Origin: Marinicella sp.
Lineage (GTDB): Bacteria; Pseudomonadota; Gammaproteobacteria; Xanthomonadales; Marinicellaceae
Assembly (NCBI GenBank): GCA_965230295.1
Contig: OZ246001.1
Coordinates: forward strand, 2,144,001 to 2,208,000
DNA length: 64,000 nucleotides
Direction of reading: 5' to 3'
Shown: piece after piece, positions 1 through 64,000 of the stretch
How positions within the stretch are numbered: the first letter of the stretch is position 1
Layout: each line of letters starts with the position of its first letter
Program-made: the position numbers and the translations under genes
The notes under the pieces: generated by a model
What the model saw: only the letters and a program-made list of their open reading frames with translations
What the model was told of the DNA's origin: nothing
Databases searched by the model: none

Positions 1-1584
1 AATTTGGGTTTGGATAAGGTCACCTATGTCAGTCAAGAAGCTGAAGCCATATTGGGTTACTCAGTAGATCAATGGTTAACGGAACCTCATTTTTTTTCTA
101 AGAAGATCCATCCTGATGACCTTTCAAAGGTCAAAGACAACATGCATCTGGATGATCTGCATGAGAAACATGTAGAAATTGAATACCGCATCCGTCATGC
201 CAGTGGCACCTATCGATGGTTCAGAGATGTGCTATACATTCCTGATGACTTTGCCGATTCCAATGAAGTGATGGGGATGTTAATAGACATCACAGACAAA
301 AAGAATGACACTGAAAAGATCCAGCATTTGGCATTTCATGATTATTTAACACAGTTGCCCAATAGACAAAAGTTTCAGACAGCGCTCAATGACATGATTA
401 ATCAGGCTTTGAATGAGCAAAAATTCGGTGCTGTGTTATTTCTGGACATGGACCGTTTCAAAGTTTTGAATGATGCATTGGGACATCATTTTGGTGACCA
501 ACTCTTGTTAAAAATTGCTGAACGATTACGCCGGTATGCGGATGATTTTAAAGTGATCGCGCGGTTTGGGGGCGATGAGTTTGTGTTGGCGACTGATTGT
601 GAGTATCCCAATGCCAATGACGCTGCTGTCCAGATCATCATGATGGCGGAACAAATCATCCAAAGTTTAGCTGAACCCTACAAAATCAATGACAACCAAC
701 ACATCTGTACAGTCAGTATGGGCATCACCATTTACCCCAATGAATCGGCAACTGTGAATGACATCATTCGGCAAGCCGATGTGGCAATGTATCGATCCAA
801 AGAGCAAGGCAGGAACAAAGTCACCATGTATCACCACAGCATGAAAAAAGAAAATGACAAAATGCTGTATGTTGAACAGGTACTCAGAAATGCGGTCAGT
901 AATGACAGTTTTATACTGAAGTACCAGCCCATTGTTGACGCGAATAGAGAGGTGGTTTGTTTCGAATCCCTGATCAGGATTTTCAATAAACAACAAACAA
1001 TTTTTCCGGATGAATTCATACCCGTCGCTGAAGATACAGACCTGATCCAACCTGTTGGTAGGTGGGTCATTTCGCATGCCTGCCTGAAAATAATGGATTG
1101 TGACCACAGCGTTTCAGTCAATGTCAGCACCAAGCAATTTCACCAACAAGGCTTCATCATGTACATTGATCAAATCATGAAGCGATTTGCGGTCGGTGCA
1201 GGGAAGTTAACCATCGAGTTGACCGAAGGCGTGGTGGTAGGTAACCTGAACGAAATTCAGTACAAGTTCCAGCGTTTGAAGGACATGGGTGTGTTGATTG
1301 CCATTGATGATTTTGGCACAGGGTATTCTTCGTTGGAATATTTGCGGCAGCTGCCCATTGATTATTTAAAAATAGACAAGAGCTTTGTCTCTGATCTGAA
1401 CACCAACAACAGCTCGCAAGTGATCATTGAAACCATCATTTCTATGGCCAAGCACTTGGATTTAGAAACTGTTGCTGAAGGGGTTGAGACTGAAGAGCAG
1501 TTTTCTATCCTCAAATCCATCGGCTGTGACTATTTTCAGGGTTATTTATTTGGTAAGCCCGGGGACCTGATGGCCATTGAATAA
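1..1584 (+). CDS. PAS-GGDEF-EAL c-di-GMP signalling protein (5' end lies outside the window)
   Basis: PAS/PAC (IHPDD...EYRI...W), GGDEF domain (DRFKVLND.LGH..GD, RFGGDEF) and EAL domain (ESLIR variant, IELTE, DDFGTGYSS, KID, AEGVE). The frame is open from base 1. Confidence 0.93.
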   Translation, partial: NLGLDKVTYVSQEAEAILGYSVDQWLTEPHFFSKKIHPDDLSKVKDNMHLDDLHEKHVEIEYRIRHASGTYRWFRDVLYIPDDFADSNEVMGMLIDITDKKNDTEKIQHLAFHDYLTQLPNRQKFQTALNDMINQALNEQKFGAVLFLDMDRFKVLNDALGHHFGDQLLLKIAERLRRYADDFKVIARFGGDEFVLATDCEYPNANDAAVQIIMMAEQIIQSLAEPYKINDNQHICTVSMGITIYPNESATVNDIIRQADVAMYRSKEQGRNKVTMYHHSMKKENDKMLYVEQVLRNAVSNDSFILKYQPIVDANREVVCFESLIRIFNKQQTIFPDEFIPVAEDTDLIQPVGRWVISHACLKIMDCDHSVSVNVSTKQFHQQGFIMYIDQIMKRFAVGAGKLTIELTEGVVVGNLNEIQYKFQRLKDMGVLIAIDDFGTGYSSLEYLRQLPIDYLKIDKSFVSDLNTNNSSQVIIETIISMAKHLDLETVAEGVETEEQFSILKSIGCDYFQGYLFGKPGDLMAIE

Positions 1585-1657
1585 GTACAGAGGCTTGTAA
1601 TTAAGACCGGATCTTGCTTAAGATGTGCGACTTTTCTATTCCATTAATCTAAGAACT

Positions 1658-3637
1658 GTGCTCAATCACCCACAACAACAAGCAGTCAAGGAAACCGATC
1701 ATCCCTTATTGGTTCTGGCCGGTGCGGGTTGTGGAAAAACCAGGGTGATCACTGAAAAGATGGCTCACTTGGTTAACCAGGGGTTTTGTCGCCCAGAGGG
1801 TGTCTACGCCATAACCTTCACCAACAAAGCAGCCAAAGAAATGAAAAGCCGTGCCATGCAAATGGTAAAGGGTGGGGAATCATTGAACATTTCTACGTTT
1901 CATGCATTGGGTTTGCGGCTTTTACAGCAAGAAATCAAACACACCCAATTCCAACGGGGTTTCAGTATTTTAGATACCACTGAATGCCAGAAAGTCATTC
2001 AAGGCTTATTGCCCAAAGGCATAAAAAAAGATGTTTGTAACCAGCTACAGTGGCAAATGTCTGGATGGAAAAATGCAGCATTAAAACCCCATGAAGTGAG
2101 CTCAAAGGTACCCATGGCTGTGGATATTTATCAACAGTATCTGGACTACATGATCAGCATCAATGCCATGGATTTTGATGATTTGATCTTGCAGCCACTG
2201 TGGTTGCTCACCACCAATCCGGAAGTACAGCAACGCTGGCTACAGCAAATCAAATACCTGATGGTTGATGAATACCAGGATACCAATGGCAGCCAATATG
2301 AACTGTTGAAACTGTTGGTGGGCCAAGGTAAACACCTGACTTGCGTCGGAGACGATGATCAATCCATATATGGTTGGCGTGGCGCACAAGCTGAAAATTT
2401 ACAGTTGTTACAACGGGATTTTCCTGCTTTGAAAGTCATTAAGTTGGAACAAAATTACCGGTCTAACAGCACCATCTTAGATGCAGCCAATGCAGTGATT
2501 CAACACAACCCTCATCCTTTTGAGAAAAAAATCTGGAGTGATCTGGGCCAAGGCGACCCGATTCAAATCTTACCTTACCCCAATGCTGAAACTGAAGCAC
2601 AACAGGTGGTGGCTGACATCAATTTTCACAAACAAGTCAACCACAAGAACTTTGCTGATTTTGCCATCCTTTACCGTTCCAATCACCAGGCTAAATTGAT
2701 AGAACAAGAGCTGCGAATCAGTAATTTGCCTTACCAAATGTCTGGTGGCAGGTCGTTTTTTGATTACAGTGAAATCAAAGATCTAATGGCCTACATCCGT
2801 TTATTGGTCAACCCCAAAGACAATGCCGCTTTCTTGCGGGTGATCAATACACCGAAACGTGGTATTGGGATGCAAACGGTTCAGCAAATTTCTGCGGTTG
2901 CTAAGCGCACAGGTAAAAGCATGTTCATCACTTGCTGTCAGTCAAATCTGCTTGGTGAATTGTCAGACATGGCACAGTCCCGCATCAAGACATTCGTTAA
3001 CTTAATTCAAAAGCACCAAAATATGAACTCGTCAGCGGAGCAGGTGGTCTCTTCGTTGATCAGACAAATTGATTACCTGGATTACGTCAATTTGTCATCC
3101 AACAACAGGCTGGCAAAAATCAACAAAACCAAACTCGTTAAAGATTTCATGAAATGGATCGATGCGTTGGGCAGTAAACAGCATTTGCCCTTGGACGAAC
3201 TGTTGAATTATCTGTCCTTACAAACCACCCAGGAAGAAGACGCCAGTGAAGATGCCATTCGAATGATGACTTTACATGCGGCCAAAGGATTGGAGTTTGA
3301 ACATGTGTATCTGATTGGTGTTGAAGAAGGGATTCTACCACATGCCAACTCTTTGGCCGATGCTGAAGTGGAAAACAGTGCAGTAGAAGAAGAACGTCGA
3401 TTGATGTACGTTGGAATGACCCGTGCCATGCAACAATTGAAGATTTCTTATGTTAAAAAGCGCAAAAAACGGTTTCCAGAAGAGACAGGCCCTACCGCCG
3501 CTGGACCCAGTCGGTTTTTGGATGAAATCCCCCATTCATTGACCAGTGGCCACCCGGGTCAAAAACGCACAGAGGCCGAACAAGCTGCCAACAACAAGAA
3601 AAACTTTGCGGCCATCAAAGCCCTGCTGGGTGATTGA
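1658..3637 (+). CDS. rep: Rep (UvrD/Rep superfamily 1A) ATP-dependent DNA helicase
   Basis: LVLAGAGCGKT, ITFTNKAAKEM, STFH, VDEYQDTN, VGDDDQSIYGWRGA, LEQNYRS, TLHAAKGLEF, EEERRLMYVGMTRA. Short amphipathic C-terminal tail as in Rep. Likely start is GTG 1658 (MLNHPQQ). Confidence 0.88.
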   Translation: MLNHPQQQAVKETDHPLLVLAGAGCGKTRVITEKMAHLVNQGFCRPEGVYAITFTNKAAKEMKSRAMQMVKGGESLNISTFHALGLRLLQQEIKHTQFQRGFSILDTTECQKVIQGLLPKGIKKDVCNQLQWQMSGWKNAALKPHEVSSKVPMAVDIYQQYLDYMISINAMDFDDLILQPLWLLTTNPEVQQRWLQQIKYLMVDEYQDTNGSQYELLKLLVGQGKHLTCVGDDDQSIYGWRGAQAENLQLLQRDFPALKVIKLEQNYRSNSTILDAANAVIQHNPHPFEKKIWSDLGQGDPIQILPYPNAETEAQQVVADINFHKQVNHKNFADFAILYRSNHQAKLIEQELRISNLPYQMSGGRSFFDYSEIKDLMAYIRLLVNPKDNAAFLRVINTPKRGIGMQTVQQISAVAKRTGKSMFITCCQSNLLGELSDMAQSRIKTFVNLIQKHQNMNSSAEQVVSSLIRQIDYLDYVNLSSNNRLAKINKTKLVKDFMKWIDALGSKQHLPLDELLNYLSLQTTQEEDASEDAIRMMTLHAAKGLEFEHVYLIGVEEGILPHANSLADAEVENSAVEEERRLMYVGMTRAMQQLKISYVKKRKKRFPEETGPTAAGPSRFLDEIPHSLTSGHPGQKRTEAEQAANNKKNFAAIKALLGD

Positions 3638-3639
3638 GT

Positions 3640-4314
3640 TCAGTTCAATGGGTGGCTGTCAAACAAGTCTTCCCATTGGGCGAATAAAAATTGTGGTTTA
3701 CTGATCAAGTTGATTTTTAAATCACCTTTGCGACTGGCCAAACATTGGTGGCCTGATTCGCCCCCTACATTTTCTTGAGTCAAGTTGATACATGGGTCAT
3801 TGTTGGCCATTTGTTCTAAAGTTTCGGTAAATTCAACAGGAGCAATGATGTTGGCTACCTGATTACGCAAAGTACTTGAGCACCCTGACTCGCTCTTTTC
3901 ACAGGCAGCAAAGTTGATGTTACTCGGAGCCACCATCAGGGTTTCTCGCTGTAATAACCTCACTTCTTTAGCCGTTTCTTGTCGATAAATGGGGTGTGCA
4001 TACGCCCACAATAACATGGGTTTTAATATGCGTTGCTGGGCTGCATTGTACTGGTGAAAGTTCTTGATCAGCTGTTGGCTGTGACTGAGCAGTTGATAAG
4101 GCTCATCGCTGACAGCTAACAAGTACAAGTCTATGATCTGTTGATTTTGTTGGTTGAGTTTAAGCCGAGAATTTGCGGCCACTATTTTATTGTGATCCTG
4201 GGCCACCAAGGCCGCAATGAGCAATCCATTTTGACTGTTTTTTCGTTGATTGCCTGGGCTACCGCATGCGGCCAATAATGCAGTGAAAATAAGGAATAAG
4301 CCAAATTTATACAT
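3640..4314 (-). CDS. hypothetical lipoprotein
   Basis: 224-aa ORF with a hydrophobic signal and lipobox LAAC. Four further Cys. No recognisable family. Confidence 0.7.
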   Translation of the reverse strand: MYKFGLFLIFTALLAACGSPGNQRKNSQNGLLIAALVAQDHNKIVAANSRLKLNQQNQQIIDLYLLAVSDEPYQLLSHSQQLIKNFHQYNAAQQRILKPMLLWAYAHPIYRQETAKEVRLLQRETLMVAPSNINFAACEKSESGCSSTLRNQVANIIAPVEFTETLEQMANNDPCINLTQENVGGESGHQCLASRKGDLKINLISKPQFLFAQWEDLFDSHPLN

Positions 4315-4394
4315 AAAAACTCTCTATAATACTGAACAAGTAGAATCGTCAGATTAAAGCTTAAGCCATAAACGCGTGTTATTTTTTTGAATTT

Positions 4395-4420
4395 TGTAAC
4401 AAAATTGGAATTAATACGTC
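4395..4420 (+). promoter_or_regulatory. ECF sigma-type promoter (TGTAAC-N16-CGTC), probably autoregulatory
   Basis: tgtaac 4395-4400, a 16-nt spacer, then cgtc 4417-4420, directly upstream of an ECF sigma gene. Fits the generic AAC(-35)/CGT(-10) ECF pattern. Confidence 0.6.
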
Positions 4421-4451
4421 CTAATGGTTGAAAAGTAAACATTTAAAATGC

Positions 4452-4943
4452 ATGAATATTTGGTATCGCCTACAAGTTAGTAAGAACCAGCATGGACTGT
4501 ATGCCTTGGCATACCAAATGTTAGGCAACCAATTAGAGGCTGAAGATGTGGTGCAAGACACCTTCATTAAATTGTGGCAACGCAAAGAAAAAGGTGGCGA
4601 TTATGAAAAGGCTTGGTTGTATAAAGTAACCAGGAACCACTGCTTAGATATCCTGCGCAGGCGTAAACATGTGTATGAGTATCAGGTTGCACAAGCCGTA
4701 GGCAGCGATGTGGCACCTTCAGCCAGTGATGCTGTTTTGAATGAAGAACTTTCTGGCGAAATAGGTAAAGCCATCAGCCAACTGGAAGAACCTTACCAAT
4801 CACTGCTGGTGATGCGTGAGGTCAATGGATTAAGTTACCAGGTGTTGGCAGACGCGTTGGAATTGAGTTTATCGCAAACCAAGGTTTACCTACACAGGGC
4901 CAGAAAACAATTGAAAGAAAGTTTGGAAAAAACATATGCGTAA
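4452..4943 (+). CDS. ECF (sigma-70 group 4) RNA polymerase sigma factor
   Basis: Region 2 (EAEDVVQDTFIKLW...KAWLYKVTRNHCLDILRRRK) and region 4 (GLSYQVLADALELSLSQTKVYLHRARKQLKE). Alternative start is TTG 4428. Confidence 0.93.
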   Translation: MNIWYRLQVSKNQHGLYALAYQMLGNQLEAEDVVQDTFIKLWQRKEKGGDYEKAWLYKVTRNHCLDILRRRKHVYEYQVAQAVGSDVAPSASDAVLNEELSGEIGKAISQLEEPYQSLLVMREVNGLSYQVLADALELSLSQTKVYLHRARKQLKESLEKTYA

Positions 4944-5316
4944 GCAAAGAATTGAACAACAGGTGTCAGCAGAACTGACCAGCTATTTTGAACAAGCTCG
5001 CAAGGCCAAGTGTCCACCGAGTATGAAACAAAAACTGTATGAAAAAATTGGCATCCAACAGAAGAATGCCTGGTTTAAACCAGCCATGGCATTTTCTATG
5101 GTGGCTGTATTGTCTTTGGGTTTGGTTTGGCAAAATCACCAACAGACTCAAAGCGAACAGTTGGCCGCTGCTGAAAGAGACATGCAGATTGCGATGCACT
5201 ACATGCAAAAAATAAGTGCCAAGACCTTGCAAGACACCAATACCCATGGCATTAAACCAGCCATTATCGTACCCGTTTCCAAGTCAATGTCACAAATGGC
5301 CATGGCACAGATTTAG
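4936..5316 (+). CDS. single-pass membrane protein, putative anti-sigma factor
   Basis: Overlaps the sigma stop codon. Short cytoplasmic N-terminus, one TM segment (WFKPAMAFSMVAVLSLGLVW) and a short helical C-terminal part. Confidence 0.7.
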   Translation: MRKQRIEQQVSAELTSYFEQARKAKCPPSMKQKLYEKIGIQQKNAWFKPAMAFSMVAVLSLGLVWQNHQQTQSEQLAAAERDMQIAMHYMQKISAKTLQDTNTHGIKPAIIVPVSKSMSQMAMAQI

Positions 5317-5328
5317 TGGAGTGAAAAA

Positions 5329-5844
5329 ATGAAAAAAACCATACTATTTACCAGTCTATTATTGCTGTCTTTTCAGCTCAGGGCCCAAGACGTGATGAAT
5401 CAGTTACAATCGATGATTGGGGTTGAACCCTCAGTTGAGATCAATCTGGGCTCTGCCATGCTGGGCTTGCTCAGTGGCATGACCAGTGAAGAAAAGCAGG
5501 TTTCTGAAATCATGAAAAACTTGACTGAAATTTCTGTCCGGGTCTATGACCTGGACGATGGGGACTTCAAAGGAGACCTCAAACAAGTCAAATCTTTCAT
5601 CAACAGTACAGCGGGCGAAATGAAATCGCTGGGGATGCAACAATTGGCAGCCATCCGAGAGGATGATTCCACTGTTTACATCATGGCTGAAATGGGCGAT
5701 GACAACATGAAAGGCCTGTCAGTGATGGCTTTGGATGACGATTCAGAGCTGGTGGTGATAAAAATAGGTGGTCAAATCATGCTCAAAGATTTGGCGGGTT
5801 TGATGAATCGGTTTGATGTTGACCTCAGTGACATTGATATGTGA
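5329..5844 (+). CDS. DUF4252-like exported protein
   Basis: Signal peptide (ends LRA-Q). Pattern VEINLG.MLGLL...LTEISVRVY...ELVVIKIGG.I.LKDL typical of DUF4252. RBS GGAG. Follows the ECF/anti-sigma pair. Confidence 0.75.
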   Translation: MKKTILFTSLLLLSFQLRAQDVMNQLQSMIGVEPSVEINLGSAMLGLLSGMTSEEKQVSEIMKNLTEISVRVYDLDDGDFKGDLKQVKSFINSTAGEMKSLGMQQLAAIREDDSTVYIMAEMGDDNMKGLSVMALDDDSELVVIKIGGQIMLKDLAGLMNRFDVDLSDIDM

Positions 5845-5943
5845 ATGAAATTGATATAAAAAAAGTGCAAAGCAGGCTTTACATTCACTATACATGGCAT
5901 TAAAATACGCCGTCTTGTTTGATACAGAACATTGGAAACAGTT

Positions 5944-6189
5944 ATGAAAAAAGATATTCATCCAGAATACAGAGAAGTGGTATTTCAAGACGCCGGTGCT
6001 GATTTTGCATTTTTGACGCGTTCTTGCATACATTCTAAAGATACCATTAAATGGGAAGATGGTAATGAGTATCCGTTAGTTAAGATCGAGATTTCATCTA
6101 AATCACACCCTTACTACACTGGCCAACAAAAAGTGGCTGATTCGGGTGGACGTGTGGATCGATTCAAGCGCAGATACCAAAGAAAATAA
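5944..6189 (+). CDS. rpmE2: 50S ribosomal protein L31 type B (Zn-independent)
   Basis: [16 protein letters not shown]...WEDGNEYPL...[11 protein letters not shown]...[10 protein letters not shown], with no CxxC pairs. Confidence 0.96.
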
Positions 6190-6226
6190 GCCTGATTCAG
6201 ACAGGCACCCCGAAGAAACAAAAATT

Positions 6227-6251
6227 AAACCCGATACATTCGGGTTTTTTT
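6227..6251 (+). terminator. intrinsic terminator after rpmE2
   Basis: aaacccga-tacat-tcgggttt followed by a T run. Confidence 0.75.
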
Positions 6252-6423
6252 GTGCCCGCATGGATACCAGCTTGGCAAACACCGAGACCAGGTCATCAGC
6301 TAAACTGCTTTAATATATATGCACTAAAGTGTAAAATGAACGATTGTTTGAATAACAAAAACGCACAGCTGGAATCAAGCCGTGACTGAGAATAATAAAA
6401 GACCCTAAATTGGAGAGTTTTAG

Positions 6424-7713
6424 ATGAGTGAAGATGTCGTAAAAGTCATTACCCCGGACGGACAAACAGCTGAATTACCAGTGATTCGAGCTGAGATGGG
6501 CCCACCCACATTTGATATCAAAACCTTACATAAGCAAACAGGCTATTTCACATATGATTCAGGTTTCGCAGCCACGGGTGCTTGCAAAAGTGACATCACA
6601 TTCATTGATGGTGGCAAAGGCATCTTGTTATACCGTGGCTATCCCATTGAACAATTGGCCGAAAGCAGTAACTTCATGGAAGTGACTTATTTGTTGATGA
6701 ATGGTGAATTGCCCAATGCACAACAATACGATGACTTCAATCAACTGATCACTCGCCACACCATGGTCCATGAAAAAATCAGGTCATTCATGAAAGGCTT
6801 TCAATACGACGCGCATCCTATGGCAATGATGATGAGTGTGATTGGTTCATTCTCAGCCTTTTACCATGATGGGGTGAATGTCAACAACCCAGAAGACCGA
6901 AAAATGGCAGCGATCAGATTGATCGCTAAGATGCCGACAGTGGCTGCAGCGGTGTATAAAAATTACGTTGGACAACCATTTATGTACCCACAAAACAAAT
7001 TGGGGTTCACAGAGCGTTTGTTGCACATGATGTATGGTGTTCCAGCTGAACCTTATGAAATCAATCCGGTGGCTGCTAAGGCATTGGATTTGTTGTTTAT
7101 CTTGCATGCCGATCACGAACAAAATGCCAGTACATCGACAGTGCGTTTGGTGGGATCTACTGGAGCCAACCCTTTTGCCTGTATTTCAGCAGGCATTGCC
7201 TCTCTGTGGGGACCGGCACATGGTGGTGCCAATGAAGCGGTGTTGAATATGTTGGATGAGATTGGTGATGTCAGCCAAATTGATAAATATGTGGCCAAAG
7301 CCAAAGACAAGAATGACCCGTTCAGGTTGATGGGCTTCGGTCATCGTGTTTATAAAAACTTTGACCCCAGGGCCACCATCATTCGCAAAGCATGTCACGA
7401 AGTGCTTGAAGATTTAGGTATACAGGATCCACAACTGGAATTAGCCATGAAACTGGAAGAAATTGCTTTGAAGGATGAGTATTTTGTGGCCAGAAAACTG
7501 TATCCAAACGTTGATTTCTACTCAGGCATTATCTACAAAGCATTAGGCATTCCGGTGCAAATGTTCACAGTGATGTTTGCCATTGCCAGGACTGTTGGTT
7601 GGACTTCTCAGTGGTTGGAACAATATGAGACACCTGATACACGCATCGGTAGACCAAGACAAGTGTATGGTGGTGCTCAAACCAGAGATTATGTGAGTAT
7701 CAACAATCGATAA
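6424..7713 (+). CDS. gltA: citrate synthase (type II)
   Basis: [51 protein letters not shown]. Confidence 0.98.
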
Positions 7714-7825
7714 TTCCAATTTCGACGAAAAGCTACAGCGGCATTTACTCCGGCTTGGGGTCGACTTAATTGCGATCAATAAGCAGCTGCCCAAAAACCT
7801 GACCCTGTCATTACAAGATGGGGTT

Positions 7826-8419
7826 TTGTGTTTATCAACCACAGAAAACCCACAAAGTGTCTTGAATGTTGATTTTTTGGGTGGGGCATTGTCTTACCGA
7901 AGTCAACAACACTTGGGAGGAGAAAACTTGATCAAAGCCTGTCGAATCAAGGGCCGAGAGCACATCAAGATTCTGGATGGAACCTGTGGATTAGGTACCG
8001 ACAGCTTCTTATTACAGCAGGCGGGGTTTGTGGTGACTGCCACTGAACATAATCCAATCATTCAAGCATTATTGGCCGATGGCATCCAGCGTTTCCAACA
8101 ACAAAGAGGCCCCTGTTTTGAGCTGTTGTTTCAAGACGCAAAACAATTGATGGCTGAAAAAGCATTCGAGGTCATATACCTGGATCCCATGTTTCCAGCC
8201 AAAACCAAATCGGCCAAAACCAAAAAAACCATGCAGCTGTTTCAAGCCATTCATCAGGAGGCCACTGATCAGGCAACCATGCTGTTGGATCAAGCTTTAA
8301 AAAGCCAATGTAGCCGGGTTGTGATCAAAAGGCCCAGTAAATCTCCATTGTTGACTCACTACAAACCGACCTTCCAAGTCAGTGGCAAAACTTGTCGGTT
8401 TGATGTTTATCAGATTTAG
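7826..8419 (+). CDS. rsmJ: 16S rRNA m2G1516 methyltransferase RsmJ (YhiQ); true start probably further upstream
   Basis: VDF.GG...R, ILDGTCGLGTDSF, VIYLDPMFP, RVVIKRP, RFDVY. The frame stays open back to 7697. Confidence 0.85.
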   Translation: MCLSTTENPQSVLNVDFLGGALSYRSQQHLGGENLIKACRIKGREHIKILDGTCGLGTDSFLLQQAGFVVTATEHNPIIQALLADGIQRFQQQRGPCFELLFQDAKQLMAEKAFEVIYLDPMFPAKTKSAKTKKTMQLFQAIHQEATDQATMLLDQALKSQCSRVVIKRPSKSPLLTHYKPTFQVSGKTCRFDVYQI

Positions 8420-8567
8420 GCATGAGCCTTATGGGCGAAAATAACGCCCAATAGCATAAAAATATACAAAAAATGTTAATTTTGGCACGAAATTTTACAT
8501 TTTTATATGCTCACTTCTTTGAACATTTTATATAATAAATGAGTGTAATTAAAAAAGTGTGTATAAA

Positions 8568-9119
8568 ATGAAAAAAACCAGCAATAGCAAGTCCGCTATG
8601 AGCGGATCCGTTTCTTCGGTCGCCAAAATTATGGCGAAAGCCACCTTACAAAATGACTTTCCATACAAAGAATTTATGGAATTTTACAAAATGCATATGG
8701 TGAGGTTGGCCAAGCAAGAAAAGAAAAAATCAACTGTGGTCGAGATTTCAGCCCGTACCGGTATTGATCGCCGATTCATAGCGCCGTACATCAACAGTGA
8801 TGAAATCACCATCAAACCATCAAAAGTAGCCAAGGTATATGCCGATGTGTTGGCATTCTGTGAGAAAAACGACACCAAAAAGATTTTAAAGAATGATGAC
8901 AAAAAGTCTTTTGAAGTGCTGTGTCAAAAACACGCCAATGGCAGCTTAACACCCAAAGCGATTTACACTGAATTGTGGCGCTTAGGTTTGATGAAAGATG
9001 TGGGAACTCATTATAAGTTGAAGAAAGCATCGACCTCAGAGAAGAAAATAGCCAAAGCCACCAAGCGCATGAAAGCCTTGAGTGAAGACATTGAAAAGGC
9101 AGCCAAGGATCACCTATAA
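8568..9119 (+). CDS. lysine-rich DUF6502-like HTH protein
   Basis: Y.EF...K...V..A, EISARTGIDRR (HTH-like), SFE.L...TPKAIYTELWRLGL recall DUF6502. Family call is from pattern memory. Confidence 0.55.
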   Translation: MKKTSNSKSAMSGSVSSVAKIMAKATLQNDFPYKEFMEFYKMHMVRLAKQEKKKSTVVEISARTGIDRRFIAPYINSDEITIKPSKVAKVYADVLAFCEKNDTKKILKNDDKKSFEVLCQKHANGSLTPKAIYTELWRLGLMKDVGTHYKLKKASTSEKKIAKATKRMKALSEDIEKAAKDHL

Positions 9120-9132
9120 ATACCTGAACCAT

Positions 9133-9161
9133 TGAATGGTCCAAACGGACCATTCATTGAG
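9133..9161. terminator. hairpin between convergent genes
   Basis: tgaatggtcc-aaac-ggaccattca perfect 10-bp stem. Confidence 0.55.
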
Positions 9162-9179
9162 TGTTAACAGGCCCTGGGG

Positions 9180-10658
9180 TTACTTTGACATATAACGACT
9201 GAGGTGTCGGTCCATCTTGTTGTCTATAAAACCGCTTACATGAGTTTTCACCAGATGCCTGGAAACATAATGGTACAGTGGTATGACAGGAGTATTCAAA
9301 GCGATGATGTGTTCGGCCTTGTTGATTAACAGGGCCCTTTCAGATTGATCATGGCTCTGTCGCAACTGAGATAAGGTCTGATCGTATTCTGCGTCAACAA
9401 ATGCGTAGAAGTTAAAGTGAGATTGGCTGTGGAACAGTTCCAGGAAGTTCAAAGGGTCATGATAATCAGCTATCCAACCAGAACGGAAAACTTGTTTTTT
9501 CTGTCCCTTCCTGGTGTTAACAAACACTTTCCATTCTTGATTTCTTAACTGACTTCGGATGCCTAAATTCTGTCGCCACATGGCAGCCACTGCTAAGGCC
9601 ACTTTCTTTTGGTTATCGCTGTTGTTGTATAAAATTTCCAAACGATCGGTGGCCACGTTAAAAGCACTTTCTTGTAACAGTGATTGGGCAGCAGCGGGAT
9701 CAAACCCAGTATCAGAAGATCGGGAATCAGCAGCAGGTGGAATGATTTGGTTGGCAGGTACTTGTCCGGTTTTTAAAACTTTATCTACCAAAATACGGCG
9801 GTCAATGGCCTTACTGAGGGCCCTTCTCAGTTTTCCATCCCTGAGGTATTTGTTGTTTAAGTTCAAGCCCAAGAAAAAAGTTCCATAATAAGGAGAGATG
9901 CGTAATTCTTTGGCCAGGTGCTTCTGGAGCCATGTGATTTTGTTGTCAGGGATGGTTTCAGTGATGTCCAGTTCACCTGCGCGAAACTTCAACAATTCAC
10001 TGTTCTGATTTTCTGTGACCCAATAATTAACACCTTCAAGCAAAACCTCAGAGCTGGTATGAAAGTAAGGATTTTTAGCGAGTATAATGCGTTCTTGAAT
10101 GTCCCATTTTTGCAGATAAAAAGCGCCGTTGCTGACCAATGGCTGATCACTGTGTGTGGGTGTGGGGTAAAAGATCGGTAACACCAATTTATCTAACAGG
10201 CCAGCATCAGGTTGATTCAATTGAATTTTGATGTGGTGATCGTTATCACTGCTGACATTCAAAGTTCCCTGATTGATCAAGTTGTCAAACAACTGTCTAT
10301 ATGGCGCTGCGGTGGCAGGTGCCACAGCAACATGCCATGCACTGATGAAATCATTGGCAACGACAGGTTTTCCATCACTCCATTTGGCCTGTGGTTTTAA
10401 TTGAAAATCCCAAAGGGTATAGTTTTCACTGACCTGATGATCCATCGCCACCCCGTAAACCGGTCGCCCATAGGCATCCAGGGTCATCAGGCCTTCATAC
10501 ATGTCAAACAATACATTATGACTGTTCAACCCTTGTGCTTGATGTATGTTGAGGGAATCTGGTTCTGCGCCGTTGCCTCGATTGAGGTACGGGCCTGTCA
10601 ACTGGGTGGCAGTAAGGATCTCACACCACAGCAAACAGATCAGGATCATTGATTTCAT
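9180..10658 (-). CDS. oligopeptide ABC transporter substrate-binding protein (OppA/SBP family 5), orphan
   Basis: NGAEPDSL, YEGL, AKWSDGKPV.ANDF, VSNGAF, LR.ALS.AIDR, GWIADY.DP.NFL. No permease or ATPase genes adjacent. Confidence 0.9.
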   Translation of the reverse strand: MKSMILICLLWCEILTATQLTGPYLNRGNGAEPDSLNIHQAQGLNSHNVLFDMYEGLMTLDAYGRPVYGVAMDHQVSENYTLWDFQLKPQAKWSDGKPVVANDFISAWHVAVAPATAAPYRQLFDNLINQGTLNVSSDNDHHIKIQLNQPDAGLLDKLVLPIFYPTPTHSDQPLVSNGAFYLQKWDIQERIILAKNPYFHTSSEVLLEGVNYWVTENQNSELLKFRAGELDITETIPDNKITWLQKHLAKELRISPYYGTFFLGLNLNNKYLRDGKLRRALSKAIDRRILVDKVLKTGQVPANQIIPPAADSRSSDTGFDPAAAQSLLQESAFNVATDRLEILYNNSDNQKKVALAVAAMWRQNLGIRSQLRNQEWKVFVNTRKGQKKQVFRSGWIADYHDPLNFLELFHSQSHFNFYAFVDAEYDQTLSQLRQSHDQSERALLINKAEHIIALNTPVIPLYHYVSRHLVKTHVSGFIDNKMDRHLSRYMSK

Positions 10659-10732
10659 GCCTAGATTTAAGCATAACTGCAGCATTGATAACAATGTTTT
10701 GAATTTATTTTCTGCTGGTAAGTGACACAGTG

Positions 10733-10846
10733 GAGAGCTGATGATCAGCTCGACCAGCGCAGGTCATGAGAATTTGACGGCTTACCGTGGTCTCGGTCTC
10801 TGTTCCCGACTCGACCCTAACACCGCTGTCCATAGCGGCGGCTTTC
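10733..10846 (+). ncRNA. putative structured small RNA (possibly sX9-like)
   Basis: GC-rich island in an AT-rich intergenic region. 5' gagagctg pairs with 3' cggctttc via G-U wobbles on the + strand. Internal hairpins acgg-ctta-ccgt and ccgct-gtccat-agcgg. Followed by a T run. Confidence 0.55.
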
Positions 10847-10944
10847 ATTTTTGTTAAGAACATATAATGAATGAAGACCCAAAAGCATTCCTTTTTTGGT
10901 AAGATTCATACACTGCCTACGGAACCAGTTTTGACACATTATTC

Positions 10945-12303
10945 ATGACCATGAAAAACCAGACACCGATCAACAACAAACAAGATCTCATTGACTACAT
11001 TGCTGCCGGATGTAAACCCAAAGCTGAATGGAAAGTGGGCACTGAACATGAGAAATTTGGTTTCCACCGTGGCAACCTGGAACCCTTACATTATGATGAG
11101 CCTGGCGGGATCAGAGATATATTGACAGGCTTGGCAGATCAATTCAACTGGCAACCAGAATATGAAGGAGATGATGTCATTGCCTTGAAACGTGATGGTT
11201 GTTCGATCACTTTGGAACCCGGCGGACAACTGGAATTGTCAGGGGCTCCTTTGGCGGATGTTCACCAAACCTGTAGTGAAACGGGGTTACATTTAAAAGA
11301 AGTCAAAGCGGTGGCCGAGCCTATGGGCAGCGCATTCTTAGGTATGGGTTTCCACCCTAAAGCCACCCGTGAAGACATTTCTTACATGCCCAAAGGGCGT
11401 TATAAAATCATGAGTGAATACATGCCCAAAGTAGGAAAATTGGGTTTGGATATGATGAAAAGGACGTGTACCATCCAAGCAAACTTGGATTTTTCGTCGG
11501 AAGCAGACATGGTGAAGAAATTCAGGGTGTCTCTGGCCTTACAGCCAATAGCCACGGCTTTGTTTGCCAATTCACCATTCACTGATGGACAAGGCAATGG
11601 TTTTGTCAGCTACCGTTCACACATTTGGACCGATACCGATGATGATCGATGTGGCATCATCCCATTCGTATTTGAACCGTCAATGAGCTTTGAACGTTAT
11701 GTAGACTACATGTTGGATGTACCCATGTACTTTGTTTACCGTGATGGCAGGTACATCAATGCTGCCGGTTTGTCATTCCGCGATTTTATGCGCGGTGAAT
11801 TGTCGGTGGTGCCTGGTGAATTACCGACCATCAAAGATTGGGAAGATCATTTAACCACCGCATTCCCGGAAGTCCGATTGAAGAAATTTCTTGAAATGCG
11901 CGGCGCTGATGGTGGACCATGGCGTCGAATATGTGCTTTACCAGCTTTGTGGATAGGGCTTTTGTATGATCAGCAACAGTTGGATATTGCCAGTGACTGG
12001 GTCAGTGATTGGACTTTGGAAGAACATGAACATTTACGCAGCAGTGTGCCTAAATTGGGTTTAAACACCCCATTCAGAGGACACACCGTGCGAGAGTTGG
12101 CCTTAAAAATGCTGTCCATGTCACGACTTGGTTTAGAGAAGCGTGCCATCCGTTCTAGTTGTGGTAAAGATGAAAGCATCTATTTAGAGCCACTACAAAT
12201 CATCGCTGACACTGATGTAACGCCTGCAGAGCGAAAACTGGGCAAATACCACGGGGTGTGGAACAAAGACATCGATGAATTATTTCGTGTTTATGCCTAC
12301 TGA
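10945..12303 (+). CDS. gshA: glutamate-cysteine ligase, plant/alphaproteobacterial type (GCS2)
   Basis: [65 protein letters not shown]. Confidence 0.95.
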
Positions 12304-12315
12304 TTGAATCAGTTC

Positions 12316-12349
12316 AAAAAAAAAGCCAGGCTAATGCCTGGCTTTTTTT
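12316..12349. terminator. bidirectional intrinsic terminator
   Basis: A run, gccagg-ctaatg-cctggc, T run, between convergent genes. Confidence 0.85.
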
Positions 12350-12361
12350 AACTAATGGTCA

Positions 12362-15300
12362 TCAATGTTCCCGAAGGAGTGTCATGATCTTGATGTTGTT
12401 ACGAAGCCATCGACCGCCTTCAGCACCTTGGTAGGTCACATCAATTGAGTTGGTGCCGTCGGTATCTAAATCCCGAAACGTATTAGATAGATTCAATGTC
12501 ATGTTGCCAGATGGAATCGTGGTTCTGTCAATCATCGGCTGGGTTCGGCCATAACCAAACACATCATTCATAGGAACAACGATGTCTTGTTCTTTGGCAA
12601 ACCCACCGGTGGCGCCAGTCGACCAACGAGGGTTGCCGAGGGCATCGTAGTAAAACAGGAATGCAATGATCACATCACCGGTTTGGGCCAGCGAGTAACC
12701 CCATCCGTTGTCTTCTATCCCTGCCCACCAGGCAGTACCAAAATCTGGTTCAGGTCTGGATGGGTTGTCAATCAAAGGTTCAATACACCATTCTTGAGTG
12801 ATGTTGTCTATTTTGAATGTTGCCAAAGCAACAAAGTCCAATTGACGTGAGGTGCCATCTTGACAAGCAGCGTGGTTGCGAACATCTTCGCTGTTAAAAT
12901 CAATACTCAGTCGACCATCTGTTAGTGTTGGATCTGGTACCAATGGATCTACCTGGGTTGGATCTACGTTGTAATTGTAGTTAAAACGACCCAAAGATTG
13001 CGCATTAAAATCAGGATTCAACACCCCGTTTGAAAGTGGTGTGAGTGAGGCATACCATTCAGGGTCTCCAGAATCGTCATAGGTATAAAACAAGGTGTAG
13101 AACAATTCATTCGCACCAAAGGCCTCAATGATGAATCCATGGCCATCATGGGCTGGGTCATACCACAGGCCTTTGAGCGGAACTTTGCTGTTGTTGTCAC
13201 TGATACAAGCATCGCAACTGACCTCATCATTGGTGAAAACATGGGTGATGGCAATGTCATCCAGCCAAAACCCTTCTTGAGCTGCTGAACCATCAGAGAT
13301 CATGCGGAAACGAATTTTGGCTGTTTTTCCCACATAGTCAGTACCCAGATCAACCGAGGTTTCACGCCAGGTCAGTTGGGTACCCGACCAGGCAAACTGT
13401 GCTTGGGCGGTGTTGTTGGTGTATAACTGTCCATCATAAGGTACGGTACTCAAGTAGCCAATATCGAACCAATTGTCGGTTCCTTTGAGCCGCATTTCGA
13501 GTACCAAGCCATCCCAACGTTGAAAGCTGTCTCCTTCGGTGTCATAGGACATGGCAAAGCTCAAGACATTGCCACCACGGTCAAATGTTAACCAAGGAGT
13601 GACCAGAGACTTGTCTGAATAGGAACTTTCGTCAGTGGTAAACCAACTGCTGGAACCAGAATTGAAACTGTCAGAAGCCTGGATCCATCCATCAGCACCC
13701 AATGCCAATTCGGTTGTCATGCGTGAATCCACATCTTCAGCACCATCTGAAAATGTACCATTGTTTGTGGTCAGATTGGCAGCGGTTAACAGCGGTATTT
13801 CAGTGTTGTATTCTCCTGCGATAGAATTGATGGTTACAGGAATGCTGATATTGGCCAAACAGCTGGCCTGGCTACTTAAACGGGTATCCACAGCAATGGA
13901 TTGGGTTGAGAATCCAGTCAGGTTAACAATCTGACTGGCACTTGGAATGTCAATAAAATTGGGTTCGTTAAAAGTTAAAGTCACGTTGCCTAAATCTTTG
14001 GCTGAGTTGTTTTTCACTTGAATGATCAACTGACCCGCTTCACCACGATCCAAAACATTGTCCAAGTCGCAACTGGAATTCGTGCCGATGAATTTCACCA
14101 ATGAAAGTTCAACCGGGTTTCTACTTGCTATATAGGTACCACGGCCATGGGTGCCAACATATAAGTTGTCGTTGTTCCATACCAGATCTATCACACGGGT
14201 CAAAGCTGGGCCATAGTCAAACTGTGTCCATTCAAACGTGTTGCCAGTGCGTGTACCTACCCAAAGGCCCAACTCGCTGCCCAAATACAAAGTGTTGGCA
14301 TCAGCGGGATCATTGATCACTTGATACAGCGGTATTGCAGGCAGGTTATTGGAAATACTGTCCCATGAGCTACCACCATCAGTTGATCGTAAAATGCGGT
14401 TGGTTGCATAGTCACCAAAAGTGGCATAGATGGTGTTGCCTGAAGTGTCGAACAGATCAACTTTTATGTCAGTCACCACAGCAGTTGGTGTTCCTAAACT
14501 GGTGGCAGGTGCAACATCAGTCACTTGATTGCTGCTACCCAATCCAGTGATTTTAATGATTTGATTGGTGCCTGCTGTGTTCGAATTACTCATGCCAGCA
14601 TAAGCAATGGTGCTTTGGTGTGGGTCGAATGCCAAGGCTGAGATACCTGTGCCATTGATGTTACCTGATACATCACTCCAGGTGGCACTTCCTAAGGACC
14701 GTGCGTTGTTGGTATAAAAAACATTGTCAGTTCCAACCAGCATGCGGTTACCATCGTTTTCATCCAACACAAACGGCTGAATGAAACGGGCACCATCAGT
14801 GTCTGGCAGATCCATGTTCTCGGTGGAAAAACCCCCATTGTTAGAACCATACATGGCACCATTGACGAATGATCCATAAACAAAATTGTCTTGCTGCTGG
14901 TCCCAGGCACTGTAGCCGCCATCTCCACCACGCCATTCCAGCCAGGCTTGCTCGTCACCAAAAAACAGTTGCGATCCGTTGTCCTGGGTTCCGGAAGTAA
15001 CCCGTTGACCATCCGGGCTGACAGCTATGCCATAGCTTTGAGAGATATTCAGTCCGTTGTTTAAACTGAAAAAGGAATCACCGCCATCTTCAGATTTTGA
15101 CACACCGCCATCGCTGACCACATAAAAATGATTGCTGTTGAAAGGACTGAAAAAATAACCATGGTGATCGGCATGGATGTATTGCGCCACATTATCAGCC
15201 AAACTGCCTAATGTCCACAGTGAGGTTTTATTGATGGTTGTTCCACCATTGGTGGTGGCATATTGATCAACGGCACCCATGATGACATGGTCCGAATCGT

Positions 15301-16870
15301 TTGGATTCACAGCAATGGCCAAGTCATACCAGCCCTGTCGCTCAATGAAGTTGGTGTTAGATGCAGTTTTTTCAAAAAAAGTGTTGTTGGTGCCAATGGA
15401 GCGATATAAGCCGAGGGTACCATTGGTGGTGCCGTTATCAAATTCTTCTGTGGGTTTTGAAACGGCAATGTAGGTTTTGCCGTCAGAACCAAAAGCGATT
15501 TCCATGCGATCAACATCCAGGTCGGGTAAGCCATGGTTATCTAAAGTGACCCATAAATCACCACCATTGGTCGAACGCATGATGAAGCGATCTAAGTTGA
15601 TTTCTTCAGTACCTTGAATGGTGATGTTAACCGGTGGCACGTCGATTCTTAAGAAATCGCCCAGGACTTTAGAGATCATCACTGATGGAATGTTGATGGC
15701 CGGATCGTCACCACCCATGCTGAACGGGTCATCCGAAGAATTCTGGAACACCACTACAGCAATGGCTCCTGCATTCTGAGCATTGACTACCTTGACAGTG
15801 AAATTACATGAACCCCGCTCAATCAAGGCAATTTTACCAGTGATGTCATTGGTGATGGCTTCGCAGCCATCACTTGTGGGGTTGGTGCCATCATCGACCA
15901 GTAACAATTCACCGCTGATTCCAGCACCCGGGATACTGGGACCAAATTGAGCCGGAATTGAGGCATAAGTTCCGGAGACTGTTGACGGTGGAGAAACATT
16001 GAAGTTGAAAGATACGCTGTTGGCTTCACCATAATAATAAGCCAACATGTGATTGGGGTCGGTCGGGTCAATTTTTAAATCAGTGAATCCACGGTCATTG
16101 TCATCCACATCCACACCAGACACCTCATTCCATAGTTCTCCGCCATCATTGCTTTTGAATAGGCCTTTACTGGTGGCAGCTAAAATCACATTGCTGTTGG
16201 GTATTTTTGCCAGGCGATTAACGAAATCAAAGTTGGTTTGGTTGGTGGAGCCAAAACGATCCCAGGTTTCACCAAAATCTTCCGTGACAAATATGCCATT
16301 CCCCTGGGCAGCATCAAAGTTAAAAAAACCTTCACCGGTGCCGACATAGACAACCTCTGGGTTGTCTGGGTCAATCAGCATGCTACCGATGGCGATGCTG
16401 GCCAAAAAGTCAGTTTTAGGCTGCCAGGTTTTACCATCATCTGTTGATTTCCAAACACCGCCTGATACACCACCAGCCAGCAAATGTCCTTCACGCTCCG
16501 GGTGCATCACAAAACCCCTGATGCGACCACCAAAAATGCCTGGACCAATTTCATCAAATTGTAAAGCCGGTAAATCTTGATTGGCACGCACTGCCTTGTT
16601 GGCTTTGGCTTTTTCCAATTCATTCAAATAAGATAAATTCAATTGGGCAGGGGATGTGCCTTTAGGTGCCCGACGCATGGATGCCAACCATTCGGCGGCT
16701 TTGTCTGGCTGGTCATATTTTTTGGGTGTTTTAGCGCCTTTTTGAATGTTTTTACTGATGATGGTTTGTTGGTGTAAAGCATCAGTGGTAAGGGGTTGAA
16801 TGTATTTTTGGTTCAGAACCACGATGGCTATGAAAACCAACATCACGATCAAAGATTTGATGAGTTGCAT
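12362..16870 (-). CDS. large exported BNR/Asp-box beta-propeller protein with an inserted PA domain, a jelly-roll (MAM/immune-inhibitor-A-like) domain and a C-terminal GLWYDP-type repeat domain
   Basis: Many S.DGG.TW Asp-boxes. PA motif (GKIALIERGSCNFTVKVVNAQNAGAIAVVV). DG...E...W / KIRFRMISDG...EGFWLDDIAI jelly-roll. Two GLWYDP..DGHGF / YYD..GNPRW repeats at the C-terminus. Confidence 0.8.
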   Translation of the reverse strand: MQLIKSLIVMLVFIAIVVLNQKYIQPLTTDALHQQTIISKNIQKGAKTPKKYDQPDKAAEWLASMRRAPKGTSPAQLNLSYLNELEKAKANKAVRANQDLPALQFDEIGPGIFGGRIRGFVMHPEREGHLLAGGVSGGVWKSTDDGKTWQPKTDFLASIAIGSMLIDPDNPEVVYVGTGEGFFNFDAAQGNGIFVTEDFGETWDRFGSTNQTNFDFVNRLAKIPNSNVILAATSKGLFKSNDGGELWNEVSGVDVDDNDRGFTDLKIDPTDPNHMLAYYYGEANSVSFNFNVSPPSTVSGTYASIPAQFGPSIPGAGISGELLLVDDGTNPTSDGCEAITNDITGKIALIERGSCNFTVKVVNAQNAGAIAVVVFQNSSDDPFSMGGDDPAINIPSVMISKVLGDFLRIDVPPVNITIQGTEEINLDRFIMRSTNGGDLWVTLDNHGLPDLDVDRMEIAFGSDGKTYIAVSKPTEEFDNGTTNGTLGLYRSIGTNNTFFEKTASNTNFIERQGWYDLAIAVNPNDSDHVIMGAVDQYATTNGGTTINKTSLWTLGSLADNVAQYIHADHHGYFFSPFNSNHFYVVSDGGVSKSEDGGDSFFSLNNGLNISQSYGIAVSPDGQRVTSGTQDNGSQLFFGDEQAWLEWRGGDGGYSAWDQQQDNFVYGSFVNGAMYGSNNGGFSTENMDLPDTDGARFIQPFVLDENDGNRMLVGTDNVFYTNNARSLGSATWSDVSGNINGTGISALAFDPHQSTIAYAGMSNSNTAGTNQIIKITGLGSSNQVTDVAPATSLGTPTAVVTDIKVDLFDTSGNTIYATFGDYATNRILRSTDGGSSWDSISNNLPAIPLYQVINDPADANTLYLGSELGLWVGTRTGNTFEWTQFDYGPALTRVIDLVWNNDNLYVGTHGRGTYIASRNPVELSLVKFIGTNSSCDLDNVLDRGEAGQLIIQVKNNSAKDLGNVTLTFNEPNFIDIPSASQIVNLTGFSTQSIAVDTRLSSQASCLANISIPVTINSIAGEYNTEIPLLTAANLTTNNGTFSDGAEDVDSRMTTELALGADGWIQASDSFNSGSSSWFTTDESSYSDKSLVTPWLTFDRGGNVLSFAMSYDTEGDSFQRWDGLVLEMRLKGTDNWFDIGYLSTVPYDGQLYTNNTAQAQFAWSGTQLTWRETSVDLGTDYVGKTAKIRFRMISDGSAAQEGFWLDDIAITHVFTNDEVSCDACISDNNSKVPLKGLWYDPAHDGHGFIIEAFGANELFYTLFYTYDDSGDPEWYASLTPLSNGVLNPDFNAQSLGRFNYNYNVDPTQVDPLVPDPTLTDGRLSIDFNSEDVRNHAACQDGTSRQLDFVALATFKIDNITQEWCIEPLIDNPSRPEPDFGTAWWAGIEDNGWGYSLAQTGDVIIAFLFYYDALGNPRWSTGATGGFAKEQDIVVPMNDVFGYGRTQPMIDRTTIPSGNMTLNLSNTFRDLDTDGTNSIDVTYQGAEGGRWLRNNIKIMTLLREH

Positions 16871-16906
16871 GATTAATTGATGATTTGGAAAGCTAAAAAT
16901 TTTAGC

Positions 16907-16943
16907 AAAAAAAAAGCGGCTTGGATATGAATCAAGCCGCTTT
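16907..16943 (-). terminator. intrinsic terminator after nhaB
   Basis: aaagcggcttg...caagccgcttt with a long A run on + (U tail on -). Confidence 0.8.
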
Positions 16944-16963
16944 AGCTACGAAAGTAACAGTCT

Positions 16964-18436
16964 TTATTGGAATATATAACCCACGATGGTTAACACCACG
17001 GTATAAGGTAAAGCCATATACACCATCCTCATGTAACCCAGACGGATGGCTGGTGCCAATGCTGAAGTCAACAAGAACAAGAATGCGGCTTGCCCGTTAG
17101 GGGTGGCCACACTGGGTAGGTTGGTACCCGTGTTGATTGAAACTGCCAATGCATCAAAATGTTCCCGGCTGATGTTCCCGGCATCAAATTGGGCTTTGAC
17201 TTCGTTGATGTATACGGTTGCCACAAAGACGTTATCACTGATGGCTGACAAGATTCCATTGGCCAGGAAGAAAGCTTTGGGTTGTTGTTCAATGGGAAGG
17301 GCCAACACCCATTCAATAACGGGCGTGAATAAATGTAAGTCATGAATCATGCCAACAATCACAAAGAAAATACACAGTAACGAAACGAAAGGTAATGACT
17401 CTTCAAATGCGTGTCCGATGCGGTGTTCTTCATTGATGCCGGTAAAGGCTGTCACCAACACCAACAACATCAAGCCGATCAATCCGGGTTGCATGATGTG
17501 TAAAGCCAAGGCGGCAATTAACAGCAAGCCACTGACCGCCTGAACGATCAAAGCATAGGTTTCTTTTTTGCTACGTTTGGCGTCTTCTTCATGCAAGTAG
17601 TTTTCTAAAATCTTGCGTACGCCGGGATCCAGTTGCCCGCCAAATCCGAACTTTTTGGTGACCTCTAGAACAATCACAGTTAATAAACCGGCGATGACAG
17701 CTGGGAAGGTGACATGTGCCATTTCAGCAGCAAATTGAAGAAAATTCCATCCCATTTTTTCACTGATCAACAGGTTCTGTGGTTCGCCAACTTGAGTACA
17801 TACACCACCCAATGCAGTACCTACAGCACCATGCATCACCAATGAGCGAAGGAAAGCACGAAATTCTTCAAGGGTATCGCCACCCATCTGTTCACGGTCT
17901 TTGATTGCATTGTCATCGTAATCAATATTCAAGGTGGAATGAACCTTTTCATAAACACCATACAGTGCGACAAATACAGTGATCAACACTGCCATCACTG
18001 TCAGGGCGTCTAGGAAGGCAGACAGTACAGCCGCAGAAACGGAGAACATCAATGACAACACAATTTTATTTTTTACTTTAAGCAGAATCTTACCGAAGAT
18101 AAAGATCAGCAGCGGTTGCATGAAGTAAATAAAACTCACCATAAACACCAACAGCATGATAACGCCAAGATTGGTTTGAATTTCATACCACACTGTTTCC
18201 GGACTGGTCAGCCCTAAAGCCAATGCCGCAATGGCCAACAAGCCACCTGATTGCAGGGGGTAGCATTTCAATGCCAGTGCCAGCGTCATGATAAACATGG
18301 CGATAAAAGCCCAACCCATGATGGTCTCTCCCAACAACAGGGTCAATGGGTAACAGGCCAGTAAGAAAGCGATGATGGCGTTTTTAAACCACCTTGGGCT
18401 GTTGCCTAAAAATTCAGCATAAAAGGTATTCAGCAT
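16964..18436 (-). CDS. nhaB: Na+/H+ antiporter NhaB
   Basis: FLGNSP.W, ALKCYPLQ.GGLL, LSAFLDALTV, GGVCTQVGEPQNL, SDNVFVATVYI, INTGTNLPSVATPNGQAAFLFLLTS. Confidence 0.96.
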   Translation of the reverse strand: MLNTFYAEFLGNSPRWFKNAIIAFLLACYPLTLLLGETIMGWAFIAMFIMTLALALKCYPLQSGGLLAIAALALGLTSPETVWYEIQTNLGVIMLLVFMVSFIYFMQPLLIFIFGKILLKVKNKIVLSLMFSVSAAVLSAFLDALTVMAVLITVFVALYGVYEKVHSTLNIDYDDNAIKDREQMGGDTLEEFRAFLRSLVMHGAVGTALGGVCTQVGEPQNLLISEKMGWNFLQFAAEMAHVTFPAVIAGLLTVIVLEVTKKFGFGGQLDPGVRKILENYLHEEDAKRSKKETYALIVQAVSGLLLIAALALHIMQPGLIGLMLLVLVTAFTGINEEHRIGHAFEESLPFVSLLCIFFVIVGMIHDLHLFTPVIEWVLALPIEQQPKAFFLANGILSAISDNVFVATVYINEVKAQFDAGNISREHFDALAVSINTGTNLPSVATPNGQAAFLFLLTSALAPAIRLGYMRMVYMALPYTVVLTIVGYIFQ

Positions 18437-18716
18437 GATTGCTCCAAAAATATCATATGATAGAGATGTTTAAACCCAGCGGCTTAAACAAACCAACCGC
18501 CATCCATGTACTTATAGGATTTTGGTAAAAACAAAGCCCTGCATTTTAGCATGAGAATAACAAAATCATACCCATGTTGAAACGAAAATTTAACCCCAAA
18601 TGCCCATGATACGTACTTATTATTGCGATTTTTTGGTGATTTCTCCAAAGCTGTATCAAAGGATAATGCTTCACATCAATAGACAGTTGTTCAAACCGTT
18701 GGGTTAAAATAGCCAA

Positions 18717-19721
18717 ATGCGTTCTGTTGTAGACTTTATTCCTGGCATTTTATGGGTTGGCTTGCTGGCATTTTTGGCAGTATTATTGGCCGGTTATTTT
18801 AAATTCAGTGAGACTTTGGTGGCCATTTTATTGGGCTTTGTCTTAGGGAATGTATGGCGTCAGCCTGAATCGATGGTCCCCGGTATTCATTGGTCGGAAT
18901 GTCAGGGCTTGTCCATTGCCGTGGCGTTATTGGGGGTGCAATTGAATGCCAACATTTTGACTCAAATCAATGGAGCCACATTGGTGTTTATAGCAGTGGC
19001 CATGTTGTTCACTTTTGTAGTTACTGTGTTGTTGGCCAAATGGTGGCGGATACAAGGCAATCAGGCTTGTTTGTTGGCCAGTGGTCAGGCCATATGTGGT
19101 TCAGCGGCAGTGATGGCAACCCAAAACATTGTAAAAGCACCGGCTGCCCAAGTCGGTATGACAGTCGGTTTGGTTAATTTTCTGGGTTTTTTGGGGATCT
19201 TTATCACGACTTGGATGGCCACATATTTTGACTTCAATACAGCCGTAGACTCTGGGTTGTTGATCGGGAATACATTGCAATCTATGGGGCATGTGGTAGC
19301 TGCTGGGTTCAGCATCAGTGATGAAGCGGGTCATGCAGCGGTGTTGGTAAAAATGTGCCGCATTTTGTTTTTGGTGCCGGTGCTGTTGATACTGATAGTC
19401 ACGATGAATCCTCGAAAAAAGTCAGGAATTAAGACGGGCCACGATGGACAAGACCAAATCCACTGGTTGAAACTGGTTCCATTGTTTATCTGGGTGTTCT
19501 TATTGCTCAGTTTTTTGTCCAGCATGGGTTGGGTGCCCAACGCTTTACAAGCCCAAATAAATCTGGTCAGTGATGCCATGTTTGTGATGGCTATGGTGGC
19601 CATTGGTTTGAACATCAGTATCAATGAAATCAGACGACAAGGTCGTCAATTATTGTTGCTGGGTGGGGTGGTGTTTATTTTACAACTTGGATTTACGACC
19701 GTTTACTTATTTAACTTCTAA
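18717..19721 (+). CDS. YeiH/UPF0324 family membrane protein (putative sulfate exporter)
   Basis: About 10 TM segments, AICGSAAVMA, HVVAAG, AVLVKMCRILFL.P. Confidence 0.85.
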   Translation: MRSVVDFIPGILWVGLLAFLAVLLAGYFKFSETLVAILLGFVLGNVWRQPESMVPGIHWSECQGLSIAVALLGVQLNANILTQINGATLVFIAVAMLFTFVVTVLLAKWWRIQGNQACLLASGQAICGSAAVMATQNIVKAPAAQVGMTVGLVNFLGFLGIFITTWMATYFDFNTAVDSGLLIGNTLQSMGHVVAAGFSISDEAGHAAVLVKMCRILFLVPVLLILIVTMNPRKKSGIKTGHDGQDQIHWLKLVPLFIWVFLLLSFLSSMGWVPNALQAQINLVSDAMFVMAMVAIGLNISINEIRRQGRQLLLLGGVVFILQLGFTTVYLFNF

Positions 19722-20519
19722 GCGCTGTCCAACACGCATTTGTATGGGGGTTGAGGGGCTGTTGTTGGTCATGCCATTGATGCCAAACACGGCTTTATTT
19801 TGGTGAGAAAACCGATTCTTCAAAGTTTTCAAGACTTCGGAGCCTGTCATTTCACCGGTGTCTTGGTTGACCCCGGTCATGACACATCGTGCACAAGGTT
19901 TAACCAATTGTATAATTTGACCACTTGAGTTTATCAATTGTTGCCATTGCAGTTCATTCCAGGCCGGTTGGGTGGAACAGACCACAATGTTGGGACGAAA
20001 TCGCTCCATGCCTATGGGTGCAGAGAGGACTTCATTCAACTGCTCCAGTGATGCTTCATGTGTCACTAAAATCGGGTAGCCATCGGCGAATGCCACTGCT
20101 TGTCCTTGTTGGGCAAAGTCAGGATCAATTTGTCTAAAGCTTTGTTGGCCATAATGGACCAGATGAACCGGAATTCCTAAGTAATCTGTGAACCATCGGT
20201 CAACTTCTTGGCTGAATGTATCAGCCATTAAGCTGTCTTGCCAAACTTTGACTTCGGTGGTGCCATGGTTGCCTTGTAAATCGATTGTTAATGAACGCAT
20301 CCCCGGGGCATTCAGGATCAAGTTTTCTGTGGTGAGTCGGGGCTGGACCAATGCCAATGTAGGGTGCTTTCTTTGACTTAAAAACAAACCGTCAGAGTCT
20401 ACCAACATCCATTGACGGTCTCCCACTAAGCCCAAAGCATCAATGACAACAGATTCATGGCTGATGCCAGCACATGATTTGATTGGATAGCTGATGAGTT
20501 GGGTGATTTTAACTGACAT
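19707..20519 (-). CDS. MOSC domain protein (YcbX/mARC-like)
   Basis: [39 protein letters not shown]. Start is ATG 20519 (MSVKITQL), overlapping the queC end. Confidence 0.9.
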
Positions 20520-21204
20520 ATCTTGTTGGGTCCGGTAGGTTGGCTTCAGCGAATCCTTTTTTGCGGTAATGGCAGGAGTCACAAACGCCACAGGCAGCGC
20601 CACTGGCATCGGCGTTGTAACAACTGACAGTTTGGCTGTAATCAAAACCCAGTGAGTCGCCGAGTAGGATGATTTGTGCCTTGTCCAAATCTATCAACGG
20701 TGTGATGATGTGAAGCTGTTGACCTTCTACACCCGCTTTGGTGGCCAGGTTGGCCATGGTTTCGAAGGCACTGATGTATTCTGCCCGGCAGTCTGGATAG
20801 CCTGAATAATCAACAGCAGTCACTCCAATAAAGATGGCTTGGGCACCGACCACTTCCGCATAAGCAAGGGCGGTGGAAAGAAAAATGGTGTTGCGGGCTG
20901 GGACATAAGTGACTGGGATGACATCATCTGTCGAACCATATTCTGGAACTTCAATCTCTGCATCAGTCAGGGCAGAACCACCCATAGAATCCAAGTTGAT
21001 TTGGACCACTTTGTGTGGGTTCTTGGTCATGGACTGGGCTATGTTTGCTGAAGCATTCAATTCTGCCAAATGTCGCTGACCATAGTCAATCGACAGGGTA
21101 TAACAGTCATAGCCCTGGTCTTTGGCCACAGCCAAACAGGTGGAAGAATCCAAACCGCCAGACAGCAAGACCACACATTTATTTTTGTTTGATGATTTTG
21201 TCAT
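20509..21204 (-). CDS. queC: 7-cyano-7-deazaguanine synthase
   Basis: [40 protein letters not shown]...CGVCDSC. Confidence 0.96.
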
Positions 21205-21215
21205 AGTCTTAATAA

Positions 21216-21872
21216 TCAGGTTCCGGGTTGATCGCCCCACAAGTGTTTGTGCAACTGAATTTGAAAACGTACAGGTAAATGGTCCTTTAATATCCATTCA
21301 GCCAAAATTTTTGGATTCAGCACATCGGCAACAGGAGAAAATAAAACCTGGCAATGCGATGACAAGTTATGTTCAGCCAAGATGCCTTTACTCCACTGAT
21401 AATCATGTTCATCCGCAATCACAAATTTGACTTGGTCATTGGGGGTTAACAAAGGCAGGTTTTCATAACGGTTTTTGTTAACTTCACCGGAACCTGGTGC
21501 TTTCAAATCGACCACTTTCATGACCGCTGGATTGACGTCATCAATGGGCAATGAGCCTGCGGTTTCCAGACTCACCCTGAAACCTTCTTCAACCAATAAA
21601 TCCAACAAACCCAAAACGCGTTTTTGTGCCAGTGGCTCGCCACCGGTGACACAAACATAGGGTGTTTTGTGTTGTTTGATGGCCAACAGGATGTCATCGA
21701 AATGCATCCATTGTCCGCCATGAAAAGCATACTCGGTATCACACCAGGTACAACGCAGAGGACAGCCGGTCAGGCGGACAAATACTGTGGGCAGGCCAGA
21801 CAAGCTGCTTTCACCTTGTAATGAGTGAAAGATTTCATAAATTTTAAGTTGCTTGTCACGTGATTCGTTCAA
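21216..21872 (-). CDS. queE: 7-carboxy-7-deazaguanine synthase (radical SAM)
   Basis: [36 protein letters not shown]. Confidence 0.96.
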
Positions 21873-22729
21873 TTAATTTTACCTTCCCGCTTGAGTAAGT
21901 TCAGCCGGTTTTGTGCCAGCCTGGATACTGATTCATTGGGGAACGAGTCGACCACCTTATTCAGCGCTTGTTCGGCCTGTTGGTAGTCTTCCAATTCATG
22001 GTAAGTGTAACCAATCTTCAGCAAGGCGTCTGATAATTTACTGCTCAGGGGGAATTGTTGTTCCAGTGACTGGAATGCTGACAGTGCCAAAGGGTAATTG
22101 CGAGTCACATAGTATGATTCGCCCAACCAATAATATGAATTGTCAGTCAGTTCATGGTTGGGATGTTGTTGAATGAAGTCTTCAAACAGCCTGGCAGATT
22201 CATTGAATCGACCGGCTTTCAATTGCGTAAAAGCGGATTGATACATTTGCTCAATGGCTGGATCTGTGGTGGTTGATTGTGCATTGATGTTTCCTTGGTT
22301 TAAGGTATTGGTAGACAATTGCGCATCCACTGACTCCCGAACAACCGGTGCAGCCAGGGTTACACTTTGGGTTTGAGCACCCGTATCCTGAATGGCACTG
22401 TCTACAACCAATTCATTTTTTGGGGTATTGGATTGTGACAAGGAATTGGTTTCTAGTTGAGCCAGGCGGCTGTCCATATCTACATAGAGTACTTTCTGAC
22501 GTTCTTTCAATTCATTGATTTGAAAGTTTTGTTCTTCTATGGTGCCCTGTAGTTGAGCGATTTGTGTTTGCAACTGCTGAATTTGGATGACCAAATCAGC
22601 CACGTTGGTGTTGTTTTGTAGACCGGCTTGTTGTTCCAGTTTCTGGATGCGGTCTTGAATGGACATCTTCTGTGCCGTGGCCAGTTGACCGAACAACAGG
22701 ATAAAACAAGTGATGATGACGTGTTTCAT
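21869..22729 (-). CDS. cpoB: cell-division coordinator CpoB (YbgF)
   Basis: Signal peptide, N-terminal coiled coil, C-terminal TPRs (YWLGESYY, ALLKIGY). Downstream of pal. Confidence 0.92.
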   Translation of the reverse strand: MKHVIITCFILLFGQLATAQKMSIQDRIQKLEQQAGLQNNTNVADLVIQIQQLQTQIAQLQGTIEEQNFQINELKERQKVLYVDMDSRLAQLETNSLSQSNTPKNELVVDSAIQDTGAQTQSVTLAAPVVRESVDAQLSTNTLNQGNINAQSTTTDPAIEQMYQSAFTQLKAGRFNESARLFEDFIQQHPNHELTDNSYYWLGESYYVTRNYPLALSAFQSLEQQFPLSSKLSDALLKIGYTYHELEDYQQAEQALNKVVDSFPNESVSRLAQNRLNLLKREGKIN

Positions 22730-22759
22730 AAGCAACCTCGTATTTTAAAATTTAACATG

Positions 22760-22787
22760 AAAAAAACCCGACATAAGCCGGGTTTTT
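22760..22787 (-). terminator. terminator/attenuator between pal and cpoB
   Basis: aaaaaacccg-acataagc-cgggttttt. Confidence 0.7.
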
Positions 22788-22809
22788 GACCATCTTGCAG
22801 GGCTAAAGT

Positions 22810-23340
22810 TTATTCTGCAGTATAAACAATGACACCACGACGGTTTTTAGACCAACATGAATCATTGCTACAGGTGGCCTCTGGTCTTTCTTCACCATAA
22901 CTCACCACGGTGACTTGTCCGGCAGTGGCACCTTGGGCGCGCAGTAAGTTGGCTACTGCATAACCCCTTTTCTCACCCAGAGCCAAGTTGTACTCTCTGG
23001 AACCGCGTTCATCAGCATGGCCTTCAACGGTCATGCGTGCTGACGGGTTGGCTGCCAGGTATTGTGCGTGCAAGCCCAACATTTCACGAAATTCTGATCG
23101 GATGGTGGCCATGTCATAATCAAAGTAAACCACGCGTTTTGATAACAAGCTGTTTGGGTTGGTTAAATCAGCCGGGTTACAGCAGATCAGGCCATCAGTT
23201 CGAACCGGAGTGGTTTCAACCACAGTGGTGTCTGTATTGGTGTCGGTGTTGTCTACTTCTGGTTTGACTTCGTCTTTTTTACAGGCGGTCATCGCCAGTG
23301 CGAAAATTAATACGGTTGTTAATTTTGTTATTTTGTTCAT
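22810..23340 (-). CDS. pal: peptidoglycan-associated lipoprotein Pal
   Basis: Lipobox MTAC, VYFDYD, VEGHADERGSREYNLALGE.R, VSYGEERP, KNRR. Confidence 0.97.
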   Translation of the reverse strand: MNKITKLTTVLIFALAMTACKKDEVKPEVDNTDTNTDTTVVETTPVRTDGLICCNPADLTNPNSLLSKRVVYFDYDMATIRSEFREMLGLHAQYLAANPSARMTVEGHADERGSREYNLALGEKRGYAVANLLRAQGATAGQVTVVSYGEERPEATCSNDSCWSKNRRGVIVYTAE

Positions 23341-23564
23341 AGTTACTCCAAGGCTTTTTTATGAAATATCATTCAACGATGTAGTTTACATCAAATACCT
23401 GATAATTGAATGAACTTTTTGTCGAATTATCGCTGCTACAGGTATTAAAGCCCATGAATGCATTCAATACTGTGATTGAGTCGCAGTTTTATCACGATTT
23501 ACCCGGCAAAACCCCACCTATATGGCTTTTTGTCACCATTGATGGGGTAGATTCTGGGTAAATA

Positions 23565-24196
23565 AGGAATGTTCTTGGGGCTCCATTCTGGTTCATGGTC
23601 TGACAGGTCTTCATATTTGCTGCGCAAATAAACCGACCTTTACAGACTATTGTTTGAGCAGTTGCTTCGCACTGCATGTCTGTTCCAGACAAAAGTGAAA
23701 ACGACTGCTTACATGGATGTAAGTATGCAGCGATAGCAGGCAGGAATTGTTCCCAACAATTCTCTGCATTCACCCCGTCCTGGGGATCGATGCGGTAGCT
23801 GCCGAGGCGAACATGACTTGCTACCTCGCACGCACTACGGCATTCAAATCGGGCTTCTTTATCTTCGATAAAACCGCCCAACTTTCATTGCCTGTGCTAT
23901 AACGCCATTCACATAAGGTTTCTTGACTTCGTCAAATCACCATATGTTCATTGGCTATTCTCTTCGCCTCTGATTGGCTTACATGGAAGTAAGTCCTCTG
24001 AGGAGGCAGGATGCCGGTATCAGAGGTGACTACATGGATGTAGGTCTGCCGCGATAGCAAGGAGCGATAGCGGCCGCAACATCAATAGCTCACGGCTTAT
24101 CGCTCATTGCATAAAGGTTCCTTTGCTTCGCAAAACCACCTTTATTCCACTCACTGCCTAACCGGCTTGGCGGGTCAAGCTGCTCAGCAGCTTTCC
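23565..24196. repeat. composite modular repeat, copy A (scaffold with 7 first-level cassettes plus one nested insert)
   Basis: Six scaffold segments match 34884-35151 and 56170-56384 (AGGAATGTTCTTGGG...TGTTCCAGACAAAAGTGAAAACGAC...GCGAACATGACTTGCTACCTCGC...CTCTTCGCCTCTGATT...GCTCAC...AACCGGCTYGGCGGGTCAAGCTGCTCAGCAGCTTT) and are separated by hairpin inserts. Confidence 0.9.
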
Positions 24197-24260
24197 GATC
24201 TATCACCGTTGGCGATTCATCAACCTGTTTTGAGTTGTCCCTGGATGAATCATTAGGGCT

Positions 24261-24851
24261 TCAGTATTTCTTTTTGGCTTGGGCTAGCCATGCTTGGTTG
24301 AGTCTCTTTTTGTCAGCTTCATCAAAGATAACCAGCTTGACAGGTTTTTCCCCTTGTTTGATTTTTTCCCATGTTTTGTTGGCTTTTTGTAGCCTCTTGC
24401 TGGCTTTCTTTGGGTCTTTGTCCGTTTTACTGTGCCAGTTGTTTAAACCATTCACAGGCTGGCCTTTGAATGAGCCATCCCAGAATAACAACAGTTGTCC
24501 ATCGATGATTTTATAGGATTGAGGGTTGGCTGGGGTTAATTGTCCACTGCCAGAGAGCATCAGTGAACACCAGCCACCATGAGCCGGCAAGTAGTCTTGC
24601 GGGTTGGCTTTGAACAGATCCAGTTGTTCCTGATTGGTCAGGTGGTAGGTGATGCCGTTCACTTGATGGGTAAATTCAGCCTTACCTAACTCTGCTTTGT
24701 TGTCGGTGAAATAGGAAACCGGACTGTAACCATCTATACCCAAACCATTTGAATCAATCCTGATAAATGACGCTGTATCGGTGTCAGCCTGGATGTTCGC
24801 CGTTGTAAAAATGACCATCAACATCAAGAGTTTTAATCGAATTGTGTGCAT
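24261..24851 (-). CDS. exported YHS-domain protein (Cys form)
   Basis: Signal peptide, GIDGYSPVSYF, F.ANP.DYLP.HGGWC, YKIIDGQL.LF. RBS GAGG before ATG 24851. Confidence 0.85.
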   Translation of the reverse strand: MHTIRLKLLMLMVIFTTANIQADTDTASFIRIDSNGLGIDGYSPVSYFTDNKAELGKAEFTHQVNGITYHLTNQEQLDLFKANPQDYLPAHGGWCSLMLSGSGQLTPANPQSYKIIDGQLLLFWDGSFKGQPVNGLNNWHSKTDKDPKKASKRLQKANKTWEKIKQGEKPVKLVIFDEADKKRLNQAWLAQAKKKY

Positions 24852-24891
24852 AAAGACCTCGTTGTAAATCATTTATTGAGCGACAATGAAA

Positions 24892-24941
24892 GGGTGAATT
24901 TCAACCCAGTGGGATGAAATTGGCTCTATCAGGGCTGAAAT
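24892..24941 (-). promoter_or_regulatory. LytTR-type direct repeats upstream of the YHS gene
   Basis: gggtgaatt (24892), gggatgaaat (24911) and gggctgaaat (24932), at 20-21 bp period, adjacent to a LytTR gene. Confidence 0.55.
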
Positions 24942-24956
24942 CATTGCAGAATGATT

Positions 24957-25772
24957 TCAGCCCTCATTCTGAGTCAATGAAGAAGTTTGGTCTGTTTTGG
25001 TCAGCTGGCTTTGATTCCATGCTGTCATCAATGTTTGTTTCTTGTTTTGGCTGATGGGCAGTGAGGTGCCATCTTGCATGATCACCCTTTGTGCTTCAAC
25101 TTGATCTATGTGGCTTAAGTTAATCAGGGTCGAACGGTGGATTTGGGTATGATGTGCCCCCAACAGCTCTTTGAAAGCTTTTAAGGTGCTTCTGGTTTTG
25201 TATGCTTTGTTTTTATACCAAAAATTGATGTAATTACCGCTAGATTTTAACCACATGATTTTCCGTACATCACAATTCAAATGACCCAAAGATGTCTTGA
25301 TCACCTGGGTGTCTTGATCTGCTGCATTTTGTATGGGTAGCTTCCAAGCCCAATATGCCAGACTGGCAAAATACAAGACCACCTCAACCACAATCCAACG
25401 GTAAAACAGTTCAAAATAAACCAAATAAAAAATGGCATTTTTTACTTTTTCAGGGGTGATAACCCACAGTAATACACATACAAAAAGCAAATGCACGGCA
25501 CCCAATGACAGTGCCTCCAATGAATGGATGGGCCAGCTGAAACGCATTTCCGGGTTACGCAGCCGTCGATATCCCTGCCACATACAGATGGCCAACCAAC
25601 TGTAATAGGCCACCAAAACATAAGTCAACTCTCGAAAAAAAATGTGGTTGCTGAAGCCTTGAAAATGCCAGGTTCGGAGTAAATCAATGATGATAAAGAA
25701 ACTTAAAAACAACCAAGGGATGAAGAATAAATTTTTATTGTTCCTAAGATATGAGAAAAAACCTGTGGTCAT
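24957..25772 (-). CDS. membrane-anchored LytTR-family DNA-binding protein
   Basis: About 4 N-terminal TM segments. C-terminal I.WLKSSGNYI...RSTLK...QIHRSTLINL...DGT.LPIS. No receiver domain. Confidence 0.88.
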   Translation of the reverse strand: MTTGFFSYLRNNKNLFFIPWLFLSFFIIIDLLRTWHFQGFSNHIFFRELTYVLVAYYSWLAICMWQGYRRLRNPEMRFSWPIHSLEALSLGAVHLLFVCVLLWVITPEKVKNAIFYLVYFELFYRWIVVEVVLYFASLAYWAWKLPIQNAADQDTQVIKTSLGHLNCDVRKIMWLKSSGNYINFWYKNKAYKTRSTLKAFKELLGAHHTQIHRSTLINLSHIDQVEAQRVIMQDGTSLPISQNKKQTLMTAWNQSQLTKTDQTSSLTQNEG

Positions 25773-25776
25773 TGGA

Positions 25777-26331
25777 TCATGACTTTACACGGATTGGACC
25801 TTGTTTTTCGGGGATTTTGCCTTTGATGTTTTCAAAAAATGCACGGATGATTTTCATGTCTTCATGGATGTCACCTGAAGGCATAAAGGCATTGCCCAGT
25901 TTTACAATTTTGTTGCCGAAATCCAAAGTCCCCATGGCGATTGGAACCCCTGCTTTATGGGCGATGTGGTAAAACCCTGATTTCCAGTATTCCAGATAAG
26001 AACGTGTGCCTTCTGGTGACATGGCCAGGATCAATTTGTCTCTGCTGTTGAAATGCTTGACCATTTGATCAACCATGTTGAGTTTTTTCTTGCGGTAAAC
26101 CGGTATGCCTCCCAAGGCTCGAAAAAACCAACCAAAAGGTGAATCAAAGAGTGCCCCTTTACCCAAATAATTGAGTTTCAGGTTTTGTGAAAACTTGGCC
26201 ATCAAACCCAGCGGAAAGTCCCAATTGCTGGTATGAGGAGCAGCAATCAATACATACTTTTTCTCATCGGGTAAGTCATTGATGACTTTCCAGCCTAGAA
26301 TTTTCAGGATAAATTTTGCTACCCAAGTCAT
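25777..26331 (-). CDS. lysophospholipid/1-acyl-G3P acyltransferase family protein
   Basis: APHTSNWD (HxxxxD), LGGIPV.R, PEGTR, SGFY.IA. Confidence 0.9.
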   Translation of the reverse strand: MTWVAKFILKILGWKVINDLPDEKKYVLIAAPHTSNWDFPLGLMAKFSQNLKLNYLGKGALFDSPFGWFFRALGGIPVYRKKKLNMVDQMVKHFNSRDKLILAMSPEGTRSYLEYWKSGFYHIAHKAGVPIAMGTLDFGNKIVKLGNAFMPSGDIHEDMKIIRAFFENIKGKIPEKQGPIRVKS

Positions 26332-26333
26332 GC

Positions 26334-28382
26334 TTATTCCTCAAAAGGCTCGGTGTTAGATGCCACCATGGTCAAAATGTCATAGGCAGCCACCACTTCA
26401 TCTTCTTGGTTAGTAGCCTGTAAATCCCACCTGACTTCACCATAGCCTTTGCCTCTGCGGTAAGATTTTTGTTTACAGGTCAATTGAATGGTGATCACAT
26501 CACCGGGGTAAACCGGTTCGGTAAATCGCAGGTCATCGAGTCCATAATTGGCGAGCACGGGCCCTTCCTCAGGGTAAACAAACAAACCGGCGGCCATTGA
26601 AACGATGAAATAACCATGAGCCACACGACCATCAAAAAATGGATTTCGAGCGGCTGCATCCTCATCCATATGGGCATAAAAATGATCACCAGACAAGTCA
26701 GCAAATTGTTCGATGTCGGCCAAAGTGATTTCCCTGCTTTCGGTGGTGATGGCTTGCCCCACCATCAGTTCTTCATAATGTAACTTGAATGGGTGCTTTG
26801 GTGGTTGAGAGGTTTTTGCTTTGGGCATGTATTTCTCAGTTAGCTTCATCAAAGTGGTGGGTGAGCCCTGAATCGCTGTGCGTTGCATGTAGTGCTTGAC
26901 CCCACGTATACCGCCCATTTCTTCACCGCCACCGGCTCGACCAGGTCCGCCATGGATCAAATGTGGCAGGGGAGAACCATGGCCTGAAGATTCTTTGGCT
27001 GAATCACGGTTGATCAACACCATGCGACCATGGAAACAAGCGGTTTTATTCACCAACTCACAAACCGCATCGTCACTGTGGCCGAATATTGAACCCACCA
27101 AAGATCCCTGACCTAAATTGGCCAATCGAGCCGCTTCATCCAAAGTTTCGTATGGCATCAAAGTTGAAACCGGACCAAAGGCTTCGATGTCATGTGCTGC
27201 GTGGTTTTCTAATGGTTTGTGGTTGATCAGTAGCATGGGTGAGACAAAGGCGCCTTGTTGGTCATCACCACCAGTGACTTCCACATGTTCTGGATCACCA
27301 AACAACAAATCACAACTTTGTCTGAGTACAGCCACCCGCTCACGCACTTCTTGCTGCTGTGCCAAACTGGCCAAGGCTCCCATTTTAACGCCTTCTTGAC
27401 TGGGGTCTCCCACCACCACGCCGCGCAACTCTTGTTCAATGGCTGCTGCTACAGCACCTGTTAAAGGCTCAGGCACAATGGCGCGTCTGATGGCGGTACA
27501 TTTCTGTCCTGATTTGACCGTCATTTCTTTCACCACTTCTTTCACAAAATAATCAAACTCTGGCGTATCAGGTTTGGCATCAGGGGTCAATATGGAACAG
27601 TTCAAAGAATCAGCCTCCATGGTGAACCTAACCGCATTTTGGGTGATGTTTGGCTTGGATTTCAGGTACTGCCCCGTGCTGGCTGAACCCGTAAAAGCGA
27701 CCACGTCCTGACAGTCTAATAAATCCAATAACGGGCCAGTAGATCCACAAATTAATTGCACAGACCCTGGAGGTAATATGCCAGACTCTATCATCGCTTG
27801 AAACATCAGTTCAGTCAGGTATGCTGTATCCGATGCCGGCTTCACAATCGCCGGAACACCTGCCAATAAGGTGGGAGCCAGCTTTTCCAGCATGCCCCAA
27901 CAAGGGAAGTTAAAGGCGTTGATGTGGATGGCCACACCTTGTAAAGAGGTACAAATGTGTTGTGCCAAGAAACTGCCATTTTTTGAAATGTGTTCGGGTG
28001 CGCCGTCCAGCAGGATGTGATGATCAGGCATTTCTCTGCGGCCTTTCCCTGAATAAACAAACAAAGTGCCAATGCCGCCATCAATGTCTATCCATGAATC
28101 CAGTTTAGTGGCACCAGTGGCCGCGGACAATTGGTAAAATTCTTTTTTCCGTGACATCAAGTACAACGCCAACTCTTTGAGCATCAAGGCGCGGTCATGG
28201 AAGCTCATTTTGGCCAGGGCAGGCTGACCGACAGTTTTGGCATAATCCAGCATCCCGGCAAAATCTAATCCCGCACTGGAAATTTGTGCAATCGGTTGGC
28301 CATTGATGGCATGGTGGCAATTTTTAAATCCTTCAGAGGCGGTGTGCCATTGTCCTTTGGCGTAACTTTTAAGTTGGTTCAT
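26334..28382 (-). CDS. paaZ: bifunctional oxepin-CoA hydrolase / semialdehyde dehydrogenase PaaZ
   Basis: HINAFNFPCWGMLEKLAP, EADSLN, KSGQKCTAIRR, GHGSPLP.L.HGGPGRAGGGEE. C-terminal MaoC domain (SGDHFYAHMD, VAHGYF). Confidence 0.94.
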   Translation of the reverse strand: MNQLKSYAKGQWHTASEGFKNCHHAINGQPIAQISSAGLDFAGMLDYAKTVGQPALAKMSFHDRALMLKELALYLMSRKKEFYQLSAATGATKLDSWIDIDGGIGTLFVYSGKGRREMPDHHILLDGAPEHISKNGSFLAQHICTSLQGVAIHINAFNFPCWGMLEKLAPTLLAGVPAIVKPASDTAYLTELMFQAMIESGILPPGSVQLICGSTGPLLDLLDCQDVVAFTGSASTGQYLKSKPNITQNAVRFTMEADSLNCSILTPDAKPDTPEFDYFVKEVVKEMTVKSGQKCTAIRRAIVPEPLTGAVAAAIEQELRGVVVGDPSQEGVKMGALASLAQQQEVRERVAVLRQSCDLLFGDPEHVEVTGGDDQQGAFVSPMLLINHKPLENHAAHDIEAFGPVSTLMPYETLDEAARLANLGQGSLVGSIFGHSDDAVCELVNKTACFHGRMVLINRDSAKESSGHGSPLPHLIHGGPGRAGGGEEMGGIRGVKHYMQRTAIQGSPTTLMKLTEKYMPKAKTSQPPKHPFKLHYEELMVGQAITTESREITLADIEQFADLSGDHFYAHMDEDAAARNPFFDGRVAHGYFIVSMAAGLFVYPEEGPVLANYGLDDLRFTEPVYPGDVITIQLTCKQKSYRRGKGYGEVRWDLQATNQEDEVVAAYDILTMVASNTEPFEE

Positions 28383-28585
28383 GTCTTTTCTAGTCTCGGT
28401 GATAACACTTATTTACTCAGAGGTTGATGGTGCATTTGGTGCCAGCTGATAAGTCGTTGTTGGCTGGCTGGCTAAGCATTTATTAGCATCGCAGGATTAT
28501 AACATGGTGACATAAATCTGGGTTAAGATAGTTAGCGCCTCCACATGGGGTTTCATTTCATTGTATTAACTGATAAAAATACCAC

Positions 28586-31500
28586 ATGACTGAAAATAAC
28601 AATCACAATCATAAAACCTATAAAAGGGGAGAAAGCAGTCACTTTCAGGTTGTTCTGCTGGCTTGTACTTTGGTGCTGTTATTCATGAGTGATTTGCGAG
28701 CCGAAGTCACCAATCAAAAATATGTCAACATCACTCGATATGATGTTTATGAAGGGTTGGCCGGTAATAAAGTGACGCACATCGAACAGGATGAAGCCGG
28801 GTATATGTGGTTTGCCACCCACAGTGGGCTCAGTCGCTTTGACAGTCAGGCATTTCAGAATTTTAAGCAAGATACACTGGCGGCTGATGTATTGCCAGCC
28901 AATGAGATTTCTTTAATCCATGGAACCTCCACTGACATTTGGCTCAGCTTGAATGACGTAGGATTGGCCCGCTACAAACGCCAAGAAAATTTGTTTCAAC
29001 TGATTCCTGTGGGTGAAGGCATCACTGACGGGATTGAACATCCGGTGGTCTTTGCCATCAATTCAGATGCCAAAGGCCGGGTTTGGATCTTTCAATTTGA
29101 TCATGGGATATCAATCTATGACCCCACCACTGATCAGTATGAACACCTTCGACCAGACAACACTGATTGGCTGTCTTCAGTGCGATTTTTTGATGCCAAA
29201 TCTGATCAAAAAGATCAGTTGTGGGTGGCATCGTTAGAAGGGCAAATCATAAGAATCGATCCGCAAAATGGTTCGGCCAAAACTTACTACATTGATTACC
29301 CATTGGATGATCAAAAAATGGGCAGAATGTATAGTTTAACGGTTGGACGCAACAATCAAATTTATGCATCAGGTTATCAAGGCGTGTATGTCTTCAATGA
29401 AGCTTCTGACCAATTCGACCTATTGATCAGCGCACAAAACATCATTGATTTGATGGGTGAACGATTGACCGCCAGAAGTTTGACCAGTGATTCAGCGGGT
29501 AATTTATGGCTGGCCACTCGCAAGGGATTGATCTTGTTCAGGAACAACCAGATCATTCCTTTGAGGTTTTTACAGCGGGGCAAGCCACAGAATCTTGATT
29601 TCAATGTCCGTTCAATCTATGAAGACAGAGAATTCAACTTATGGGTTGCGACCGATAAGAATGGAGTGATTAAACTGAGCCATGATTGGGACTCATTTGA
29701 TATTTATTTGCCTTTCAGGGACACCAATCTGATGGATAACAACATCAAAGAAGTTTTAAGTGATCATGCTTTATTGGATGATTCCTTTTGGATTTATAAT
29801 GAGGGTGCTGAAAGCCTGAACGTTTTCAGGTATCAAAAAGGACTGCTAAATTTAAATCAATATTACGATCAATCTCATCAGTTGCCAGATACTGTTTTGG
29901 ATTTGTTCCAGGATCAAGACTACCGGTTATGGGTGACCGCAGTCTCCGGTTTGTTTTATTTTGATCAAGCATTGCGACAGTTTGTTCAAGTTGAAGATGA
30001 ACTGATGCATGGGGGCATCACCGAGATTTTTGAGTCAAATGACGCCCTTTATTTAGCTGTCTATGGTGAGACAGAGTTATACCGGGTCAGCAAACTTGAC
30101 TTGAGTGTCAGTCAACATGAGAACCAATTGCTCAATGACGTGTTGAATAACCAGGAATTGGGTCCCGAAGGACAATACTGGCTGGTCGGTAATCGCGGTC
30201 TTGAGGTCTTCAATCCGGCCACCGCAGAAGCCACCACCTTGATCAGTTCAACAGAAGGGTTTCAAGACATCGCCATAGACCAGGAACAAAGTACAGTTTG
30301 GTTGTTGTCCAATGGACGGCTGTTTAAATACAATTATGTTGAAGGTGGTTTGATCAATCAAGACACCAGTGCCATCAACGCTCAAATTTCTACTGATTTT
30401 GCAGATCACATCAATATCATCGATCAACAACTGTGGTTGTCGGCTGAAAATGGATTGATTGTGATTGATCCAGAAACCAACACCTTAACCAAAAGGTTGT
30501 CGGTGGCTGAAAGTTTGCCCAGCAATGAAATAGTTGCAGTAGAAAAGTTATATGACCAGTCCATCATGGTCTTTACCAAAGCTGGAATTGTGCAAATCAA
30601 TGGAGATGTTGTAAGCAGTGAAATGACCCAACCACAGATTAATATGCTCTCTGTGATGTTGAATGACAGCACCGCATTATCCAACCATCCTCTGGATTTT
30701 AATTATGGCAGTCTGACTTTTGCGTATCAGTTGATGTCTTTCAACAACCCTGGCAGTCATTCTTACCAATATCGGCTGCAAGCAGATGCCTCTTGGGAAG
30801 ATGTCAAAGGTCAAAACAACCTGACTTTTCACCAACTACCAACAGGCCAATATGAATTTTCAGTCAGGGGCAAAACATCCAAAAGTGCCTGGTCGGAACC
30901 AGTATCAATATCGTTTGATGTGGCAGCAGCACCATGGAAGACGACTCAAGCGTATGGATTGTATGTTTTAACAGGCTTGTTGATATTGGGTGTTGTGTTT
31001 TACATATTCCGTAAACGCTGGCAATACAATGCCAGGATTTCCTACGCAACTGAAAAACAAGCCTTTGCCGAGAATCAGCTCTCATTAACCACATCTTTGG
31101 TAACCGCTTTAGATACGGCTCAATTGTTAGAAAAGATCAAGCAACAAATCAGTGCAAAAATCAGGGTCGATGAGGTGGAAGTCTGTTACTGGAACAGCCA
31201 AAATAATTATCAGATATTCAGTGATCAAAATTTAACCACCACGGAACAAAATGAACTGGGTGCTCGAGCACTGAAAATGTTTCAAGCAAACACCAGACAT
31301 TTCATTGAAAAAACTGAATTGGGAGACATTTTATGGGTCATGTTCAGCCATTCACAAGAACGATTGGGTTTGGTTAAACTGTTTCGCAGTCAGGGTGTTT
31401 TCAATGTCAGTGACATCAGCTTGGCACAAGCCTATGCCACGCAGTCATCATTGGCACTAGAAAACGCACGGCTATTTGAAGCGGTGAACGACCTGGCTGA

Positions 31501-32953
31501 ACAAGCCAATGCCTCTAATCAAGCCAAAAGTGATTTTCTGGCACAGGTGTCGCATGAAATTCGAACCCCAATGAATGGTATCTTGGGTATGAATGAATTG
31601 TTGATCGGCACTGAGCTGACTGAAGAACAGCGAATCTATGCCATGGCAGTGGCTGAGTCAGGAGAACATTTGTTACACATCATCAATGATATTCTGGACT
31701 TATCTAAAATTGAATCCGGGGAGTTGACCTTAGAAATTAGGCCTGTTAATTTGGTCTCATTGATGGACCAAATCAGTAAGTCATTCGTATCAGCCAGTGG
31801 CAAAAAGAAACTGACTTTCTGGGTTGATATCGATCCATCTTTGCCTATACAACGCATGGCAGATTCAGTGCGGTTGAAACAAATCATCATGAACTTACTG
31901 AGCAATGCTTTTAAATTCACCCACAAAGGACAAGTGTCAGCTGTACTCAAACCTGGAGAGAATGACGATGTTTTGTTCACTGTAAATGACAGTGGTATTG
32001 GCATTGAGCCAGAAATTTTGAATCGGTTGTTTGACCCATTTACTCAGGCTGACAGTTCAATCACCAGAAAATATGGTGGCACAGGTCTGGGTTTAAGTAT
32101 TGTGAAAAAACTGATTGAAAAAATGGATGGAGCCATCGAAGTGATCAGTGAACCAGGTATTGGTACTTCAGTTATTTGTAGTTTGCCACTGACCATTGAT
32201 CCTGATCTGGTTGCTGCAACCAATCTGAATAAGACCGTCCAAATCAAAGCCCATGAAGGCCCCAGTAACCAGGAAATATTGCTGGCACTGCAACATGCCT
32301 TGGCCATTTCTGGCATCCAGACCATTGAAGCAGATGAAGAATTTTCAGGTCAAATTGATGCATTGATGTTGATTGATGCCACAACTGAACAAAACAACGG
32401 TTTCGGTGAGGCGATCAAGGCAGCCAATCGTGAATTGGTGCCCGTTTATTTGGTCAAACCTTGCCATCAAGAAAAAGTTTATCAGCAGGGTGCTTTCAAA
32501 GTGATTGATTTGCCTTGTTCAATTGGTGACTTGAGGCTGTTGTTCTCCAGTAAGTCAGAACAACTTTATTGCGAATACAACCCGAACTCTGGAAAGCAAA
32601 ACCCCTTGCATTTGTTGGTGGTTGAAGACAACCCCATCAATCAGCAATTGTTATTAGAGTTGCTTGAAAAAGAAGGACATGTGGTTGATATTTTTGATGA
32701 TGCCAATCAAGCCTTGGCAGGCATCAGTAACATCAAATATGATTTGCTGCTGGTAGATTACCATTTACCTGATTTGACCGGCATTGAATTCATCAAAGCC
32801 TGTCGAGGGGTTGGAGTTACAGCCAAAACAGTGATCATGAGTGCTGACATTTCCAAGGAATTGCAAGAGTTGTGTGGTCTGAATGACATCAATTATCTGA
32901 TCACCAAACCGTTCAAGTTGGCTGAACTCATTGATGTGATTAACAAACAATAA
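28586..32953 (+). CDS. hybrid sensor histidine kinase: beta-propeller/Y_Y_Y periplasmic sensor, GAF, HisKA, HATPase and receiver
   Basis: D..G.MWFAT..GLSRFD repeats, YQYRL...[15 protein letters not shown] + [53 protein letters not shown]...DYHLP...KPF. Confidence 0.92.
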
Positions 32954-32971
32954 ACTGATTATTGCTGGGTT

Positions 32972-33385
32972 TTAAGATTGTTTTTTACCGTTGACTTTGC
33001 CGTTGATGTCATTCAACGCTTCGTTGAGTTTTCTGACCAGTAAATCCTTTTTCTCTGGGTCAACATACTTGGATTCGAAGGCGGTTTGGGTTTTTACGAT
33101 CAAGTCATCAAAGTTCTTACCTTCCCATTTGATCGGTTCCATTTTGTCTTTACTGGCATCATCAAACAAACCAATCCACTTTTCAGATAAACGGCCATAA
33201 CTGAGGATCCGATACATGTACCGTCCTGGTCGTTCGCTGTGAGCGATCAAGCCAAATAAAGCAGCAAAGAAACACAAGGGCATCAAAGCCAAGTCTCGCA
33301 GGCCATCAACGATGAGTTTGAGTTGTAACACGATGGTGTCGCGGACGAGTTCGGATCTGGAGTTTAAGTCTTCTGGTTCTTGCAT
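32972..33385 (-). CDS. conserved hypothetical membrane-associated protein
   Basis: 137 aa. RD..VLQLKL.VDGLRD..L.P...E.WI.LF looks like a conserved gammaproteobacterial hypothetical family. Confidence 0.7.
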   Translation of the reverse strand: MQEPEDLNSRSELVRDTIVLQLKLIVDGLRDLALMPLCFFAALFGLIAHSERPGRYMYRILSYGRLSEKWIGLFDDASKDKMEPIKWEGKNFDDLIVKTQTAFESKYVDPEKKDLLVRKLNEALNDINGKVNGKKQS

Positions 33386-33468
33386 AAATGGCCCAATCTG
33401 AAGTGTTGTGTTTTAATTATTATAAATGGACAGGTCCTGATATTGAATAGGCCTTTGGTAATCATTTA

Positions 33469-33838
33469 ATGAATGTCGCTTGCCTTCTTTTTCGCAAAGC
33501 GAAAAAACCGGCTGCGCTCCATGGCTTTTATGAGTCTTGCTCTGTATTGCTGGCGCAATCCAACCGCCATCCATTGGATGAATGTTGCTTGCCTTCTTTC
33601 TGTATCGCAAAAAACCGGCTGCGCTCCATGGCTTTTATGAGTCTTGCTCTGTATTGCTGGCGCAATCCAACCGCCATCCATTGGATGAATGTTGCTTGCC
33701 TTCTTTCTGTATCGCAAAAAACCGGCTGCGTTTCATGGCTTTTATGAGTCTGGCTCGCCTAGAGGGATGTAGGTGTGCCGCGTTAGCAGGATGCGGAAGC
33801 GGCCTGACTTGCTGGCGCAATCCAACCGCCATCCATTG
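33469..33838. repeat. tandem array of three 107-109 bp structured units, the third carrying a 48-bp inserted cassette
   Basis: Units start at 33469, 33578 and 33685, are near identical and have no spacers. Insert at 33756-33803. Confidence 0.92.
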
Positions 33839-33855
33839 CTCTCTGATACCAGTGG

Positions 33856-34311
33856 TTAACTGGTTATTGAAGCAACGAAAATTTCAGCTACCGCTTCAAA
33901 AAAATCTTTTTCAGCAGCTCCAAAGCGTTTTTTGATCGGGCTGTCGACATCCAGGACGCCATTGATTTGATCGGTGTAAAAAGGCACAACGATTTCTGAT
34001 TCAGAGGCGGCATCGCAGGCCACATGACCAGCAAAGGCGTGTACATCTGCCACCACTTCGGTGGCTTTTTGGGCAAAAGCTGTGCCACAAACCCCTTCGC
34101 CGATGGTCAAGCGGGTGCAGGCAGGTTGGCCATGAAAGGGGCCCAGCACCAATTCATCACCCTGTTGGTAATAAAAACCCAACCAGTTGACTCGTTCCAG
34201 GTTGTGGTACAGAAATGAACTGAGGTTGGCCGCATTGGCCTGTAGGTCATTTTCTGCTGATAACAGCGCCTCTAGTTGTTTGAGTAGCAGTGGGTAATTG
34301 TTTTCGCTCAT
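33856..34311 (-). CDS. msrC: free methionine-R-sulfoxide reductase (GAF domain, YebR/MsrC)
   Basis: NWLGFY, LGPFHGQPAC, GEGVCG, VADVHAFAGHVACD.AS.SEIVVP, VLDVDS. Confidence 0.9.
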   Translation of the reverse strand: MSENNYPLLLKQLEALLSAENDLQANAANLSSFLYHNLERVNWLGFYYQQGDELVLGPFHGQPACTRLTIGEGVCGTAFAQKATEVVADVHAFAGHVACDAASESEIVVPFYTDQINGVLDVDSPIKKRFGAAEKDFFEAVAEIFVASITS

Positions 34312-34344
34312 GCCAATCTGTGGTGGTTAAAACGAGTAGGTGGG

Positions 34345-34379
34345 GCTGGTCTGAATGAATTAAAGCCATTCAGACCAGC
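34345..34379. terminator. 13-bp stem-loop downstream of mscL
   Basis: gctggtctgaatg...cattcagaccagc. Confidence 0.55.
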
Positions 34380-34393
34380 TATTTTTGTTTGAG

Positions 34394-34795
34394 TTATTTG
34401 TTTTTTAACAGGTCTCTGATTTCTGTCAACAAAACTTCTTCATTGGAAGGCTTGGGTGGCTCTGCCGGCGCTTCCTCTTCTTTTTTCTGCAGGTTGTTCA
34501 TGAATTTAACCATCATGAATACAGCAAACGCGATGATGATAAAGTCAATGGCGGTTTGCACAAAGGCCCCCCATTGCAGCACCACGGCTTCTGTTGTTTC
34601 TGTGGCCGCTTTTAATTCATAAGCCAAATCGGAAAAATCAACACCACCGATCAACAGTCCCAAAGGCGGCATCATCACACCATTAACAAAGGCCGAAACG
34701 ATTTTGCCAAAAGCAGCACCAATGATGATACCCACTGCCATGTCCATCACATTGCCTTTGACTGCAAACTTCTTAAATTCTGCCATCATGCCCAT
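34394..34795 (-). CDS. mscL: large-conductance mechanosensitive channel
   Basis: [44 protein letters not shown]. Confidence 0.97.
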
Positions 34796-34883
34796 AAATT
34801 TCTCCTCTTAAGTAGTAAAGTCCAATTATTGTATACAGAAACCTGGATCAATGTGCATGAAAACATTGTTAATAAACGCAAAA

Positions 34884-35151
34884 AGGAATGTTCTTGGGTC
34901 TCTATTCACTTTTGTTCCAAACAAAAGTGAAAACGACCACGGCGAACATGATTTGCTACCTCGCGCTCTTCGCCTCTGATTGGCCTACACGGATGTAGGT
35001 CTGCCGCGATAGCTAGGAGCGATAGCGGCCGCTATAACAAAAGCTCACGGCTAATCAATCATTACATCAGGGCTTCTTTGCTTTGCAAAATCGCCAAGAT
35101 TGCATGATTTGCCTAACCGGCTCGGCGGGTCAAGCTGCTCAGCAGCTTTTC
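34884..35151. repeat. composite modular repeat, copy B (scaffold plus one X and one Y cassette)
   Basis: Same scaffold as copies A and C. Inserts at about 34982-35040 and 35049-35114. Confidence 0.9.
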
Positions 35152-35198
35152 AAGGCCCATCACATGGACAGGCCTTAGGGTTTACTGAAGCAGTTGTA

Positions 35199-36602
35199 TT
35201 ACAGTGAATAATACATGTCGAATTCAGCAGGATGGGTGCTCATGCGAATGCGATCGACTTCAGCTTGTTTCAGTTCAATGAAACCATCAATCACATCATC
35301 TGTAAATACACCACCGGCTTTTAAGAAATCACGGTCTTGATCCAAAGCTTCCAAAGCCTGATCCAAAGAGTGACACACCGTAGGGATGCTCTTGGCTTCT
35401 TCAGGTGGCAAGTCATACAAATCTTTGTCCATGGCTGAACCTGGATCAATCTTGTTTTTGATGCCATCAAGGCCAGCCATCATCATGGCAGCAAACATCA
35501 AATAAGGGTTACCCATGGGATCACCAAAGCGCACTTCAATGCGGCGTGCTTTGGGGTTGTTGACGAATGGAATTCTTACAGAAGCTGAGCGGTTGCGGGC
35601 AGAATAGGCCAGCATCACCGGTGCTTCAAAACCAGGCACCAATCTTTTGTATGAGTTGGTAGATGAATTGGCAAAGGCATTCAAGGCACGGGCATGCTTG
35701 AAGATACCGCCAATGTAATGTAAGGCTGTTTCAGACAAACCACCATAACCATCACCCATAAACAGGTTTTCACCACCTTTGGATAAAGATTGGTGAACAT
35801 GCATACCACTGCCGTTGTCCCCAACTATTGGTTTTGGCATGAATGTGGCGGTGTAGCCATAATCATGCGCCACATTGTGAACCGCATATTTCATCATCAA
35901 AACTTCATCGGCTTTCTTGACCAATGTATTGAACTTGGCTCCAATTTCACATTGGCCAGCGGTTCCAACTTCATGGTGATGAACTTCAATTTCCAAGCCC
36001 ATACCTTCCATGACCTTACACATGGCTGAACGCAAGTCATTCAAAGAGTCAACAGGAGGTACTGGAAAATAGCCACCTTTCACTCGTGGACGATGTCCGG
36101 CATTTTCTTTGGCATCTGAACCAGATTCCCAAGCACCTTCTCGAGAATAAATTTCGTAGCGACAATCGTTGGCATCGGTGTTCCAGCTCACGCCATCAAA
36201 GACAAAAAACTCAGGCTCAGGGCCAAAGAAAGCGGTGTCTGCAATGCCAGCTTGTTGTAAAAACGCCTCAGCTCGTTTGGCAATTGAACGTGGGTCACGT
36301 TCATAACCTTGCATGGTGTTGGGCTCTAAAATATCACAGCGAATCACCAAAGTTGGGTACTGGCTGAATGGGTCAATGAAAGCCGTATCTGGTTCCGGCA
36401 TCAAGACCATGTCAGATTCATTGATACCTTTCCAGCCATTGATAGATGAGCCATCAAACATTTTACCATCTTCAAACAAGTCATCATCAACTTGAGAAAC
36501 TGGTAAAGTCACGTGGTGTTCTTTACCGGCCGTGTCACAAAAACGCAGATCAACAAAATCAATGTTTTCGTCTTTAATTAAATTCAAAATTTTATCGCTC
36601 AT
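35199..36602 (-). CDS. glnA: glutamine synthetase type I
   Basis: [68 protein letters not shown] (adenylylation Tyr). Confidence 0.98.
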
Positions 36603-36755
36603 CAGAAATCCTGTGTAAAAGTAGATTGCGCGTATTTTAAGGTTTCAGGCGCGTTAAAAACATACGCAATTATGCGAGGATTTGGCTTAAATCTGCTGCT
36701 GACTTTTACCGGTAATTGGTGTAAATTGGTCAGCATGACTCAACCACGGCTCAGC

Positions 36756-37520
36756 ATGTTCAAATCCAAATTTTGCGTTTCATTGTGTTTTTTGATGATG
36801 GGGATTTGGCCTGCTTTTAACGCAAACTCGGCTGAATTGAGGGTGGCTGTGGCAAGCAATTTTTATGCCACTTTATTGACGTTAGAAACTGAATTTCATC
36901 GCCAAACGGGCCATGAATTACGCATCAGCTCCGCATCATCAGGGCAGTTATTTGCCCAGATCAAACACGGTGCCCCCTTTGATGTTTTCATGTCGGCTGA
37001 CATGGCCAGGCCATTACAACTGGTGCGTGATGGATTGGCCAGTGAACCAGACATTTATGCCCGCGGACAATTGGTGTTGCTGGCAAACTCAGAAGACGGA
37101 TCATGTGAAAGGGTGTTCGATTCGGATCACCGTCAGTTTGTGGCCTTGGCCAATCCGGATTTGGCTCCTTTTGGCGCAGCCGCCAAAGCCTATTTGCAAC
37201 ATCAGGGCATTTGGGATAATCAGCAATACAAAAAGGTTATGGGTGAAAATGTGACCCAAGTGATGCAGATGGTTGTTTCGAAAAATGCAGCCATGGGTCT
37301 GGTGGCCAAGTCACAATTGGTCAATTACTCATTGGCAGAACATCAATGTAAGTTAGACATTGCCGTTGAGCACTACCCACCAATCGATCAAGGCATGGTT
37401 TTCATCAACGCATCAGATCGCAAAGCACTCTACACCGCATGGGCGGCTTTTTTGCGTTCCAGCCAAGTACAAAATACCATCCGTCAACACGGCTATTTGT
37501 TACCAGAGAAATCTCCGTGA
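36756..37520 (+). CDS. modA: molybdate ABC transporter substrate-binding protein
   Basis: VAVASNF, SSG.LFAQI.HGAPFDVFMSAD, ALANP.LAPFG.AA, GENV.Q. Start may be 36735. Confidence 0.92.
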   Translation: MFKSKFCVSLCFLMMGIWPAFNANSAELRVAVASNFYATLLTLETEFHRQTGHELRISSASSGQLFAQIKHGAPFDVFMSADMARPLQLVRDGLASEPDIYARGQLVLLANSEDGSCERVFDSDHRQFVALANPDLAPFGAAAKAYLQHQGIWDNQQYKKVMGENVTQVMQMVVSKNAAMGLVAKSQLVNYSLAEHQCKLDIAVEHYPPIDQGMVFINASDRKALYTAWAAFLRSSQVQNTIRQHGYLLPEKSP

Positions 37521-38191
37521 ACTGGCCCGACCTCACAGCCCTTTACCTCAGTCTCAAATTGGCTGGAATCACCACCTTGCTCCTCATCGGTCTGGGCACA
37601 CCTTTGGCCTGGTGGTTGGCACGATCTCAAGCCCGCATCAAACCCTTGATTGAAACTTTGGTGGCCTTACCGATCGTTTTACCACCGACGGTGATGGGCT
37701 TTTACCTTTTGATGCTATTGGGTCCGGATGGCTGGTTAGGCGGCTTGTGGGTGCGTTTAACCGGACAGGCATTGACTTTTTCTTTCACCGGACTGGTGGT
37801 GGCATCACTTTTTTACAGTTTGCCGTTCGTGGTACAGCCCATACAAAATGGTTTTGAATCAGTATCACCTCGATTGATGGATGCCGCCAGGTCACTGGGC
37901 GCCAAGCCACTAGATGCTTTTTTCTCAGTGGCAGTGCCCTTGGCCAAACGCGGATTTCTGACAGCCGCGGTGTTGGGTTTTGCCCACACATTGGGAGAGT
38001 TTGGTGTGGTGCTGATGGTGGGTGGCAACATCCCTGGAGAAACCAAAGTCATCGCCATAGAAATTTATAATCAAGTGGAAATATTGAATTATCAACAAGC
38101 CCACTTGTTATCAGCGATACTGTTGGTGTTGGCATTTGTGATGATATTCATGATGTATTTTTTTAATCACAAAAATCGGAACAGGCCATGA
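37517..38191 (+). CDS. modB: molybdate ABC transporter permease
   Basis: LP.VLPPTV.GFYLL, YSLPFVVQP, FAHTLGEFG. GTG start overlaps the modA TGA. Confidence 0.95.
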   Translation: MNWPDLTALYLSLKLAGITTLLLIGLGTPLAWWLARSQARIKPLIETLVALPIVLPPTVMGFYLLMLLGPDGWLGGLWVRLTGQALTFSFTGLVVASLFYSLPFVVQPIQNGFESVSPRLMDAARSLGAKPLDAFFSVAVPLAKRGFLTAAVLGFAHTLGEFGVVLMVGGNIPGETKVIAIEIYNQVEILNYQQAHLLSAILLVLAFVMIFMMYFFNHKNRNRP

Positions 38192-39273
38192 AAAATATAT
38201 GCCAGTGCCAATTATTGATTAAGCAGGGCGGATTCGACTTGCAGGTTGAATTTGCAGTCCCTGCACAAGGGATCCTTGGCCTGTTTGGTCCTTCTGGCTG
38301 TGGTAAAACCAGTTTGTTAAGGGCTGTGGCAGGTTTTGATCATCATCCCGGGAGCCATGTCTCATTGCAAGATGAAGTGCTGCAATCTGATTCTGTATTT
38401 ATCAAGCCAGAAAACAGAAAGATGGCCTATGTCTTTCAAGACAGCCAACTGTTTCCTCATTTGTCGGTCAAAGAAAATTTAGAATTTGCCCTTAAAAGAG
38501 CGGTGCAGCATACAACATCCAATCAAATGGTGATGAATGAAGTGGTGGAACTCATGGGATTAAAGCCAATTCTAGGTCGCTTACCGCAGCGATTGTCTGG
38601 TGGGGAACAACAACGGGTTGCCCTGGCCAGGGCATTGATGAGGAACCCGCAATTGCTGTTGTTGGACGAACCCATGGCTTCGCTGGATCATCACAATAAA
38701 GTCAAATTAATTTCGTACTTAAGAAAAATACATAAGCAGTGGCAGTTACCCATGGTATTTGTCAGCCATCAGATGGATGAAATCATGGCCTTGTGTGACC
38801 AATTATTGGTCATTGAGCAGGGCCGAGTGCAATTCCAAGGATCCATGGTTGATGCCATGTTGATGCCAAAATCTCCCCTGTCATCAAAGCAACAAGTTTC
38901 TGCCGTATTGAATGGTGTAGTGAATGGCTTTGATCCTAAATTTGGTTTGATGCAGATCAAAACCAAAGGGGGCATGCTGATTGAAGTCAAAGGGCAAGCT
39001 CAATTGGGCGCTGAATTTCGGATGGTGGTGCCGGCCAATGATGTCAGTTTAGCGCTTGATGCACCCAATAACACCAGTGTGTTGAATGTGTTTCATGGTG
39101 AAGTGTGCAAGCTCATTGCTTCGGGTGAATATGACCAATTGGTCCATGTAAAATTAAACAATGAAACATTGGTGGCTCGAATTTCCAATAAATCAAAATC
39201 AAACATGGGATTGGAACTGGGTTCTGAGGTGTATGCCCAAATCAAGTTACAAGTGATTAAATTGATCGAATAA
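38188..39273 (+). CDS. modC: molybdate ABC transporter ATPase with TOBE domain
   Basis: GPSGCGKTS, LSGGEQQRVAL, LLLDEP, C-terminal TOBE (SVLN...VYAQIK). Confidence 0.94.
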   Translation: MKNICQCQLLIKQGGFDLQVEFAVPAQGILGLFGPSGCGKTSLLRAVAGFDHHPGSHVSLQDEVLQSDSVFIKPENRKMAYVFQDSQLFPHLSVKENLEFALKRAVQHTTSNQMVMNEVVELMGLKPILGRLPQRLSGGEQQRVALARALMRNPQLLLLDEPMASLDHHNKVKLISYLRKIHKQWQLPMVFVSHQMDEIMALCDQLLVIEQGRVQFQGSMVDAMLMPKSPLSSKQQVSAVLNGVVNGFDPKFGLMQIKTKGGMLIEVKGQAQLGAEFRMVVPANDVSLALDAPNNTSVLNVFHGEVCKLIASGEYDQLVHVKLNNETLVARISNKSKSNMGLELGSEVYAQIKLQVIKLIE

Positions 39274-39305
39274 AAAAGAAGGCCACTTCCTCAGTGGCCT
39301 TCTTC
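39272..39305. terminator. bidirectional terminator modC/eno
   Basis: aaaaaagaaggccact-tcctc-agtggccttct. Confidence 0.8.
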
Positions 39306-39315
39306 TGATCATAAA

Positions 39316-41434
<2,119 letters not shown>

Positions 41435-41448
41435 GTGTACCTCTTTGG

Positions 41449-43128
<1,680 letters not shown>

Positions 43129-43161
43129 TTATATCCGATGCCCTAATTATTTAGCAACCAT

Positions 43162-44415
43162 TCAGCCATCAATCTTGGCATGATCTTTGAATTTAATTTT
43201 CCACAGTTTAATGGTGATGGGAACTGTAATGTTCAATAAGAATGCCGTAATCATTAAGGTATAAAAGACTTCCAAAGTGAAAATCTGGTATTGAACAAAA
43301 GCAATGTTCATCACCACAAATGCCAACTCAGCGCGGCCTAACATGCCAAAACCAATCATCCAACTGTCCGGCCAGGAAAATTTACCCGTGTAATGGGCGG
43401 CCAAGCCAGCGGATAAAATTTGTCCAACAAACAAGCTGATAAACAACAAGATGGCTTCAGGTAATACACCCAACAGCATATCGGCATCGAATACCAAATG
43501 GGTACCCATGGTGACAAAAAATACCGGGCCAATCCAGGTGAAGGCCACGTTATCGATGATTTCTCGAGCTTGTTGGTAATAGTCTTTCTCGTGTTCCTGG
43601 TGGAAATCAAAATACTCAGATCGAATCACCAAGCCTGCCATATAGGCGCCAATGGCTGGATGGAAGCCAAATTCATGTGCCAACAAGCCTACCGAAACAG
43701 CAATCAGCAACAAAGAAAGTATGGTGTATTCACCATAACCCATTGACAACACCCGGCGCAGGTTGATGTGTCCAATCAATGGGATTTTTTTCACCCAACC
43801 CGTACTGGTTGGAAACAGCCATTTACCAATGATGACCACAATCAAGAAGAAGGCAACGGCTTTACCCAAAATCAGGCTGATGCCAGCCACACTGAGGGTT
43901 CCTTCGCCGGCAGCAATGGGTACCAAAATAGCCACCAAGGCCAGTGATGCGATGTCATCCAATACTGCTGAAGTCATGATGCCGGTGGCTGCTGGCGTGG
44001 TGTTGAGGCCTTCTGATTTCAGTGAAACCATGGTCAGTGACACTGCAGTGGCTGTCATGGCCAGACCAACCAACAAGGCTATGCTGGCGTCGTTCCAATA
44101 CCACCATGCCAAAGTATAAGCAATGGTGAAGGGCGCCAAGGCGCCGAAAAATGCGATGCCCCACGAACGTTTGATGCTGGTGACAAATTTATTGACGTTT
44201 TCTTCAAAGCCCAATGCAAACATGATGATAATGATGCCCAGTTCTGACATGTCCTTGATGAAGGTGGGTAATTCTCCGGGTAAAATGCCAAAATTGGCCA
44301 TCAAAGTACCAAAAAACAAATACCAAAGAACGGGTGTCAAGCGGCTGATATGAGCCATCCAGGCGGCAAAAAACACACTGACCCAGATGATGGCCAGTAA
44401 CATCAAATCATGCAT
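43162..44415 (-). CDS. cation:proton antiporter (CPA2 family)
   Basis: About 12 TM segments, ATAVSLT, AVLDDI, FHP.IGAY.AG, GRAELA. Confidence 0.88.
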   Translation of the reverse strand: MHDLMLLAIIWVSVFFAAWMAHISRLTPVLWYLFFGTLMANFGILPGELPTFIKDMSELGIIIIMFALGFEENVNKFVTSIKRSWGIAFFGALAPFTIAYTLAWWYWNDASIALLVGLAMTATAVSLTMVSLKSEGLNTTPAATGIMTSAVLDDIASLALVAILVPIAAGEGTLSVAGISLILGKAVAFFLIVVIIGKWLFPTSTGWVKKIPLIGHINLRRVLSMGYGEYTILSLLLIAVSVGLLAHEFGFHPAIGAYMAGLVIRSEYFDFHQEHEKDYYQQAREIIDNVAFTWIGPVFFVTMGTHLVFDADMLLGVLPEAILLFISLFVGQILSAGLAAHYTGKFSWPDSWMIGFGMLGRAELAFVVMNIAFVQYQIFTLEVFYTLMITAFLLNITVPITIKLWKIKFKDHAKIDG

Positions 44416-44522
44416 TGTTGCTCTCACTTTTAATTGTTCACAATCATTGTAACCTGATCCAGCGGTGGATAGAAAAGGAATTGTTGTCAGTTAATCAAGA
44501 CTTTGCATGACTTTGACTTTGA

Positions 44523-45833
44523 TCAAATTTGGTCAATCAAAATGGATATTTCCTGTTGGGGTTTCTGACTGATGGTGAAGCATTTGCGCAATTTTTTCTT
44601 GGCCTGAATCAAGTCTTGTTGGCTGTTGGCGTGAACCATGGCAATGGGTGTCTGGGGGTCAACTTGTTCACCCACTTTAAGTATTTGTGAATAACCCACT
44701 GAAGCATCTATCTCGTCTTCACTGTGGGTGCGCCCACCACCCAAATCGATGATGCTCAATCCCACTTGTCGACAGTCAATGTCGCTGATGTAACCACTTT
44801 GCGCGGCAAAAACAGGTTCCACAATGTCAGCCTGAGGTAGGTATTTTGCAGGGTTTTCCACTAAATCATTCGGACCACCATGAGCGGCCACCATTTGTGC
44901 AAATTTTTCTGCGGCTTGTCCACTGGAAATGGCATGAAACACCTGTAGCTTGGCATCGTTGATGTCACCGGCTAATTTGCCAATCAACAGCATTTCTGCA
45001 GCCAGGTTGACCACCAACTCATTCAGCGCGATGTCATTGGGTGGTTGTTTCAAGTAATCGATGGCTTCTTGTACTTCCAGACTGTGACCAGCCGTGTGGC
45101 CAATCACTTGGTTCATGTCAGTGATCAAGGCTTTGGTCGGAATGGGAGAAACACGAATGATGTTTTTGGCCAAATCCTGGGCCATGATGAAATCACTGGC
45201 AAAGGCACCGCTGCCACATTTGATGTCCATCACCAGGCCATCAAGCCCAGCGGCCAATTTCTTGGACAGGATTGATGCGGTGATCAATGGAATGCTGTCC
45301 ACTGTGGCCGATATGTCCCGGGTGGCATAGATGCGCTTGTCTGCAGGGGCCAAGTTACTGGTTTGGCCTATGATCGAACAACCCAACTTGGCGACCATTC
45401 GTTTGAAGTCGTCCACTGCTATTTGGGTGTTGTAACCAGGGATGGCCTCCAGTTTATCCAGCGTTCCGCCAGTGTGTCCCAATCCCCGACCGGAAATCAT
45501 CGGGACATAGCCACCACAAGCAGCGACGATGGGCGCCAACATCAATGAGATTTTATCACCCACCCCCCCAGTAGAATGTTTGTCAATCACTGGGCCATTG
45601 AGTTTCATGTCCTGCCAGCTTAACACTTCACCCGATTGTTTCATCAGTTGGGTCAGGGTCCGACACTCTGCCACGGTCATGTGTTGGAAATAGATGGCCA
45701 TGGTGAGGGCGGCAATTTGGGTTTCACTGATGCTGTTATCAGTGATGCCTGTGACGAAAAACTCCAGCTCTTCGGTGCTCAATTCAAAGCCATCTCTTTT
45801 TTTCTTGATGATTTCTTGTGGCAGAAAATTCAT
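44523..45833 (-). CDS. deoA: thymidine phosphorylase
   Basis: [51 protein letters not shown]. Confidence 0.94.
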
Positions 45834-46654
45834 GAGTACAAATGATCCAAAAAGCCATTAATAAGGATTTGCACTTTGGCCGCGGCTTTGGGTGCGTATT
45901 CTAAAGTTTGTTCGTGACTGAGACGGGCATCGTCCATGCCAGCGCCATAGTTGGTGATGATCGACATGGCAGCCACTTTCATGTCGTGATATCTGGCCAG
46001 GATGGTTTCAGGTACCGTAGACATGCCCACGGCATCAGCACCCATCATGCGAATGGCGCGAATTTCAGCCGGTGTTTCAAATTGTGGTCCGACCATCCAC
46101 GCGTACACGCCTTGGGCCAGGTGGATGTCGTTTTTTTCTGCAATCTGACGTAAATGGTAACGGTATTGTGCATCATAGGCTTTACCCATGTTGACAAAAC
46201 GGCGATCATCAGGAACCCCGAACAAGGGCGATTGACCGGTGAAGTTGATGTAGTCCTTGATCAACATCACTGAGCCAGGTGGTGAATTAAGCAGTGACCC
46301 TGCGGCATTGGTGAGGATCAAGGTTTCAACTCCCATGGCTTTTAAAGTCGCAATCACGGGTGCCATGGCATTGGCTTCACCCTGCTCATAAAAGTGGATG
46401 CGGCCATTCAAGATGATCAATTGGTGACCATTCATTTGGGTCAGCAGCATAGAACCAGAGTGTCCGGCGACACTGGGTTCTGGAAAGCCTGGAATTTCAC
46501 TGTATGGAATGTCAGCCAGAATTTCGGCTTTTTCAGTCACCGAACCCAAGCCTGAGCCCAGGATCATCGCAACTTTGGCATGGTAACCAGACATCTGGTT
46601 ACTGATCATTGCAGCTGCCTGAACAGCCTGTTGTTCTGCTGGGTTATTCGCCAT
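45830..46654 (-). CDS. purine-nucleoside phosphorylase (trimeric PNP I / XapA type)
   Basis: [36 protein letters not shown]. Confidence 0.93.
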
Positions 46655-49001
46655 AGGGTGTCCAGATGTTTTTGACTTGTGAAGCCTGGCGCAGAAATTC
46701 TTGGCCTTGTCCTGCTTTGAGCCAGTCTATTGGTGCTTGTTGGACCCAGGTGCGTTTTAAATTGGTGGCCGATTCCCGTTCTGTGGTCTCGCTGTCACCG
46801 CCAAAGGCCCAAATGGCATCCACATTCATGTGGCCGGCCAGTGGCTTGGCCAATTCTGCTTGGTTGCCACTGATGATATTGACCGTACCAGCCGGCACAT
46901 CAGAAGTGTTCAACACTTGATAAAAATCCAGGGCTGGTAGTGGGAAGTTTTCGGCGGCAGTCATCACCACCCGGTTACCCATCGCCATGGCAGGGGCCAA
47001 TAATGAAATGAAACTGAGTAAGGGCGCTTCATTGGGGCATTGGATACCAATCACCCCAATCGGTTCATGCATGGCCATGGCCACACCTCGCAGTGGCACG
47101 CTGTGAACTTGTCCATCGTATTTATCGCACCAGGCGGCGTAATAACTTAATCGTTGAATGGCTGCTTCAACTTCAGTTTCTGCTTGTTTTTTACTGTGTC
47201 CATAAGACATCAATCGATCGATGAATTCAGCCTGACGATAGGTCAGGTTTTCCGCCATAAAATACATCACCTGTTGTCTTTGGTAGGCATTCATCTGTGG
47301 CCAGGCTTTACTGCTGGCAGCTGCTTCTACGGCATTTCGGATGTCTTTGCGATTGCCTAAACCGGCATGGGTGATCAGTTGGCCTTTGTGGTTGTGAATG
47401 GCATAGGAATAGCCACCATCCGGACGCGCTTGTTTGCCGCCGATGAACATTTTGGGCGTTTTGTCCATGCCCTGAACGGGTTCAATCGCCTGGTTGGTTT
47501 GTTTTGTAGATACTTTGGTTTGCTTGGTTTTACCGGTTGTTAACTGCAGGTATTCATACAAGCCTTCTTTACCACCTTCGCGACCAAAACCTGACTCTTT
47601 GACACCACCAAATCCAGCCGAGGCATCAAACAGGTTGGTGCAGTTGATCCACACCACACCAGCCTGAACCAAGGGAGCCAAATGCATCGCCATGTTGATG
47701 TTTTCGCTCCAGATACTGGCAGCCAAGCCATACCTTGAATTGTTGGCCAAAGCCACCGCTTCACTGGGTGTTCGGAAAGTCATTGAAACCAGCACAGGGC
47801 CAAAAATTTCATCTTGAACCACTTGATCGGAAGGAGAGACATCGGTCAATAATGTGGGAGGGTAAAAACACCCTTGTTTGGGCAAAGCGGTCTTGGATTG
47901 AGTCAAGCAAGCACCAGCATCCACCCCTGCTTGCACCAAAGTGGCAATTTTTTGTTGTTGTCTGGGGTCAATGATGGCACCCATATCAATGGATTTGTCC
48001 AGTGGATCGCCCAAGCGCAGTTTATTCATGCGGCTGATTAATTTTTTATGAAAGCGTACAGCTACGGCCTCTTGTACCAACAGTCTTGATCCAGCACAAC
48101 ACACTTGGCCCTGATTGAACCAGATGGCATCTACCACACCTTCAACAGCGGCATCCAGGTCGGCATCTGCACACACTATGAAAGCTGATTTACCACCCAA
48201 TTCCAAAGACAATTTTTTACCGCTGCCAGCAGTGGCTTGTCTGATCCAGCGGCCCACTGCAGTGGACCCGGTAAAAGCAATTTTTTTGATGTCCGGGTGT
48301 TGCACAATGTGTTGACCCGTTTGACCATCTCCGGTAACCACATTCAGCACACCTTTAGGTAAACCAGCCTGTTGACAGATCTCAGCAAACAACAGGGCTG
48401 TTAAAGAGGTGAATTCTGCCGGTTTGATGACAATGGTGTTGCCTGTGGCCAGAGCCGGCGCTATTTTCCAAGCCAACATCAGCAGCGGGAAATTCCAGGG
48501 GATGATCTGACCCACCACACCCAGTGCTTCATGGTCAGGTAATTCTGTGTCCAGTATTTGTGCCCAACCGGCATGGTGGTAGAAATGACGTACTGCCAAT
48601 GGCACGTCAATGTCTCGGCTTTCGCGGATTGGTTTACCGTTGTCGAGGGTTTCAAGCACCGCAAACAATCTGGAGTTTTTTTGGATCAATCGGGCAATGG
48701 CGTAGAGGTATTCACCCCTTGTATGACCGGATAATGCTTGCCATTTGGGCAGGGCTTTCTCAGCAGCTTTTACGGCTTCATTAACGGTTTTTTCATCGGC
48801 TTGTGCAACTTTGGCCAATAACTTACCAGAGGCGGGGTTGTTGCTGGCAAAATGCTTTTTACCTGCTTGCCATTCACCGCCTATGAAATGCTGCATTTTA
48901 TTGTTATGCTGAGCCAGCCAGTCAAGGGCCAGGTCAGGTGATTCAGGTGCTTTGCCGTAGTCCATGTTTTCGAATATGTCTTTGATGTTCATTGTTGTCA
49001 T
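46644..49001 (-). CDS. ALDH16-type aldehyde dehydrogenase (full ALDH plus a truncated second ALDH fold)
   Basis: PWNFPL, FTGST, LELGGKS, NQGQVCCAGS, EIFGPV, then a second partial ALDH module (KMFIGGKQARPD...KNIWTPYGE). 785 aa. Confidence 0.9.
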   Translation of the reverse strand: MTTMNIKDIFENMDYGKAPESPDLALDWLAQHNNKMQHFIGGEWQAGKKHFASNNPASGKLLAKVAQADEKTVNEAVKAAEKALPKWQALSGHTRGEYLYAIARLIQKNSRLFAVLETLDNGKPIRESRDIDVPLAVRHFYHHAGWAQILDTELPDHEALGVVGQIIPWNFPLLMLAWKIAPALATGNTIVIKPAEFTSLTALLFAEICQQAGLPKGVLNVVTGDGQTGQHIVQHPDIKKIAFTGSTAVGRWIRQATAGSGKKLSLELGGKSAFIVCADADLDAAVEGVVDAIWFNQGQVCCAGSRLLVQEAVAVRFHKKLISRMNKLRLGDPLDKSIDMGAIIDPRQQQKIATLVQAGVDAGACLTQSKTALPKQGCFYPPTLLTDVSPSDQVVQDEIFGPVLVSMTFRTPSEAVALANNSRYGLAASIWSENINMAMHLAPLVQAGVVWINCTNLFDASAGFGGVKESGFGREGGKEGLYEYLQLTTGKTKQTKVSTKQTNQAIEPVQGMDKTPKMFIGGKQARPDGGYSYAIHNHKGQLITHAGLGNRKDIRNAVEAAASSKAWPQMNAYQRQQVMYFMAENLTYRQAEFIDRLMSYGHSKKQAETEVEAAIQRLSYYAAWCDKYDGQVHSVPLRGVAMAMHEPIGVIGIQCPNEAPLLSFISLLAPAMAMGNRVVMTAAENFPLPALDFYQVLNTSDVPAGTVNIISGNQAELAKPLAGHMNVDAIWAFGGDSETTERESATNLKRTWVQQAPIDWLKAGQGQEFLRQASQVKNIWTPYGE

Positions 49002-49010
49002 AATAGCCTG

Positions 49011-49964
49011 TTAGCCCATCGCATGGCGGTGTGCCGCTGAATAATGTCCGGTGACTTGGTGTTCCAATTGGCGTTCTATGTCACCCAATAAGCTGGAGGC
49101 TCCAAAGCGAAACAGCTCAGGTTGTAACCAGTCATTGCCTAATTCTTCTTTCATCATTGATAAATAAACCAGTGCCTCTTTGGCTTTGCTGATGCCACCG
49201 GCCGGTTTGTAGCCCACTTGATAGCCAGTGCGCTCATGGTATTCACGAATTTGTCTGATCATGGTCAGGGATACGGGCAGGGTGGCATTGACCGACTCTT
49301 TCCCGGTTGATGTTTTGATGAAATCTGCCCCAGCCATCATACAGACCATAGATGCCTTGGCCACGTTTCGCAAAGTGGATATTTCCCCAGTCGACAAAAT
49401 GGTTTTCATGTGTGCATCTCCACAGGCTTCACGGTAGGCTTTCACTTCGTCATAAAGGGCTTGCCAGTTTTCTGCAAACACATGCTTTCTGGTGATCACG
49501 ATGTCAATCTCATCGGCACCCGCTTTAACCGATTCTTTGATTTCTTCGATTTTTAAATGCAATGGTGATAAGCCAGCTGGAAAACCGGTAGATACCGCTG
49601 CCAAATGGATGTCCGTTCCTTCAAGCGCCTTGGCAGCTGTGGTGAGCATGTCGTGATAAACGCAAATGGCACCTGTGGTCAATTGCAGATCGGCAATACC
49701 CAAAGCTTCGGCCAGGTCATGTCTGATGGGGTTTTTGGCTTTGGCACACAAACGCTTGACCCTAAGCTCGGTGTCATCGCCAGCCAAGGTGGTCAAGTCG
49801 ATTAAGGTGATGGCTTTAAGCAACCAGGCCACCTGGTTTTGTTTTTTCACACTGCGGCGCGTACCCAGGGTAGCGGCTCGCCGTTCTGTGGCACTTTTGT
49901 TCACTTGAATGGACTCGATCCAATCCATATTCAGGTCCATGCCTGGATTTCTCTCAATAGTCAT
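49011..49964 (-). CDS. deoC: deoxyribose-phosphate aldolase (long, eukaryote-like form)
   Basis: IDLTTLAGDDT, VSTGFPAG, GADEIDIVI, GADFIKTSTGK, KPAGGI, RFGASSLL. Confidence 0.95.
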   Translation of the reverse strand: MTIERNPGMDLNMDWIESIQVNKSATERRAATLGTRRSVKKQNQVAWLLKAITLIDLTTLAGDDTELRVKRLCAKAKNPIRHDLAEALGIADLQLTTGAICVYHDMLTTAAKALEGTDIHLAAVSTGFPAGLSPLHLKIEEIKESVKAGADEIDIVITRKHVFAENWQALYDEVKAYREACGDAHMKTILSTGEISTLRNVAKASMVCMMAGADFIKTSTGKESVNATLPVSLTMIRQIREYHERTGYQVGYKPAGGISKAKEALVYLSMMKEELGNDWLQPELFRFGASSLLGDIERQLEHQVTGHYSAAHRHAMG

Positions 49965-50050
49965 GTTGGCTATTTTACAACAATTCAGTAATTCCCTTGC
50001 GACTTGATTAAATTATGATGTCATAATGGTGTTTTTAGTTGGAGGATATT

Positions 50051-50398
50051 ATGGTTCAACCCATCGTGTTTTTCGATATTGCTGGTGAAGATGATGCATC
50101 TTTACAGCAATTTTATGCACAGGTGTTTGATTGGCAACTGGATGAAACGGGGCAAATTTCGGTGCCCATCAATTCACCGATCAATGGGGCATTTCGCAAA
50201 GACCCAACAGAAAAGCGTATTTACATTGGGGTGCCAGATATTGATGCCACTTTAAAGCAGATCAGTGATTTGGGCGGTACCATAGATGCATCGAGGTTCG
50301 AAGTACCAGGCGTGGTCGTTTTGGGGTTGTTCAAAGACCCTGCAGGCAATGAGATGGGCTTGGTAGAGCTGAATGGGGCAGATGTAAAGATCCCGTAA
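50051..50398 (+). CDS. VOC/glyoxalase family protein
   Basis: VFFDI, FY..VFDW, Y.GV.DID, GG, F.DPAGN.MGL.E. RBS GGAGG. Confidence 0.85.
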   Translation: MVQPIVFFDIAGEDDASLQQFYAQVFDWQLDETGQISVPINSPINGAFRKDPTEKRIYIGVPDIDATLKQISDLGGTIDASRFEVPGVVVLGLFKDPAGNEMGLVELNGADVKIP

Positions 50399-50515
50399 AT
50401 TGACTTGAATAGAACGTTTGAAACTCATGAATTTGTGATTCAGTGCATAAAAATGGCCGTTTGACTGTTGTTAAGATGGGCGCAAAATATAACAACAAAA
50501 CAAGAGGGCCTGTCC

Positions 50516-50743
50516 ATGAAAAAATTAAAATTGCATGTTGTCGAATCTGCTGAACAGCCACCCACATGCCCCATTGCATTGGCTCAGGTGATTGATTCAA
50601 CCGATCAAAAAGACACCATTGACCACCAGGATATCCGTTCTTTGACCCAATTGATTTTGCGGGTCAGGCCAGAACATGTGGATGAAGCTCTTCAAGCCAA
50701 AATGGCTGCCATCATGCAAAAGGTCAGGGCCCAAACAGCCTGA
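50516..50743 (+). CDS. small hypothetical protein (75 aa)
   Basis: RBS GAGG before ATG 50516. Fills the intergenic space. No family recognised. Confidence 0.55.
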   Translation: MKKLKLHVVESAEQPPTCPIALAQVIDSTDQKDTIDHQDIRSLTQLILRVRPEHVDEALQAKMAAIMQKVRAQTA

Positions 50744-50758
50744 AAAGATGCTGAGGCA

Positions 50759-51130
50759 TCATTCATCAAACAATGAGCCCGGGCCAGGGTAGGTCAGAAT
50801 ATACTCAATGTCTGTCACTGACTGCCGCCAGCGATGGATTAATAATTGACGCTTTTCTTCCCCTGCATCGGAAAGTTGATAGTACTTTCTGGGTCTAGAG
50901 TCACCTTCTATTAACCACTCAGCCTCGACCAAACCGTCCCGTGTTAGGCGATCAAGCAATGGATACAAGGTGCCTTCTGAAATTTGCATGGAATCAAATT
51001 GATGCAAAGATTTCAGCAGTTCCAAGCCATAAATTTGCCTATCCTTTAAAATAGCCAGCACGACCAGTTCCAGTGTTCCTTTGCGGAGTTGCGCGTCCCA
51101 CTTAGTGTCGTCAATTTCATCTATAACCAT
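50759..51130 (-). CDS. PadR-family transcriptional regulator
   Basis: QLRKGTLEL.VL, YG.EL, EGTLYPLL.RL, RPRKYY.L...G. Confidence 0.92.
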   Translation of the reverse strand: MVIDEIDDTKWDAQLRKGTLELVVLAILKDRQIYGLELLKSLHQFDSMQISEGTLYPLLDRLTRDGLVEAEWLIEGDSRPRKYYQLSDAGEEKRQLLIHRWRQSVTDIEYILTYPGPGSLFDE

Positions 51131-51176
51131 GGATAAAATAATAATATGTAATGAATATATAAATAATAAAACATAT

Positions 51177-51195
51177 TACATGGTTATGCAAGGTA
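51177..51195. promoter_or_regulatory. putative PadR operator (imperfect palindrome)
   Basis: TACATGG-TTATG-CAAGGTA about 50 bp upstream of the padR start. Confidence 0.4.
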
Positions 51196-51236
51196 TAAGG
51201 TTAATTCGCCCGATGTGAGGATATATGGTGGGGTTA

Positions 51237-51737
51237 CTACAAACAATAAGTTTTGATCACTTTTTCTAAACGAGGGTATTTGTTCAGCATATGGTCTTTT
51301 TCTGCCAATTCAAAATCAGTAAACTCAAACCCAGGCGCCACTGTACAACCCACTAAAGCAAAGCCTTTTGGGTCGTCTACACTGGCAGCAAACCAATCCC
51401 CAGCTGAAACCACATGCTGAAATGATTGACCTTGATCCGGGTCGGGGCCGAGCTTCAGTTTTTGATAATCACCCTGTGGGTTGATGACATGGACGGTCAA
51501 GCTGGAGCCTTGATAAAAATGCCAAAGCTCATCCTGTTTGATGCGATGAAAGGCAGAAAAATTCGGTGCGTCCAGCAGGTAATATATGGCAGTTGAAAAA
51601 CAATGGTCTTGATCAAACCGCTCAGGCAAATCTTTGGCAGGCATACTTTCTTTGCACCGGTAAGTTTCTTTGAAGTAACCGCCTTCTGGATGAGGTTCTA
51701 GTTTTAAATAATCGATCCAGTATTGATACGTTTTCAT
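51237..51737 (-). CDS. cupin_5 (DUF985) protein
   Basis: L.PHPEGGYF.ETY, TAIYYLL, FHR...DELWHFY.G, ALVGCTVAPGFEF.DF. Confidence 0.92.
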   Translation of the reverse strand: MKTYQYWIDYLKLEPHPEGGYFKETYRCKESMPAKDLPERFDQDHCFSTAIYYLLDAPNFSAFHRIKQDELWHFYQGSSLTVHVINPQGDYQKLKLGPDPDQGQSFQHVVSAGDWFAASVDDPKGFALVGCTVAPGFEFTDFELAEKDHMLNKYPRLEKVIKTYCL

Positions 51738-51773
51738 CGTTGGTTCTTTACTTTGATTTCGCGCACTTTGACC

Positions 51774-51858
51774 CCGTACACTTCGACTCCGCTCAGGGTA
51801 CGGATGGTTCGTTGACTGAGTACTTCGACTGTGCTCAGCACAGGCTGCGTCGAAGTCA
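51774..51858. repeat. CTTCGAC-N4-CTCAG palindromic repeat cluster with a nested copy
   Basis: cttcgactccgctcag (51781-51796), and an inverted ctgag...gtcgaag (51816-51855) enclosing cttcgactgtgctcag (51823-51838). Confidence 0.7.
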
Positions 51859-51861
51859 TTG

Positions 51862-52893
51862 TCATGACAATTGCTCCAGACTCCACCTTGGATAGGCTTT
51901 GATCAAACTGTTCTGTTCAATGTGCTTATTGGCGAATCGCATGGCGCCAGCTACGGCAATCATGGCACCGTTATCGGTACAATATTTCAAGGATGGAAAG
52001 TACGATTTGAACCGGTGTTTTTGGCCCATCTTTGCAAGTGTTTCTCTTAAAGAAATGTTGGCACTGACACCGCCAGAAATAACCAACTCATGGTGGCCGG
52101 TTTGTTTGATGCCGCGTAAACATTTTTTACTTAAGGTGTCGATCACAGCCAATTGGAAACAAGCGGCAATGTCGGCTTTGAGTTGTTCAATCTCAGTTTC
52201 ATTTTTACAATGTTGTTTTTCTTGTTCGAACGTTACTCGGGTGTGCGTTTTCAAACCTGAGAAACTGAATGCCAAGCCCGGTCGATTCATCATGGGTCGG
52301 GGAAACTTAAAACGTGTGTCATCACCTTGTTCTGCCAATTCAGCTATGTAGCGACCACCTGGGTAAGGCAGGCCCAACATCTTGGCCGTTTTGTCAAAAG
52401 CTTCTCCGGCGGCATCATCCAGGGTGTCGCCTAAGATTTGATAGTCGCCTAAGCCCTGAACATCAACCAATAGGGTATGGCCACCTGAAACCAACAAGCA
52501 CAGAAAAGGGAAGCTGGGTTGATCTTCTTCCAACAAAGGCGCCATCAGATGACCTTCCATGTGGTGTACCTCTACGGCAGGTAGGTCCAAGGCCCAAGCC
52601 AAAGATTTACCCACGCAGGCGCCTACCAGTAATGCGCCGACCAAGCCAGGGCCGGCGGTGTAAGCCACTGCATCCAAATCTTGTGGCTTCAAACCAGCTT
52701 CTTCACAGGTTTGTTGAATCAAGGGCACGATTTTGATGACGTGATCCCGTGATGCCAGTTCGGGCACCACACCACCATATTGGGCATGCAATTCAATCTG
52801 GCTGTACAGTTGATCTGCGATCAAACCCTTTTCAGTATCGTAAATGGCGATACCGGTTTCATCACAAGATGACTCTATGCCCAGAATTTTCAC
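51862..52893 (-). CDS. tsaD: tRNA N6-threonylcarbamoyltransferase subunit TsaD
   Basis: [57 protein letters not shown] 52893 overlaps the upstream TGA. Confidence 0.97.
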
Positions 52894-53471
52894 TGTCCGT
52901 TCCAATGCGTGACCACATCTTCGAGCTTGGGTCGTTGTCGGTCTTGTGGTTTTTCATCGCATGAACCAATGTAGATATAACCCGCAATGAATTCGTTGTC
53001 TTGTAAACCCAAAGTATCCTGAGCTGTGGGGTCCAAACAGGACCACCCAGTCACCCATTGGCTGGCAAAGCCCAAAGAGCCTGCAGCGATGTTGATGTTC
53101 TGACAGACAGCGCCAGCCGATAATATTTGTTCGACTTCAGGGGTCCTGTGTTCAACAGGTGAAGCAATGACTGCAATAACCAATGGTGCCCGCATAAAAC
53201 AGTCTTTTTCAATATCAACTTGAATTTTTTCCATGGCTTCTTTGGCAGCTTTCACTGATGCCAGTTTTTCCCCAAATGATTTTCTGGCCTCGCCTTGTAG
53301 TATCAGGAATCGCCAAGGTTGCAATTTTCGGTGGTCCGGAACTCTGGTAGCTATGGTCAAAATGGTTTTCAGATCCTCAGCATCGGGACCGGGTTCCGTC
53401 ATGTTTTTAATCAACACGGAACGGCGATTAAGCATAAAGTCTGTTACTGATGGGTGGGTATTTCGGTTCAT
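52890..53471 (-). CDS. nitroreductase (YdjA-like)
   Basis: [35 protein letters not shown]. Confidence 0.9.
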
Positions 53472-53610
53472 TGTTACTGTGTATAAATTTATTATTTCGC
53501 CAATTATAAATTATTGAGTCTGGAGTTGAACAATCAATTTGAAATCAATGCTGGTGTGATAAAATGTATTTGTGTTAACGATCAGATTGATCTGTGAGGA
53601 GTGAACATAC

Positions 53611-54060
53611 ATGATTGAACTACAGGGTGCATGTCAATGTGGACATGTTAAATTTGATGTCGCTGGCCAACCCAAATTTCGGATGCTGTGTCACTGCACC
53701 ATTTGTCAGGCTTTTAACCAAGCCCCGCATGCCGATGTTGTGGTGTTTAAAACAGCTCAAATTCAAACGCCATCATCCGATCATGTGACTTTCAAAACCA
53801 TGAAGCGACCGCCTAATGTGAAACGTGGTGCCTGTCTTCAATGCGGCCAAGCCGCCATTGAAGTGTTTGACATGCCTTTGTTCCCCAAATTAACCATGGT
53901 ACCTGCTGGTATGTTTGCTCATGCTGAAAATTTACCTGGCCCAGTGGCGCATATGTTTTATGAGTCAAGGATTTCAAACCATGATGATCACATACCGAAG
54001 TACCGTGGATTTCTGCGCAGCCAGCTGGTGTTTTTTAAATATTTATGGAAGGCCGGATAA
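53611..54060 (+). CDS. GFA/CENP-V family Zn-binding protein
   Basis: G.CQCG.V, CHCTICQ, R..CLQCG. Confidence 0.9.
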   Translation: MIELQGACQCGHVKFDVAGQPKFRMLCHCTICQAFNQAPHADVVVFKTAQIQTPSSDHVTFKTMKRPPNVKRGACLQCGQAAIEVFDMPLFPKLTMVPAGMFAHAENLPGPVAHMFYESRISNHDDHIPKYRGFLRSQLVFFKYLWKAG

Positions 54061-54065
54061 AGGAT

Positions 54066-54557
54066 TTATTGGTTTTTCCTTTTGGTTTTGGCTGATATTC
54101 TCATGGTGATGTCAGCATGAAACACCTCTTCTCCTGCCTCATCAAATACCGAGACGGGCATGATGACATCTTGGTCATCTACCCATTGGTAGTCATCAAT
54201 TTTACACACAGCACGTAGGTCGGTTTTCGCCAGTTTTAGATATTGAACGGTCATTCCAACGGGAATCCAACGCATGTTGGCTGACAGGGAAACATCCAGG
54301 CAAACACCGCCAGCCAGTTCTGCTGCATTACACATGGCAATGGCATGAACTGTTTTGAGGTGGTTTTGTACCCGACGTCGCTTTTTGAATGACACCACCA
54401 CTTGACCGGCTTGTACTTGTTTGAAAATGGGTTTTATTGAATTGAAATAGGGGGCTTTGAGACAGATCATTTTTGTGACCAACCAACGGCCAAAAGCATT
54501 TTTACCGAACAGCTTCCACATTTTTAAAATGGGACTTTTAGATGCGACATAGGTCAT
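54066..54557 (-). CDS. hotdog-fold (DUF4442/PaaI-like) thioesterase
   Basis: APYF.SI.P, V.NH..TVHAIAMCN.AELA.G, RWIP.GMTV.YL..A.TDL. Confidence 0.88.
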   Translation of the reverse strand: MTYVASKSPILKMWKLFGKNAFGRWLVTKMICLKAPYFNSIKPIFKQVQAGQVVVSFKKRRRVQNHLKTVHAIAMCNAAELAGGVCLDVSLSANMRWIPVGMTVQYLKLAKTDLRAVCKIDDYQWVDDQDVIMPVSVFDEAGEEVFHADITMRISAKTKRKNQ

Positions 54558-54560
54558 GAT

Positions 54561-54992
54561 TTATTCCTCCTGGTTGAATTGGGTGGTGATGTGTTGTAGA
54601 AAACGAGACACGGTTTCAAGTTCGTCCTCGGAAAACCCTTGGTTGATGGAAGTGTTGACTGTTTTGAGTAAACCAAGACCTTGAAACAGTTTGGACCTGC
54701 CGAGCTCTGTAGAGAAAATGAGGTTGGAACGGGAGTCCGCTGCATTGGTTTTTTTAATGATGAGGTCATTGGCCAGCATCCTCTTGGTCAAGCCGGTAAC
54801 GGCAGATTTGTCAATCATCAATGCATGGGCCAATTGTTTCATTGGGCAACCATTGTTTTCATTCAAAACCATCAAGGCCGTCAGTTGTACCACTGAAATT
54901 CCGAGCTGTTCCTGACAGCCGGCTTCTAAAAACTTCATCATGGTGTGTCTGGCTGCATTGATTTGGTAGATCAAACGTCTTTTTTGTTTCAT
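54561..54992 (-). CDS. MarR-family transcriptional regulator
   Basis: GIS.VQ..L, LA..L.IDKSAVT...KRM, D.RS...T..GR. Start is ATG 54992. Confidence 0.9.
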   Translation of the reverse strand: MKQKRRLIYQINAARHTMMKFLEAGCQEQLGISVVQLTALMVLNENNGCPMKQLAHALMIDKSAVTGLTKRMLANDLIIKKTNAADSRSNLIFSTELGRSKLFQGLGLLKTVNTSINQGFSEDELETVSRFLQHITTQFNQEE

Positions 54993-55004
54993 ATGGGAAT
55001 GATA

Positions 55005-55038
55005 AAAATATATAGTTGACATGTCAACCATATATTTT
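55005..55038. promoter_or_regulatory. MarR operator candidate, 34-bp palindrome
   Basis: aaaatatata-GTTGACATGTCAAC-catatatttt with one mismatched pair, ending 13 bp upstream of the marR start. Confidence 0.75.
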
Positions 55039-55166
55039 GAATGAATGAGATCGATGGCTTTCCGATCTATAAATTGGTTTTTTCTTGATATTAAACATCA
55101 GATCAATAAAATTCGAATGATTGAAACAATAATCATTCTTTGTAAGCAAACAAACAAAAGACGCAT

Positions 55167-55613
55167 ATGGAAAAAAGCATGAAAATTAAAGTGATGGTGG
55201 CTTTGCTGATTTTTTTGACTGTAGAAGTCAACGGCAAGATGTATAAGTGGGTTGATGAAAATGGCGTCACTCGTTATTCTCAAACTAAACCGGAAGGGAT
55301 TGAAACTTCAGAAATCAAAGTCAAAGGAATGCCTGATAAAAGTGATCAAACACAATCGGCAAGCAGTGGCAGTTCTTCAGTGCTCAATTGTCAGCAAGTG
55401 GTGAAACATGGGATCAGTTTGATGAAAAAGAAATATGTTCAACAATCAGGTGGACAGACCAGTTCGGTGCTGGCTTTTCTGGATGATCCGGGTTTTGTTG
55501 CTGATGGTGTCAAAGAGTGTAACAAAGACAAAAAAGACCCGGTAAAAGCTGCCCAATGGTTGTGTCAACAAAATGCCAAAACTTTTGACGAGGTAGAGGC
55601 TTGTGAAAAGTAA
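55167..55613 (+). CDS. DUF4124-domain exported protein
   Basis: Signal peptide, then MYKWVDENGVTRYSQTKP. Cys-rich C-terminal domain. Start may be 55179. Confidence 0.82.
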   Translation: MEKSMKIKVMVALLIFLTVEVNGKMYKWVDENGVTRYSQTKPEGIETSEIKVKGMPDKSDQTQSASSGSSSVLNCQQVVKHGISLMKKKYVQQSGGQTSSVLAFLDDPGFVADGVKECNKDKKDPVKAAQWLCQQNAKTFDEVEACEK

Positions 55614-55626
55614 ATATTGAGTCTCG

Positions 55627-56118
55627 TCAGTATTCTGTTTTATCGGTTTTGGCTGCCCAGGCTTGAAACACCTCTAAGGCATCGGCTTGTGCCACTTGTT
55701 CAAAAGGTATTTGCCGGTGTTCAATGTGGGCATCAATTTCATCATAAATGAACTGGTCATCAAAAGCGATGTCAGCCGCATCATGCCGGTCACAACCATA
55801 ATACACCTTTTTGGGTCTGGCCCAATAAATGGCACCCAGGCACATGGGACAGGGTTCACAAGAGGTGTAAATCACACAATCGTCTAATTGGAAAGTTCCC
55901 AATTTTTCACAGGCGAGTCGGATGGCTGTGACTTCAGCATGTGCAGTGGGGTCATTGGTTGAAGTGACTCTGTTCCAGCCTTCGGCAATGATCTCATTGT
56001 CTTTGACTACCAAAGCACCAAAAGGCCCCCCGGCGCCACTGTCCATGCCAGTTCGAGCCAATTCAATGGCTCGCTGCATAAAAACTTGGTGTTGATCTTT
56101 TTTAATCTTTACATTCAT
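55627..56118 (-). CDS. nucleoside/guanine deaminase (cytidine-deaminase fold, Bacillus GuaD-like)
   Basis: GGPFGA, NDPTAHAEV.AIR, YTSCEPCPMCLGAIYWA, FDDQFIY, C-terminal EY. Confidence 0.9.
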   Translation of the reverse strand: MNVKIKKDQHQVFMQRAIELARTGMDSGAGGPFGALVVKDNEIIAEGWNRVTSTNDPTAHAEVTAIRLACEKLGTFQLDDCVIYTSCEPCPMCLGAIYWARPKKVYYGCDRHDAADIAFDDQFIYDEIDAHIEHRQIPFEQVAQADALEVFQAWAAKTDKTEY

Positions 56119-56169
56119 ACCGCTATCATAAATTGAAGCGGCATGAATTCAAGTCTTTATTCTTAACTA

Positions 56170-56384
56170 AGGAATGTTCTTGGGGCTTCATTCACTTTTG
56201 TTCCAGACAAAAGTGAAAACGACCACGGTTTACGGCATTCACCCGTTACTTCTTTGCCATTGGCAAAACCGTAACGAATTCATTGCCTAACCTGCGAACA
56301 TGACTTGCTACCTCGCGCTCTTCGCCTCTGATTCGCTATGCTCACCAACCGGCTCGGCGGGTCAAGCTGCTCAGCAGCTTTCCT
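56170..56384. repeat. composite modular repeat, copy C (scaffold plus one Y cassette)
   Basis: AGGAA...TTCCT ends. Single insert at about 56228-56293. Overlaps the stop codon of the upstream gene. Confidence 0.9.
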
Positions 56385-57084
56385 ATGGAGGAGGTGTGTC
56401 GTGGCCATCGGCAAAGATCAAATCAGGTTTATCGGCCACTGTAATGTCATCGATGCTCCAGAAATACTCAAAATTCCCCGTCCATGACCACCGCATGGTG
56501 ACATCGGACTGGCCAGCAGCCACAGCACTGATGTCGAATGAATGCTTGGTTGGGTTGAACGACCATCGTACTGTGGGTGGAGCTGGAGAACCCGTGACTA
56601 AATCGGGGTAGGGGTTGTAAGTGGTCCAGTTTTGGCCGCCATCATTACTGACTTCAAACACAGCATTGTTAAGGGGGGCTATGGTATATGCACCGATGAA
56701 CCCTTCAAATTCAACATTCACTGAAGTTGCTGCGGACAAGTCCAATGTATCGGCTGTTAATACGCTGACATGGGTTATGTTGCCATAGATGTCAGAATCT
56801 AAAGTAACGAATCCATTGTTGGCTGTGGTTGATGCAAAAGGTCCCTGATCATTCAATGCATCATCCCACAGGGGTGGGCAGCCTCCGGTTGAGCCACCGC
56901 CTTGCCCGGCTGCAGGATCATCGCACCAAGTCCACAAAGCATTGTTCGGTGATGTGTCTTCATTGGTCCAGCCTGCAGGTATGCCATTAGCAAAGTCTTC
57001 CTGGTAATAGATTTCTCGAGCTTGACTTGCTGATGTGACTGCCATAAGTAACATGGCTGCATGAAGTTTGTTGTGTTTGTACAT
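56383..57084 (-). CDS. secreted jelly-roll (cleaved-adhesin/MAM-like) protein with a C-terminal DLIFADGHD motif
   Basis: Signal peptide (SQA-R), YQEDF.NG.P.GW, EVSNDGG.NW, W.IDDITV. Tail DLIFADGHD. RBS GGAGG. Confidence 0.78.
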   Translation of the reverse strand: MYKHNKLHAAMLLMAVTSASQAREIYYQEDFANGIPAGWTNEDTSPNNALWTWCDDPAAGQGGGSTGGCPPLWDDALNDQGPFASTTANNGFVTLDSDIYGNITHVSVLTADTLDLSAATSVNVEFEGFIGAYTIAPLNNAVFEVSNDGGQNWTTYNPYPDLVTGSPAPPTVRWSFNPTKHSFDISAVAAGQSDVTMRWSWTGNFEYFWSIDDITVADKPDLIFADGHDTPPP

Positions 57085-57314
57085 TTAAAAAAGCCTCCTA
57101 ATAAATCATCCTGGTAAAGAATGAGGTGTTTGAATATCGGTATATAAAGCGTAATCGAAGGCCAAATCCGTCAAAATAATTTTAAGTCATCCACGATTCT
57201 CTGATTGACCAGTCTCTTAGATTCTATAGAACAGATTGTTATGGTCTGAAAATTGGAATAACAATTCATCATCAATTTGCTATACTGAGTTCGAATTTAA
57301 ACCAGTGGTAAGCT

Positions 57315-58451
57315 ATGACAATAACCGTAGGCTTTGTAAAAGAGCGTGAAGAGGATGAGGTTCGGGTGGCATTGGTGCCTGAAACTGCTGAAAAAATATT
57401 AAAACTGGGTTGGCAGGTGTTGTTTGAGCCTGATGCCGGAGAATCGGCAGGTTTCCCAAATGCGGCCTATCCTGATATGTGCCAAATGGCCAAAACCCGC
57501 AATGATGTTTTGAATGCAGCCGATGTGTTGGTGGGTGTGGATGCACTTACAGCCGCAGACATGGATGAGTTGAAAAATGAATCGGTGGTGATTGGTATGG
57601 TGTCACCCTATGCAGATCAAACTCGTTTCGATCAGGCAGCAGCCAAAGGCATCACGGTGTTTTCAATGGAACTCATTCCCAGGACTACCCGAGCACAAGC
57701 CATGGATGTGTTGTCATCGCAAGCTTCTGTGGCAGGATACAAAGCGGTGTTGTTGGCAGCCAGTGAAGCGCCACGATTTTTCCCCATGCTGACCACAGCG
57801 GCAGGTACCATCAGACCCGCATCGGTGTTGGTGATTGGTGCAGGTGTGGCGGGTTTACAGGCCATGGCCACAGCCCGGAGGTTAGGTGCCAATGTCACCG
57901 GTTATGATGTCAGACCTGAAACGGTTGAACAGGTTAAATCTTTGGGTGCCAAGTTCTTGGACCTTGGGGTAGAAGCGGTGGGTGAAGGCGGTTATGCCAG
58001 GGCCTTGACCGATGAAGAAAAGCTCACTCAACAACAGAATTTAGCCAAACATTTAACTGCTGTGGATGTGTTGATCACCACAGCAGCGGTGCCAGGCAGA
58101 CCAGCGCCACGCATCATCACTGCAGACATGGTCAACGACATGAAGGCCGGCAGTGTGATCGTCGATTTGGGTGCCGAAGGTGGTGGTAACTGTGAACCAA
58201 CAGAAGCTGGTGTCACCAAAGTGGTCAATAATGTCAAAGTCATTGGTCCGAAAAACCTGTCTGCCACGGTTCCATTACACGCCAGCGAAATGTATTCGCG
58301 AAATGTGTGGAATTTGTTGTCCTTGATGAATAACGAAGGTGAATTCACATTGAATTGGGAAGACGATATTTTAGCAGGTTCCGCTGTAACCCGAGATGGT
58401 GCGGTGGTTCATCCAGCTGTGGTTGGTGAAAAAGAAGGAGAGAAATCATGA
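57315..58451 (+). CDS. pntAA: NAD(P) transhydrogenase alpha subunit part 1 (domain I)
   Basis: RVAL.PE, RAQAMDVLSSQ, GAGVAGLQA, GEGGYA, GGNC. Confidence 0.95.
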   Translation: MTITVGFVKEREEDEVRVALVPETAEKILKLGWQVLFEPDAGESAGFPNAAYPDMCQMAKTRNDVLNAADVLVGVDALTAADMDELKNESVVIGMVSPYADQTRFDQAAAKGITVFSMELIPRTTRAQAMDVLSSQASVAGYKAVLLAASEAPRFFPMLTTAAGTIRPASVLVIGAGVAGLQAMATARRLGANVTGYDVRPETVEQVKSLGAKFLDLGVEAVGEGGYARALTDEEKLTQQQNLAKHLTAVDVLITTAAVPGRPAPRIITADMVNDMKAGSVIVDLGAEGGGNCEPTEAGVTKVVNNVKVIGPKNLSATVPLHASEMYSRNVWNLLSLMNNEGEFTLNWEDDILAGSAVTRDGAVVHPAVVGEKEGEKS

Positions 58452-58759
58452 TTGACGGTTTTATTGCACTGTATATTTTCGCGCTGGCCGCGATCTTGGG
58501 ATTTGAGATCATCCGTAAGGTGCCGGTGATCCTGCACACCCCTTTGATGTCAGGATCCAACTTCATTCACGGTATTGTGTTGGTTGGTGCGATGATTGCC
58601 CTGGGGCATGCCGATACCACATTGGAAAAAGTGTTTGGATTCATTGCAGTTTTCTTAGGCGCCGGCAACGCAGCAGGCGGTTATGTGGTGACTGAACGCA
58701 TGTTGGAAATGTTCAAACCGCGCAAGAAAAAAGAAGACAATGATGGAGAAGGCTCATGA
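58448..58759 (+). CDS. pntAB: NAD(P) transhydrogenase alpha subunit part 2
   Basis: VP.LHTPLMSGSN.I.GI, GG..VT.RML.MF. Confidence 0.95.
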   Translation: MIDGFIALYIFALAAILGFEIIRKVPVILHTPLMSGSNFIHGIVLVGAMIALGHADTTLEKVFGFIAVFLGAGNAAGGYVVTERMLEMFKPRKKKEDNDGEGS

Positions 58760-60189
58760 TGGATACCATTCAAGAATACTTGCCAACCTTGATCAAGGCT
58801 TCCTATTTTCTGGCAGCGATCTTGTTCATCACCGGCTTGCGTCGCATGAGTGCACCGGCCACGGCTCGCGGTGGCATTGTCTGGGCTGGCCTGGGCATGT
58901 TGATTGCTACTGTGGCGACCTTCCTGTTGCCTGATATGCACAACATGCTGTTGATCATTGCTGCTTTGGTTTCTTCGACCATTCTGGCTTGGGTCAGTGG
59001 TAAGAAAGTAGCGATGACTGACATGCCACAAATGGTGGCTCTTTATAATGGTATGGGTGGTGGTTCTGCTGCCTTTATTGGTGCCATGGCTTTGTTCAAT
59101 GCCGTGGATCACATGGGTGGTTGTGCTGCCGGAACCATTGTTGATACCGCCACTACGCACGATTGTTTGGGTGGTGTCAGCATGGTCTTCGCCATTGTGG
59201 GTGTTTACATTGGTGCCATCTCTCTGAGTGGCTCTTTGATTGCCTTTGGTAAATTACAAGGCTGGATCGATAAGCGCTATACCTTCCCGGGACAAAACTT
59301 TTTCAATGGAGTGGTGGGTGTAGCGACATTGGGACTGGGTTTGTATTTAACCCAGGACCTCAACCCTCAATACATCTGGATTTTCTTTGGTTTGTCACTG
59401 TTGTTAGGTGTCTTGATGACTTTGCCGATTGGTGGGGCCGATATGCCCGTGGTGATTTCTTTGTACAATGCCTTCACTGGTTTGGCCGTGTCGTTTGAAG
59501 GTTTTGTGTTGCAAAACGAAGCGATGATCATCGCCGGCATGCTGGTGGGTGCCGCTGGTACACTGCTGACCCAGGAAATGGCCAAAGCCATGAATCGCTC
59601 GCTCGCATCGGTGTTGTTTGGTTCAATGGGTGGATCGGGAGGATCGGCCATCGAAGGCGAGATGAAAGAAATCGAAGCCCAGGATGCCGGTATTCAAATG
59701 GCATTTGCTGACCGCGTGATCATCATTCCCGGTTACGGTATGGCCGTGGCTCAAGCCCAGCATAAGTTGTGGGAAATGACCCAAATCCTGTTAGACAAGG
59801 GCGTTGATGTCAAATTTGCCATCCATCCAGTGGCAGGGCGGATGCCGGGTCACATGAATGTGCTGTTGGCAGAAGCGGGAGTACCCTATGACCTGATTGA
59901 AGACATGGAAGACATCAACTCACAGTTCACACAAACCGATGTGGCTTTGGTGATTGGTGCCAACGATGTGGTTAACCCGGTGGCCAAAACCGACCCGGAA
60001 AGCCCCATATACGGCATGCCCATCTTGAATGTTGATGAAGCGAAAAACTCCATCGTCATCAAACGGGGCAAAGGTACCGGTTTTGCTGGCATCCAAAATG
60101 CCTTGTTCTTCGCCGATAACAACAAAATGTTGTATGGTGATGCGCAAGATGCCATTGCCAAGTTGATTCAGGGTTTGAAGGCATTGTAA
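58756..60189 (+). CDS. pntB: NAD(P) transhydrogenase beta subunit
   Basis: IGGADMPVVIS, AMNRS, PGYGMAVAQAQH, IHPVAGRMPGHMNVLLAEA, GANDVVNP. Confidence 0.97.
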   Translation: MMDTIQEYLPTLIKASYFLAAILFITGLRRMSAPATARGGIVWAGLGMLIATVATFLLPDMHNMLLIIAALVSSTILAWVSGKKVAMTDMPQMVALYNGMGGGSAAFIGAMALFNAVDHMGGCAAGTIVDTATTHDCLGGVSMVFAIVGVYIGAISLSGSLIAFGKLQGWIDKRYTFPGQNFFNGVVGVATLGLGLYLTQDLNPQYIWIFFGLSLLLGVLMTLPIGGADMPVVISLYNAFTGLAVSFEGFVLQNEAMIIAGMLVGAAGTLLTQEMAKAMNRSLASVLFGSMGGSGGSAIEGEMKEIEAQDAGIQMAFADRVIIIPGYGMAVAQAQHKLWEMTQILLDKGVDVKFAIHPVAGRMPGHMNVLLAEAGVPYDLIEDMEDINSQFTQTDVALVIGANDVVNPVAKTDPESPIYGMPILNVDEAKNSIVIKRGKGTGFAGIQNALFFADNNKMLYGDAQDAIAKLIQGLKAL

Positions 60190-60194
60190 TTTCT

Positions 60195-60233
60195 ACCGTC
60201 GCAGTGGCTAAAATTGCCACTGCGACGGTTTTT
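60195..60233. terminator. strong terminator between pntB and the convergent kinase gene
   Basis: accgtcgcagtggc-taaaatt-gccactgcgacggt followed by a T run. Confidence 0.85.
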
Positions 60234-60235
60234 AA

Positions 60236-61762
60236 TCACATCAAATTAAATTCAATGCGGAAAATGTGTTGGTTGTTGATGTGTAGGTATTCTAAGGTGG
60301 CGTGGTTGTCCTCGCACAATTGACGACAGATATGCAGCCCCAAACCCGTACCCCGGTTGTGGGTGGTAAAAAAAGGTTCAAACAGGTTTTTGCGTTTTTT
60401 CTCATCAAACGCTTGACCATTGTTCCTGAATTCCAGGGTTTCATCCCTCACGATCATTTTGACCTGATTGTCTTCGCCATGTTTGATGGCGTTAGAGGCC
60501 AGGTTCCAGACCACCTGTTTGAAATGGTCTGGATCGAATTCAACCGAAGCACCTCTGGAGGCAATGATTTGTACCTGGTTACTTTCAGCCAGCCCTTGGT
60601 CTATCAACTGTATCTTGACCATGTCGAGGAAATCGGCGATGAACAAAGTTTCCGGTTCTGCTGTTTTGCGTTTGGACATTTCCAGAATGTCTTCAATGAT
60701 CAGGTTGGCTCGGCGGATTTGGTTGACGATGATTTCACTGATTTGTTTGTCTTGATCGTGCAAGTCTGGTGATTCCACCAACAATTCGGCAGCGGTGTTG
60801 ATGGCCGCCAGCGGGTTGCGGATCTCATGAGCGATGGAGCTGGATAATTTACCCAGAGAAGCAAGATTTAATTGTTGGGCCGCTTTTTTCAAGTAACTGG
60901 AATCTTCAATGAACAACACCCCAAAACTTTTTTCCTCGGTGACAGAGGCTTTGCGCAAGTACAAATCACTGCCATGAGGTCCCTGGAAGACCGCCCCGTC
61001 CTTATTACTGGTGATGTACTCGGCGATTTCGTCAGGGAAAAAAATGATGTCATCCATGCCCAGCATTTTTTTGGCTGATTGGTTGGCATGTAAGATGACA
61101 TTGTCGTTTTGATAAATAATCACACCATTGGTTAATTTATCAATGATGATTTGGTTCATGTTTTCCAAACCGGAGATGGTTTGTCTTTGGCTTTTGTATA
61201 ACTGCAGTGTGCTGGTGTATGAAATGGTTTGTCTGATACCCAATAATGCAATCACAAAATAACCCAATGCATGCAGCAGTCGACTGGAATCGGTGACCAC
61301 TTCTTGTTGGCTGAAGTCCATCAAAACGGGTAACCACCACAACAGGATTGTGGCCGTGGTTGGAGCCAACAGGATGGTCCAAGACTGGCGGAATAAAATA
61401 GCTGCAGACCCAATGGCCAAAACTGGAATGATGGCCAAGCCTTGAGAGAACCCACTGGTGGCATATGCCAGATAGATCAGTACAAACAAATCCAAAAATA
61501 AGGTGAGTTTACTGATTTTAATGACTTGCTCTTGTTGGCTGACAAAGGTGATCAGCATCAAGGCAATGGACAGCACCAAATAAACATCTACAAAATACCT
61601 GACCAATTGGTGAAAGTTTGATATCGGGAAAAGGTTAGCCAGCCATTCATTGTTCAACAAAATGAAAAAAAACAGGCTGACAAACAGCCTGAATAAATTC
61701 AAGTACCTGAGATTTTTTTTCTCTAGCTGTAACAGCTTTTCTTGGTCGTCATTGCGTATCAT
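60236..61762 (-). CDS. PilS-like membrane sensor histidine kinase
   Basis: 6 TM segments starting L...NLFR, PAS, LASLG.L...IAHEIRNPL, QV.WNL..NA.KH, FEPFFTT..GTGLGL. Confidence 0.82.
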   Translation of the reverse strand: MIRNDDQEKLLQLEKKNLRYLNLFRLFVSLFFFILLNNEWLANLFPISNFHQLVRYFVDVYLVLSIALMLITFVSQQEQVIKISKLTLFLDLFVLIYLAYATSGFSQGLAIIPVLAIGSAAILFRQSWTILLAPTTATILLWWLPVLMDFSQQEVVTDSSRLLHALGYFVIALLGIRQTISYTSTLQLYKSQRQTISGLENMNQIIIDKLTNGVIIYQNDNVILHANQSAKKMLGMDDIIFFPDEIAEYITSNKDGAVFQGPHGSDLYLRKASVTEEKSFGVLFIEDSSYLKKAAQQLNLASLGKLSSSIAHEIRNPLAAINTAAELLVESPDLHDQDKQISEIIVNQIRRANLIIEDILEMSKRKTAEPETLFIADFLDMVKIQLIDQGLAESNQVQIIASRGASVEFDPDHFKQVVWNLASNAIKHGEDNQVKMIVRDETLEFRNNGQAFDEKKRKNLFEPFFTTHNRGTGLGLHICRQLCEDNHATLEYLHINNQHIFRIEFNLM

Positions 61763-61780
61763 TTGTATCAAAGGGTTTGA

Positions 61781-63127
61781 TCAGTCATTAACCTGTGAAT
61801 AACTCAAGACACTGCTCTTGATTTGTTTCTCCCACTTTTGCTTGCCTTCTCGGTTGATGACTTTGATGTTGAGGCTGCGATCTGTTCTGGGCCCGGAAAA
61901 TGAGAATTTGCAATAATTGTGTTCATTGACTAAAGAGCCAGGAATTAATCTTGGGTTGTCAAGATCCCCTCCTGATTTGGATGAGTGGGTGCCGGCAGTT
62001 AATGGTGAACAAGTCATTTCATAAAGTGGATAGGCACCGGGGCGGTCAGCTCGCAACATTTCAGTGTGGTGTTTGTCACCACTGAGGAACATGACGCCTG
62101 GAATTTTATTGTCATCAAGCCACTGGATAAATGGATCGCGTTCATGGCGGTACTTATCCCAGCCTTCATAAGCATGGTGATCGTTCAGCATTTGCCCGCC
62201 ACCAACAATGATTTTAAAAGGAGCAAATGATCCCAACAATCCATTCTTAAGCCATTCAAGTTGTGCTTTGCCATAAAAAATTTTACCCGGGCCATCAGGC
62301 GCATTCTCATGTGATTTGTTGTACCGGTTGTCCATTAAAAAGAAATCAATGTCGTTGTAACTGACTTTGGTGAAAACTCCGTCTTGTTCTGGCATGCCGT
62401 AGCTGGGATTGGCCCAATAGTTTTTGAAAATGTTCAGTGCTTGTTCTTTAAAAATAAAATCAGAGCCGGAGTTGTTGGGGCCAAAATCATGGTCATCCCA
62501 AGTGGCATAATTAGCAAATTTATGCAAGACCGGCTGAAAAAAGGTTTGGCTGCGATCTCGAGTGACACGATATATTAGGCTTTGTGCGGCATCATAATCG
62601 ACTTCTCTGTAGTACCAATTGTCTCCCAACCACAACATCATCTCGGCATCTTCCTGGGCGATTTGGCTGAACATGGCCTCATGGCCGCTGCCATAAGGGG
62701 TGCCTGGTCTGTCGTAGACCTTCTCATTGATGAATGTACAGGAGCCAGCAAGGACTGAAAAATCAGGTGGGTCGGTGCGCCATTGCCACAAAGTTTGGGT
62801 GGTGAATTGGTAAACCGGTTTGTTTTTTTGCTTTTTACCATTGATGGCGATGTGGTATTGGTAGGTGGTTCCGGGTTCTAAACGGATTAATTTGAACGTG
62901 TGGGTGTTGCCATAGTTCTGATTCACTTTGGCGCTGATTGTTTGTTTGTTCTTTTCTTCTCCTGTTGCCCAGTATGTGATGGAAACCTCACCAGCCGTCT
63001 CGGATTGGACCCAGATGTTGGCGGCCCTGAGTGCCACATGACCCAGCATGGGACCTGCCGAAAGTTGATTGGTATGAGCGGCTTGTACGAAACACAAGGT
63101 AAATAAGAGCAGAATTTTTTTCATCAT
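61781..63127 (-). CDS. PhoD-family alkaline phosphatase/phosphodiesterase
   Basis: GPMLG, GSC, LWLGDNWY, TWDDHDFG.N, D.R, FLSGD.H. Confidence 0.9.
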   Translation of the reverse strand: MMKKILLLFTLCFVQAAHTNQLSAGPMLGHVALRAANIWVQSETAGEVSITYWATGEEKNKQTISAKVNQNYGNTHTFKLIRLEPGTTYQYHIAINGKKQKNKPVYQFTTQTLWQWRTDPPDFSVLAGSCTFINEKVYDRPGTPYGSGHEAMFSQIAQEDAEMMLWLGDNWYYREVDYDAAQSLIYRVTRDRSQTFFQPVLHKFANYATWDDHDFGPNNSGSDFIFKEQALNIFKNYWANPSYGMPEQDGVFTKVSYNDIDFFLMDNRYNKSHENAPDGPGKIFYGKAQLEWLKNGLLGSFAPFKIIVGGGQMLNDHHAYEGWDKYRHERDPFIQWLDDNKIPGVMFLSGDKHHTEMLRADRPGAYPLYEMTCSPLTAGTHSSKSGGDLDNPRLIPGSLVNEHNYCKFSFSGPRTDRSLNIKVINREGKQKWEKQIKSSVLSYSQVND

Positions 63128-63309
63128 TTAAATGTTACACTTTTTAACGGAATCTTCACAAAACACTTTTACCATACGCCTTCATGTGAGAAAATACGAA
63201 GTGGATTTTTTCAGAGAGACTTAATATACGCGTCAATTACATCAAACGTTCGTTTAACTGGTGTGCTTGCGTCTTCAAGTCATTATGTTTATTTAAATAG
63301 GTTTTTGCA

Positions 63310-64000
63310 ATGAGAAATATGAAACAAGTTAAATGGATGGTTGCGGTATTGATGATCGCAGTTTTACCATGGGGTGTTACATTGGCTCAGGAAACGTCAG
63401 CCTCGATCAACGGTACCATTGTTGATTCGAATGGCAATGTGTTGTCTGGTGCCACGGTAATCGTTACCCACGAGCCCACAGGTCAGGTTAAAACATTGAC
63501 CACTAATGACTCTGGTCGTTACTCTGCACGTGGTTTGCGTGTTGGTGGTCCTTACAACATTGAAGTCAGAAATTCTGGTTATTCTGATGCTGAAGAAAGT
63601 AATATTTTCATCAAATTGGGTGAAGACAGAAAACTCAATGCTGTTTTGGTTGAAGATGCCATAGCATTAGATACTGTGACCGCCGTAGGTGTCGCTGCTC
63701 AGTCTGCCACTTTCAATCCTGACAACATGGGATCAGGGTCTAGTTTTTCACAAGATCAAATTACCAACTTACCTACAGTTGATCGTGACATCAAAGACTA
63801 TGTCCGTTTGGATTCACGCGTTAACTTGAAAGATCAGGGCTTTGATAGGGAAGGTATTTCTGTGTCGGGGGTAAACAACAGATTCAATAACATATCCATT
63901 GATGGCGTTGCAATTGGCGATCCATTTGGTTTGGAAGCAGGTGGTTCTCCCGGTTTGTCACAACCATTTTCTTTAGACACCATTCAAGAATTGAATGTAC
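63310..64000 (+). CDS. Oar-type TonB-dependent receptor with an N-terminal carboxypeptidase-regulatory-like domain (truncated by the window end; not in the ORF track)
   Basis: My translation: MRNMKQVKWMVAVLMIAVLPWGVTLAQETSASINGTIVDSNGNVLSGATVIVTHEPTG...GRYSARGLRVGGPY...LPTVDRDIKDYVRLD...NNRFNNISIDGV. Confidence 0.88.
   Translation, partial: MRNMKQVKWMVAVLMIAVLPWGVTLAQETSASINGTIVDSNGNVLSGATVIVTHEPTGQVKTLTTNDSGRYSARGLRVGGPYNIEVRNSGYSDAEESNIFIKLGEDRKLNAVLVEDAIALDTVTAVGVAAQSATFNPDNMGSGSSFSQDQITNLPTVDRDIKDYVRLDSRVNLKDQGFDREGISVSGVNNRFNNISIDGVAIGDPFGLEAGGSPGLSQPFSLDTIQELNV

Follow-up and report, generated by a model that had tools for sequence, protein, structure and literature searches.

Nested hairpin inserts in a shared backbone: a modular, genus-wide repeat family in Marinicella

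What makes copies of one intergenic repeat differ in length around a common backbone, and what moves the pieces by which they differ? The 64,000-nt stretch of DNA analysed here (the window; Marinicella sp., GenBank assembly GCA_965230295.1, contig OZ246001.1, positions 2,144,001 to 2,208,000) holds three such copies, A, B and C. The original prediction proposed that they belong to a non-autonomous element family in which hairpin cassettes are added, duplicated and swapped at five fixed sites by a structure-directed mechanism supplied in trans. All three copies and the collinear backbone that they share are confirmed at their proposed positions (Table 1).

We find that A, B and C belong to a genus-wide, non-autonomous interspersed repeat family of about 100 copies, a larger observation than the original one. 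The 4.0-Mb genome contains 121 left ends and 78 right ends, with 67 complete elements of at least 140 nt in which a left end is paired with a right end; these counts are far above chance. BLAST of the genome with A, B and C as queries returned 427 HSPs, which merge into 122 loci. Related copies occur in 19 of 23 other Marinicella genomes and in 0 of 17 genomes outside the genus, and among the genomes examined the family is thus found only in Marinicella. Copy A itself is matched by seven further copies over 619–632 nt at 92.6–95.9% identity, and since these HSPs terminate at the element borders, the loaded unit appears to be copied whole. Solo left ends and head-to-tail arrays also occur. The family was not found among the matches listed in literature searches on Marinicella repeats and on small dispersed or nested hairpin repeats.

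The borders of the elements are sharp and carry few of the usual marks of a transposon. The sequence common to both ends is limited to AGGAA/TTCCT, which falls short of a terminal inverted repeat. The left flank is A/T-rich only, with A at position –1 in 63 of the 67 elements, and no conserved short target of the IS200/IS605 type (4–5 nt) abuts the left end in this set. The TA that had been noted beside the ends of copy C is not general: it is present at the left flank in 29/67, at the right flank in 10/67 and at both in 4/67, too few for a TA target-site duplication, and no other duplication was seen across the flanks of the 67 elements. We note one variant, at G000 701207-701371, whose right end is an inverted left end over at least 24 nt.

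An orthologous comparison, which covered copy C against the relative G003, found the element absent from the corresponding intergenic region, where the DNA is too diverged to define the exact junction. No recent insertion or loss was caught among relatives that are 73–81% identical in the neighbouring gene and whose short-read contigs collapse at the repeat. Contigs from four public short-read runs likewise stop at element borders, and their joints fall at module borders, the source being paralogous copies, not alleles.

Aligned to a 149-nt empty copy as reference, the 67 elements differ in length only within five discrete backbone regions, as predicted for discrete cassettes. Site 1 is filled in 40/67 elements (mostly 87 nt), site 2 in 22/67 (97 nt in 16, 65–66 nt in four, 48 nt in one and 30 nt in one), site 3 in 31/67 (among them 64 nt in six, 129 nt in 17 and 154 nt in two), site 4 in 33/67 (mostly 55 or 106 nt) and site 5 in 26/67 (among them 65 nt in 19, 51 nt in five and 131 nt in one). 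Seventeen of 32 possible occupancy patterns are seen, including 16 empty elements, the commonest class in this genome, and 10 with all five sites filled. Sites 4 and 5 are nearly always filled together, and nine of the ten site pairs show all four combinations of presence and absence. Backbone SNP haplotypes are common to different occupancy classes, and this combinatorial occupancy therefore needs no repeated insertion; such shared haplotypes are what about 100 similar copies would come to have through ectopic recombination or gene conversion.

What the sites hold agrees with the predicted duplication and swapping of cassettes. Site 2, proposed to carry X in A and Y in C, does so, and across the family it is empty or holds X, X with W, Y or Z. 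Tandem units number one to three Y at site 3, one or two X at site 4, and one or two Y at site 5. The idea of five fixed sites, in contrast, holds only in part. The five regions are discrete, but site 2 resolves into three close insertion points, at backbone positions of about 50, 53 and 58, one each for Z, X and Y. Nor are empty sites clean, as had been claimed, since the empty form bears one to five other letters at the position of the insert (ACTTT at site 1, CAC at site 2, G at site 3). The "fixed sites" are really tolerated linker regions of a folded backbone, not single fixed phosphodiester bonds.

Table 1. Family members and their parts in the window (window coordinates).
Feature	Position	Strand	Description
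Copy A	23565..24196	+	full-length 632-nt element, five regions all filled
Copy A left end, 24 nt	23565..23588	+	left-end consensus
Copy A helix P1, 5' strand ATGTTC	23569-23574	+	in left end; P1 covariation
Copy A site 1 insert, 92 nt replacing ACTTT	23589..23680	+	Y-like hairpin, then second hairpin
Copy A backbone segment S2, 3' arm of hairpin H1	23681..23705	+	covariation-supported helices
Copy A site 2 insert, X (two hairpins) with nested W	23706..23805	+	
Copy A W, 49 nt, in apical loop of X's second hairpin	23741..23789	+	
Copy A backbone segment S3	23806..23829	+	contains P1 3' strand GAACAT, 23809-23814
Copy A site 3 insert, tandem Y hairpins	23830..23959	+	units 23830-23898, 23899-23959
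Copy A backbone segment S4, 5' strand of partial helix P2	23960..23975	+	
Copy A site 4 insert, tandem X-type units	23976..24098	+	starts 23976 and 24030
Copy A backbone hexamer GCTCAC, between sites 4 and 5	24099..24104	+	
Copy A site 5 insert, Y unit	24105..24159	+	rarer allele
Copy A backbone segment S6	24160..24196	+	terminal hairpin and right end
Copy B	34884..35151	+	backbone with only X at site 4 and Y at site 5
Copy C	56170..56384	+	backbone with only one Y, at site 2
Fourth family member	10731..10892	-	diverged, internally shortened, Z at site 2
Solo X	about 33749..33806	+	without any backbone

The inserts are of four types, X, Y, W and Z, all small hairpin elements of 45–100 nt that nest in one another. 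X consists of two hairpins, of which the first closes on a CATGGATG-type loop; Y forms one long, imperfect hairpin (about 62 nt) whose internal loops are conserved; W measures 49 nt and Z about 49 nt. The site 1 insert of copy A remodels hairpin H1 of the backbone; subfamily 2 and metagenome locus L141 each have a diverged homologue of this insert. The site 5 insert of copy A is the same allele as the 51-nt class, the alignment having merged sites 4 and 5 there (classes 102/58 and 105/113).

Unambiguous cases of nesting are W in loops of X, Z in Y, and Z in Z, with Z found in both orientations, which bears out the proposed addition of cassettes. Two X lineages of this genome each include copies with and without W at the same loop position. 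In X at site 2, the 97-nt form with W is found in 16 elements and a W-less 48-nt form in one, at G000 2017077; in subfamily-2 X at site 4, W is present in four copies and absent in at least three. The position of W is conserved in relatives (L036, L044, L046), and its two loop contexts have the common motif CA(G/T)GG^A(T/C)G. Z sits at the identical internal-loop position of Y in L042 and L123, and within another Z in L015. X, or X with W, also stands alone in genomes that have no backbone, and X does so once in the window. The evidence supports that the inserts of the repeat family were added by insertion, not left by deletion.

The fold of the backbone comprises a left-end mini-hairpin, the hairpin H1, a long-range helix P1, a partial long-range helix P2 and a terminal hairpin. 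P1 is a 6-bp helix that pairs nucleotides 5–10 with 61–66 and so joins the 5' end to the segment downstream of sites 1 and 2. Its hexamers comprise five complementary types, plus GTGTTC/GAACAC, ATGATC/GATCAT and ATGTCT/AGACAT. They are fully complementary in 83 of 101 elements (shuffled mean 60.3, maximum 69 in 2000 shuffles), and in 61 empty copies pairing extends to 90.6% of cells (80.2% when shuffled), with 18 of 28 pairs changing on both sides, a number reached by 0 of 500 shuffles; these shuffle controls overstate the significance because the copies are related. The covariation score of the same 61 copies is 0.294, as compared with 0.04–0.08 in slid controls. Similarly, 611 of 671 cells are Watson-Crick in 61 distinct Y units, with three to four pair types at several positions. 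Support for P2 is partial: two of its five pairs covary cleanly, and at the remaining three, pairing within the main subfamily is poor (66.6% of cells). Compensatory base pairs, long-range ones included, identify the repeat as a structured single-stranded nucleic acid, and conserved unpaired motifs recur across species.

The mismatches further distinguish the two strands. In the orientation used by the original prediction, A.C exceeds G.T by 27:5 in the backbone helices and by 31:8 in Y (58 vs 13 in total), an excess that indicates the complementary strand as the one that folds. The complementary strand has a consensus folding energy of –39.6, as against –16.8 for the strand originally given. 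With origin and terminus assigned from cumulative GC skew, the originally given strand lies on the leading-strand sequence in 51 of 67 elements (76%, p=2e-5) and in 16 of 18 empty copies, as compared with 60% of ORF-called genes co-oriented with replication. In most copies, the strand indicated as folding is not the one on the lagging-strand template. Long-range pairing, strand asymmetry and replication-orientation bias are all features that the original prediction had not described.

We searched the genome for a gene that could move the family, the suggested candidates being a RAYT, IS200/605, IS630 or reverse-transcriptase gene flanked by family sequences; none was found. Pfam transposase searches returned one Y1_Tnp, one rve and nothing further, with no match to IS110, reverse transcriptase, IS630-type, DDE_Tnp_1, TnpB-type or Transposase_31 families. 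Family ends are absent from the neighbourhood of the rve gene, which we reject as the mover. The Y1 gene is RAYT-like, scoring 67 bits to NF047646 (below the 80-bit cut-off) and 39.9 bits to PF01797 (above cut-off), and is flanked by a separate REP family, GGAGCG-stem-TTCA-stem, of about 30–40 copies. With the protein as query, its close relatives were found only in G003, G023 and G012, and none in G019 or G021, though both have many backbone copies. Its own, different REPs and a distribution that does not track the backbone argue against this gene as well, and give no support to a dedicated structure-directed mechanism acting in trans. Genome self-BLAST revealed no multi-copy IS, and nowhere in this genome do family ends bracket an element with an ORF. 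Inverted pairs of left ends enclose ordinary genes only, and 28 metagenome loci contained no such pair. The family had 0 matches in viral contigs.

In light of these results, we lean modestly toward the reading that the family is a non-autonomous, single-strand-structured mosaic repeat, in which inserts are loaded on a folded backbone of about 149 nt and the modules are reshuffled by recombination. The backbone would fold as a single strand, and the hairpin elements X, Y, W and Z would insert into it and into one another's loops. Sites 1 and 2 would lie within the P1 loop, site 3 between P1 and P2, and sites 4 and 5 within the P2 loop. Only insertions in unpaired linkers or hairpin arms may persist, which would make the sites appear fixed. 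Loaded backbones would then be copied as whole units to new intergenic places, and modules and SNPs would be exchanged among these copies, roughly 100 in number, by recombination or gene conversion. Mobility probably acts on a single-stranded intermediate, coupled to replication, through an enzyme encoded elsewhere or a host function. The one to five extra letters that distinguish filled from empty forms speak against this account, as simple cut-and-paste insertion does not predict them.

A bolder version, which we consider possible if doubtful, is that the family represents an undescribed kind of mobile DNA, with a replication-oriented folded backbone as landing pad for still smaller hairpin elements that insert into loops and linkers, their own loops included, without a recognisable transposase. 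If so, the elements would be moved by a host function in replication or repair, or by an uncharacterised enzyme, and the modules would rank with the smallest mobile elements so far known outside cyanobacteria.

Several features of the fold are also what one would expect if the copies were structured non-coding RNA genes or cis-acting UTR RNA modules, their high copy number reflecting retention of a useful RNA and not selfish mobility, with the inserts as tolerated peripheral expansion segments. P1 and the hairpins carry compensatory changes, the unpaired motifs are conserved across species, inserts avoid the helices, and the mismatch asymmetry is of the G.U type and favours one strand. In addition, the Y internal loop reads on the complementary strand as tandem purine-purine mismatches beside a U.G-closed stem. 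We nevertheless regard this explanation as unlikely. Scans for a sigma-70-like promoter and a terminator inside A and C yielded nothing above shuffles, and Rfam 15 gave 0 matches in the window at gathering thresholds, with A and C matching only at chance level (E >=0.79) when the threshold was relaxed to E of 5. The location just downstream of a minus-strand gene, noted originally for A, B and C, is true of these three; in the family as a whole, the four flanking-gene arrangements number 21, 19, 15 and 13 of 68 by rough gene calls (a longest-ORF approximation, 3358 ORFs), with no bias in orientation relative to the adjacent genes. In 76% of copies, transcription of the putative RNA would run head-on against replication. 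Moreover, about 100 copies, sharp shared borders, solo left ends, head-to-tail arrays and the empty orthologous site are marks of mobile DNA.

Less probable still is that insertion has ceased, a few ancient insertions or in-place duplications having happened only in the ancestor of the genus, with the present variety being due to unequal recombination and gene conversion among copies and among paralogous hairpins. Distant species are filled at the same sites, backbone SNP haplotypes cross occupancy classes, and the junctions are unclean by one to five letters. Unequal exchange could yield the tandem X and Y units, and the two alleles of site 5 Y differ only in an apical stem-loop that matches that of site 3 Y, resembling a short conversion tract. 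However, the two orientations of Z, the two loop contexts of W with their shared motif, X and W outside any backbone and in backbone-free genomes, and the three elements at three separate points of site 2 require real insertion events, although these may be old.

That the short copies are progressive internal deletions of the 633-nt form, through hairpin excision during replication, is highly improbable: hairpins are deletion-prone, module borders all lie at hairpin feet, the 633-nt form exists in eight near-identical copies (A included) and partial deletions are evident at 1584051, 2721839, 2487720 and window 10731-10892, but the empty form is the commonest here and predominates in other species, several of which have none of these particular inserts, unrelated inserts (X, Y, Z) occupy one site region of different copies, modules nest recursively, and the empty form has an intact H1 with the ACTTT that the filled form lacks. 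Nor is the set a deletion series of a known IS or intron.

The preferred reading, a mosaic repeat with inserts loaded on a folded backbone, bears on a long-standing loose end in bacterial genomics, namely the origin, spread and uniformity of short hairpin repeats. To our knowledge, most families of REP, BIME, ERIC, BOX and SDR repeats have no known mover. The Marinicella family offers handles on this problem in a complete genome with few ISs: its conserved backbone has a fold that can be tested, its four module types nest and have defined insertion points, its folding strand is indicated and its orientation relative to replication is biased (76%). It could serve as a model for how tiny elements spread in a way coupled to replication, or for module shuffling driven by recombination. 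More practically, the repeats break short-read assemblies and could be used as Marinicella strain-typing markers.

Among known systems, the family is set apart from MITEs by having no terminal inverted repeats, no target-site duplication and no autonomous partner with the same ends. GCCTAAC at the 3' edge of some Y units recalls an integron attC, a reading that we dropped because the paired core sites of an attC (RYYYAAC and GTTRRRY, which form the hairpin foot) are absent, GCCTAAC having no inverted partner on its strand. Closer are BOX of Streptococcus pneumoniae, in which one variable module type (boxB) lies between two fixed ends, and ERIC, a long imperfect palindrome with insertions at particular internal positions. 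All three are modular repeats with a variable number of internal modules or with internal insertions, but we know of neither BOX nor ERIC with four nested module types or with a non-palindromic backbone bearing long-range helices.

IS200/IS605 derivatives transpose as single strands in a replication-coupled manner (the IS608 model). Similarly to these, the Marinicella elements have no inverted repeats and no target duplication, carry hairpins near both ends, show a replication-orientation bias (51/67) and distinguish one strand functionally. In contrast to them, they lack a strict 4–5-nt target at the left end, and no matching TnpA/TnpB was found in the genome. The wobble-favoured strand is, moreover, the complement of the lagging-template strand, so that a fit to the IS608 model needs further assumptions.

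BIMEs of E. coli and Pseudomonas assemble REP-type hairpin modules in variable combinations. The Marinicella repeats resemble BIME, REP and REPIN sequences in being intergenic and present in many copies, in their variable combinations of hairpin modules and in their compensatory changes; they share the absence of terminal inverted repeats and target duplications, and the genome holds one RAYT-like gene. Unlike in BIME and REP sequences, the modules stand in direct orientation at set regions of a 149-nt backbone with long-range pairing. The literature found for small dispersed or nested hairpin repeats consists of the REPIN paper (PMC3116915), which cites Elhai et al. 2008 (Genome Res 18:1484). 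In contrast to REP and REPIN systems, the RAYT-like gene of this genome is flanked by another repeat family, and its occurrence across genomes does not follow that of the backbone.

There is a functional likeness to the SDR elements of Nostoc and its relatives, hairpin-forming sequences of 21–27 nt that are reportedly confined to cyanobacteria. They are said to lie inside their own copies and inside minitransposons, and to show compensatory changes; we know of no enzyme for them. Both are small hairpin repeats nested in copies of themselves or in other small elements at defined positions; here X carries W, and both Y and Z carry Z. The Marinicella modules are larger (45–100 nt), reside in a gammaproteobacterial host and use one dedicated backbone. 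Given these differences in size and host, we consider that the Marinicella family works like the SDRs without being one of them.

Alignment of copies A, B and C, three members of the family in the window, reveals a common collinear backbone with length differences confined to blocks, just as the original prediction had described. The window spans positions 2,144,001-2,208,000 of a single contig of 4,008,074 bp (44% G+C), and a BLAST search of this genome (G000) with the three copies yielded 427 HSPs that merge into 122 loci. The left end occurs 121 times (18-mer, up to 3 mismatches) and the right end 78 times (24-mer, up to 4 mismatches). Pairing of the ends gives 68 left-to-right elements, 67 of which are at least 140 nt long. 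A further seven copies align with copy A along 619-632 nt at 92.6-95.9% identity, and one more matches it at 88.8%. Because the long copy-A HSPs stop at copy-A positions 1 and 632, the loaded element has sharp borders and has been copied as a unit.

The family appears in most of the genus: copy C has matches in 19 of 23 other Marinicella genomes and in none of 17 genomes that belong to this family and order but to different genera, and copy A matches 17 of the 23. Named public records with exact right-end and left-end-pattern matches are all Marinicella or MAGs labelled Marinicella, Lysobacterales or Gammaproteobacteria. The ends also occur in variant arrangements, namely an inverted left end at the right end, solo left ends and head-to-tail arrays, which give a hint of how the ends behave. 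A left end directly follows a right side in metagenome loci L125, L126 and L137 as well. Apart from the 165-nt variant listed in the table, no classical inverted-repeat form was seen.

Insert-site occupancy among the 67 elements, and positions of individual features (positions without prefix are window coordinates)
Feature	Position	Strand	Filled in	Insert lengths
Site 1			40/67	87 nt in 33
Site 2			22/67	97 nt in 16; 65-66 nt in 4; 48 nt in 1; 30 nt in 1
Site 3			31/67	64 nt in 6; 129 nt in 17; 154 nt in 2
Site 4			33/67	mostly 55 or 106 nt
Site 5			26/67	65 nt in 19; 51 nt in 5; 131 nt in 1
Three Y-core hairpins, ~125 nt spacing, 660-bp intergenic region without backbone	G000:C1:2499655-2499950
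Single Z of the window, at site 2 of a diverged copy	10731-10892	minus
Solo X of the window	near 33749-33806
Head-to-tail array of a short backbone variant (122 nt), four units, each opening with the left end	G000:C1:1313020-1313525
165-nt variant, right end an inverted left-end copy (at least 24 nt), diverged site-1 insert inside	G000:C1:701207-701371

For site calling, each of the 67 elements was aligned to one empty 149-nt copy, and extra DNA was found at backbone positions ~23, 50-58, 81, 98-104 and 109. The sites are thus discrete, as proposed, but they are not clean when empty, since the empty form has 1-5 letters absent from the filled one (ACTTT, CAC, G). Nor is site 2 a single fixed site; it is in fact three adjacent points, one per different insert type. 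Of 32 conceivable presence/absence patterns, 17 are represented; 16 elements are empty, 10 are fully loaded and 8 are filled at site 1 only. Nine of the ten site pairs show all four combinations, and the filling of sites 4 and 5 almost always coincides.

The inserts are themselves small hairpin elements, and they nest. Y is an imperfect hairpin of ~62 nt, in which 611 of 671 cells are Watson-Crick and several positions show three or four pair types (61 distinct units). In G000, nhmmer finds 118 Y units, 84 of them within the 67 elements; of the remainder, most belong to family members that are truncated or diverged, with a few located elsewhere. X consists of two hairpins, and the 97-nt site-2 insert is X with a 49-nt element, W, in the loop at the apex of its second hairpin. 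One copy has an X without W at the identical site 2, and in a second subfamily X at site 4 carries W in 4 copies and lacks it in at least 3. W occupies the same X loop position in relatives L036 and L046, and in L044 it is present in the first hairpin's loop too; both contexts have CA(G/T)GG^A(T/C)G in common. Z, a fourth type of ~49 nt, is common at site 2 in other species, occurs in both orientations, and is found within another Z (L015) and, in L042 and L123, within Y's internal loop. Finally, X or X plus W stands free in G003 and G015, genomes in which no backbone was found, and forms tandem arrays in G018. The G018 arrays at L047 and L048 comprise 3-5 units, each ~49 nt long and a relative of the first X unit at site 4. 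They are found downstream of genes, and a complete CCTACATCCATGTAGG-type hairpin closes each array; this genome has very few backbone matches.

The nested and solo cases need real insertion events. Loss of pieces from a 633-nt master could not have given rise to them. Repeated site-specific insertion is, on the other hand, unneeded: backbone SNP haplotypes (positions 19, 50 and 70) are common to empty, partly loaded and fully loaded copies. In addition, two site-5 Y alleles differ solely in the apical stem-loop, which equals that of the site-3 Y. Recombination or gene conversion among copies is the simplest source of the combinatorial occupancy.

The backbone shows evidence of a conserved fold. 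In empty copies of G000 and relatives, the hexamer at nt 5-10 is complementary to that at nt 61-66 (helix P1). P1 is fully complementary in 83 of 101 elements of any load, through five complementary pair types (2000 shuffles: mean 60.3, maximum 69), and additional types occur in other species. In a MAFFT alignment (A3) of 61 distinct empty copies, a structure of P1, hairpin H1, a partial second long-range helix (P2) and a terminal hairpin has 90.6% of cells paired versus 80.2% shuffled, both-side changes in 18 of 28 pairs (reached by 0 of 500 shuffles) and a covariation score of 0.294 versus 0.108 after shuffling and 0.04-0.08 with slid partners. These controls overstate significance because the copies share ancestry. 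Even so, the number of independent compensatory P1 types is hard to explain otherwise. None of the five insert sites interrupts a helix: sites 1 and 2 lie within the P1-closed loop, site 3 between P1 and P2, and sites 4 and 5 within P2, and in copy A the P1 strands are 240 nt apart. We take the "fixed sites" to be spots where the backbone tolerates an insert.

A third small repeat, a ~27-30-nt hairpin with a conserved TGAGCGGAGTCGAAG-type loop (window ~51779-51797), occupies at least 48 sites in G000, often paired or clustered, with covarying stems (GTTCAC/GTGAAC or GCTGGC/GCCAGC). One copy (G000 381610) lies inside the H1 loop of a backbone element, a 24-nt insert at ~G000 2290358 is probably a second such copy, and relative locus L017 likewise carries the repeat there.

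In the orientation in which copies A, B and C were given (the reader's strand), non-Watson-Crick cells are mostly A.C, which equals G.U or G.T on the opposite strand (A.C : G.T of 27:5 in P1, H1 and the terminal hairpin, and 31:8 in Y). Folding of the consensus gives an energy of -39.6 on the complementary strand versus -16.8 on the reader's strand. The A.C excess and this lower energy suggest that it is the complementary strand's fold that counts; the mutation bias usual on leading strands would act opposite to the observed excess. With origin (~1.70 Mb) and terminus (~3.84 Mb) placed by cumulative GC skew, the reader's strand is on leading-strand sequence in 51 of 67 elements (binomial p=2e-5) and in 16 of 18 empty copies, and the same holds for 81 of 121 left ends. 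By our own ORF calls, 60% of genes are co-oriented with replication. Gene orientation fails to explain the bias, since family elements show no bias relative to neighbouring genes. Single-strand transposons of the IS200/IS605 family show replication-orientation bias; here, however, the lagging-strand-template strand differs from the wobble-favoured one. Loss may perhaps be more frequent among copies in which the lagging-strand template carries the better-folding strand.

No mover of the family was found in G000. Its one Y1 transposase gene, RAYT-like (187 aa; G000:C1:1669261-1669821, L014:1300-1860), is flanked by a different repeat, GGAGCG-stem-TTCA-stem-CG hairpins with covarying stems in ~30-40 dispersed copies, whose REP-like core GACTTCAGTC has 41 exact matches in the genome. 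Gene and hairpins are a classical REP/RAYT pair, distinct from the backbone family. With this protein as query, close relatives turn up only in G003, G023 and G012, and none was found in G019 or G021. A single rve gene has no family ends nearby, and G000 has no matches to IS110, RVT_1, DDE_3, DDE_Tnp_1, TnpB-type or Transposase_31 and no multi-copy IS. We note a 1745-bp duplicate of 99.9% identity (G000:C1:1827740-1829484 and 3240985-3242729) with no ORF above 119 aa on either strand. Across the 67 elements, no terminal inverted repeats extend beyond 5 nt, and no target duplication was found. An A directly precedes the left end in 63 of 67 elements, and a G lies four bases past the right end in 52 of 67.

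Mobility is suggested by the whole-unit copies and by one orthologous locus. The genes flanking copy C are ~110 nt apart in G003 versus 322 nt here, a difference that matches the 215-nt element, which is absent there. The neighbouring gene is just 73-81% identical in other species, and short-read contigs from public runs collapse at the repeat. On its right, copy C shares its last base with the minus-strand TAG stop codon of the adjoining gene (window 56384-56390), and the C-terminus of that gene's protein departs from the G003 orthologue just before the stop.

In sum, we cautiously favour reading the family as non-autonomous, single-strand-folded repeats that take up hairpin inserts, are copied whole when loaded and have their modules reshuffled by recombination or gene conversion. 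It has no Rfam match, and our literature searches found no published description of it. Membership among MITEs, REPINs or IS200/605 derivatives is rejected on the features tested, and some features are shared with replication-coupled single-strand transposons. In the way it works, the family comes closest to BIME/REP mosaics and to the nested, very small repeats reportedly described in cyanobacteria by Elhai in 2008. We place it with such mosaic hairpin repeats; in this family, single-strand folding and nesting are backed by an unusual wealth of evidence.
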